From Octopus vulgaris (Eukaryota), in the NCBI GenBank assembly GCA_951406725.2, contig OX597814.1:36890001-36954000 (forward strand): a stretch of DNA of 64,000 nt. Direction: 5' to 3'. The first letter of the stretch is position 1; each line of letters opens with the position of its first letter. Below the pieces are notes generated by a model that made no database searches, was not told the DNA's origin, and was given only the letters and a program-made list of their open reading frames with translations. Positions 1 to 64,000 of this stretch are shown here, in pieces. The position numbers and the translations under genes were made by a program.

Positions 1-1437
1 ACTCTAAGGGGCATCCCGCGAGAATTGGGATGCGGGACGAGCGTGTCTGCATACGCGGACGACGTCACCGTCATAGTGTCTAGCCACGAGCACATCGAGC
101 TGGTCGGCGAGACACTGAAAAACTACGAAGCGGTGACAGGAGCGAAAATCAACCGGGAAAAGTCAGTGGGCTTGCGACTAGGCACCTGGAGAAGCAAGCC
201 CATGCCGTCCACTAGCGCCTCCGTTGTGGGACGCTGGACCGACGGCCCGGTTGAGTTGCTCGGGGTCTGGTTTGGTCCGGACCTCCAAGTGGAGAAGAAC
301 TGGAACGAGATAACGAGTAGGGTGGTCACTCTCGCCCGGCAATGGGCCGAGAGGAAACTGTCCCTAAAAGGTCGAGCGGAGGTGGCGAACACGTACATCG
401 CGTCCGTCATCTACTACCGCCTGACCGTCGTACCTTGTCCCGACCCTACCATCACCAAACTACAACGCATCCTCTTTCGCTTTTTGTGGAAAGGATGCGT
501 CCCGATGGTCAGGTGATCCATTTGCTGTCAACACCCGTTAAAAGGAGGGCTGGGCATGCCGTGGTTGATGATGCGCAGACACGCGCTGAGACTGCGACAT
601 CTCTGGCTCTATGTAGACGACGGTGAACAGGTGTGGTCGCCGTTTGTGAGGCACGCTTTCCCGCAGCTCGTCTCCATGACCGAACTGCAGTCGTGGATCA
701 AAAAGAGGCCGAGGAAGGGCGAATGGCACCGCGAGTGTCGCGTTGCTCTCAAGCAACTCTGCCGTCCTGGGTCGACCTTAAGTGACTTCAACACAACCAA
801 AGCATTCTATAGGGGTTTAGTGGAGGGGAGGTACGACGACGAGCTCGGGGCGAACCTGGACGTAGACGAGGAGTACCTGACCCGCCTGTTCAGGACGACT
901 TTCGGGCCAGGGCCCATGGACAACTTCCAGAGATCCCTGGCCTGGCAGTGCTACCGAGAAGCGCTACCCGTTCGGGATAAGCTCTACAGACACGGCTCGA
1001 GAAACACGGGGCCGACCTGCCCGAGATGCGGTCAGAGCGACGAAACCGTTCTGCACGCACTCGTTCAGTGTCCAACAATTTCCGACCTGTGGGCTTGTGT
1101 CGAACAACTGCTGTCACGTGTGGGACGAGTCGGTTTATCAGCTGAGTCTATCGTCAATATTGTCACGCCTCCTTCCTTCAAACGGGAAGGAAGAGCTATT
1201 TTCATCATCCTTGTGGCTATGGCGAAAGAATGTATCTGGTGGACGCGTCTGAAAGGATTGGAGACAAAGACTTTCCTCTCTGGTCAATCTCTCATCAACT
1301 TCTTCAAGTACCACTTGAAAAGGAAAGTGAGAGTAGAGAGGCAAGTTTTGTCTAGCGAATATTTTAAAAAAAGATGGGTGAATGTAGCAAGAATGGCACG
1401 TATGAATGACGAAGCCACCTTGAGCATAGTCCTATGA
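1..1437 (+). pseudogene. ORF2 of the Tx1-like LINE, interrupted by one in-frame TGA (514-516)
   Basis: ORFs 25..516 and 556..1437 are in the same frame. Reading through gives PMVR*SICCQHPLKGGLGMP, containing the conserved GGLG motif. Confidence 0.85.
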
Positions 1438-1815
1438 ACCCAGAAATCGAAAACAGAGAGTTGCTTATTTGCAAAAAAAAAAAAAAAAAAAAAAAGAAAT
1501 ATAAAATGTGACTTCATTGACCGAGGTTACCGTGGTCTTTTCCGTAGGCTTTTCTTTCCACGGGTAAACCTCACCTGTCCTCCCCTTTACACTTCATATT
1601 GACATTTCTGTGATAACGATCCCTATTGATCAATTTTTTTCCTCCCCCCTTTTTTAACCCCCCTTTTTGGGCCTCTTTCTCTCCTTTTACGATCCCTTTT
1701 GATCGAAACTCCCCCTTCCTTTTTTTTTTTTTTTTTTTCTAACCCTTCAAAAGAAAAGCTCTACCTTGTAATTTGTTCTATCTGTGTGCAGCCCGGTGTG
1801 GCTAATAAAGAAACA
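1..1815 (+). mobile_element. L1/Tx1-clade non-LTR retrotransposon, 3' part (RT C-terminus, zinc knuckle, 3' UTR)
   Basis: GC-rich segment with YADDVTV RT motif, LSLKGRA motif and CPRC..ETVLHALVQC zinc knuckle. 3' UTR has A/T/C runs and AATAAA at 1804, followed directly by (TATC)n. Confidence 0.9.
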
Positions 1816-2202
<387 letters not shown>

Positions 2203-2706
2203 TCACAGCTGTTTGATATTCATTGTTTGTTTTTATTCTCATCTTTAGTTGTTTTCGATCTTTTCCATTTTTCATTCCAGTCGAGTATGACATTTTTTCT
2301 TTATTTTGTGTTACCCATTTATTCGTCCTGTCTCACAACCTCCCGGCCTTATTTTGGTTGTATATTTACATTTATCTTACTTTAATTGTATATTTACATT
2401 TGTGTCGAGTCTGTAATTGCCACTCACCTCTTCTTTCGCTGGTTATTCTCTGCAGCATCTCGTTGTTCACGCCGCCAAAAGTGAACAATATTATCATTAA
2501 AGACGTGAAATTGTAAGGATGTTTTGAACGGTAACTGACGAGGAATGAAAAACCTCTCGTCGCGTATCTTAACTTTTCGTTTCTTCCTTTTTTGCGTTTC
2601 TGTTTAAGATTTCGAACTTATTTTAATTAAACACTACGCACAATATTTAGTGCATTCCTACATACATACATAAATACATACATACATACATACATCCATC
2701 CATCCA

Positions 2707-2742
<36 letters not shown>

Positions 2743-2789
2743 TACATACATATATACATACATAATACATGCATACATACATATATGGA

Positions 2790-2946
2790 CCGCCGAAATC
2801 TACAAGTTTTTTCAATCTCTCTTATTTTCTCTTATTCCTCTGTGTTGAAGAGCGTAGGTTAGAAACGTAAAATACTTTTGCATTTTCCCGAGCGTCAATC
2901 TAATACACTCGCTTGTTGTTCACACACCTATCTTCGACTTTTGTTA
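2790..2946 (+). mobile_element. Non-coding PLE-like end with degenerate minimal hammerhead (same family as 40031-41000)
   Basis: TTGAAGAgcgtaggttaGAAACGTA at about 2845-2869. Downstream sequence aligns with the reverse complement of 40031-40190. Confidence 0.5.
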
Positions 2947-3468
2947 TACATATATATCAGTGGTATGCGGTGACTTCTGACTTATTTGTTAAACCGAATC
3001 GGCTTTAAATTATTTAGCTAAGAGAACAAATATCGTTACATATGGTTTTAGACCATTAAACTGTCGAACGCAAATCAGCTGCTTTATAAGGCTACTCGAC
3101 AATTTAGGGAAAATGATTGGCACTCACTCGAGCAGCCTCTTCGGATACTTATTGCACTCCGTAATTTAAAAGACTACGTCTTGCGCATGCGTGCGACGGC
3201 TCATTGAGCATAGATGCATATATATGAAGACACACAATGAAAGAGCGGGAAAATTTAACATTGTGCTAAAATTCTACATTATAAAAAGCCATAGAAACAC
3301 TAAACAAAAACCTCGTATCTCTTTTCATTCATTGGGAGTAGCAAAGATGTAAAATATCGCAGAATGCAAAGAGAAAACGAAGAAATGTAGATTACACTTA
3401 TCCAATGATGAAAGAAAAAAAAAATGTAAAAGAAAAGTATCTATACAAAATGATTTATACATAAATAC

Positions 3469-3505
<37 letters not shown>

Positions 3506-3620
3506 TCTTTCAATGAGTTTTATTATGGCCACGAATAATTGTCACATATATTACAGATAAATTCCTCTATTTACATAATATCGAGGTTTCTTTCATTCTT
3601 TTGTTATCTTACCATCACTA

Positions 3621-3669
<49 letters not shown>

Positions 3670-3673
<4 letters not shown>

Positions 3674-4060
3674 ATGGAAAACAACGCAATAGAGGGCATT
3701 AAAACGTTCGGACAGATAGACGACACAGAGGCGGACAAGAGAAGCAACAATTAAAAGGACAGGCAAAAAAGACGGGTCATTCTTGGCTTTCTTTCATCAG
3801 TCAAGTACCAGAAGACCCGGCCATTTCGGGCAGTTACACTTGAGATGGTCCGATCTGGTTGTCCCCAAAATATCTAAGCTAAGAGCATTAGAACCTTTGG
3901 TATGAAAGCTAGTGAATGTGTTCGGTAACAAAGACAAAAAACAAACAAAAAATACTGGAGAACATGGTACACAATTACGAATAAAGGAAATAACAACAGG
4001 CGTCTTTCGACTGAGAAAGATTCAAATTGAGCTGGCGTGTATGAAGTGAAAGCCTAACGA
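3670..4060 (-). repeat. Non-coding interspersed repeat next to (TA)n, probably a PLE-associated end
   Basis: Bounded by (TA)n. Minus strand carries GAAA...GTC...CTGATGA at about 3794-3827. Confidence 0.35.
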
Positions 4061-4260
4061 TAGGCACAAGACGCGTTGAAGTAGAATCTGTTTAATCTTT
4101 TAACATTTTGCGCAGCAATAATTTCTGTATTATTTCTTAATTTACAGAAAGCCACCCTTACTTTGTGTGAGTTGAACATTAATAAATGAAAAAACAAATA
4201 TGAATAAGGAAGCATATGGTCTCTGTAGGGAATTGACACTGTTAATAAAATAGGAATTTA

Positions 4261-4594
4261 AAGACCCCCTTCGGTCATGAATGACCATGGGATTGCACCT
4301 AGAAAGTTACCCTCCTAGACACAAGTCAGGGCAAGGTTGTTTATGGAAGGCCAGCAGTCGCCCATGCATACCAGCCTCCCCTCTCCACGCCACCAGTGTT
4401 ATCCAAGGGAAAGACAAAGGTCGATACAGCTTGGCACCAGTGACGTCGCAACTCATTTCTACAGCTGAGTGAACTGGAGCAACGTGAAATAAAGTGCCTT
4501 GCTCAAGAACACAACACGCAGCCCGGTCCGGGATTCGAGCTCACAACCTCACGATCGTAAGCTCGACGCTCTAACCACTGAGCCATGCGCCTTC
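4261..4594 (-). mobile_element. tRNA-derived SINE, family A, full length
   Basis: Minus strand begins GAAGGCGCATGGCTCAGTGGTTAGAGCG (A box), with a B-box-like GAGCTCGAATCCC. Highly similar copies at 19283 and 34241. Confidence 0.9.
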
Positions 4595-5213
4595 CTGACA
4601 TTATACCAAAACTTGAAATCAATATTCAAGGTAAAGCTAAATTCACTCACTACATCTTGTAGCAAGCACTATGATTATAATAAGAAACACTAATGAATTT
4701 GTGTTGTTCGGCACAAATTCATTACTGTTTTTATTATGATCATCCTTGTTCGATAACTTAATCTAGTAATTGATTTCAAGTTTTGGTATAATGTCAGGAA
4801 TTTCGGAGGAGGGAGTAAGTCGATTACTGGGGTGAGTCGATCAAATGGAGCTTATTTTATCGACCCGGAATGTTCCACTCATTGTATTCACCAGGGCGGT
4901 CATGGTCTCCAATAGTGGCAAAATTGGAGACCATGACCGCCCTGGTGAATACAATGAGTGGAATATTCCGGGTCGATAAAATAAGCTCCATTTGATCGAC
5001 TCACCCCAGTAATCGACTTACTCCCTCCTCCGAAATTCCTGACATTATACCAAAACTTGAAATCAATATTCAAGGTAAAGCTAAATTCACTCACTACATC
5101 TTGTAGCAAGCACTATGATTATAATAAGAAACACTAATGAATTTGTGTTGTTCGACACAAATTCATTACTGTTTTTATTATGATCATCCTTGTTCGAGAA
5201 CTTAATCTAGTAA
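4592..5213. repeat. 178-bp direct repeats (4592-4769 and 5036-5213) flanking or overlapping the palindrome
   Basis: Offset 444 bp, two mismatches seen. Confidence 0.93.
4769..5067. repeat. Near-perfect palindrome: 145-bp arms, 9-nt loop
   Basis: 4769-4913 is the reverse complement of 4923-5067 with one mismatch seen. The arms contain a family-D SINE fragment. Confidence 0.95.
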
Positions 5214-5622
5214 CATGTTGGTGTGAGCTGAGTTGGTGTTATTTAGATGGCTATACCCAATCTTGCATAAATTTTAACAAGAAACTAATTACTTTGGTGT
5301 TTAGCTGATATGGTTTGTCTACACATCCTTAAATTAATTCATAAAATAGATGCACCAAACAGTTCGGTAACTACATTTTAACGCTCAAATTTTGCATCAC
5401 ATAAATTTCGTCGCTTGCATTTGGAGAGTTTGTATGGATAATTCTAGAGAGGCATTGTTTCAGCGAATATACAAATCACTCTCAGCACATCGTTGAAATT
5501 TTTTGAAAGTGTCACTAGAGGGAATTCATATTCATAAATCAGTATCATAATATTATAAAATTATAGTCATTCCTGTATGTTACACTCATGTTTTGTATAC
5601 ACACATCCACAATTTATAAATA

Positions 5623-5668
<46 letters not shown>

Positions 5669-5766
5669 CATGTATATACATACATATTTACATATATACA
5701 TATATACATATATATAAATACACACTCATATATATATATATGCATGTACACACACAGACACTACGT

Positions 5767-5889
<123 letters not shown>

Positions 5890-8800
5890 CGTTTTCTGTA
5901 CAAAATTAAAGACTGCTTACTGATATAATTACTAGCTTAAAATTGTCTTGCATGATAGTTTCTACATCAAATACTTTTATGGCTCAGATAATTGCATTTT
6001 GCTCACATAATTATTATTTTCTGTCTACTGTAATGAAGTTCATATTAAAAACGTATATTGTCATATATAATTATTGATCAAAATATAAAATTATCGGCTC
6101 TTGGAAACGTAAAATAAATGAATAATAAAAATTTTGCCAAGCTACTAAATAACCTTAAAGTCCTTTAAGTTAAATTCAGTGCAGCACTGAAAAATTTGTT
6201 ACTGTTTATTAACAAATTTTTGAAAACTTCAAAAAATAATGAATTCAATGAATATATAAATGAAAATATATATAAAAGTAGTATTTCCCTTGTAGTCATT
6301 AAGAAACCTCTAAAATATAATTAAGGTGAAGATCAAATACATACTATTTCCTTCTTTATTCAAATCTTCCATATCTCAGTTTTATTTTAATTTAGGTCTC
6401 TGCTGACTATGTTTTATAAAATAACTATATAAATTGTAGGGAAAAATTTTGAAAGTTCAGAGGATATATGCATTTTATAAACGCACATATCTACATAGAA
6501 AAATACACCTGCTTAGTAATATACATGTATACATGCAGGCACACACGTATGTTTATATAATTATGTGTGCGTGCTTGTGCGCTTGTATTTGTGTTTTATT
6601 CTTATAATATACACCATCACTCACTTATCTCATGCATTATTGTATTTTTATGTATGTTTGTAACTATGTATTTCAGAAAGCGGTAAAACAACTTGGGGAA
6701 AATAATATAAGAAGGCAGAGATTAATTCAAGGGAAAAGTGATGAGGTAGAAGGAGTGACATGTAGTAGCAGAAGATGAATGCTGCGTTCGATATAATTGT
6801 TTTGACATCAAAAGGTTTGTATGTCTTCCAGTGTTTCGGAGTACTATCAAACAAGCAGCTCTCAACAACAGATGTATCACTAATCGATAGCGTCCTTAAT
6901 GCTGTCTTCATATTCAGTTATAATAATTCTTTTACTACTTTCTTTGTCTTTTTCCCTTAATTTCTTGTCATCTGTTTATTCGATTCTTCGGAGAGGTTGA
7001 GACGTGTCCTGACCTATTTCTTAAATATATCAGATTTAAAATACTATGCAAATTATTATATAAAATATATAATATGTTTTTCCTTTAACCCTCCGGCTTA
7101 GTATAATGGCAATGAGTGCAAAGAGAAATTTTCAGAATAATTAATTTGTGGCCTACCTTCGTTCATTTTCCAAACGCACGCAGTGCCTACCGAACGGAAA
7201 TGTGTTTCTACTGAACTGAGAGAAGTGCACAGATTTTATAACCGTTTCAGAGCCTAAGACTTCCAGTGTGCTCTTAATATGTTTGGGATATCATGAAGGA
7301 AGTCGAGTTTTTTTTCTCACCTTGAAGTTGAAGTACAAATTGGTAAGTTAAAAGAAGTTAATCTGAAACAAAAAATTAATAGTATTATATATTAGTTACG
7401 AACAAAATAAATGAAATATTTTCGTTCCTCCTTTCTTTATATTCGACATTTTGATTTATCGTTTATCATTTCATCTATATTTTTTCCCGTCATCAATTTT
7501 CATTTGTGTCTAAAATTCTGTTATTCCGATTAATCTTTTATTTCTCACATTTTATTCTATTCTAATTTTCTTAAATTTTTTCTTTCAATATTTTCTGTTT
7601 GTATTCAGCATTTGAAATCTTCACTTACCAATGTTACACCCTTCAATTTTTGCCAGACATAGCTACAAAGCTAACTATACGGTACAACAAGTATCAAAAA
7701 ACCTGATGGAATTTAAAAGGCCGTCCTACCAAATCCAAGATACCCCGTGCTATCAGTAATAAATTACATCAAATAAAAACAAGTATCACCCATAAATAGA
7801 GTAAGTTAAGGATTAATTGTCATAGTTGTCAATTGACGTTTTACAATCAAGAGCCAGACATATTGAATTCATTTCTATGGGATAGCTCTGATCACATGAT
7901 AACCAATACAAGCAAACGTGTATACAAATTATATAATTAGAAGACACATATAAAGAAAAATCATTACAACGCCTCATATGCATGTCCAGTAAAGTGAAAA
8001 TTATAACTTTGTTGAAACATTTCAGACTTCATTTAATCAACACACAGTTTATATGCAAACCAGACAAAGTTTTCATCATGTAACATTCTTCCTACGCAAC
8101 GAAATTTAAATGTCATTAAATTTAAATTCTGTGTCATTCTACGTCCACAATCATCGAAAAGAAGCATATGTACTAAAATATAATAGATTATGGACATTTC
8201 AGAGATAAACTTTGGCATTATTTGTAAGCCACTTTACTAATAAGCATTTTAAAATTGCTGAATACTGCTATGAATGAAGCCAGTCAAATAATTCTTCCCA
8301 CACAAGCCACATAATCCTAAAAAAGGCATTTACTCAGCCTCATGATTCTTCCTACACATGCAGCATAATCCTAATAAAATAAATTTACACAGAAACAGTA
8401 TTATTGATAATCTTAGCTTCAAAACTGTACTGGAGTGGCTTCAGCTTACAGAGGTTTTAAAACATTAATTATTGCATTGTCTATGGTATGACATCGATCG
8501 GGAAGACCTCTAAGAGACAGAAGAGAAATCAACGTACTCCGACTCTTTCGCACTCTACATTTCCACAAACGATGTTAACGGCGTAGTTGTTACAATGCCG
8601 TTGTTACAATAAAAAATAAGCCAATGTGCGACCAGTGTGAACCGTGAATTAACATACCAGAAGTGCTCTGCACACCGCACATCTTCCTCTTCTTCTCGCT
8701 CATTTACTTATGTGTTCTGATATCTATTTTAGCCATTCTGGTAGACATATTGATGGTAAAATGTAAAGTGTGTTAATAAGATTTGTAGTATTTCTTTTCG

Positions 8801-8969
8801 CACTCATGTGTGTTAATTAGATTTTTAAAATAACTTTGCAAGATACGTTTGTTTTTATGCCCTGGGTATTTATTGAGGGCTGACGCACCTTAGATAATAT
8901 GCTTTTGTTATAAGCACATAAAAAGGAAAAGAATCAAATTACGTCTTATATGGTAGTCAAATGTAATAT

Positions 8970-9372
8970 TGGTTTCAAATTTTGGCACAAAGCCAGTAAT
9001 TTCATGGGAGGGTACATCGACTACACTGACTCCAGTCCTGAAATGGTACTTATTTTATTGACCCCGATAGGACGAAAGATAAAGTCGACCTCGACGGAAT
9101 ATAAACTGTGAACGTACGGATGGAAGAAATGCTGCTAAGCATCCTGACCGCCGTGCTAACGATTCCACAGCTCGTTGCATTAGTCAAACGTAATATTAAT
9201 GATAAAAGTCCTTTCTATTATAGGCTCAAATCAAACATTTGATGGGAAGAGACTAGTTGATTACATCGACCATAGTGCACAACTGTTACATATTTTATCG
9301 ACACTGAAAAGATTAAACGCAAATTTTACCTCGTCGGAATTTGAACTCAGAATGTAAAGCTAGACAAAATGG
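8970..9372 (-). mobile_element. Two tandem degenerate SINEs, family D
   Basis: Family hallmarks ggtttcaaattttggcacaa, gaccc..aggacgaaagataaagtcgacctcg, gaatttgaactcagaa and gctaacgattc. Related pieces at 4771, 16779, 16965, 23050, 26670 and 45630. Confidence 0.75.
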
Positions 9373-9377
9373 TGAAA

Positions 9378-9600
<223 letters not shown>

Positions 9601-11074
9601 CTTTTGTTTCTCATCAACATTGGAAGGCTTGCTGGCTCTCTCTGCTTCTCTTCAGAAAAGTGCTACGTATTTAGATATTAATATATTGTTTTACACTTTT
9701 GCTTGGTCTTATGGCTGCAGTTTCGCCGAATGATATCGTATGTAGGAATTTAAGCACTAGATAAAAATCTCTTTTTTACTTCTATTTCGCACGGATTTTT
9801 AATTTTATTTAATTTTCTTCTCAAATTTCAGATGATAGACAATATTACTATTTTGTTTTATACTTATATGTCTAACATTGAAAACTAGCTTGTTCACCCA
9901 TTTTGTCTCAACTTTGCTTAGGTTGGTGTTAAATATAAAATTCGTCGCATACAATTTTCGTTTCTCCTAAACGTTGGAAGGTTTGCTAGATCTCTATCTG
10001 TCTCTCTTCAGAATAGTGCGAAGTATTTAAATAGTTATAAATTGTTTTTCTCTTTCACTTGACCCTATCGTCGCAGTTTGGATCAATCGTATTGTATACA
10101 GGAATTTAAAGAAAAGGTAAAATCATTTGTTTACTCCTTTTGCAATTAGAATAACAGTATAAATAAATTTTTAAAATTTGTTTTCTTTTTCTCCTCAAAT
10201 GTCAGATGATAGGTTATATATTTCTATTTCGCCTCACTTATATCCCCAACATTGTAAAGATGCTTGCACTACGATGTTTGTTGACCTAAGTTTTGTGGAA
10301 ATAGTGTATGTTCAGATGTAAGACCTACCATGTGGGCCAGCCGCTGTGTTTTGTTCTTAGTTCTGGAAACGTGACCCACGGTTTCCTAGATCTTCCCTCA
10401 GTCTGTAGTCATGATGTTTGCTTATGCATCAGATAGAGCTATACACTGTTTGCTACTCGTTTTTCTAGTTTCATTGAAACTATGTTTTAGATAGAGGTAG
10501 CTATTGAATCGTATTTTTCATCCTATTTATGTTTACATGGCAAAGTATTAATTTTTTTCTAGCAGCATCACATTTCAGAATGTCCTCGGTTTCCATTTCA
10601 TAAGTATGATATCCCTTGAGCAGCAAGGAGGTGAAGTTAAGATAATTCCATAAAATGATTAATGAACAAAAAGAAGAGTCTAATAAATAGAATCTTATTT
10701 TCTAAGTAAATCAATGCAGCAAAATTGTATCAATTTACGTTAATATTTTAAAGTTTTGCACGAGAACTTATGGCAGAGAAATTAATATTTGATAATGACA
10801 TGATATGAATTATAGTTTGATAATGATGTTGGTAACTATGCTGATAATGATGATTTAAAGGAGGACGACGATGACGAAGATAACAATGATGACGAAGATG
10901 GAAATATTCATAATGAAGCTTATATCTAGGAAAAGAAAAAATGAAATCTAGGGAAATACTAATTTAAGTGTTTTTTTAATGTTTCAAGTTTGGAAATTAA
11001 GTTAAAAGTAAACAAAATTTACAATAGAAAGACAATTTCGAAACAGGTAATTGTGTACTATTGTTTTTAATCCT

Positions 11075-11280
11075 TTACCGTTTATTTGCTTCAGTCACTG
11101 GATAGGGTGTCATTTTAAAGATTTTAGACGGAGAATTCGATCCCCGCACTTAAGATTTGATGCCTGGAATTTATTATATTGATTCTTTTTCAAAGCACTA
11201 ACTAAGAGTGACGTAAACAAATCAACACTTGTTAAGTGGTGTTGGGGCAAACACAAATCGAAGACACACACACAAAAATG
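11075..11280 (-). mobile_element. Degenerate 3' half of a family-C SINE
   Basis: Reverse complement resembles 61070-61260 (gacgtaaacaaatcaacac, ttcagtca). Confidence 0.5.
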
Positions 11281-12038
11281 CATAAACATACGATTGAGTC
11301 TAGCAGATTTACTCAGAATGGGTGTTATGTCCAAAATTATGATCTTCCAACTGATTGCAAAGAACACAGCAACTCACTTTCATCAGTATTGCCTTGCCAC
11401 CTATTGCATCGCATTTTCCATTACGTTAACGGGCTCTGTCTTTCGGGGTTACCTGTCTGCTTATTTCCCCACCTATTCGTACCCGACATTCCCGTACGTC
11501 TTCATCTCATCATCTATTCTATTTATCACCAAGTACTCGCCCTAACATTCTCTGCTATTCCCTTAATTCTCCCAAGATCATGATTCAACTTTAGTTGCCT
11601 CCTCGCCCATAATTTCTATACAGTAGAAGACTTCCTCTCTGGACTAAACTCTTTCAAAGGTTTTACCTTATATGTAACAGACGTAATGTAATCGATCCCA
11701 TTATATGAATTTTCAGCCGTTCCCTTAATGATAATTTAATCACGCAGAAATCACGCTTATTTCAAAAATACATTTGCATTTCGTCAATTATTTAGTACTG
11801 CATAGTCAGTTTGTCAGTTGTGACAAAAGGAAAAATTCTCCTTAGCAACTGGAAGATTCCTCTGTACTATATAAATTTCGGTTAAATACATAACCGTGGA
11901 ATTCATTTCATAGCTGTTTTAACGTATTTGGATCATGTCACATGATTTTACAACTGTTAACTTAGTAATATGAAACAAACTAAATTTCGCTGGAGCGCCT
12001 TAAGTTTTAACAGATCCAACAATAATTGAATTTGTAAA

Positions 12039-12163
<125 letters not shown>

Positions 12164-12165
12164 GA

Positions 12166-12241
<76 letters not shown>

Positions 12242-12729
12242 CATATATATACACATAGATATATATACATACATATATAATTATATATATGCGTGTATGT
12301 GCATATACATGTATGTATACATATAGATATGTCAGTGTATATGTGTGTGTGTGTGTAGACACAAATAAATATATAACAAACAATGCATAAATGTTAGCTC
12401 ATTACAGTTGTTTCTAACGCATTGCTTTAGAAAGGGTTCTAAGGAATTCACATTTATCCATTCTTTATTATATATTTATTTGCTTATAATACACCAAAAG
12501 AAATTCCCGACCCATCGAACATCCTGGAATATACCTAACACCCTACGAACAATGCAACGTGCGCTTCGGACCAGCCCTTAAGCGTTGAATATTCATAAGG
12601 CTTAAATTTCCCGTATGCATGACCTGAAAATTTCAATGGATGTTCTCTAGTACCCAGTATATTTATTCGACTAAAGCTCCTGTTTACATGTTAATTCGAC
12701 CCAACCTGCTATGCGTATATATGTATATA

Positions 12730-12769
<40 letters not shown>

Positions 12770-12799
12770 TATATGTATATATATATATATATATATATT

Positions 12800-12869
<70 letters not shown>

Positions 12870-12871
<2 letters not shown>

Positions 12872-13457
12872 AACAAAGTCAGAATGCGATAAAATAAAAT
12901 TAATTATTATCGCTGGTGTTTCTAGCACAGGCCATATATTATTGATATATAAGTACATTAAAGGCGAAGTATGTACTAGATGCACAGAAGCTTGATAAAT
13001 TTAGTGAAATGAAAATAAAAACTTTTACTAACTCGGTTCTTCTTAGACTGCAGTTTCGCCTATTTCATCAATAAAAATAATATTTATTTACTCAGGTAGG
13101 CTCTTCAGTAAGATTCCTGTCATTTTGAGATCGCACCTCGATAGACACATGTGCGCCTACTGATTTGCTCTTTCTAACTAATCAGATCACTGCGCAGACG
13201 CAGAACGTACCCAACAAACTAGGAATTTCTGGTATATAGTCTAACGCTCAAAATTTATCGAGAAAGATGTAAACAAAGTCAGAATGCGATAAAATAAAAT
13301 TAATTATTATCGCTGGTGTTTCTAGCACAGGCCATATGTTATTCATATATAAGTACATTAAAGGCGAAGTATGTACTAGATACACAGAAGCTTGATAAAT
13401 TTAGTGAAATGAAAATAAAAACTTTTACTAACTCGGTTCTTCTTAGACTGCAGTTTC
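12870..13457 (-). mobile_element. Non-coding retrozyme/mini-PLE-like element: 400-nt unit present as about 1.5 tandem copies, inserted in (TA)n
   Basis: 188-bp direct repeats (12870-13057 and 13270-13457) with three mismatches, exactly 400 bp apart. An intact hammerhead spans the repeat junction, and (TA)n lies on both sides. Confidence 0.8.
13041..13113 (-). ncRNA. Type I hammerhead ribozyme, canonical core
   Basis: Minus strand: UCUUA-CUGAAGA-GCCUA..UAGGC-GAAAC-UGCA-GUC-UAAGA. All three stems pair. Predicted cleavage between 13046 and 13045. Confidence 0.88.
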
Positions 13458-13483
13458 TATATATATATATATATATATATAGA

Positions 13484-13569
<86 letters not shown>

Positions 13570-13589
13570 GGTGAGAGAAAGAATGAGAG

Positions 13590-13745
13590 TGGTGCAGATG
13601 TCATTGGGTGGTATGAAGCTTGGTCCCCAATACTTTAATTCCAGTTTCAGTCCCACTGTCGGGCATCTTTGGCAAGTGTATTCTGCTATAGCCGCAGGTC
13701 GGCCGATATTTAGTGAGTGGACTCGGGAGACATCTTTATGCCGTC
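13590..13745 (+). mobile_element. Degenerate 5' half of a family-C SINE
   Basis: ttcagtcccactg..gcatctttggcaagtgtattctgctatagcc matches 60925-60975. Confidence 0.55.
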
Positions 13746-14753
13746 ATATATATGTATGTATATACATATATATATAGTAAGGGGTGATGGAAAATTTCAC
13801 CAGAGATTATAAAAATAGATTTAGGGTTTGCAGATATTAGTAGCAAATGAATTAGTAAAATAAAATTTATTAAGTAGTAGACGAACGTTGTAATGCAACA
13901 TCAGTTTCCCAGCTATTCTGGAGCAATCGATTGTGTTCACACTAATATATGAATATCATGGGTTATGCTTAATTAAGAAAAGCAACTCCGTTGCAATTCA
14001 GAACATGTGTAAGAACGTCTCCAAAGTGGAGTCATATATATATAGACATACACATCGGAATAGTTGCCATTGTCGAAAACATCTTTTAGATATCTCTATA
14101 ACGTATTGGTGTAATGTCAACTTACACTTTTCCTTGCCAATTCCAACCCCATTGTAGATTGATTTATATTGATCCAAAGGGTTTTTATGTAGTAGTATGG
14201 AAGCTGAATGAAGTTCTAGACATTTCATTAGTTATTCTGGAACAAATTCCATCATTTAATTTAATGTCCAATTCAATGCTGACCTAGGGACATTTCTTTA
14301 CACCAAAAGTATCAAATCATTAAATTGTTTTAGTGTGAGATTTATTTTGCGTTGATCATTTGTTAGTTAGTTAGTGTTGCTGATACTGATAATGATGATA
14401 TTGATTAAATTGTATTTGCAAGAATAGATTTGTTGTAACTTCATCATTGTCATGACCATCATAGTCAAACTCATCACAACCATAGCAATGTTCATGATCG
14501 TCTTTGGCATCCTCAACATCAATAAAACCAGATTAACTCGGCAACGATAACATATTCAGTGGACCTTTCAGTTATAGAAAATAAATATGCAGAAGTTTTC
14601 TCACCGTTAAGAACTTGACCGAATTTTATGAAATTTTCGTACAACGAAATCTTTATATAGATATATTTGCATATATATTGTTACACACACAGATATATAT
14701 TCTCTCTCTCTCTCTCTCTTTCTCATTTTCTGTCTCCTCACACACACAAATAC

Positions 14754-14831
<78 letters not shown>

Positions 14832-16778
14832 GTACATACATACATATAAATGGATGTATATTAGATACATAATACATCTACAGAGGTGTAGTATATTAAG
14901 ATAATTGAGAAGGGAATACATCCTGTTACCAGCGTTAACCGTAAAAAAATTTCAGTTCCCTGTCAATGCACATTCCATACCATTTCTTCTCAAAAATGTA
15001 ATAATGAAGAAGTAATAAAGAAACATAATGAGGAGAGAATAAAGTACTAAATGTTTCATAATGCATTCATATCTAAGTTTGATTTGGGTGGCGCATAATG
15101 AGTAATATTTTGAATTTGAGAAAATTAATTTTTACAAATATTCCCCACATTCCTAAGAGTACATCGGTTATGTAAATGATATTCTCTAAATGCATTAAAA
15201 ACTCGAAAACATATTCAGAACAGTATTTCAGAAAATTATCTCCGTTCTCTTCCCGCTCCAAAGTTTTGGTGAGGCAAAATGAGTACGACAAAACAATGTT
15301 AATTTTTCTATTCAATTCTTCAGAATTATAGTTCAGATAAGACTCACACTCATCAATAACCATCTTTAGACGTGAGAAAGAAGAGGAAATAAGGAAAAAA
15401 ACATTGTGAAGTGAAAGAGGATGATCAAAATGTGGCCCACATGAAATTAACGAAATTCGACAAAATCTAAAACGTCAGCATAAAACATTCTGTATGGCAC
15501 CTTTGCAATCTACTGGACTGCATCCGTTCCTGATAGATTTATGTATCTATCATATCGTTGAAAAACAGGAAATTGTTAGAATTAGTCATTGCTCATTTTG
15601 CCCCACATATTCCAATATTCGATAATCGAAATTTATTAAAATTAAACATTAGAGTGAAAAATTGTTGGCGTGGAATCCAACAGAGAAATGAATATTGATT
15701 GTTAGAAACCAAAAATTATCTAGATAATTTAGCAACTTCAATTACAAAAGTAGCTTGAAAAATGAGTACCCGAACTCTTTGAACTTTAGCAATAACTATG
15801 ATTTCCAAATTTAATGTCAACAATGATGCAAAAGTAAAAGATTATATGTAATACACGCAAAGTAATTGATTCAAACACAAAAAAAGAAAATAACAATAAG
15901 AACCAGGAATTACTCATTTTGCCTTACTAACTCCTACATTAAACATTAGTGATATGCAGTGAACGGATCAAACATTAATTCTTCTCTCAACCAGTTTGAT
16001 GCCAGCAGATGACGTATCTCTTGAGCAGTTAGTCTTATCTTACACATGTAAGATGCCTAACAAGTCCATTGAATTAGTTTTTTTTTTCCGTATTTACAAC
16101 ACTTGCACTGTCATTAATAAACTGGATTATAGGCTGACATTTTATTTAAGCCAAGCGCATTTTCTACTGGCGTGGCCCATATTTAAGCGGGAAGTAATTA
16201 ACCAGCAAGAATGCCTTCGGCATAGAATTTAGCTACATCTCTAAGTTCTGCATTCAAACCTTTCATAGATGTATTTGATCGGTTAGAAAGTGATAATATA
16301 AAGAGAAAGGATAAGGAACAATAACGACCAATATCAGCGATTGTATATCGATAGTTTGTGCGCCGAAATAATCGGTCTTTAACGAGCAAAATCTCCAAAA
16401 TATTGGAAGAGACAAAACGGCTATTTGAAGTTTTTGAATAAGTTTCCAATCATATTTGAAGCAAATTCCTTCAATCCCACACAAATTTGGTCCGAAACGA
16501 AAGTAGTCGCTTAAAGCAGAGCACGAACCTCATGGCACTACCTACACTCAACAGTAGCTGTATGTATATGTGTGTATATGTGTGTATATGTGTGTATGTG
16601 TATGTGTTTGTGTGTGAGTGCGTGTGTGTGTATAATCGTCAAACACATGATAGTATCTTCAGAATGGAAATTACATAGGATAATGTAATGCTGAATATAC
16701 TGTTTGAGAGAAAAAGAACGATGGATTGGTCAGAATAGAATGCTGTTGATCATAGTTATCAAGGACCAAATAATACAT

Positions 16779-17157
16779 TCTATTATAAGCACTAGGGCTG
16801 GTATTTAGGCAGGGGCGGAGGAGGCAACTAGTACTCATTTAATCGACTCAGAAATGAGGAAAAATTTGAATTCAAAACATAAAGACGGACGAAATGCCGC
16901 GAAGCATTTTGACCGGCGTGATAACGATTCTGCTACTCCGCTGCTTTTATCTAGGGATAAATAATTGCTTCAAATTTTAGCATATTCCCATCTATTTTGA
17001 GGGAGAGCTAATGTCTATTACTTCGATTCCTGTACACAACTGGTACGTACTTTATAGACCCTGAAAGGAGAAAGGCAAAGTCGACTTTGGCAGAATTTGA
17101 ACTCAGAACGTAAAGACAAAAGAAATGCAGCTAAGCATTTTGTCCGATTCTGCCAGC
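16779..17157 (-). mobile_element. Two tandem degenerate family-D SINEs
   Basis: aaaggcaaagtcgactttggcagaatttgaactcagaacgtaaagac..gctaagcatttt and the preceding similar copy. Confidence 0.75.
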
Positions 17158-19282
17158 ATTAATGTTGGAGGTCTACTGCCTAAATAAAAATCAAAAGCCT
17201 TTATATGGATACCTCAAGTCCCTAAGATCAAATCATACTATCTCACAAATAAGTGAATAGCATTTGTATAGTATTTGCCAATTGAGTATACTCAATCTAC
17301 TTTACAAGCCCGTTCCCAGTCAAAAAATGAACAAACAAAAGTAAAATCGCATTGTAAGTAAGAAACGCATTTTTATTTATTTGTTTATTTATTTATTAGT
17401 AAGAGCATCCATCAAATTACCAAACCATTCTTTAGACTTCTGTCATAACGAAAGTAATTGAATTAGTTGTCAAAAGAAAAGCAGCAACTAATCTAGATTT
17501 GTATTCTTTACTTTTGCAATCATCAATATAACTTCCATTAAACCAGATCAAAAGGACATTTTTTTATCGTATAAGAACCATATAATTTTCTTTCGATCAC
17601 TGCCAGTTTCTGTTCGGACTGTCATACTTCGAATGGAATTATGCCAGAATGGTTTAGCGGATATATGATGTGAACCTAAGGGAAATGCCTAGAACTTGGC
17701 TGAGATTAAAAGACACATGGGAGAAGAATAAAGAAAACAACAGGAAATGTTTGTAATAAAAACAGAATGTTAGATACCGAACTATAGAAAGTAGTTGCGT
17801 TCATATATTTAATAAAATATATTCACATTATATGACGATTTTGCTTGCTTCTTACTGGCTAGAGAAGGATACGGCTGATAAGGCTTAAACTTGTAGTCTG
17901 ATAAACTGACAGTTCGTATTTCGCTCCTCATGTCACAATAAATCAAAAGACAAAACAATTGAACTATTGTTTACTCAGACCACCTAGCAGAGATTAACAC
18001 TGTTTTGAGACAAAGAAATATTATATATTTAAGAAAAGTTTGTTTGTGTAGAACAAAGTTTTTTCTTTGTCCTATAGTTACAAACCACGAAGAAAATGTT
18101 TCAATATCTTTCCTGCGATATCCCCAAAATGATAGGAATATTTTAATTTAATTTCACTATAGCACCACTGTGAGTACAAATTCCCTAAAGTTAAACACTT
18201 CTATAAAAGTATGCTTCAAGTTTGTATCTTAATTTGTATGGAAACAAAATTTATCGCTGTCCTATTACTAAGATATGGCTAGTTACTTTGACTGCTTTTA
18301 AAAAGTAACTGAGTTTGTAGATTAGAATGTTTACCATCTGTTATTGGAATAAAGGTAATTTGTATAGTGAATTCTGCAATACAAGACCTGCTGGTTAATA
18401 AAATTGACTGAATTTATGAGAGGGAAAGTATATAGTTGCTTCAGTTACCCAAAGCATATTTATTCTGATACTGAGCAATCAGAAGGTGACACGAATATTC
18501 GATGATGGTATGATCCCCACTGCTATTTCGTGTATTTATAACCTTTCTACTTGAATAGTTGAAATTTTATTTCTTTATGTCATATTCTGTAATAATTTTA
18601 TTTGCAGTAGGAGAGGAATAAATTGAAGCGAATTAAGACCAGTACTTGAATTAAGAGCAGTAACCATGGAAACCTCATAATTATTTTGAAAACTATTAGG
18701 CGAATGGAATTAAATCATGAAATACATTTCTTTTGAAATTGTAATTTGTCTGAAAAAGTATTAAATTCTTGAGATGACACAAGAGTTCACAAGTTAATTT
18801 TTTCAGGTGCGGTCATATGCAAAAATAAGTTATATGCTCGTAACTTCAGTCTAGAGAGAGTTATCTGATACTTTTAGGTACTTTAGATCAAGAAGTAAGC
18901 AATATGAACTATCGAAATAACGTGATAACGTTATTCAACTCTACAACTAAATGGTTGAAGCTTTAACAAATCTCAGTATGTTGTAAAACATATTTTCTTA
19001 TTTGTAAAAGTTTCTAATTGATCGATTTGAACACACAGTCCTGGGGTACGATGCATAGTTATTTTCCCCGTGAACTGTGGATTATAAAGAAGAGTGTGGA
19101 CATAGATGTCAAATTAAAATTTGGTTTGTAACCACTGGTCTTGGGCACGTCTTATTGCATAGCATCTTTGGCATATGATTTCTGTTAGTCGTAAGTTTTC
19201 TAATACAGTGAATGGAATTAAGTAGAATGAAATTATATAAATCCTGTCATATGAATCCTATATATCTATATATATATGGAGG

Positions 19283-19612
19283 AGACCTTCTTCGGTCATT
19301 AATGACCATGGGATTGCAGCTAGAAAGTTATCCTCGGAGGTATAAGTCCGGGCAAGTTTGTTTATGGAAGTCCAGCAGTTGTCCATACATACCAACCTCC
19401 CCTCTCCACACCCCTGATGTTATCCAAGGGAAAAGAAAAGGCCGATACAGCTTGGCACCAGTGATGTCGCAACTCATTTCTACAGCTGAGTTAAATGGAG
19501 CAACTTGAAATAAAGTGTCTTGCTCAAGAACACAACAGGCAGCCCTGTCCGGGAATCGAACTCACAACCTCATGATCGTAAGCTCGACGCTCTAACCACA
19601 GAGCCATGCGCC

Positions 19613-19617
<5 letters not shown>
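19283..19617 (-). mobile_element. tRNA-derived SINE, family A
   Basis: Colinear with 4261-4594. Confidence 0.9.
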
Positions 19618-19676
<59 letters not shown>

Positions 19677-19835
19677 AAATATAAATAATATGTATATATA
19701 TATATATATATATATATTTTTATATTTCGGAATGGTCATATTGCCAGTTTAGCCAATAAAAACACACGCACTATATATTTGGTGTTATTTTGCTTCAGTG
19801 ATATTTATTTTTTACATTAATCTTAATCTTATTTC

Positions 19836-19880
19836 GGCCAAAGTTCTTTCGTCACACTCCTGTGACCGCATCAGTGGTTC
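19836..19880 (-). ncRNA. Hammerhead-like motif with variant core (CUGAUGC) in the PLE 3' end; inverted copy at 21321-21365 (+)
   Basis: acca-CUGAUGCG-GUCAC-aggagu-GUGAC-GAAAG-aa-CUU-uggcc. Confidence 0.6.
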
Positions 19881-20397
19881 TTTGTTTTCTTCTCACTTAC
19901 TTGTGTCTCTCCTTACTAACCGTCAGCCATTTTGTATTTCTATTGTATGTCTTCATTTGCGCATGCTTATATCTCTATGTGCGTCTATATTTATTTAGTG
20001 TGTGTGTGGGGGGGATGCCTGTAATATTTGTATCTTCTGGTTATATACATTCTTGTAATTTGTATTTTGTTTTTGTTGTTGTTGCTTTTGTTCTAATTTT
20101 GTTCATGTGTTTACATCCACCCATTATTATCATTACATATGCTTGTATGTATGTATAACAACAATATTAGTAATAATAATAATAAATCTAATCGAAAAAA
20201 AAAAGAAAAAAAAAGAATATACATATACATTTATATATATACATACATATACATATACATATATATATATATACATATATACACACATATATACACATAT
20301 ACATATACATATATATACACATATACATATATATAGATATTCATTTCTATTTCTTTAATTACCTGTGTATTTATTATGTTTGCAGGATCCACTATTG

Positions 20398-21299
20398 TCA
20401 TATGTTGTGGTGTGCGCTATTGCTCCATTCTAGTTTTCTATTCAGGCTAGGTTTATTTTCTATTATATGTGTAGCTTCTGTAATTTGTCTAATTGTTGCA
20501 TCTGTTCTATGTGTGGACAATATTTTAATCTCTATGTTATTGATTGTTCCCCCGTGTTCTTGTTCGGCGTGTTGGTACAGAATCGATGAGCTTTTACCTT
20601 CCTTGAGTTGTCTCCAATGTTCATTCACCCGCTCACCAATGCTTCTTGCAGTTTCCCCTACGTATGTTACTGTCTTGTTACTGCATCGTCCCTCTATACA
20701 TCTTATACTATAGACCACTTTTCTGGCTTTACAGTTCGTTTGTGGGCTAAATCTACATACAGTGCAATAGTTATCCGTACAGAGATTTCTACTAAAAGGA
20801 TAGCTTCTACCAATTATAGATCTGATAGGGTTGCCTGGCTTTTCAACAACCTTAATTCTTAGTTTAAGTTTATCTAGGGTCCTTCTAAAGCGGTACGCTA
20901 GTTCACCTCCAGGGGTGGTGTCAACGAACATGACACTCTGGTATTTATGGCTATCATACCAAGAGTTGGCCTTCCCTATTTTCTTTTTTGTCCTTTCTAT
21001 AGTGTTCCATGACTTGTTCCTATAGAGTGGGCAAATCCCATTCCTATCATTACATAATATATTATCAAATTTCTTCATGGCTCCTTTGTATACTCTGATC
21101 CTTTCTTTATGGCTGTAACCTGAGAACTGCATGCGGTGAATGAAATACTGTATGTGTCTCTTTAATTCTGTAGGCTCGCACATGCGTGACACATTTCTCA
21201 TTATTCTGACGAGGTCTGCCATCAAAATATTGAATTTGGCATTGCCCGCAATGGCTGAGTTCCGGTGGATCAGGTATTTTGAGGCCATAGGTTTTGCAT
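20398..21299 (-). CDS. PLE protein C-terminal part: RT thumb, Cys-rich linker, GIY-YIG endonuclease (5'-truncated, frame open)
   Basis: Motifs PLYR..W, VMFVDTTPGGEL, IKVVEKPG, CTDNYCTVC, VVYSIRC...YVGETARSIGERVNEH and RQITEA...LN. Confidence 0.85.
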
Positions 21300-21544
21300 A
21301 GTAAGTGAGAAAAAAACAAAGGACCACTGATGCGGTCACAGGAGTGTGACGAAAGAACTTTGGCCGAAATAAGATTAAGATTAATGTAAAAAATAAATAT
21401 CACTGAAGCAAAATAACACCACCTATATAGTGCGTGTGTTTTTATTGGCTAAACTGGCAATATGACCATTCCGAAATATAACAATATCTGTTTCAACACT
21501 CGACTTCACATAAAAAATCTTGCACAACAAATATTTAAACGTAT

Positions 21545-22483
21545 ATATATATGTATGTATACATATATGTACATACCTACATATATATATGTATATATAC
21601 ATTCATATATGGGTACAGGACATGAAAAAAAAGCGTTGAACACAATGAGAAAAAAACCCATAAAAACAAAAACATAGAAACGAAATTTTTTTCCGAACAA
21701 CGAAACGAACAAACAGAGAAACAAGACATGCAACATAAAGAATATTCCCCTTCTGCAGTTGTCCCTGTTTCATCTACTCTACTTTCGAATAAAGACAATA
21801 TGCAACTTCGTTGAAACAGTCCTTCCCGCAAAGCAAATTAAATAAAATTTGGGATTTTTTTGCGGAGGGTGAAGTGGTAACAAGAACAGAACAATGAGAA
21901 CAAAATACTAAAAACAAACAATGAGGGCAGTTTAGCCAAGACGATAGAAACCTTATTATAAACGCTGGGAAGACGAGCTTATCAGAGGAGACAGTATAAG
22001 CACGTGCTGAGCAGAAAGATAGATTATCTTTCGTAAGGTGCCAGCGACGAGAGATTCGAGGAGGAGGAGGAGTGAGATAAAATGAACGGTGAAGAGGAGA
22101 GGAGAAGAATAGGGAAAGGTGGGAAAGGAAACCAGAAAGGATGAAGAACAAGAGAGGGAGAGAGATAGACAGAGAAGAATTAGTAAAGACAGAAGAATGT
22201 TCATCGTAATTATTAAGATAAAACTTACTTGGAAAAGGATGCGTGGCGTTCGATCATATTATAATATAAATAATATATAAATATATTCATATATACATAC
22301 ATATATGTACATACTTACATATTTATGTATATATACATGCATATATGGGTACAGGATATCAAAAAACTTTGAACACAATGAGAAGCGAAAACATAAAATA
22401 AAGACATTGAAACGAACGTTCTTCGAACAGCAAAAAAAAAAAAAATCAGAGAAACTAAACACGCAACACAACATATTCCCCTT
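21545..22483 (-). mobile_element. Non-coding element with diverged ~200-bp terminal direct repeats (period about 735 bp)
   Basis: atatatgggtacagga..gaacacaatgaga..atattcccctt occurs at about 21605-21752 and 22340-22483. The same family lies on the + strand at 33050-33440. Confidence 0.65.
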
Positions 22484-24139
22484 ATACATATATATATGTG
22501 TGCGCACGCGCGTGCTTCAGACTTTATGCGTGCTTCAAATTTTCTACCTAAATCCCGTATTGTTTACGTTCCGTACCATAATGTTTCATCTAAACTATCT
22601 ATTGTTAAAATGCGGTTCGAACTGAAAGAAAACAAAAGTCAATACGTTCGGCGAAATCCTTGAAGGGGATGCTCCAGCATGGTCCCGATTTCATAACCAG
22701 CAACAGACAAAATGCCTAGAAGAACATATGTATCATATTTTATATAAAATATTTATCTATATGTAAAATGTCTTACGATATTATAATATAAATGTTATCT
22801 CTCATAGACTATGGGTACCAGTGTATCGGCGTAAAATATTAACCGCCTCGAAATGTGCTATTTCTGAGATCTTAATGTGATAGGGCGACCTGCAAAAGAT
22901 AGTAGCCAAATCTATTTTGAATCATATTTTATAGAAAGATATTAGATGGAGCGGCGTGAGAAAAAAATATTTTCAGTTTATGGGTTTACCATGGTCTTCT
23001 CGATCAAAATTAAAGCAGTAACAAAAACAACGACGATAATAACAATGTCTCAAAATTGGGACAAGGCCAGCAATTTGGGATAGGATTTAAGCCTCTTTGG
23101 CGGTGACTGATATTACTGTTACTAAACGATATATTTAATTTTGTCTCTTTTACAGACCGTGTTCAAAAATTCTTCGAGTTTTTCGCAGAAAAAATTTTAA
23201 TAAGGTTCTGTGTAATATGTAACTCAGTTAAGTTGGCTGTGCTATTCTCTTAGAAGTATTGGCATTCAATCAATGGCGTCTTCCCTCTTCTATATGTAAT
23301 ATAGATAAGCATTTTAACATTTGTTAATCTGAATTATGCTTTGACACAGAAAGGTTTGCCACTCATTATTTCACACATGCATTAACAACGCAATGAAGTT
23401 AATTTGCATGTTGTTGACTCTAAATACTCAGCTATTACATGATGCTGATGCTGTTGTTCAAAGCCTAGATTACTCTTATGTTATTTAATATGGATCTGCA
23501 TTTTGGAGATGGTGTGTTGTGATTTGTGGGTCATTCGACTGCTGACTGCTAAGCGTAGTACGTACGTCTATGCAGAATCTGGCTCACTTTCTCAGAGCTT
23601 ACATTTTAACATACAGGGCTGACCTCAAAGTAACCTGAAAATATATTATTCCTTTTATTATGGACTGGAAATCTAAGCAAGTAAACGTGATTATGTAGCT
23701 GCCAGATTCTGCAATGTGCAATAAATACAGTGACATTTTCGTAGGTATGATTCAAGAGTTGCTTACATGGAAATACCCTGGGAATTGAGATTTTTGTGAG
23801 TTAGTAAAAAAATAGGGGTTATCGCTGACAATGCATTTACAGAGAATTTAAAGGAAAGGAACGTGAAAAACGAGTGCATACAGGTATCATTTCCCTCACA
23901 AGAATAATGTCACAATAGATGTCACTTCCCAAATCTTGTAAAATGCCTGGCTCATAAATCAGAAGCGTAGTAACAAACAATCAGTCATATTTCATTCCTC
24001 ATTTTCGTACATTTCTCCTAACACCTATCACCTAAAAGCTATTCATTTTATGGAATTGTTTGTCAGTTTTGCGTCATGAACGTTTTCAGAAATAATAGCG
24101 TTATTGACTGGATATTCTTTCTTTACATTCTTTTTTTAA

Positions 24140-24250
24140 AAAAATCTCTCTTTCTTTCATACTCATTTTCTTTCATTTGCTTCTTTCTTTCTTTCTCTCT
24201 TTCTTACTCTATTTCCTTCATTTTTTCTCTATTTCTTTCTTTCTTTCCTC

Positions 24251-24304
<54 letters not shown>

Positions 24305-24375
24305 CTCTTTCATTTCTCTCTATCTTTATATTTCTCTCTTTTTCTCAGTCTCTCTCTCACTCTCTTTCTCTAGTG
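24140..24375. repeat. (TTTC)n pyrimidine-rich tract
   Basis: Directly visible. Confidence 0.9.
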
Positions 24376-27295
24376 TTTTCCTTTTTAATAAGAGGCTACT
24401 TTTCTCACTTTATCAGAATTACGTCCAGTAATATATATACATTCTAAAAAATACATTTTAAACAAATTATGTGATGTTATATTGTTATTTATTTGCATAT
24501 GTTCTAGCGGTTTGCACTGAAGAAAGTTCAATAATAAGTTATTCTGTTAGATTGATATTTGTCCTTCAAACGGATATACTGACTAAAATATCAGCTACAG
24601 TTAGATTTAGCATCATCATGATTCACTTGGAAAGAACATTAACATCTTGTTTCAACTGAGGTAATATCGACGTGGAGATTAGTTCCAACGAAAATGACGA
24701 ATATGAAGGTCATCTGGACTAGCGCTTACGCTGTACAATTTCTGTTGGCGAACGGCACTGGTACTTAGCTGCGTTTCCAAACTATATTTCATGATAACGC
24801 AAATTAAATCACTGAACAGTTAAGATTAGATTTTGCTAAGTCCTTGGCCACAAAAGTACTAATTTTTCTTTAACAGTTTTGTAAAGTAATTGATTGCTGA
24901 TAAGAAGTACATTATGTATGATTTTAATTTCTCAACAGGTGCCATACTTAATAGTCACGAGTAGGTTAACAATTGTTTTAATAACAGCAAACTTGCAGAA
25001 TCTTAATTTTAATTTCGTTCTCCATTTAAACTGTTTTTTTCCTTTTAAAATGCTATCTTTACTAATGAAATATATTCATTTTAAATACATTAAGTGTTTC
25101 AAATAATTAAAAAGTTATTAAATTTATATATACTTTCATTGACTGAAAAAGGTATGCAATATTTGGTGCTTATTAATTGGAAAAATTATTGAGTATCAGT
25201 GTCATTTATTTTTAAAATATTTTATTTCATATTCTATAAATTTAGTATTCACATTGTTATATATTATCATTTAATTAAATGGCATCTGCATTAACAAAGA
25301 CTCTAATAAAGATGTGCTCAATCATCATAATGCATTTTTGTGGATTATAGTAAATAAATTTGGTAGCTATTTCTAGCGGGTAGAATAACCACATATTAGC
25401 TCCAGCCATGTTTAAGTATGCCTGAACATTTTAGTATTATCTGTGGTAAATGTTAGAATTTAAAGCAAGTATTTTATGTAATTTTATCCACAGTATTAAC
25501 GAAACTTTTAAGAGAAAAGTCTTAAGCAAAATTACCACATGCATAACGAAGGTAGTAAAGATTATGATGCCGTGGATAATTTGCACACATTATAAGAGAT
25601 GTTTTCATGCATGTATTTTGGTTTTCAATTTCATAATTGTTCTATATTAACAAATACTTAAACGTTAACATTTCTGTATACTAAAAAAAGGAGAATTGGC
25701 CTATATACTGACTTAAAGTTTCGTAATCTACATACGTTAAGAGGAAGTAGTTTCATGCAGTAAAAATAACTTTTAAACATATCAAAATAAGTTTATATTA
25801 CGCTTAATTACATGCTTTTCTGAATGACATTTATAGTAAATCTGCTTCTGTTTCTATTATTTCCATTAAGATCCTCTACTTTCTTCCAGTTTGCATGTTT
25901 TCATTTCGTCGCACTATCGAGGAAAATATTTTCCTGGCGAAAAGGAAAACACTTGTTTTCCTAGTATATCTGAATTCAAATGAAGAAATTTAATAAATTC
26001 ATCCTTATTGTCTCCCTCGGATTAATAATCTTCATGATTTGTTTCTGCTAGAATTTTAGCACCTGAGTCTTCTATCTTTGTTGATGTTGCAAGAATCACG
26101 AGGTCAAGTATGTCCATAAGGATCACACAAATCCGCACAGTACTAAACGTTACATCATCACTGACCTTATCGTGCCACGAAGATATCTATTAACTAGGGA
26201 TCGATACCGTTCCTGGGGTATTTAACCCTGACCATTTTGATTCTTCTTTGTAATGACTATGGAGCTAACCTATGGGCAAATATGTCGCACCAGGCAGTGT
26301 TAAGAACGTACTTTCACGCAACATTGAGTTTCCCTCTTTTCGCTATATATATGGCTGTCTCCACAAAGCAGACATAAGCTGCTTTCTCTTTTCCCATCCG
26401 TCTGTGGAAAGCTGGTCCCAGTTCGATGTACACAATCCTACCTAGATTTCGGTCATTCAGAAAAATGTTCCATATAAACTGATATTTCACTTCAACGGTA
26501 CGTTAATACGAGACAATTTTTCTCTATTAGTGTTTACATTCGTAAAGGTACGCGCATGCATGCAATTGTGTTTCCATGATTTTTCTCTCAGTGTGGTGAA
26601 AATGTCTATATTTTCTTTTAGTTCGTGTGTACAATTAACATTTTACGGTACTATTAGAATATTTGAAATAAGTAGACCGAAAGAATGCCGTTAAGCAATT
26701 TGTCCGATGCGTCCGCAATTATAAATTTTAATTGAAATAAAATAAATTTAGGGTTAAAACTTACAAATCATAGAAAGGCTAAAGAAAAGCCTCCAAGGCA
26801 CATATTTCAAGAAATAACAGGAGTGAAAAGCGACTGATTTTAAGCACATATCTACTCGATGATATCCCCCAAGAAAACTGTCGACGGAGTAGCCACCCAC
26901 TAAACAACATGACACCATATACATTCTAAATAACAGGGTACGTGTCTCTGGCATATAACACCAATAACATGCCATAACCGATACACAAACACTGCTTAAT
27001 ACCGTAAAACTGTTCATATTGCCCTTACTTTGGCTGTGGCTCAGAAAACGCTGCGAAAACAATATAAATTGTATATACTGCTAGCAAAATTTATATAGGA
27101 TATTTCTAATCATTTATATCATGTATGTACATCCACATACATACACATACATAAATGCATACCTGCATGCATACATACATACGTACATACATACATGGAT
27201 ACATACATATATGGATACATACATACATGCATACATACAAACATGCATGCATGCATACATACATACATACATACATACATACATACATACATACA

Positions 27296-27329
<34 letters not shown>

Positions 27330-28212
27330 CAAAGTTCATATGCTGAAAGGTTTCAAGCTTTATACTATCAGCATGCAAAACTAAATGCAATACCCAATAA
27401 ACACACTGGACCTGGAGGGATTGCAACCCCACAGGCACAATAAGTACGAGACCTGGGTATTTAGATGAGTGATGATGCAAACTTTCATGTGCATGCTGCT
27501 AAATTGGCAATGACCGGATGGATTCTTAGAACCTTTAGAACAAGAGACCAGGAAACCATGATGATCCTCTGGAGGACACTTGTCCTAAGCAACTTTGACT
27601 ATTGCTCTCAGCTATGGTCCCCATCCAGTGTCAAGTCAATCACAGAACTTGAGGCGATCCAAGGATGCTACACGAAGATAGCCTCTGTGCAGCATATAAG
27701 CTATTGGGAAAGACTCAAGAGATTGAGACTCTATTCCTTAGAGCGTAGGCGAGAAAGATATGCCATAACATACATCTGGAAGATCTTAGAAGGACTTATC
27801 CCAAACTTTGGCATCGAGAGTTACACAAATGCCAGAACTGGGCGCCACTGCATAGTGCCAAGGACTCCAAATTTGCCATCAAGATGTAGGACAAGATACT
27901 GTGATAGCTTGGGCTTCCGAGGCCCACAGCTCTTCAATATCCTCCCGAATAACCTAAGAGACCTGCATGGGGTGGATGCAGATGTCTTTAAAATGAAACT
28001 TGATCTCTTCTTGTCAGGTGTCCCAGATGAACCACCTTCACGGCAGGAGGTGCAGATGAGCGCAGCTGCATCGAACTCTCTCATGCACCAGATGACATTT
28101 GCTAAAAGGCATTCGTGAAGTAAAATCATGTAGCAACACCAAATGGCGGTGCCCCAGCATGGCCACAGCTTGTGTGCTGAAACTAAATAAAATAAAAAAA
28201 AGAAAAGAAAAC
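27330..28212 (+). mobile_element. 5'-truncated CR1/L2-group LINE 3' end, flanked by (CATA)n
   Basis: Motifs DLGI, GWILRTF, FDYCSQLWSP and SYWERLKRLRLYSLERRRER in ORF 27465..28118. Short 3' tail then an A-rich end. Confidence 0.85.
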
Positions 28213-28530
28213 ACATACATACATACATACATACATACATGCAGAAAACAAATTCAGAGAAGCCACTGCAATTGTTTGTGCGAGTACGTCACCTAGGTAG
28301 AATGTTTTCATCCTACAATTCAGATCTTCTCCATTACTTCATTTTCTGCAACCTGCATTCTACATACTTGCACCTGATTATCTTCGATTTTATCGTAACA
28401 GTGAGATGTATCACGTTTTCCGATTGCTTGTCCCTTAGCTGTCGACAGACAGTTGCATTTGGTTTCATGAAGCATAAATTCTTTTGAAAATTATGCTAAT
28501 CTTCCTGTACCTTCTGAATAACAACTGCAT

Positions 28531-28575
<45 letters not shown>

Positions 28576-28586
28576 TATAAATACAT

Positions 28587-28662
<76 letters not shown>

Positions 28663-28808
28663 ACATATATACATATATATACTTATATATACGCACATAC
28701 ATATATACATATGCATATATATATACACACACATATATATATATATATATGCATATACATACATACAAACATACATACATACATACATACATACATACAT
28801 ACATACAC

Positions 28809-28847
<39 letters not shown>

Positions 28848-30909
28848 CGTTTGGGCTTGCATAGGTTTGCTTATGTGTGAGTATATATGTGTGTGTATGT
28901 GTGAATGTGTGTGTGTATGTGTTAGATATATTATTTAATCAAAGTTGTTTAATATCACCGTTTATTTATTTCTTCGCACACATTATCACATTTCTACACA
29001 TTTCATTTCACAGACTTATTTAATTACTGCATACTGTGAACAATTTGCTTCTTTTTAGCATTTAAACTATTCCGATAATATAATTTAGCAAATTCACCAC
29101 CCAGACTAATAGGTTTGGAAAAGTTAGCTGCAGTTCAATTGATTGTCTACATTAACTCTTTGAAGTAGGCAACGTGTTTCCAAACAGATATTTATCTAAA
29201 GAAACATTTCTGAAGAAATATAGTTTTGTACGCGTGGATCTCTGTTTGATTGGTTTTTAAGGGGAGTTTTAGTGCGAGTCTTCCGTAACACGTTGAGTAT
29301 AGATAATAAACACAAGTCTCATTTAGCCGAGTAAGTAGAATGTATAAATTTGATTTGATTTGTAATGAGTTCGTATTCTTATCTTCTAAATAATGCAGAT
29401 TTGGTAAAATTAAGATTCTCTTGTATCGATTTTATCTGGGAATCCGAAAGCTATATATAGCATTACCATCTGTTAAAAGACATGATGCCATAAATATATT
29501 ATTTCTCTAGAGTTTCAAAGTTTTAGACATGTTAAATTTCCACCTTTAAATATTATAAGTTAATTGGATTACCTGGGCATCTATTTTAAAAATCTGTATT
29601 GATCAAATGAATGGTTCACAATTCGATGTGAAGGGATTCAACTTACTGTACTGTTTAGAACTGATACACACATACTCGGCTAAAGGCGTGTGTTGCCACT
29701 CAAGAGTTCCGTTGCATTGAACGTTTCTTCAGAAGACTGCAATATAATAATGAAGTGGCAGTGAATTATTACAGTATGAAAAGCATTACTTTACTTCGCG
29801 AAATCCCACAAGTAACGGCGTACACCTCACTATATACTGTTTATTGAAACTGAAATTGAAATTACATGTTTGTTTCGCGGTTGAGACTTCACACTTCAAA
29901 TATTCAGAACTCACCTGAATGCTTGTAAATCACTGTAAATCTAGCTTCTACAAGCCATCTGTTCTGCCACAAATACCGAGTAGCTATGTGTCATTTCTTC
30001 CTATTCTTACAATTAACCATTAATTCATTGAGTCGCTCTAATAGTTCTCTCAAGTAGCTAAACAAAATCTCAGAGCTTCACAGGAAAATAGCATGCAGGT
30101 CCGTCTATTGCTTCGGAATAGACCAGTTAATATGACACCTTTTATTGTGTGATTTCAAAGTAGAAAAATATATTCAGCCAGCAATGTAGAAAAGTAAAAT
30201 TTTTCATTAACAAAGTAATGTTTATGAACATAGTTGCTTTTCTTGATCGAGTTATTTAGTATAAAATCCTTAGATTTGATTCCGTAGCATACCTAAATGA
30301 GGAAGAATGTTAATCGTTACTTCAATGCTATGTTTTAACAATTAACACCAGAGCATAGCCTAAAAAATATTTTCTTAAGTGGAAGACATTATAGTCTTGT
30401 GGAAAATACAGTACCTTCTTAAGTCCTTATGAGCTTATCAGTAATGGTATATTACCTTGCTTCTTTTTGCCCCTGGCAGGTTTATTCCAAGAACTGTTAC
30501 TTCCGCTTACTTTTCCTTTCCTACTTTCGCTTTCCTACTATTTTTTAGCTAAATTTCAGTGCCTGTCTGAAATTTATTGACTTAACTGTTTATTTATAGA
30601 TTTATTTTATTTCAACACTCTTTTTCTACGTTAAATATCGACGAAATTTTGTTCCTCTTATCTATTTCTTCTTCTATCCTTTTATTATTGTCCCCTCTCT
30701 ATAATTCTTTCTATGGTTTACATGACTTGCTTTCTATCTAATACTCTATTTAGAAGGAAACTCGATGTCATCAATGCATTTTGTTTCTAATTGACTAATA
30801 AAGGAAGTACTTAAGTATAATGTAATAATCTAACCACTTGAAATAGAAGAAACGCAGGGATTACATACATTTGAAATTGCATAATTGGTTTCTGTCTCTC
30901 ACACTCTCT

Positions 30910-30992
<83 letters not shown>

Positions 30993-31032
30993 CACATACA
31001 GAGATGAGAGAGAGAAAAGGAGAGTGAGTAAC

Positions 31033-31072
<40 letters not shown>

Positions 31073-31075
<3 letters not shown>

Positions 31076-31303
31076 AAAAAATAAGATGGCTAGCAGCAGG
31101 CTGTTTCGCCTCATACCGAAGGAATTAGAAATGGCAGTCAAAGACCGTTTTTCCATATTCTATAAGTGGAGAATCCAAAAACGAAGGCCCCTACGTTTTT
31201 GGATTCTCCACTTATAGAATATGGAAAAACGGTCTTTGACTGCCATTTCTAATTCCTTCGGTATGAGGAGAAACAGCCTGCTGCTAGCCATCTTATTTTT
31301 CTT
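31073..31303. repeat. Near-perfect palindrome: ~110-bp arms, 10-nt loop
   Basis: 31073-31183 versus 31194-31303: one substitution and one 1-bp indel. Confidence 0.95.
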
Positions 31304-31423
31304 TACTATATACTGAACCTTACAAAGGTCCTGACAATTAATTTGTCGTATTTACATACCGAAATTTACCGCTAAATAATTGTTGGTTACATGAAAAACC
31401 ACAGGAAAATTATTTACCATTTT

Positions 31424-31468
<45 letters not shown>

Positions 31469-32118
31469 AGCAAAACGAATTGAATGTGGAACCAATGGCA
31501 TGCGAGAAATAAAAACAACATCCCTGCTCATTGACCCGTGATAACTTTTGCCTCGAGAAGTCATCCAAAAGTTAAAGGGAGGTAACTAAATTGAGTTTAG
31601 CAAATTTGTTTGGCACTCAACAGTAGTTGAAAAAAGAAAAAGAAAGAAAAATGATCGACTGTGTATGAAATATGCATGATTGGTGTAAATGGAGGCAACG
31701 CCTATCAGCGGCATAAGGTCGATTGTGCAACCAAAGAAAAACAGTTTCCCACGGCTTTATCGATCGCATTCTCACCTGGAATACATTTTTATAATGTTTT
31801 CAAGGCTTATACACGCCCTCATACTGTCGGTATCTACATTTCAAATTTGAGCGCAATGGGACACACAGAGACAGAACAGAGTTTATATAAGTTATATATA
31901 TATCATTAATTCTTTAAAGAAAGCAGAGAATATACACAAAGTAATCATTTTTTAAATGTAAAGTCATACTGTAGTCTTACTTTTTGGCATACGTCACGTT
32001 TCGGCCTGTCGTTATTGTACATATTTGCACCTTTAAAGTGCAATAAGATACTACAAAACAATGGCCATTTATGGCCATATTAACCGCTATTTTTCACATA
32101 CACACACAAGCATATAGA

Positions 32119-32420
32119 GTGAAGGGGGCGTGGCTTCATAGTTATGGTATTCGGCTCTCAATCGTAAGGTCATGAGTGTAAAAATGCGGTGACTCGTTGA
32201 GTCCTTGAGAAAGACAGTTCATTTCACGTTGCTCTAGTCCACTCAACTGGTAAGATGAATAATACCTGTATTTCAAAGGGCTAGCCTTGATACGCACCCT
32301 AAAACTCTCAATTTTACTGAGAACTAGCTCCAGCGTACACATTTCCGTGGAATGCTCACCCACATGCACGTTCATTTCACGGACAGGCTGTTCCTTTGGT
32401 CGGATCAACTGGATCATCTT
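32119..32420 (+). mobile_element. Degenerate tRNA-derived SINE, family B (head and core related to family A, different tail)
   Basis: gtgaagggggcgtggct head and gtccttgagaaagacagttcatttcacgttgctctagtccactca core. Confidence 0.65.
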
Positions 32421-32483
32421 TGTTGTTTTCCTTCTCTACCTAAACATATGATCATTTTGTTGGGTTAAATAATTGCCATGTCA

Positions 32484-32515
<32 letters not shown>

Positions 32516-32563
32516 GCAATAATAAATCTCTGAACGAGATGTAAACAGTTACTGCTCGACAAC

Positions 32564-32746
32564 GTAAAGTATACTAGCCATCTCAATATGACTAACCACT
32601 AAGGGTGGGTGTTACTGTAGCTGTAACCATAAGAGCACAGAAAGTGTGCCTAAAGCCAGCTGGAGACGATGATCTCCTGGGGCTAAAATCTACAGTAACA
32701 CCCACCCTTAGTGGTTAGCCATATTGAGATGGCTAGTATACTTTAC
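32564..32746. repeat. 57-bp inverted repeats around a ~69-bp spacer (MITE-like or fold-back end)
   Basis: gtaaagtatactagccatctcaatatg..gttactgtag pairs with ctacagtaac..ggctagtatactttac, one mismatch. Confidence 0.88.
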
Positions 32747-33019
32747 TTTATATATATACAAAGCATTTCTTATGGTGAGCTAGATATCTGGGATCTGGAA
32801 GTATCTAATAATTTTTTCCCTAGTTTATTTTGTCGCATTGTCTTCTCTCCTATGCTGTATGAACATTTAATGGGGTTTGAGAGTCAAGTGTTGGCTGCTA
32901 TATCTAGTATAATGGTATTTCTTAGATACCCTTAATTATACATAATAATTATTACCTATGAGGTTTTTATTCCCATGCTAGCCAACTGATATGATCGGTG
33001 TTTTAAATAACGATCTTAT

Positions 33020-33049
<30 letters not shown>

Positions 33050-33055
<6 letters not shown>

Positions 33056-33440
33056 TTTGCTGTTTATATTTTGTACTGTCGTTACTGGCCTGTTTTTGTT
33101 ACCATTTTTACCCCTCCACAAAAAATCTCAAATTTTATTTAATTTTATTTTCGCGGGAAGGAAAGTTTTATTGAAGTCATGTATCTCCTTGACCTTCGAA
33201 AAGTGGAGTAGATGAAACTAAGGCGACTGAAGAAGGGGAATTTCCCTTGTTTTGTTTGTCCTGTACTCTATTTTTTCGTTGTCTAAAAGAAATGTCCATT
33301 TCCTTGTTTTTGTGTTTATGTTTTTGTTTCTCATTGTGTTCGACGCTTTTTTGGTGTCCTGTACCCATATATGCATGTATATATACATGTAGAGGTAGGT
33401 ACGTACATATATGTATGTATGTATGCATATGTTTTATTTA
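33050..33440 (+). mobile_element. Copy of the 21545-22483 non-coding family
   Basis: Reverse complement of 21560-21900 (gcgggaagga, gagtagatgaaac, tcctgtacccatat). Confidence 0.7.
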
Positions 33441-33446
33441 TTAATT

Positions 33447-33482
<36 letters not shown>

Positions 33483-33561
33483 TATATATTGTATATATAT
33501 GTATATATACATAGAGAAAAAAATCTATCAGAAAGGAACTCCATCTCTCTTTAAAAAATAT

Positions 33562-33599
33562 CTTTTGATAAGCATAACAAATGCGCAACCGGTAAAAAG
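33562..33599 (+). ncRNA. Minimal hammerhead-like motif (U3:A8 core, GCAA variant)
   Basis: cuu-UUGAUAA-GCAU-aacaa-AUGC-GCAAC-CG-GUA-aaaag. Confidence 0.5.
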
Positions 33600-34240
33600 T
33601 ACTTTCACCTAATTAAATACACTCTCCCTTACTTAAATTATTTTGTCAGCATTTTCTTCATTTCCTTTTCTTATATATATATGTATAATTTTTTTCTCTT
33701 CGACGACACACACTACCGTCAAAAATGTGGCATTGCGATGGGTACCAAGGCTGCACCAGTCCTTGCGAACATCATAATGGGTTACTTCGAACTGTCACTC
33801 TATGACATATCAAGCCAGAAATTTGGACATGTTTTCCACACCTACCTAATGGAAAACTGGAAAAGGTATTTAGATGATTGTTTCATCATATGGAAAGAAC
33901 CTTATGAAAAACTCCTGGAATTCAAAACCATACTAAACAACATACATCCCAACATCCAATTCACTATGGAATTAAGCAAACATCATCTCCCTTTCCTTGA
34001 TCTCCTAATTATAAAAACACCTAAGAACCAAATCATAACAGACATCTACCACAAACCTACAGACTCACAACAATACCTCCTCTTTAGTTCATGCCACCCA
34101 AAACACACCAAGACAAATATCCCTTTCAATTTAGCTAAAAGGGTATGCACCATTGTCTCGGATCCAAAAACACGAGAAATACGCCTTCAAGACCTCAAAA
34201 AAACACTATTACAACGTCAATATCCTTCCACCCTTATATA

Positions 34241-34512
34241 AGGGTAAAGACCCCCTTCGGTCATGAATGACCATGGGATTGCACCTAGAAAGTTACCCTC
34301 CTAGACACAAGTCCGGGCAAAGTTGTTTATGGAAGACCAGCAGTCGCCCATGCATACCAGCCTCCCCTCTCCACGCCACCAGTGTTATCCAAGAGAAAGA
34401 CAAAGGTCGATACAGCTTGGCACCTGTGACGTCGCAACTCATTTCTACAGCTGAGTGAACTGGAGCAACGTGAAATAAAGTGCTTTGCTCAAGAACACAA
34501 CACGCAGCCCGG
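34241..34512 (-). mobile_element. 5'-truncated family-A SINE nested in the PLE ORF
   Basis: Near-identical to 4261-4527 but lacks the tRNA head. TATA flanks both sides (34235-38, 34513-16), and the ORF resumes STLI/EYGIKRAK. Confidence 0.9.
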
Positions 34513-35841
34513 TATAGAGTATGGAATAAAACGCGCCAAAGAACTAGACAACACTACACTGAAAACCACCCAACCTAACACCACACACAACCTCAAAATA
34601 CTTCCATACATTTCCACCCACAACCCCAAAAATATCGAAGCATACACCACAATCATACAAAACCTCAGTCTACTGTCAACAGACCCAAAAATTAAAAACA
34701 TTATAAATACACACAAAATCCTCAAATGCAAAAGGTAACACAAATCTTTAAAAAACCTCTTGACAAATGCCAAACTTCACACACCACATCCACCCCCAAC
34801 AGTAAAAAAATGTGCACGCTCAAACTGTGGTACCTGCCCCTTTCTACTTGAAGGCTCTGAATTTACCTTCAAACAAGGTACGAAGTTTAAAATCAAGACT
34901 AACTTCTCCTGTTCCTCCGAGAACCTTATCTACGTTCTCACATGCGCTGGTTGCCAACATAATTATGTTGGACAAACGAGTCTCCCGTTACGTAAACGAG
35001 TAACGGTGCATAAAGAACAAATAAATCTCCCGGAATACCGACAAATTCCACTGAGTGACCACTAGACTCATGTGCTAAAGACTTAAACCCCAAATTCTAT
35101 ATATTCCCCTTCTACCAATGTAAAGACGGGATCACCACACAGGAGAGAATTAACAAGGAGAATCTCTTTATTGAAAAATTCCAAACACAACTTAATATGC
35201 AAACTCGTCGTTGATCAAACTTCCTTTCTCTACCTCACTCTTCATGGATGGACTAACACAAATATATAAAGATACCACGCATTCATCACTTCAAGCTAAA
35301 ACTTATATTCTTTAAATATCATTTTTACTATTGTTGTTATTACTATCATTTTATTATAAATGATATGACAATTTGAAATGCAATTGTCTATGCAGATTTA
35401 TATAATTAGAAAATAATATAAATAAAGTGTTAAAATCTGAAAGTAAAGTTAACAAGCAATTATATATAAAAGATAACGTAAATGAAGCTAAAATGATAAT
35501 TTTATAATTTGGGTTTTATTGAAGAACTCAAAAGAGTTGTCTCCCCTTACTCACAACACAGGAACTGAAGAACCAGAACCACAATTACTACTACTTCCTG
35601 TCCTGCAAACATGCTGAATTAAACAACACAACACATGCTCTTAATCCCTTTAGATCTTAACACCTCAAGGTAATTTTTTCGTGAACAACCATAAAACTCA
35701 AGATACACAACGAACTCACAATGTATCGGAGAACTTATTTTTTAATTTTTGTACATTTTTATCATTATTCTTTTACAAAAAACAATACAATTTTCTTTTT
35801 TTCCCCTTTCTAATTTTTAAAAAAACTTTTTAAAACATAAA

Positions 35842-35882
35842 TATTCTTGACAAGTCATACAATGACGAAAACCGGTTGAATA
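35842..35882 (+). ncRNA. Minimal hammerhead in the PLE 3' end (U3:A8 core)
   Basis: UAUUC-UUGACAA-GUCAU-aca-AUGAC-GAAA(A)C-CG-GUU-GAAUA, with one extra A. Confidence 0.65.
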
Positions 35883-35972
35883 AATATATATTTATATATT
35901 TTATCAATTTCTCATTTTATTAAAATTTTCTTTCATTTGAGCATTCTGCATTTAAAAAAAAATGTTTCCTTA

Positions 35973-36030
<58 letters not shown>

Positions 36031-36032
<2 letters not shown>

Positions 36033-36251
36033 TGAAAGAATGGAGTTGAACGACGAATTAACAAAATTCCTTTATTTTCGACATATGTTTCGAAGGATGC
36101 ATATTCCTAATTGCGAAGGAATATGGAGTATATTATGCCGCTTTCTCATCAGGAAAATGAAGGAACTTATGTCAACATCAAGATGCACAATAAACTTTTA
36201 GATGACTGCTAACACAGTCATCTAAAAGTCGTTCAACTCCATTCTTTCATA
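36031..36251 (-). mobile_element. ~220-bp non-coding element with 24-bp terminal inverted repeats and an internal hammerhead
   Basis: tatgaaagaatggagttgaacgac (36031-54) is inverted at 36228-51. The element abuts (TA)n. Confidence 0.75.
36067..36165 (-). ncRNA. Type I hammerhead ribozyme, canonical core, extended stem II
   Basis: UUCCUUCAUUUUC-CUGAUGA-GAA..UUC-GAAAC-AUAU-GUC-GAAAAUAAAGGAA. Stem I pairs 12 of 13; inner hairpin CAUAUUCCU/AGGAAUAUG. Confidence 0.88.
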
Positions 36252-36417
36252 TATTTATATTTAAAAAAAAAACCTACAAATTTCCACACGAAAGCACGTA
36301 ACTTCAAACGTGTCTTCTCTGATGTGAATTTGCTAGCCAGGTATCGGTTAACCGAATTATCCATAACAAGATAATTCATTCAACTACTCAAATATATATA
36401 TATATATATACACACGT

Positions 36418-36475
<58 letters not shown>

Positions 36476-36476
36476 C

Positions 36477-37657
36477 TTGGGTATATTATAAATAATGCGG
36501 TTTTTTATACTTCTTTTACTTTTCAAAATTCAGATAAACAAAGTTATTTTTTAATCATTTTCTACAATGCTCTTCCATCTATCTGGTACAGTTGCAAGGC
36601 CTCTCTTCCAAAATTCAGTTGTGCGTTACCAAAAATACACCTCCAGTACTATTCAACATAATTCATATTTTTCCTGTCTAAATGATTTTGAAAACTGCGG
36701 AATGAATGATAATCAGATGGGACAATGTGCGGCGAACATGGTGCGCGGTGCCTCGTTTACCATTCGAACTGCACCTGGCCTTTGGAATGTTATTCTCGTT
36801 GTATGTGGCGGAGCATTATACTGATGGAAGAACACTTTTCGTCTTGAAACCAAAGACGGTTGTTTTTCTTCTAGCTCTGACTTAAGCTGCTCAAACTACT
36901 CGCAGTAGATCTCCTTTGTAGCCGTTTAGTTTGTGTTTAAAATAAACAGAAAGTGGACTAAACCTTTCATATCCCACCAAGCAAATAACAACACATTATG
37001 TGGATGAAGACATCATTTAACGTGGGCGGTTGACATTTTTATAGAGAACTCCTTTCTCGTCAACAGCCACTGTTCAGTCCAAACAAGTCTCATTCGTGTG
37101 ATGTATCAGCAAAGAAGTGCAAACATTCAATCTCTGCACACGATCAGACGAGGAAAGTTTGTGATCCATTTTGCTGTTGACCCACTTTGCTGACTTTTCC
37201 GATGTCATGCAGGTTAAATGGCATGAAGGTTGAATGCATTAATGCATGGTTGAATGACCAAATCCAAGCTTCTTTACTAGTCTCCTAAGCAGTTATGACA
37301 GGATTTTGTTCCACCAGAGTTTGCAGGAGATCCCCTTCAAGTTCTGCAGATCTTCCAGTATGATTCTTGTCTTCTAAGCTGTTGTTACTGGTTCTTTTTA
37401 TCATCCGATCCCCACATACTGCATTGATATCCCTCGCATTTTCTGTTGCGTTGTTGCCTTTATTGAACTCATAAAACAAAATATGCCGAATATCCTTCTT
37501 TGTCACTTCCATTATATCTTTGAGAAAACTGTTAAAATCGTGCTGCACTCTTCAAAACTTGCACTATGAATAAGTACAAGCTAAAATTATTACCTGCTTT
37601 TGTAGGAAGTTGATACAAGTAGTTTATCCCACCCCTCCAACCTTTAGCTCATGCAGT
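36477..37657 (-). mobile_element. Decayed mariner (Tc1/mariner) transposon
   Basis: N-terminal HTH (IRHILFYEFNKGNNA..SLED..GR) in 37285..37548. Remnants NAPPHT and PCSPHIVPSDYH at about 36705-36820. One TIR-like end at 36477. Confidence 0.85.
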
Positions 37658-39921
37658 GTTATGAGACTGGATTATGATGTTCCCAGGTCTGGTTGGAAAA
37701 ATAAAGCATTAAACTGACTCGATGAAATCGGTATTTTCAGATTATATCTGTGGGATTGAATGTGTTGCTCATCACAATAACAGTGCACCACTTATTTTAT
37801 TTCTTCTCTTTCATGTGTTCCCTTTTTGTTTTGTTGGTTTCCTTCTCTACCTAAAAATATGATCATTTTGTCGATTAAAAGAATTACCATTTCATCTCAT
37901 TTTTTGTACTTGAATACAAAACACATCTCAATTTCTATTTTGATGAATACCAATGTGTTTTTGCATGTGATTATAGTGCCATTAAAATTGTTTCCACCAT
38001 ACTATGTTTACAATACATTTTATTGACTAAAGGTTTGGATTTCAATAGCATTGAAATGGCACCATGAATGCTACTCAACCACATGTCATTCATTGATTTA
38101 TTTTCACTTCTTGTCTTCTGTCTTGTTACTATTGTAGTCTCTGTTACTGAATAACTCTCTTTACTAGCACCACTGCACAAATTACATACACAAAATAACA
38201 GTATCTAACATAAATATATTTATAACTCACAATAAAAATGATTCGAAACCTCATTTCAATATTTCTCAAGTTAGGGAGAAAGATAATACAAAAACAAATT
38301 ACCTGCCATTTTGTCTAACTGAAAGTTCCAGTTGCAACAGCATCCATAAACGACAAATTATAATAATGTAGCAAAATAACCAAAATGGTCTTCTGTATTA
38401 TGTGTTAAAAAACCCAATTCAACATGCACTATTGTAGTTTGTAATTTTTTTGATTACGATATTATTTGCATTGATTCAAGAAGCAAGCAGAAACCCATGA
38501 ATTTTTCTCTCAGTGTCTAGTTTATTTTTCGCAAACGACTTCGGTCAGACTCCCGTTGGTGTACGGTAATCATGTTATTATTGTTATGTCAAAATATCTA
38601 CTTGTACAAAATTACTAATGTTTACTTATCCATAATATGCCACTACCAATAAATCCATTAACTTATAAATTTCGCTTCACTCAAGCTGAAAGACTAAAAT
38701 GGCGTGGGAGCCCCACAATGTAGAACAGTATGTATCGACTATGTGTATCAGTGCACGGATAATTACACAAACAACTTCCGTTCACTAATATCGTAAGATA
38801 CATAAATGATGTTTATTCACTAAAATCTTCAGATATAAGTATTTACTTTGAAAGACAACACTACGAATCACATTTATATAAGATTATATACACACCACTA
38901 GTTACCTCATCAACAAGGCGACAAAGTTATATAGCATCTTAGCATACTTTCAGAGACGCATCTCATATATTATGAAACTATGTTTTTCACCCTAGTAATT
39001 CGCGACTTCTTATTTTATCAATGCCGGAAGAAAGGAGTAATTTGTCAAAGGAGGAATTACAGGCAGCTGTAATCCTCAAAGTAAAGTAATTAGATGGTCA
39101 ATGAACTACTTTCGAAGTTTTATTAATGCTGCTAACCACACAACTTATATAGATAATAATAATAATGCTTTCTGTTATATTGCTTTGATCGAGACAATAG
39201 AATGATACACTGAAGCAAGCTGTTTCACTTGGTAATTGAACTTACAACACATACACGGTTGACTGTGCATTTAATATACAAAAAGAAATAACATATATTG
39301 AGAAAAACAGTGGATACCATCAGGGAGCACTGCTAACAGAAACAGAATATCAAACTGCAACATTTTTGAAGAACAATGGTAGAAATACATAGGAGGACAT
39401 ACAGTGAGCATGAAAAGATAAAACCAACGTCTGCGGTAATGCTTTCGAAATATGCTAAAATAAACTCCACAAAACATTGTTTTTCATTTAGTTTTTGGCG
39501 AAAATGTGTGAACACTAATTTAATGTCTACGAAATGTCAAATATAGGTGACAAAATCGGAATCTGTAAATAACTGTATTGTCTGTGTTAGAACAGGTTAA
39601 CTTAATATATCATTCTTCGGCATATTAGGAAAGTGTTCAGCAGAATTAGGAAAATGCTGAATGTAATAGATTGGAATATTTAGTTACTTGTTTTTATACG
39701 TTCCAACTCCCAATTACGTCTTTTCAAGTTTTTTTTCCCCTTCCTCTTCTGACGACATAATAAGAATCGATGATGTGCTAGAGTCGATATTAATATAAGT
39801 ACTCCCACCCAACATTTGAGTCTCTGTCTGTATATTAGAAATTATTTATACTGACTATAATCAAATTATGACATTATAAAGCTCAAAGTACAAAATGGTG
39901 AGTTCGGCAATATATATGCAC

Positions 39922-39990
<69 letters not shown>

Positions 39991-40030
39991 AATATGTGTG
40001 TGTGTGTGTGTGTGTATGTATATATATATA

Positions 40031-41000
40031 TAACGGGAAGATTTACGAAAATAAACAAAAGACGAGGGCAGGTGGAGTACAAACAAATAATGTATTAGTA
40101 TAGCGCTCAGGAATAGAAATAAAACAAGTCTTTTACGTTTCGAGCCTACGCTCTTCGGCAGAAAGATACACAGAAAAGAAACAAGGAGAGAAAAAAATTG
40201 CGTGTAGGGGCTAACGATACAACATGGGGCGTTTTGCTTTCAGAAGTCAGATATCGGAGGTCAAACGTTAGAGGTCAGACGTTAGGCGCTAGAAGGATAG
40301 TAGGGGTGATAACAGGGTCAACTGACCTCGCTCCAACCTGAAGGTGCGTGTGTGCATAAGAGAATATGTATGTGCATGTGGAAGAGGGCTGGTGGTTTGG
40401 ACGTATGTATGTATGTATGTATGTATGTATGTATGATTTGATGTGTAATGTCGTATGGTGTAGTGTAGTGTGGGGGAGAGTGAGAGGAGGAGAGAAGAGA
40501 GTGGAGTGGAGGAAGGGGAGGGGGAGAGAGTAGATGATGGGAGCGGGGGAGGAGGAGATGATGGGGGAGGGGATATGAGAGGGAGAGTGGAGGAGGAGGG
40601 GGAGAGGAGAAGGAAGGAGAGGAGGAGAATAAGATAAGGAGGAGGGGAGGAGAAAGAAGGAGATGAGGAGAAGGAAGGGGAGGAGTGGGGAGGGGAGAAG
40701 AAGAGGAGGTCGAGGGTAAGAGAAGGGGAGTGAGGGAGCAAAGAGAAAGAGAGAGGGGGAAGAGGGGATAAGAAAGAAGAAAGAAGAGGGAAGAAGTGAA
40801 AGGAGGGAAGGTGGGGGAAATAAAGTAGGGGTGAAAAGATGAAGGACAGAAGAGAAGTAGGAGTCGGGAGAGTTAGATGAAAAGGGGGGAGAGTGGAGAC
40901 CAAATGGCGTAAAAGAACGAAGAGAGAAGATTTATCTCTGTTCACGGTGCAAACGGGAAACCGGATGGCCTCTGTGCAAGGAGAATCCGAACACACACAC
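40031..41000 (-). mobile_element. Non-coding PLE-like element with degenerate minimal hammerhead and a long purine-rich tract, between TA/CA repeats
   Basis: Minus strand CCGAAGAgcgtaggctcGAAACGTAaaaga at about 40129-40158. GA-rich tract 40470-40895. Confidence 0.55.
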
Positions 41001-41002
41001 AC

Positions 41003-41104
<102 letters not shown>

Positions 41105-42415
41105 GTATATATACATATATATGTATATGTATATATATACAACTTATAAGTAATGGCTCAAGACAATTATTTCAATGCCAATATGCTGGTAACAGACAAT
41201 TAAATCGTCACTTTCCACATCTAATTTACACGCTACAGCAAAAACCGAAGAACTGAAGTCGGGCAAACCGGCCGTTAGAGTTTTTTAAAAATTCGTTATT
41301 TCTATATTGAATCAATTTCGGAATTAATCTCATAAAAGACTTATTCATCCTCAATAGAACTTACGAAGGATATAAATAAGATACTTACATGCGCCCATGG
41401 AAAAAGCCGAAGCAAAAAACATGAGTACATTTAAGTAGTGTATATATATATATATATACATGCATACATACACACACGCACACATATATATATGTGAGTG
41501 TTTGTGTATGTGTGTGTTAATTATTATTATGCAAAATCTTCATATAAAAGGACAATGGTTAAATCTAATATATTAGAGAAATATATTTCGCAGGGAAAGG
41601 ATACGTTATGCTACATGTACAAAGAGAGATTGATGAATGAATCTAATTGGAGGCTGTACTCAGATGTTTAATTCTGGATTATAGCAGTGTGAAGAAATAC
41701 AAGTTTTGGCGTAAAATATAGGAGTAACGAAAAATTAGTGGGCTTTAAAATGAGTGGATCCCACGAATGTAGTACGTAGCTTATTAATTCCACAGCCATA
41801 GAATACAGGTTGAGTGGATAAATTGTGGGTGGCTAGCTTTTTTTATTGCATACTGGTGAATGGAGTTTAAAAAAATCATTCTCGTAAGACATATCTGTAG
41901 AAAGATGCTCCTAGGCTTACAAGAAATACTCTAATAATTTGATATGAAATACGTTCTCATCCCGATAAGATTTACTAACATTTAAAATGAAGGTTTGGAA
42001 ATGAAACGTGTATGTAGTCAATTTGTGAAATTGCTAGATAAAGTCCAAACATCTGACAGTTTTGCTGTCCACTGCTTTTGTTGTACAAAATTCAATCGGA
42101 TGGCAATTATATCATTATGCTTTCATAACACTAAATGCTGAATATTTGATGAGATAGCATTTATATCCAGGAATAATATTCTGTAATATTTTACTTCAAA
42201 ACACCCAGATGAAGGTACATGAATATTTTTTTTTATATAAACTAGTTGGATCCGTGAATATTTAACAGAATTAATATGGTAAAGCTACTGGGTTATTTCT
42301 GACAACTTTAACCAAGAAACCTGATATCGTTGCTCGTGTTATGTCTGTGTGGAAAGATATTCGTTCGTCTGCTACTCATTAGAAAGTGAAAGAAATTGGA
42401 ATACGATGACGATGC

Positions 42416-42480
<65 letters not shown>

Positions 42481-42493
42481 ATATATGCATCGT

Positions 42494-42529
<36 letters not shown>

Positions 42530-45525
42530 TTTATATATACACTTTATATACTTTATGCACAATTTTATTGACTTAATACACAGCACTCATAAAATAAATA
42601 TTCACAGTTATTGTTCCATTCTCCCCACCTCAAAAATATCCCATACATATGATACAACATTTAGCAAAGGTGCATATATCTGCCACGTAAACAAGCGTGA
42701 GTAATTCACAGAATTGCACTTATTCACAAGCGTTAAGCGATAGGGGATATAAAATATTTAGTTCAATAGAAAAAAATATACTTCTCACTATCCAATCACC
42801 CCTGCTACCTCCTCCTCCACCAGCACCATCACCACCACCATCATCATCTCTCCCCCTCTCTCTCTGCCTTTCTTTAGTCTCACCATCAAAACAGCACCCG
42901 ATTTTTTAACTCTCTTCCTCTATATCATTAGTACCTTCAACTAGCTTTTTTAAACAACTTAATAAATATTACGTTCCCCCACCCCACATCATGGACGCTT
43001 CTCTCCCCTTCTTTTTCCCTCTCCCTTTCTTTCTTTCTCCCTCTTTCTGTCTCAGTCTTCGCCTTATCCACTTTTCTCTCTCTCTCCTTATTTTATCCTC
43101 TCTTTCCCTTCAACTAATCACGTGAAAGCGTTACAATTACATTCCCTCTACCTCAAGTCATGGACGCTTCTCTCTCCTGCTTTTCCCCGCACCCTCTTTT
43201 CTCTCTCCTCCTTTTTTCTCTCCCGCATTTCTTTCTCCTTCTTTTTCCCTAATCAAGTGACAGCGTTTCTGACGGGCTAAGTAACGCAATGACAAGCAGA
43301 ATTATTATGAGATTTTAAAATTGACATCTAATGATTTTCATTTTCTCAAGAATAAACTATATCTAACATTGTATGAATATTTTCGGAAAATTAATAAAAA
43401 ATTTTAAAGGTGCTGCAGAATTGGAGAGTTTTATTTTTAATTTGCTCATCCGTATTTTAGCTGAAATATAGATTCAATGTAAACGCAGAAGTAATCAGTT
43501 TAGAAGCAATCGTACTGGCTATCTTACTCTCCAATAAATGTGAAACATACAAGATTAATATATGAAATATCTATTTTATTGTAGAATCCATGCTTCTTTG
43601 TATTAATTTATTATGACACAAATTCATGCCCTTCAGTAGTGACCACCTTTAGATACATAATTATATTCAGCAACGCTGGTAGACACAAAAATCACTGAAT
43701 AACACGAATATACTTTCAAATTAATTGAGATATAAATGTGACAAATACTGAAACGAATAAGATGTAAGATGGTAGCATATATTTTGATGTATAACAAGGT
43801 TTTACTCGTAAACATGTTTTTCAAGCCTCTACAAGATGATCTAAGAGTTTCGTGAGATGAACATTCTAATGGGCATTTCTTCTCTGAAGTGAACAATATC
43901 TGTTGAAATATAATAAATTGTATTAAAGTGGAAGGATTGATCGTCTTAGATGATATTATATTGCATAGCAGGAAATAGTTTCCCAGAAGGAAAACAATTT
44001 GGTTTGAAGAAAACATTAAGTTATAAAACCTATAAGTAAATCATTAATATCACATTTCTTTGCTGGTAGAATTATATACAACATTTATCAACACATATAG
44101 ACCGATTTATTAACAGGTATTAATTGTTTTGTATCAAATGCGTTGTACTGCTTTAATTTTAATATAACAGACATTTAGTCCCGGCGTCACTGGTAAACAT
44201 TTTGTCTCTCTTTCCTCGAAAGTCAATAAATCACCAATAATCTTCTTATTCATGTTTGAGGGTATCTTCAATATCATAAATATTTACTTTTGGACAAGAT
44301 AAAAAGCGACTAACAAGCTCATCATTCTTCAGTGTATTTCTAATAATTAAACCTGGGATAAACAATAATCTCAGGTTGGCCGTAATAAATAGACATATAA
44401 AACATAGAAACCTAATTGAATACTTTCTTATGATAGATGAGTAATTTGTAGAAATGATTAAGTTTAACACCTGGCAGTATATATTTATAGTGTGATGAAT
44501 TGAGTTATTTCATACTATATGATGTTGAGTGTAGAATACCTTTTGGGAATCCTTCGATGATCAATGCAATACTTACACGAAAGATGGATGAATGAATTTT
44601 GCAAAACTACAATTAATTTGGGACAGATTAAGGAGAACGATATCAAAGTACAAACGATCCATTAGCTTTTATGAAGTCTAAGTATAATGATAGCTTTAGA
44701 TATTCTTTGTATATGAATGTAATATGTATTAATCGATGTACTGGTATGACTGAATGTACGTTTCATATGGTATCTTCATTTTAGCAATAATTATTGTTGA
44801 CTATATGAAAATCTGGTGAAATCTGCATTTATTATATAATAAGAAACGCCAACTGATCATTGATCGCCATTTGTGAGAGGATTATTGTAATTTAAAGCAG
44901 AAATGAAAGAGCCATTTTATAAGTCATGTAAGCCATTTAGTATTATATCAATATTTTGACTCAGTACATTAAGTAGGACATGAAAATAATACACAGCGGA
45001 ATTTTAGATTATAAATATGGCTGTAATAATTATGGTAACATAATAGGTGCAAGTTTTGTTTCTAGATATATAAATATATATAATGAAAGTTCTACAGAGC
45101 TAAGAAGATGTGTTTTAAAGTAGTGTTGGAAAACTGCAGCTTTGTTTTTAACTCTTATCAAATAATATTTTGTAATTATGACGTACGAAATAATAATGCT
45201 TCCGATCTTGTTTACGTAACCCTCTTGTTTAATTAAAGTTTATAATAATAGAATTCCTTGGAAGCGTTCCAAGAATACGTATTTCCTATGATGTCTTTAA
45301 CCAGTCACATGGCAATCTTTAAAATGTGTTATTTACTTTCCCGCTACCCGAGATATGAGAAGTAAAAACTAATTCGGTATGTTCTAATTTGTTCAAAAGG
45401 CTCACTCTATTCCGAATAACTGAAGCCTAAGTTTGCTTTTTGATATCGTATTTTAGAAGAATTCTCCGTATGACTAGCATTTAGACATAAAACAAAATTC
45501 AGTGACAATAAACAAGAAATTGATT

Positions 45526-45630
45526 TCTTCTTCTTTTCTTCTTCTTCTTCTTCTTCTTCTTCTTCTTCTTCTTCTTCTTCTTCTTCTTCTTCTTCTTCTT
45601 CTTCTTCTTCTTCTTCTTCTTCTTCTTCTT
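45526..45630. repeat. (CTT)n microsatellite
   Basis: Directly visible. Confidence 0.97.
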
Positions 45631-48358
45631 GTCTTTTCGGCATTTCGGGGTCGATTAAATAAAAACCAGTTGAGTACTGGGATCGACGTTATCCATGTTA
45701 TCAACGAGGTCCTTGTCAACGTTTCCGTTCCAGTTACATTATCATAACTGTTCTCAAGATCGTGGCTCATCCAAGTAGTTCTTGCAACAGCCATATGCGT
45801 CCATCCCTCTTCAAATCAATTGACTTCATTGATGTAAAATGGAAATTATACAGGACGAGAATATATATTTGTAAAGTAGCTGGTGTAAATGATTATGCGC
45901 GTAGTATATTCATCACAAGATCCATGATTTTTCTTTCCGTTCACATAAAGATTTCTTAATTTTAAATCTCCTTTACGAAACACATGAGCATGCTTTCCCT
46001 CATTACTGCCATTAATAGATAATATTCTGATACTCGGTTCATAGAAAACTTTTCATATTATATCTCATTTTATTCTTTTTATTTTTCCCAATTAATCAGG
46101 CCACGGCATTTATCAGGCCTCGATTGATGTGTGGGTGTTTGGGGTATTCTATCCTTACATCAGAAAGCTGTGCCAAATGCAGGTGACAGAGCGGAATCTA
46201 CTAAGAAAAAGTGGTATCCTGGTATCCAGGGTATGATGTTGAACCAGACAAACTATTAAGCGAATAGTGGCATTCAGAATGTCGTGTTAAACTGAAAATA
46301 TATAATAAAACAAAAATCGTTTTAAATTAGTTCTTTATAAATTTAAAAATTATAAAAAAATTATAGGTGTGAATCTTCGAGAAAAAGACAGAATTGTCAT
46401 TGAGAAAGGCAGGGTAACATGGGAATGGGAAAATGGACTTCCTATAAGACTCGAAGCATATATAACGTTTCTAAATACTTGTGAGTTTCGTATAGATAAT
46501 GTGTCCGAAATTTTTTTTCTCAAGTGAATCTTCTCAGTAAGTGCTATGTTTTAAAAATATTTAGTGGATATATATGCAGTGACATACACAAATGTCTGTA
46601 TTATTTGTTCTTTTGATAATAAGAAAAAATATAATCATATACGTATGCAAATTCAAAATTACAACATATTACGAAAAGCAATAATCTATCAAATATTTCA
46701 CACATATTTTTCTCCTATATAATTATTTGTTTCATAAAAATTGAATAAATACATTTAGAAAAAGAAAATGATATATATATATATATATATATATATTGGA
46801 GTTCATCTACAAAATATCAGCTATTTTGTCTGGTAACTTTAGGATAGATATTCAAACTGTCCTTAGCTATTTTCATAGAGAAAACAAAACTGGTTGTAGT
46901 AATGACAAGTGTCACAGCATTCAACTTCAGTTACAACTGAAATCTAGCATATGAGTATGTTTTTCGTAATTATTAGGAAAACATCGAACTTCCAGATTTG
47001 TTGCTGATATATATATAGTGTTTCTTTGCTATTAGATTCGTAGTAAATTTTATCAAAACGTAAAATATTAGAATATAGTTATTGATGCACATAATTTCAA
47101 TTTTGAAATAGTAACTGAATTTTAATCTAAAAATCAATGATCTTTTCCGTTAATTAGTTTTTAGTACAACCTTTGTACTACATGAAGTCTCCGCTACGTG
47201 ACTAAAGAGAAATATTCAAAACATTCGCTAAACTGATATGCATTAGATAACGGTCACTTCACGTGGCAAAGGACGACAGTACTACTGAATTGAAACAAAA
47301 GCAGGCTATCAATAGGTACACATACATGCGTCATACATTCACACATACTCTCTCTCCCTCATATCTTTATTTTCAAATTGCAATTTAACGCTTTAAAATA
47401 ATGTTCAACAGATTATCGATAATACATTTCGAATGATCACTGTATTATACGTACGTTAGATCAAGCCAACAACTGGAGATCTAGAATTGTCTGCCCTATA
47501 TCTATCAAACTACACAAACATCCTTACGTAGAAAGAAAACCCTCATTGTCAACAAAAAAATTAAGGGCATGATCCTGATTCAAAAGTATTTGGTGAAGGG
47601 TTGTCTCGAAATCTAGCTCTCATGGAGCTAATCAGAAATAAACAAACGCAACGACGTAACATTTTATGTAAATGCCAGATGCAACATTTTTTATTAATGG
47701 CATAATATTCGGAAAATTGTGCTGATTTATAATGAAATGTGCTATGGGTAGTTGAGCATATATTTACATTGTAAATTACTCATCCGACATAGTCAAGTAC
47801 CTTATTCAATTTGTGATTTCGGAATTCAGGAAATACCTATAATTTATACGATCATATTGTGTCATAGATCTTTTAAAGCCAAGATATACAAATTTGCCCT
47901 CCCATATTCTAATACAATGATCAATACATATATTTCTTTGGTTGTTATTTCAGCGAATATTGTTTGTATTCATATTTCTGGCAACATATGAAAAGTTTTG
48001 ACGACCTATAGAGATAATTACAACAGTCAATATTTGTACAAATCTATGAAAAAAATCATTGAGTAATCTATTATTTATTAATATTTGTCTGACAAATTTC
48101 GTGCAAAATAATGGAAATGAATCAATAAAATTAGCCTGTCAGAAATAAGGTTAATATGCCTATAAATTCATACACGGATACATACATAATACATACACAT
48201 AAACATATATACATACATACATATGTATGCGTAATTTCTATGTGAGTAATATGTAAATGTATATACATATACATGTGTATACGTGTGAGTGAATGTCCGT
48301 CAGTGTGTATACACTGAAAAGCTCTCATATATATGCATGTGGAGATTATGCATGCATG

Positions 48359-48401
<43 letters not shown>

Positions 48402-49360
48402 ATATATATACCTATATATATATATATACATAGATATGTATATATATATACACACACACACATGTATATATATATATTTATATAGTAATAGTGTTCTAAA
48501 TGTAATTGAATTAACATTATTTAAAAGAAGCAAATGTTTGCATTGAAGCCTATAATATTAGTTTTCTGCTGAAGAAAAAAAGGGCTGAATATAAAAAAAA
48601 ACAAATTTATTTACATGGTAAAGCGAGTTGTAGATATTACGTCACTGGGTGTTTGGTTATAAATACAAAGCTTATGTTCAAGAAAACAACAAGCTGAGCT
48701 GTAATGTTAGTGGAAATGTATATTTTAATATATTAACCGACACATAAATATGTTTCGAACAAAATTATGCTCATAAAAAAAGCATATTCAACGAAAATAC
48801 ATATACATTTTACTAAGTGAGATATAAATATTTTCAATAATCTAACATGCATTAAGTATTTTGGGTTAAACAATTTTCTCTATATTTCCAATATATATTT
48901 TCCGTACGCTAAGAAATGAAAGTGCCTATATACATAAGCAAGTTAATTGTACTTTCTAACATCACTTGATTAGCTAATCTTGATACAATGAGGCAGTAAG
49001 ACAACAGGTATGAGAAAAGCAAGATTAGAATATAATTAGTCTAGTTTCTCTTTAGATTAATGCTGAGAATTCAAAGGTTCATGTTGGTTTTGTGAACGGG
49101 ATCTTTGATGTCTATAATGCACAACACGATATCAGAGTCATCCGTTTTTGGTCACTCATGAATGTGCACTAGATTATAGTTCATAATATTTTGTTTACCG
49201 TGGTTTTCTGACATTTGTATATTGTGTGAAATTCACGAGTGTCCAGTGCATAGTACATCAGAATTTTGCTTTAATTTGTGTACATATGTGCATTAAAAAT
49301 ACATGCAATATCATATTTCTTAAATGTTGCGAGCTGTTGAATAATTACTTATAGTAATGA

Positions 49361-50044
49361 CTAGCAGTATAACCCGGCCTTGCCCGGGATTATTAAGCTA
49401 ATCAAAATTATTTAAAATCAAACTAAGTAATATAGACGTCAAATTTGGGCGAAATCCGTATGTATGTGTGTGTGTGTTTGCATGCGTTTTTATGTATACA
49501 TGTGTGTGTATGCATATGTATATATGTACGTATGTGTGTGCATCTGTATGTACGTATCCTGCATATTTATGTGCTTGCTTGTCCGTGTTTGTGTATTTTC
49601 TATGTATGTGTGTGTGAGCATGTGTTTATATATATATATATATGCACCTCTGTCTCCTTGTGTGTGCATATCTGTGTGTGTGTGTGCCTGTTATGTAACT
49701 ATGTACCATGTTTGTATGTATGGATGGGCATCTTTATATGCGTGGATCTGTGTCTCCGTATGTGTCTGTTCATATAGTCAACATACCTATCCGTTTGTAT
49801 ATTGATCTGTTTATTTACATATCTAACATAAAAACACAGGCAAACACATACGCATACATACGTATATGCATGCATGTATAGGCACACACACACTGACCCC
49901 CACACATGCGCACGTACAAACAAAAGGGAACGCAGTATATTGTAATTGTTGTGTGAGAAAGTATATATACTATGATTATAAAATATAGTGTTTTCAAAAA
50001 CAAAATACAAAACATTTTGCATTTTATTTTTTATGAACGCCATC

Positions 50045-50083
<39 letters not shown>

Positions 50084-50338
50084 TTGTCTTTCCCGTGAAA
50101 CTCTCTGGCTCCTCCTTCCACTTTTCTTTAACTTATTTTTGTTTGCTAGACGCTGTCAAAAAGTAATGGCCGATATTTTTGTGGCTAAAAGCTATGTCTG
50201 AAAATATATATTTACGCTATCCACGAGTGCCTCGGGGAAAAAATAAGTTGACAAAACCCAGATAGGGAGTTGGCAAATGTCCTCCTAAATTTTGAGCGAC
50301 ATGCGTGCTAATTTGTGGACGTGTATAAATTACAATCA

Positions 50339-50377
<39 letters not shown>

Positions 50378-50397
50378 CATGCCTTTTATGGATATGA
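49361..50397 (-). mobile_element. Non-autonomous Helitron (~1.04 kb)
   Basis: Minus strand starts A|TC (50397) and ends CTAG|T (49361). Hairpin CCCGG-gcaagg-CCGGG lies 12 nt before the end. No target-site duplication; the interior is microsatellite-rich. Confidence 0.72.
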
Positions 50398-50444
50398 TAT
50401 ATATTTGACGCTTATGCATTTTAGATCTTCTAAGCATCACAGTC

Positions 50445-50446
50445 AC

Positions 50447-50487
<41 letters not shown>

Positions 50488-50596
50488 CCTCCACCACCAC
50501 CACTACCACGACGACCACCGCCAACACCAAAACCACCGCCAAGACCACCACCATGCCACCACCACCACCACCACCACCAGCACCACCATCATCACC
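50445..50596. repeat. (CAT)n/(CAC)n trinucleotide tract
   Basis: Directly visible. Confidence 0.9.
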
Positions 50597-51124
50597 AATA
50601 ACAACATAGTCCAAAATCAAAAATATCAAAAATTATCCTGCGTAAAAGTGCTGTCTCCTTAACGATATCTTCCCTACACTTCTTGTTATCTCTGAAATGG
50701 GTACAGTTCATCAAATACCACAGGAAATGGTTGACAGATATAAGAAAGAAACAAATTTCATGAAAATTAATATGATAAAACCAATAGAAAACCGAAAAAT
50801 ATAAAGCTAACGGAAACCAACGTACTGGTATAAGTTATTTTCCATTATGCTGAATCATATTTTACTAAAATGTCAAAGCTTTCACCTTGTAGTGAAGATC
50901 CTGTGTCAGTAACAGAGACATTTATTTATATGTGCGTCCGCATGGGTAAAAGTGAGCGGAGACGTGTGTATTTATGAGACAATATTCAGTCAGGTGATCT
51001 GGTATGTGAAAACCAAAAGAACAAACGGAAACATTTACTTTTAAAAACAAGATATATATATTTCTCTCTCTATATATATATATATAGATATACATGTATG
51101 TGTATATATATTATACATACACAC

Positions 51125-51163
<39 letters not shown>

Positions 51164-51253
51164 CATATATATGTTTGTGTGCATAATATATACACACACA
51201 CACATATATATATGTATGTGTGTAATATATATATATACACATGTAATACATAC

Positions 51254-51295
<42 letters not shown>

Positions 51296-51849
51296 GCACA
51301 CATACATACGCACATATAATTAACATTTAAAATTAAATGGCAAGAGTAACAAAGCAACTGATGAAGCATAAGAATGACAACGCAGTATTGTACTAGAAAC
51401 TGGCATTATCAGTTAGTTATCGTCATGAGTGGAATACTGAGAAACATATTCTACTTGATGCAAAATTTATGGTTAAGATATTATATATTTACTACATTAA
51501 ATTTGAGGTAACATTTAATATGCGGTAAAAATTGCTTCTTAAAGTATATGGCCGTTTTCTTACCCTTTAATAGACTTGGAAAATGTCTGGACAATCAAGT
51601 AATATATCATACGATATTTTCTGTTGGTTCTCACGCAAAAAAAATTGGATCCACTGTCTTGAAATTTACAGTGTTAGTTCAAACATGTTCCAGTTTTTGA
51701 AGCATCATTAATATTCAAAGAATATGTAATTGAAAAATTATAATAAATTCATCTGAAAACAGGTAATACATACCTGCTAGACTTTTAGATTAAACATGGA
51801 TTAACAGGATGCTCAACCATAAAGCTTCGGTAATTGCCTAGTAGATAAA

Positions 51850-51882
<33 letters not shown>

Positions 51883-52050
51883 CTACTAGCAGGCAAGGAG
51901 GGAATAGATATTGTACGGACATGCTAGCCTATTATTTGCGATATCCCACAAACAGCTTTAAGACTTTAAATTCACCTTACCATAGTTAAAGTATTCTAAA
52001 TGACTGGAAATATGCGTTCTTCCTTGGTTTTTGTTGTCCATTATCCTCTG

Positions 52051-52101
<51 letters not shown>

Positions 52102-52183
52102 GGACTTCTATAGCAGTCCTATTAAACATTTTGTTCCTTATTAAACATTTCGTTCCTGATAAGAAACAATCACTGTATTATTG

Positions 52184-52243
<60 letters not shown>

Positions 52244-52496
52244 CATAAGATACATTATATAGGGTAGCGAATATTCGTTATAAATATCACTACCAGTGGT
52301 CTAACATGTATAAATAGTCAATAGACAATATATTCAGATTTTATAATAGTGTACATTTAAACACAAAAGAAAAAATTACCATTTGACACGTAATTTTTAC
52401 ATGCTAGAAATAGCAGCCAATACGGCGAAAACCACGATTTAACAGCAATTTTCGAAGAAATTGAAAAATAAAAACTTTTACCCTGTTATTTATTAT

Positions 52497-52608
52497 CGGT
52501 TATACCATGGTTGCGAAATTTTTTTAGCAAACAATATTATTAGCCATCTTTTAATAGGTAATTTAGCAAAACAGTATCATCGCAAGGCGAATTTCTCGTC
52601 AGTAACCG
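52497..52608 (-). ncRNA. Type I hammerhead motif with GCAA core variant and long loop II
   Basis: CGGUUA-CUGACGA-GAAAUU..AAUUUC-GCAAC-CAUG-GUA-UAACCG. Stems I and II are perfect 6-bp helices. Confidence 0.75.
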
Positions 52609-52765
52609 GCCTTAATAACTAACTTATAATTTCGAGACAAGAACACGTGTTCCGCCATTATACGTTACAATTTTTCAAAAGACTGGACTGCTCGCAGGCA
52701 CATTTACAGTCAGCAATAAGTACAAAGCCGAGGGTAATTTTTCTTTTGTGTTTAAATGTACACTA

Positions 52766-52834
<69 letters not shown>

Positions 52835-55800
52835 TCGAGGTATCAGAATGAATTTCACTGGAAATAAAGCCGTGTTTTGAATGAATTTACCGAAGCCTCT
52901 GTGTAAGGTTTATATTCTTGTGAGCAATCTACTTGCTCTTTAGCTCTTTGAACAATTCATTTTCCAAGACATTTACCTTCTAATGGACAGTAAGTCTTAC
53001 ATTTGAAGTAGCAGTTCCTCAAATTAGATTCGTCACTGTAGTTGTTTGTAATAATTTTCTTGTTATGCTGATTAATATATATATATATGTTTATAAATCT
53101 ACCTTCATGAAGCTTTATTTGACTGGAAAGTAATACATTTGTATTGCAAATGAGAGATCAATAAAAGTTTTCATATCGGTATGAAAAGGTAGAAAACATT
53201 TTATTCCTCGTGAACTAGGATTAATATATCCTCCTTCGAAGCAGGTTTTATAAAACTAACTTATCAACAAGTTTGAAAAAAAAATTCGTCTTCTGATCTG
53301 ACGTTCAAAATTCATTTCTCTTTATTGTGTATTCGTCAACATAATCTATCGCCATCTGAGAAGAATCAGTTCTTTTCAGTCAGATAAGGTTTATATCTTT
53401 GTACAAAGTCTTTACAACCTTGCCTTCTAACAAACAGCTGCGGATACTTTCTAGCTTTGTATTAAAATTTGCACCATATGGGCGTTAGAAACATATCTCA
53501 TCATAAACTATTGCTCATTGACATATTTTGAATTGGTAACTACTGATCTGCAAAAGGTTTGGGTTTTACGCGTCATGGATAATGTGATGTTTACTTAATA
53601 ATATTTAAATGTATGTTCCCTTTACGGGGTTTAGATTTGTGAATGAAAGTAATCATTTCCTTGCTTTCACGCTCTTCAAGAGTGTTCTTCTAATAAGCAG
53701 ATCCAGAACGGGAATTATTGTACTATTACTATTGTGATTCTTTTCTAAATTTATACATCTTATACTTAATGGCTTGCAGCCGTTTTTGTGTAAGACTTTG
53801 TCAGGATTCCTAAATTCTGTGCATGTATGCGATGCTTTAAGGCTTGGCCTCAATACACGCATAAACATTTCATAACCATTATTTGTAATGCATCGGAGTT
53901 TTGGGGATTCATACAATGTTGCTCAGATTCAAGGAAACATATATACTATTTCAAATATTAAAATAAATGCAGTATTTTCTAAAACAGACTTCTTGTAAAC
54001 TATATATTTTGTATCTTTTTGATCTATAAGTTATGTTGCGCAGATAAAATTATACATATCCATGGATAAAATATTCCTCATGTCTAGAACTGTACTATAT
54101 AGACTAAATTCACGCACGTGCACACATACCCACACACGCACGTGAGAGCGCATGTGAGTATCTGCTTTTATATAACTTCTATTCTTGAAGGAAGGGTGAC
54201 TAACATCGCTTTTCCTGTCCTAGAAGTAACGTCAGGCGTACCTCATTCAGGGGTGTAATCGTAATGTGTTACCCACTTTATCGCCATCACCTAGTTGTCT
54301 TTAACACTGTCAACAATGTAGCAACTATTAGGGTTAGATTTCTAGTTCTATAACAACTTCTTACCACCAATCCAAAGGGAACTGTAGATGATCATGGGCA
54401 CTGTCATTCATTCATATTAGAAAAGGAGTAATTTGATATACGGTTAGAAAAATCGGTCATAGGATGCAACTATTTCGTGTATGCGTGAATGAATTTAGGT
54501 AAAAACTGGTGGCACCTTTCTTGGCACGGGCAATTGTCTTTATCTGCACAGTAGCAGCGTCTCGTATCTGACAGAGTTACTCCTATATGAAATTGATTTA
54601 CCTTTTGGAGTGCCAATAACTGTTGAACTTGCGAGAAGTTATAACGGAAGGGTAGAAGCAAATTTTAGAAGGCTGTCGTAGCTGCTAAGGATGTACTTTT
54701 TACAAAGAGAAATGTTTATGTTTGTGTGGCCAACTATTATAATGAGAAATTCTAGCAGTCTGATGCTTATGATTCAGTGTAATATGGTAGTATATAATTT
54801 GATTGAGAACTGCAGCATAATATTTTATTACCCTTGAAAACAATAAAGATAGATATATTTACATTTGGTATTGTTCTTCAGTGCTCTGTTCATCAAAGTA
54901 GTGCTGGCCTGGCGTGTGGCATATAACTAATAGATGGATATTGGATGTTTTGGTAAAAGAGAAAAGTAAGGATATCAACTAAAATACGGATGTTCTTGCA
55001 CATGACATCAAATAAGATATTGACGGATAGAAGGAAACTTTAAGTATCTTAACTTCGCGATAGGTCGAAGCTGAGTGGATGATAAAAAGAAAGAACACAC
55101 CATAACATCATGATCCGATACGTAATTTCAGAGGTGAAACATTGATTTGGCTCATACATGAGCTAAATGAATAGCCGTATAAAAGCAGAAACTGTCAAAA
55201 GTTTTACTGGCGTCGATACGGAAAAACATTGCTTTCACGAATGTTATAGAAGTTGAGAGGTCATGAATGGGTGATATATGATAACGGCACTTATGGTCAT
55301 TAAACAGTGAAGGGGAGATCACGAGGAGTGTTCACCTGATGGACGACATGCATTTTACCTTAGAGAAACTGAAATGACAATATGTATATTTCTAATTCTA
55401 CCTGTCCTCTCTGCATACATGTGTGTGTGTGTATGTGTGTGTGTCTATAATACATTGAAGGTTAGTTTCAATCTTGCTTGCAATGTTACCCAGGTAAACT
55501 GTCGCATAATGGGAAAATACTATGAATTAAATTTACCCTGAAATGTTAATAGGAAGGGAATGAAACAAGTTTGGCGTAAATTGAGGCAGTAGTTATTATG
55601 ATATTCGGAGTTTGGTGTATAAATACCCAAAACGGTGCGTAATGTGAAACTATTCCGAATTTAACTTCATGCTGGAAGGGAAGAAACTCTAAACTCTCGT
55701 TTAGACTGATTTGACACCGAAGAAATACTATGAGACGTTCACAGAAATACATATATATACAACCTTCGACAGAGTAACAGTCATATATACGACTTGAACT

Positions 55801-56392
55801 GACACACATATCAGTACAAAAACATACTTTTACACATACATACACATATATATTCACATAGACATGTCTACACGCATACGTAAATCCTCACATACATACA
55901 AAGATACATGCATACATAATACATACATACATGCGCATATGCACATCTGCATACGTACATACATACATGCACACATACATACACACATACAAACACAAAT
56001 GCATATGCACATACATATCCTGTTGTTGATGTTGAAATTCCAATGAAGGCGCCTTGGATCTCGGCTAGAATTCGGTACATACTCTATTGGCAAGAAATCT
56101 TGAAATAAACTGAATAATGCCATACATATATATATATCATGGACTTCGTAACCTCGGTGTGAAATAGGATTTTTCCCTGAGCTTTTTCCGAGTGCATTGA
56201 ACGTTATCTCACCTCCAAAGATTTGGGTGCTATTTCTAGCACGCGCTGCCATTACGTAACAGGCGCCAAATCTCTCTTTTTCTGAAGGAAAGGAGCCGTT
56301 GACAAGTTTACACGTGAATTCGATGTCACATTCATTGAAAACATTTGAAATAACCTGGTAAAGAAATATAAATATATATATAACGCAACTTA

Positions 56393-56838
56393 TTAGAAAA
56401 TTGAGAACACTACAGATTAACAAACGCGTGTATTGAACCACATTTATTGTTTAATTTTTAATACAAAGCATGATATAACAAAATTGGTGACGTAACATAT
56501 CTTACGGCCGGTACTGATCATATTGCCAAACTGCAGTCAATAAATAAATGCGAAAATAAAGTTCTTTATCTTCATAGGGCATTCGAATTAAGGCAACGGA
56601 TCTTCATCAGTTTTTCTTACTCTGATGAAGATCCGTTGCCTTAATTCGAATGCTTTATGAAGATGAATAACTTTATTCTCGCATTTATTTATAGACTGCA
56701 TTTTGGTAACCGATCAGTAACGGCCGCAAGATATGTTACATCACCTATTGTGTTACGTCATGCTTTGTTTTAAAAATAGGCTATAAATGTGGTCCAATCG
56801 ATGTGTTGGTTAATCTGTGATTTTCTACATTTTCTAAT
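56393..56838. repeat. Imperfect palindrome: ~218-bp arms, 11-nt loop
   Basis: Inner 32 bp are perfect (56579-56610 and 56622-56653); the outer arms are diverged. Confidence 0.9.
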
Positions 56839-57039
56839 TATTTGCATTGGTTCCTGATAATCTATTGCTTATCCAGTTGTTATCTGCACTCTACCAGCAT
56901 AATATGCCTGGATACCAATGCCATGCCAGGGAATAATACAGGTAACAGGTACCGATAGTATATACGGATATTTTATCCCTTAGTCGCTAACTATAACCGC
57001 TAACTCTGTTTACACTATATATACATACATATATATATT

Positions 57040-57397
57040 GAGACTAGGCCATTTGCTTCACGTTCGGTCTTTCCAAAAATCTTTAAATCATCCATATATA
57101 ACATGATTTAGTCTTCCTCCATGTTTCAACGTGTACTCCGATGTCACACCCCGTAGTATCTGTGTGAGGGTTAGCATACGTATCACAAACAGCAATGGAG
57201 ATAGGCAATCTTCTTGAACTCTGTCTATCTTGATGCTAAACCTTGCCAAATCTTCCACATGAAGTTAACACTGTATTCCAGTTTTTTCATTCTCTTATTA
57301 AAATTTGATATGATAACACACGTCTGTACCAGCTGTAGACTTTCTAAAATCCAGGAATGTCTTACGCTTCCTTGTAACCGATCTACGCCATGCCCAT
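57040..57397 (-). pseudogene. Decayed R4/Dong-type RT fragment
   Basis: Minus-strand remnants HSWILESL, QEDCLSPLLFV, LNH and YMDDLKIFGK. Confidence 0.7.
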
Positions 57398-57412
57398 ATA
57401 ATAATAATGATG

Positions 57413-57504
<92 letters not shown>

Positions 57505-57530
57505 TATTATTATTATTATTATTAATATTA

Positions 57531-57754
57531 TAGCCCGGTTATGAAAATTGAAGAAGGTGAAGATGGTGCCAATTATTGTTGTGTCCTTGGGAACAGTATC
57601 AGAAGGCATCGTGAGGAACGTCAAGGAAATGAATAGAGTGCCCAGTACTGTTGCAAAAGTTTTGCCTCCTTGGCCCGGCCAGAATAATCAGGGAAGTTAG
57701 CCCACTAAAGATGCAAGACTCCAGGACCTCCAGCAAAATCTGTGATAAAGAGAA

Positions 57755-57755
<1 letters not shown>
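57531..57755 (+). repeat. Inverted duplicate of the last ~225 bp of the R4/Dong element at 59655-60720
   Basis: Reverse complement of 59655-59883 with about four differences. Encodes VPIIVVSLGTV and QKFCLLGPARIIR-like C-terminal motifs. Confidence 0.9.
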
Positions 57756-57822
<67 letters not shown>

Positions 57823-57851
57823 TAATACTACTAATAATAATAATAATAATC

Positions 57852-57931
<80 letters not shown>

Positions 57932-57989
57932 AATGATAATAATAATAATAATTATTATTATTATAATTATTATTATTATTATTATTATT

Positions 57990-58024
<35 letters not shown>

Positions 58025-58116
58025 TATCATCATCATCATCATCATCATCATTATTATTATTATTATTATTATTATGATTATTATTATTATTATTATTATC
58101 ATTATTATCATTATTA

Positions 58117-58193
<77 letters not shown>
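57756..58193. repeat. Self-complementary trinucleotide array (AAT)n(GAT)n(AAT)n|(ATT)n(ATC)n(ATT)n
   Basis: Strand switch at about 57951. Confidence 0.92.
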
Positions 58194-58196
<3 letters not shown>

Positions 58197-59572
58197 TAGT
58201 TTTATTTTTATAGCGTGCTTTCACTTCACTACCGAGCGCAGCTCTGTGTGCCTTGGGTATGTGCTGTGATTTGTTGTGATGCTCTGATGGTTATTGTATG
58301 GAAAGTGTTCTGCGTAGGATGTGTGCAGTGCCTAGTAGTGCAATTTTCTGTATGTTATATGTGTTTGTAAGTCCTGGTGTTTTTGTTATGTATTTGTCTG
58401 AATATTTTTTTATCATGCCTCATGCACCTACTATGATAGGAATTGTTTCTGTTTTCAGGTTCCACATTCTAGTTATCTCTATTTCCAGGTATTTGTATTT
58501 TGAGAGTTTCTCCATTTCTTTTAGAGACACGTTGTCATCTGCCGGTATTGATACATCAATTAGAAAGCATTTTTTTCTTCATGATCTCTGACAACTATAT
58601 CTGGTCTGTTGTCCTTAATTTCTCTATCTGTGTGTATCGGCATATCCCAGAGTATGGTTGCTTTCTCGTTTTCTGTCACCTTTTCTGGAGTGTGCCTATA
58701 CCATCTTTTTTCTGTTGTTATTCCATAATGTTGGCATAGCTTCCAATGTATGTAGGTTCCAACTCTGTCATGTCTGTGAATATATTCCTTCTTAGCCAGG
58801 ACTGGGCAGCTAGAGATAATATGATTTATTGTTTCTTGTCCATCTCCACATATTCTGCAGTTACTTGTAATATTTCTTTTCATTACATGTTTTTGGTAAT
58901 TTCTGGTGGGGAGGCTTTGGTCTTGTGCTGCAATTAAAAATCCCTCTGTTTCTGCTTTGAGTCCTGAGCTTCTGAACCATTGCTGGGATTTTTCTTTGTC
59001 TATTTCTTTTGCGTTTAGTTTAGTGCAACATTTACCATGAAGGGGTTTTTCTTGCCATCGTTTTATCATGGCTCGTTGCTGTTCTATTTTTAGTTTGGAT
59101 TTCATTTGTTTTATAGCTTTTGTTGTTTCCTCATCATCTTCTTCTTCTTCTTCTTTGTGTTTATTAGGTGGTATGATTTCTTGTTTGTATTTGTCAGCTT
59201 CCTTAAATACTGAGAACAGTTTTTTGTTTTGCTCGTGTTTTGCTGCTATATGGATCAGTTTTCCTTCCTTCTCAAGTAGGTATTTTTGCAGTCCTATGGT
59301 GGTTATTTTATAGTAGTTTTCCAGCTGTATAAGGCCTCTACCACCTTCTATACGTTATATAGTCTTTCTATGTCAGATTTTGGGTGATGCATCCTAGATC
59401 CTGTCAGTATTTTTCTTGTTTTCCTATCTATTTTGGACAGTTCATTTCGTGTCCAGTTAAGGATATTGTAGCTGTAACTTATAACTGGGACAGCTAAAGT
59501 GTTGATACCTATTATCTTGTTTTTAGCATTGAGCTCTGTTTTTAGTATTGATCTAACTCGTCTATAATATTC

Positions 59573-59577
<5 letters not shown>
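58194..59577 (-). mobile_element. 5'-truncated R4/Dong-clade non-LTR retrotransposon (RLE type) inserted in (TAA)n
   Basis: Motifs KEYYRRVRSILKTELNAKNK, AAQDQSL, CRIC..ETINHIISSC, RHD and NRPDIV. (ATT)n on both sides; contains frameshifts. Confidence 0.92.
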
Positions 59578-59654
<77 letters not shown>

Positions 59655-59655
<1 letters not shown>

Positions 59656-60720
59656 TTCTCTTTATCACAGATTTTGCTGGAGGTCCTGGAGTCTTGCATC
59701 TTTAGTGGGCTAACTTCCTGATTATTCTGGCCGGGCCAAGGAGGCAAAACTTTTGCAACAGTTCTACTGGGCACTCTATTCAAATTTCCTTGACGTTCCT
59801 CACGATGCCTTCTGATACTGTTCCCAAGGACACAACAATAATTGGCACCATCTTCACCCTCTTCAATTTTCATAACCGGGCTAATTTGCATTTAAGAGAG
59901 TTGTATCTATCTATCCATCGCTTCGTCTTCCTTGACTATTCGTGGAACAAAGGGGCGTGCAACATCAACTATATAGCATATGTGGTGCACCTTGTCCTCT
60001 ACCGCTAGGTCCGGTCTGTTATAGTTAAGTATCTGATCTGCTCAGATTGGGAAATCCCAGAGGATTTTGCTAGTCTCCGACTCTGCCATTCTCATACCAC
60101 GTGTTGCCTCTCTCTAGCCCCCACTTATTGCACAGTTTCCAATCTAGCACTTTCGCTACCTGGTCGTGTCGCCACAACTTATAGTTGTTTTCGGCATGCC
60201 TAGGGTATTCGTTCGTGATATGGGCAATGGTTTCATCCACTGTTTTGCAGAAGCGATGCAGCGGACTCATTTGCTCATTGCAAAGGCTGACCCTCCAGTT
60301 CGTGGCCAAAGCTTGGGCAGGCGCTACGAGTATAGTACTCTCAGTATAGTTCCATTCATCACCCAAATCCACCTATTATTTCCAACAACTTTTGATTTGG
60401 CACGTGTAATTAATTGTGTGCTCACTTGCTGCGTAATTCTTCTTCATGTCCCTTTCATACTTATTTGTTTTCATTTTATTTCCGCTCTCAATACTCACTC
60501 CTTCCTAACTATCACTAGCAAGGTATCCTTACTTTGTCCTCGGTACCCCATTAATATCTCGAGTTCGATAAGCAATATTTTCAATATCAATATTATCTCC
60601 ACTAGGATACTTATGGTGCTTCTTGATTACAATAGTCGTATAAATATCTATTTTGCTCCTTACGTTCACATAGCTGCAAGCACACTCCTGTCCATTATAT
60701 ATACTATTTAGATTTTCCCC
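59655..60720 (-). mobile_element. Older decayed R4/Dong element 3' part (may extend to ~61550 across the SINE)
   Basis: Motifs ETIAHI..RHDQVAKVL, KILWDF and NRPDL run into the C-terminus and an (AAT)n tail. Confidence 0.78.
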
Positions 60721-60868
60721 ATTGCTTTTTTCTGTACTTTACGCACTATCTTTTTTATTATCAATAATGCTTATCTAATTATTCATGTATACATTAGTAA
60801 TCTGATATTTATTGATACCGTGTTCTCCTTCATTGATCATCCGTTTCATTATTTCTATATATTTATGT

Positions 60869-61282
60869 AGGCGCAGGAGTGGCTGTGTGGTAAGTAGCTT
60901 GCTAACCAACCTCATGGTTCCGGGTTCAGTCTCACTGCGTGGCACCTTGGGCAACTGTCTTCTGCTATAGCCTCGGGCCAACCAAATCCTTGTGAGTGGA
61001 TTTGGTAGACGGGAACTGAAAGAAGCCCGTCGTATATATGTATATATATATGTGTGTGTATATGTTTGTGTGTCTGTGTTTGTCCTCCTAGCATTGCTTG
61101 ACAACCGATGCTGGTGTGTTTACGTCCCCGTCACTTAGCGGTTCGGCAAAAGAGACCGATAGAATAAGTACTGGGCTTACAAAGAATAAGTCCTGGGGTC
61201 GATTTGCTCGACTAAAGGCGGTGCTCCAGCATGGCCGCAGTCAAATGACTGAAACAAGTGAAAGAGTAAAAGAGTAAGAGTA
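60869..61282 (+). mobile_element. tRNA-derived SINE, family C, full length, with CORE-like segment and LINE-derived tail
   Basis: A box gtggctgtgtggtaag, B box ggttcagtctc, CORE-like gtggcaccttgggcaa, tail ggcggtgctccagcatggcc and (AAGAGT)n end. Confidence 0.88.
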
Positions 61283-61652
61283 TCTTTTTAGCCTCCTTAA
61301 AAGCAATATATTGAACTTCATTCTTATAACCAGCTTCAGGTAAAGCCATACTGTCATGTGGTATAAACGTTTCCTTTCAGTCCAGAAGGTCTAAGAGAGT
61401 CAATCCTAATAATAGTATTTAGGACGATTGGATAGTTTTAGGATGATTGGATTTCCGATTCACGTATGAAAATTTTAATATAGATTGTGGTACGGATGAT
61501 ATAGTCTTTTGCTAATGTCTTTAATAACATCCACGATATTTATTTCATCATATTCATTCTCTAGTGAGATAAGGAATCCTGTATTTTAAAGAATTTAAAG
61601 AATGTTTTACCTATACATACATGCATACATATATACGTACGTACAGATAAAC

Positions 61653-61688
<36 letters not shown>

Positions 61689-61803
61689 TATATATATATA
61701 TATATATACACTGGGCGAAACCTATTAAAGTTATTAAAGTTCTATACATACACAGACACACATATATGAATATATATATATACATATATATACACATACA
61801 TAC

Positions 61804-61842
<39 letters not shown>

Positions 61843-61847
61843 CAAAC

Positions 61848-61881
<34 letters not shown>

Positions 61882-62289
61882 TATTTTCTTTTCCAATTTC
61901 TCAAATTTCTTTACCGATATTGTGTCATCTCTTTGCTATGATGTGAATTATGAGAGTCCCCGACTGGGGAAGGTAATCAAGGATTTTTTTGGTATAAGGG
62001 AGATAATCAAATATGTTGGGAATAACTAGGTTTTAATAATTTGACATGATTTAGTTTGGAAAGAATAGAATGTTAGAAGTGGTTAGGCTTTGCTTTATAT
62101 TTTTTCCAATGAGGTAAGTTTCCTTATTTAGAATTGCTAGAAATGTTTAGGTTTTGGCTTACATTTTTCAATAAAGTAGGTTTCATTATTTAATCTAACT
62201 TGTGTTGGTGTTCCAGTAGCACAATGATAAAATGGAATGATTACAAATTATGGAAGCAGTTGCTTTGCACATTTCTCAATGTACTCACT

Positions 62290-62902
62290 TCAAACACGTA
62301 TATACATACAACAACCCCAGGGAGCCTTAAATTACGACCCATTATATAACTGGCTCAGCCAGTGAAACACAGATAAAATCTATATATGGACATCCACCTG
62401 ATACCCATTCTTAAACACATCAATAGCTATATCAGAGTTGACTTGGACATGTTAAATCACCTTCTAAAAAAGGAAGAAACAATCATGGTATCATTTGATG
62501 TGATTAATTTATATGCCAGTATACCTCATAATTATGGTTTAGAGACAATGCAGTCCTGGCTGAACCAATATCCGTAAGAAATACCGGAAAGGATCAGCAA
62601 AGAATTCATAATTGACTCGGCTGAAATCATCTTACGAAGCAACTGCTTTATGTTTGACAACATGTTTTAATAACAAAAATTCGGAATTGCGATGAGTACA
62701 AGGGCAGCCCCACTCATTGCAAACTTAACAATGGGCTATCTGGAAATAATAATATACCAGGAATCTTTATCTACCTTTGGAAATTCTCTTTCCTAATACA
62801 TAAAAAAGAAATTGGAAAAGATTCCTAGACGAGTGTTTCATCCACTACATATGAAAACACAAACTCTTGAAATTCAAAAGATTATTGAACAGTATCAACC
62901 CA
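62290..62902 (+). pseudogene. Decayed PLE RT fragment (related to the 33681 element)
   Basis: Motifs KLRPII, VSFDVINLYASIPH, GIAMSTRAAPLIANLTMGYLE and WKRFLDE. Confidence 0.85.
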
Positions 62903-63075
62903 ATCAGGTTTTCTGAGGCACAAGTAAATTCAGATTTGAATTTGAACTTTTGTCCCTCTTTTGAAAAGGAATTCTGATCCTTCAAGAACTGTTAGGCATG
63001 TTGAGCAATTTGGTCGACCACATTTGTTGCAATTTTGCGTCCGTTATTTTAGAAAATAATTTTGCATTTGTGAGG
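62903..63075 (-). pseudogene. Inverted fragment of the PLE Cys-rich linker
   Basis: Minus strand KCGRPNCSTC..LEGSEF..KFKFKSEFTCASENL, homologous to 34760-34930. Confidence 0.8.
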
Positions 63076-63078
63076 ATC

Positions 63079-63120
<42 letters not shown>

Positions 63121-63174
63121 AAAAAATGAAGTTCGAAAATGCTGCTATATTATACAATTTTTAATTATTATATA

Positions 63175-63225
63175 TACATTATAACATGTTTCAGTTCCTG
63201 AAATGAACCTTATCAAAAAAAGTTA
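63175..63225 (-). ncRNA. Minimal hammerhead-like motif (U3:A8 core)
   Basis: UUGAUAA-GGUUC-auuucag-GAACU-GAAAC-AU-GUU; stem I is weak. Confidence 0.5.
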
Positions 63226-63569
63226 TATATAAAAAAAGATAGTTCATGCTATCAAATATAAGAAATTCATTTATATTACACAATGGAGTCAGACATCATA
63301 CAGTTCATATTTAGTTTGAAGTGAGTTCGTTCATGCTTTATGTTTAAAGTGTATGATGCAGTGGTACGTGGTGGTGATATATAAAAAATAGATCAAAGTG
63401 GTGGAATGCAGTCAATATAAAAAATTTATGTTCCTGAAAGAACGAGGAATTCATTTTTACCTTGAGCAACTGTGATGACCAATGGTGGGTGTTCGCTGGA
63501 TGATTCTGGCGAATCTTGTGAATTGTTCGGGTTTTATAACACCTGTTAGATGGTCAGTCCAGCGTAGCG

Positions 63570-63796
63570 TGACGTCATCAACGTTTTGACCAATCGTTTC
63601 GTTAGGTGGCTTAGTCAAGCAGAACGGGACGTCATCAACATTCTGACCAATCGTGACCTCTCGCTGTATTATAACTGCCTCTTGTCTGTATCCTGTTTTG
63701 ACCAATCGTTTCTTTAGGTGGCTTAGTCAAACAGAACGGAACGTCATCAAAATTCTGACCAATCACGACTTATAGCTGTATTATGTCTGCCCCTTA
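63570..63796. repeat. ~112-bp tandem duplication built of ~56-bp subunits
   Basis: gttttgaccaatcgtttc..ttaggtggcttagtcaa..cagaacgg.acgtcatcaa..attctgaccaatc occurs twice. Confidence 0.85.
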
Positions 63797-64000
63797 TATA
63801 TATATATAATCTCACTGCTTGTAGTAAACGTGACACCGTCTTCGTTCTTCGCATACAGGTATACCATCTAATGTCTCTTTAAAATTTAAGGTATTACAGT
63901 TTCCTATCCCATTTTCTTTCGTCATGAAGATTAATAACATTTAGGGTCAAATGCTAAAAGTTTCTTGATTGCAACTTGTAGATTAAACAGAAGTTCGTAT

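What the first reader, a model, noticed from the sequence alone, without database searches (positions are those of the whole stretch)
36031..36251. 220-bp mini-element: canonical hammerhead enclosed by terminal inverted repeats
Seen: a perfect core with a 13-bp stem I (one mismatch), AUAU loop III and a stem II extended by a 9-bp hairpin. It has 24-bp terminal inverted repeats and a second 15-bp hairpin (36194-36229), and it abuts (TA)n. It looks like a MITE but carries a ribozyme, and it is unrelated in sequence to the adjacent PLE end. Inference: a very short PLE-type insertion with an inverted 3' end, or a separate retrozyme family.
Basis: partly seen in the sequence, partly recalled or inferred. 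Interest (0 to 1): 0.75.

Follow-up and report, generated by a model that had tools for sequence, protein, structure and literature searches.

The report
Two-armed Penelope fragment with hammerhead
This is not a new mini-element but a 360-base, back-to-back fragment of a common Penelope-like jumping gene; its hammerhead-shaped RNA motif is conserved (cutting untested), and the family's copies suggest such fragments are likely pasted from two fixed start points on an uncut RNA.

Summary
The hammerhead, the 25-bp inverted repeat and the 15-bp hairpin are in the sequence. The MITE and retrozyme readings fail. The unit is 36030-36392, not 220 bp: two inverted, 5'-truncated pieces of the end repeat (pLTR) of a Penelope-like element (PLE) with RT and GIY-YIG, inserted in (TA)n. 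The 'TIR' is only the overlap of the arms (-101 to 817 bp in 50 insertions); the hairpin junction occurs once in the genome. The hammerhead covaries across sister families and has a palindromic loop III, as in dimeric PLE hammerheads; cleavage is untested. The parent is Hydra-like (tree, DKT, no CCHH) but lacks the linker zinc motif. Mechanistic leads: 61 of 63 two-armed insertions have one short and one long 3' end about 140 nt apart; arm 5' ends pile up at a predicted TATA-initiator start (22 of 51; 15 of 29 in a second set), not at the cut site (4 vs 3.3 expected); the long start site lies inside a covarying helix. The scan noted the short/long rule before on other DNA of this genome.

The parts
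36030..36214 (-). Left arm: pLTR piece from about reference position 572 to the short 3' site (about 760); carries the whole hammerhead
36067..36165 (-). Type I hammerhead motif: stem I 36153-36165/36067-36079, core CUGAUGA 36146-36152, irregular 12-bp stem II with inner hairpin, GAAA 36088-36091, palindromic ACAUAUGU stem/loop III; predicted cut 36080/36079
   Evidence: sequence; covariation; palindrome
36194..36229 (.). Copy-specific fold-back at the junction (15-bp stem, 6-nt loop); joins the right arm through a 2-nt overlap (GT)
   Evidence: junction found once in the genome with up to 1 mismatch
36228..36392 (+). Right arm: pLTR piece from reference 736 through the short site and the ~140-nt tail to the long 3' site
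36030..36054 (+). Apparent left 'TIR' = overlap of the two arms (reference 736-760)
36228..36252 (+). Apparent right 'TIR' = the same overlap; the element continues beyond it
35975..36029 (.). Left (TA)n target tract, shared with the 3' end of the neighbouring unrelated PLE
36393..36410 (.). Right (TA)n target tract

Best explanation
The stretch 36030-36392 is a dead, two-armed fragment of the end repeat of a Hydra-like Penelope element, likely made when the element's enzyme copied an uncut, hammerhead-bearing RNA leader from two fixed internal start points onto the two strands of a (TA)n target. Shown: identity with the pLTR of an RT/GIY-YIG element; arms head-to-head with 3' ends outward in (TA)n; one short and one long end; copy-specific overlap and hairpin; conserved hammerhead fold. 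Inferred: (1) transcription starts at a TATA-initiator about 80 nt upstream of the hammerhead; (2) the endonuclease nicks both strands and the RT primes at the UA-rich short site on one strand and the long site on the other; (3) the short-site cDNA ran about 190 nt through the intact hammerhead, folded back for 15 nt, and was joined by a 2-nt overlap to a 165-nt long-site cDNA; (4) the hammerhead is a passenger that would cut only as a dimer or with protein help. Confidence about 0.97 for the identity, about 0.6 for this mechanism.
For:: 1591 candidates, most top hits match only query 1-191; the sequence continues into a GIY-YIG/RT ORF; L065 shows inverted pLTR + pLTR + ORF + pLTR; 2218 exact copies of the 'TIR' 23-mer, pairs at many spacings; of 75 loci from the first 100 positional hits, 50 were two-armed and all 50 had one short and one long end; 22 single-armed; 3 broken; 11 of 13 in a second set. 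Sister families 6 of 6. 120 of 129 ends lie at (TA)n. 5' ends: 22 of 51 arms at risk stop in 553-574 (3.6 expected), 15 of 29 in the second set; 4 stop at the cut site against 3.3 expected. In 15 of 50 the arms do not overlap at all and in 39 of 50 the short arm reaches further 5' than the long arm, so it is not simply a copy of the long arm. Helix around the long site: 95% paired, 3 pairs changed on both sides. PMC11167929 (main text read) shows two internal RT start sites, nicking and extension of both strands, and uncut RNA as the main substrate for another PLE.
Against: One long/long insertion (L012) and one with an end inside the tail (L007). The two-arm table was curated by hand from BLAST ends (a few nt uncertain). 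The 553-574 window was chosen after seeing the histogram; the second set was selected for similarity to the window arm. The start site is a consensus match only (recalled TATA/initiator consensus); the Drosophila Penelope promoter is TATA-less (PMC2377424, abstract only). TA-like microhomology near 558 could add to the pile-up. PMC11167929 found start sites not homologous to the target, whereas here both sites are UA-rich. PMC3846280 (discussion read) prefers self-priming on an antisense template. The compensatory changes in the long-site helix come from one split between family groups.
Confidence: 0.85

Rival explanations
1. A MITE (DNA-transposon derivative) with 24-25-bp TIRs and TA target duplication that carries a ribozyme.
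For: Perfect 25-bp inverted repeat next to (TA)n; 2218 copies of the 23-mer.
Against: The element runs 140 bp past the right 'TIR'; overlap lengths range from -101 to 817 bp; the interior junction is unique; the sequence is the pLTR of an RT element.
Confidence: 0.01
2. An independent non-LTR retrozyme family replicating through circular RNA.
For: Conserved type I hammerhead, thousands of short non-coding copies.
Against: No tandem 150-400-nt units among 75 loci; copies are nested truncations of a coding element; no pile-up of ends at the cut site.
Confidence: 0.02
3. Same parent element, but the inversion arises by single priming followed by snap-back (self-primed) synthesis and later deletion, the short end being set when the intermediate is resolved by the endonuclease.
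For: 15 of 50 pairs have 5' ends within 20 nt of each other (5 expected); this copy has a real 15-nt fold-back; proposed in PMC3846280 and PMC8557442 (passages).
Against: In 39 of 50 pairs the short arm holds sequence absent from the long arm, and 15 pairs do not overlap; single-armed insertions with only a short end exist. It needs many secondary deletions.
Confidence: 0.25

Closest known systems
Hydra clade of C-terminal EN+ Penelope-like elements, incl. Hydra-1_Obim (Craig et al. 2021, PMC8557442; passages, section 11 and searches of the supplement read)
   Same: Single ORF with RT and C-terminal GIY-YIG, DKT, no CCHH, CxxC and CxH around E and N, hammerhead in the pLTR, (TA)n target, inverted 5'-truncated copies with a tail at one end.
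   Different: A different family from Hydra-1_Obim (different protein start, short stem II there; six motifs of this family absent from the supplement). RWL for RWK; CxCX5C linker missing; Asn-rich linker; unit about 3.6 kb; tail 140-155 nt against 30-40 bp given for PLEs; stem II about 12 bp plus a hairpin.
PAc (Poseidon) of Anolis carolinensis (Frangieh et al. 2024, PMC11167929; parts 1-2 of 4 read)
   Same: Two internal RT start sites bounding the tail, AT-rich target, both strands nicked and extended, hammerhead cleavage not needed.
   Different: Other clade; sites lie within the ORF and about 30-40 nt apart there, upstream of the ATG and about 140 nt apart here; here both sites are UA-rich like the target.
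PLE hammerheads with small palindromic helix III (Cervera and de la Pena 2014, PMC4209133; parts 1-2 of 4 read)
   Same: Type I topology, 2-bp stem III with palindromic loop, long stem II, opposite-strand pairs 100-700 bp apart already noted.
   Different: Longer, branched stem II and no bulged base at the start of stem II; missed by Rfam models.
Animal non-LTR retrozymes (bioRxiv 10.64898/2026.07.22.740005; part 1 of 5 read)
   Same: Type I hammerhead derived from PLE pLTRs.
   Different: Retrozymes are tandem non-coding units; this is a truncated piece of a coding element.

Membership tests
MITE | Constant TIRs at both termini | tested here: not met
   Overlap -101 to 817 bp in 50 insertions; element continues past the right repeat
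MITE | Homogeneous size and interior | tested here: not met
   Inserts 121-3096 bp; junction unique
Non-LTR retrozyme | Tandem non-coding units each with a hammerhead | tested here: not met
   None among 75 loci; parent is coding
Non-LTR retrozyme | Circular RNA | not testable with these tools
   Only assembled contigs were served
Type I hammerhead | Core CUGANGA...GAAA...NUH | tested here: met
   core nearly invariant in 16 family representatives
Type I hammerhead | Three helices supported by covariation | tested here: met
   10 of 21 pairs changed on both sides, 90.8% paired, slid controls 35-55%; distal stem I weak in one sister family
Type I hammerhead | Self-cleavage | not testable with these tools
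   Monomer fold is 8-14 kcal/mol above the predicted minimum in four copies
EN+ Penelope-like element | Single ORF with PLE-type RT and GIY-YIG | tested here: met
   Motifs; 681 homologues; intact 895-aa ORF in a sister family; Pfam gave no significant match
EN+ Penelope-like element | pLTR with hammerhead; partial-tandem and inverted copies; optional tail | tested here: met
Hydra clade | DKT for DKG; no CCHH; CxxC and CxH around E and N | tested here: met
   against section 11 of PMC8557442
Hydra clade | RWK motif | tested here: inconclusive
   RIRWL here; RWK in 93 of 120 homologues
Hydra clade | CxCX5C linker motif | tested here: not met
   0 of 42 translated stretches (overlapping loci counted more than once) against 104 of 120 homologues
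Hydra clade | (TA)n insertion | tested here: met
   120 of 129 ends
Hydra clade | Phylogenetic placement | tested here: inconclusive
   Nested among unnamed proteins bearing Hydra motifs (FastTree support 0.97-0.995, 60 of 120 homologues used); no named Hydra reference was in the tree

The most novel reading that the evidence does not exclude
The abundant short hammerhead 'mini-elements' of this lineage are run-off copies of the capped, uncut 5' leader of the element's mRNA: a paired RT-endonuclease primes both target strands at two UA-rich sites set about 140 nt apart by a conserved three-way RNA junction, and the RNA sites themselves, not the linker zinc motif (lost here), direct insertion into (TA)n.
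Probability: 0.35. Interest if true: 0.65.

Novelty: new variant of a known kind. Interest (0 to 1): 0.38.

Why it matters
The locus itself is an ordinary dead retrotransposon fragment and a warning that PLE inversions mimic MITEs. The family gives testable handles on an open question, how PLE inverted ends and tails form and what the hammerhead does: a near-strict short/long rule with a long tail, evidence that templates pass through the hammerhead uncut, a covarying helix around a start site, and (TA)n targeting without the zinc motif proposed to mediate it. A young sister family has an intact ORF in a tandem array suitable for in vitro work.

Tried and rejected
Rfam: no hammerhead model at gathering score or E<=10. 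Pfam and PDB sequence searches of the parent ORF gave nothing significant. Whole-stretch folding is dominated by the inverted arms and does not show the hammerhead. No RNA holder was listed as RNA on record; the contigs laid give no verdict on expression, start or cleavage. A pile-up of ends at the cut site was tested and not found. Kinship with the neighbouring PLE was tested and not found. An absolute short/long rule was rejected after L012. Target-site duplications cannot be read inside (TA)n. Paper searches found no paper that counts short/long pairing or reports 5' ends piling at a PLE start site; subscription journals are not covered, and only the supplement of PMC8557442 was searched, so figures or other supplements may bear on this. 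Look-ups of earlier findings by sequence and by linker words returned nothing.

Full report
Observation. On the minus strand, 36067-36165 reads as a type I hammerhead: stem I 36153-36165 with 36067-36079, CUGAUGA at 36146-36152, GAAA at 36088-36091, C-AUAU-G, and GUC with the predicted cut between 36080 and 36079. The inverted repeat is perfect over 25 bp (36030-36054/36228-36252) and the 15-bp hairpin is at 36194-36229. Rfam finds no hammerhead model here, probably because stem II is long (inference).

The true unit. The window is G000:C1:36890001-36954000 of a 2.8-Gb genome. The stretch has 1591 candidates; most top hits match only query positions 1-191 and then run on into other sequence. 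Following them upstream leads through a 900-nt untranslated region into a GIY-YIG domain and an RT. L065 is a full copy: (TA)n, inverted pLTR, partial pLTR, 2.66-kb ORF, pLTR, (TA)n. Against a natural copy (L030, positions 1-900 after the ORF), the window holds positions about 572-760 on the minus strand (36030-36214) and 736-900 on the plus strand (36228-36392), each ending in (TA)n. The unit is therefore about 362 bp, and the 'TIR' is the 25-nt overlap of two arms.

Not a MITE. The 23-mer of the repeat occurs 2218 times (control 0). The first 100 matches along C1 fall into 75 loci, all of which were mapped. Fifty are two-armed (table curated by hand from the BLAST ends), with overlaps from -101 to 817 bp and inserts of 121-3096 bp; 22 are single-armed and 3 are broken. 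The junction that forms the 15-bp hairpin occurs once in the genome with up to one mismatch. It is a 15-nt fold-back followed by a jump through a 2-nt overlap.

The hammerhead. Core patterns with this geometry occur 4107 and 3753 times (controls 2 and 3) in a radiation of sister families. In 16 chosen representatives, 10 of 21 pairs change on both sides and 90.8% of cells pair, against 35-55% for slid controls; 57 copies mostly of the window's family give 12 of 32. Loop III stays self-complementary (CAUAUG, CACGUG, CAUGUG with wobble), as in PLE hammerheads thought to work as dimers (PMC4209133, parts 1-2 read). The monomer fold lies 8-14 kcal/mol above the predicted minimum in four copies. 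The window copy has private changes that tidy stem I and the inner hairpin but add a mismatch in stem II. Cleavage was not tested.

The parent. The ORF has RIRWL, DKT, FDISSFYPS, YRDD, a C-terminal YIGA-type GIY-YIG without CCHH, and CxxC and CxH around the conserved E and N, as described for the Hydra clade (PMC8557442 section 11). It has 681 homologues at E<=1e-10; of the best 120, all have DK[T/S], 93 RWK and 104 a CxCx4-8C linker. The host families lack that linker in 0 of 42 translated stretches (overlapping loci repeated) yet nest among proteins that have it (60 of 120 homologues used), so the loss looks derived. They still insert in (TA)n (120 of 129 ends), which goes against the proposal that this motif mediates targeting (PMC8557442 passages). 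Hydra-1_Obim in that paper's supplement is another family. Because one listed feature fails, I file it as a PLE and as a Hydra-like variant. The host is probably an octopod: the only named close homologue is from Argonauta hians and earlier AI notes say octopus.

Two ends. Arms end either at a short site (about 755-775) or a long site (about 900), both UA-rich, about 140 nt apart. All 50 two-armed insertions of the C1 sample have one of each. In a second set (26 loci) 11 of 13 do; L012 is long/long and L007 ends inside the tail. Sister families give 6 of 6 with tails of 140-155 nt. A tail at one end of inverted PLE copies is known (PMC8557442, PMC3846280), at 30-40 bp, and PMC11167929 showed in vitro that it lies between two internal RT start sites. 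Earlier notes of this scan report the same rule on other DNA; I reached it before reading them and count them as no support. In 39 of 50 pairs the short arm reaches further 5' than the long arm and 15 pairs do not overlap, which favours two primings over simple snap-back; 15 pairs ending within 20 nt of each other (5 expected) fit a shared template end or hairpin-assisted joining.

Template. Arm 5' ends show no excess at the cut site (4 of 92 at risk, 3.3 expected) but 22 of 51 stop in 553-574 (3.6 expected; window chosen after seeing the data), and 15 of 29 in the second set, 14 of them in 556-565. A TATA-like box at 529 and initiator-like motifs at 555 and 561 lie there (consensus recalled, not tested). 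The simplest reading is run-off at the 5' end of an uncut RNA. In read-through copies the long site sits in a single-stranded stretch of a predicted three-way junction closed by a helix between the tail and the bases just before the ATG; the helix is 95% paired with three pairs changed on both sides between family groups. This matches internal initiation. The window's left arm stops about 15 nt short of the predicted start.

Verdict. What is new is modest: an undescribed Hydra-like lineage without the linker motif, with a long tail and long stem II, and copy statistics that make the priming mechanism testable. Interest 0.38.

Noticed in passing
window 35842-35882 (+): The neighbouring unrelated PLE (33555-35974; RT, CX2-5CxxC linker and CCHH-type GIY-YIG, Neptune-like by motifs, no tree) carries its own minimal hammerhead-like motif with a U3-A8 core and palindromic loop III, identical in 16 of 16 arms seen; its tail is about 47 nt and 4 of 4 inverted pairs are short/long. 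It ends at the same (TA)n tract.
   Followed up: partly
window about 34242-34495: A roughly 250-bp insertion interrupts the neighbouring PLE ORF; a similar sequence flanks L145, so it is probably a common short repeat.
   Followed up: no
G000:C1:119514100-119525400 (L257, L258): Head-to-tail array of a young sister family, period 3624 bp, four hammerheads, intact 895-aa ORF; many copies elsewhere are 100% identical over the stretch searched.
   Followed up: partly
L030 reference positions 516-523: A perfect TGACGTCA (CRE-like by recall) lies just upstream of the TATA-like box; a half-site lies at a similar place in sister family C.
   Followed up: no
L036, L053, L054 ORF linker: Asn-rich, (AAT)n-containing stretch between RT and endonuclease, like the inserts described in rotifer PLEs (PMC3846280).
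   Followed up: no
L076, L167, L186, L191: A sister family has a CCGAAGA core (U4C) in many copies; others use GUA or GUU at the cut site.
   Followed up: no
window 61278-61579: Weak tblastn match to the family RT (E 0.016), possibly another decayed Hydra-like piece.
   Followed up: no
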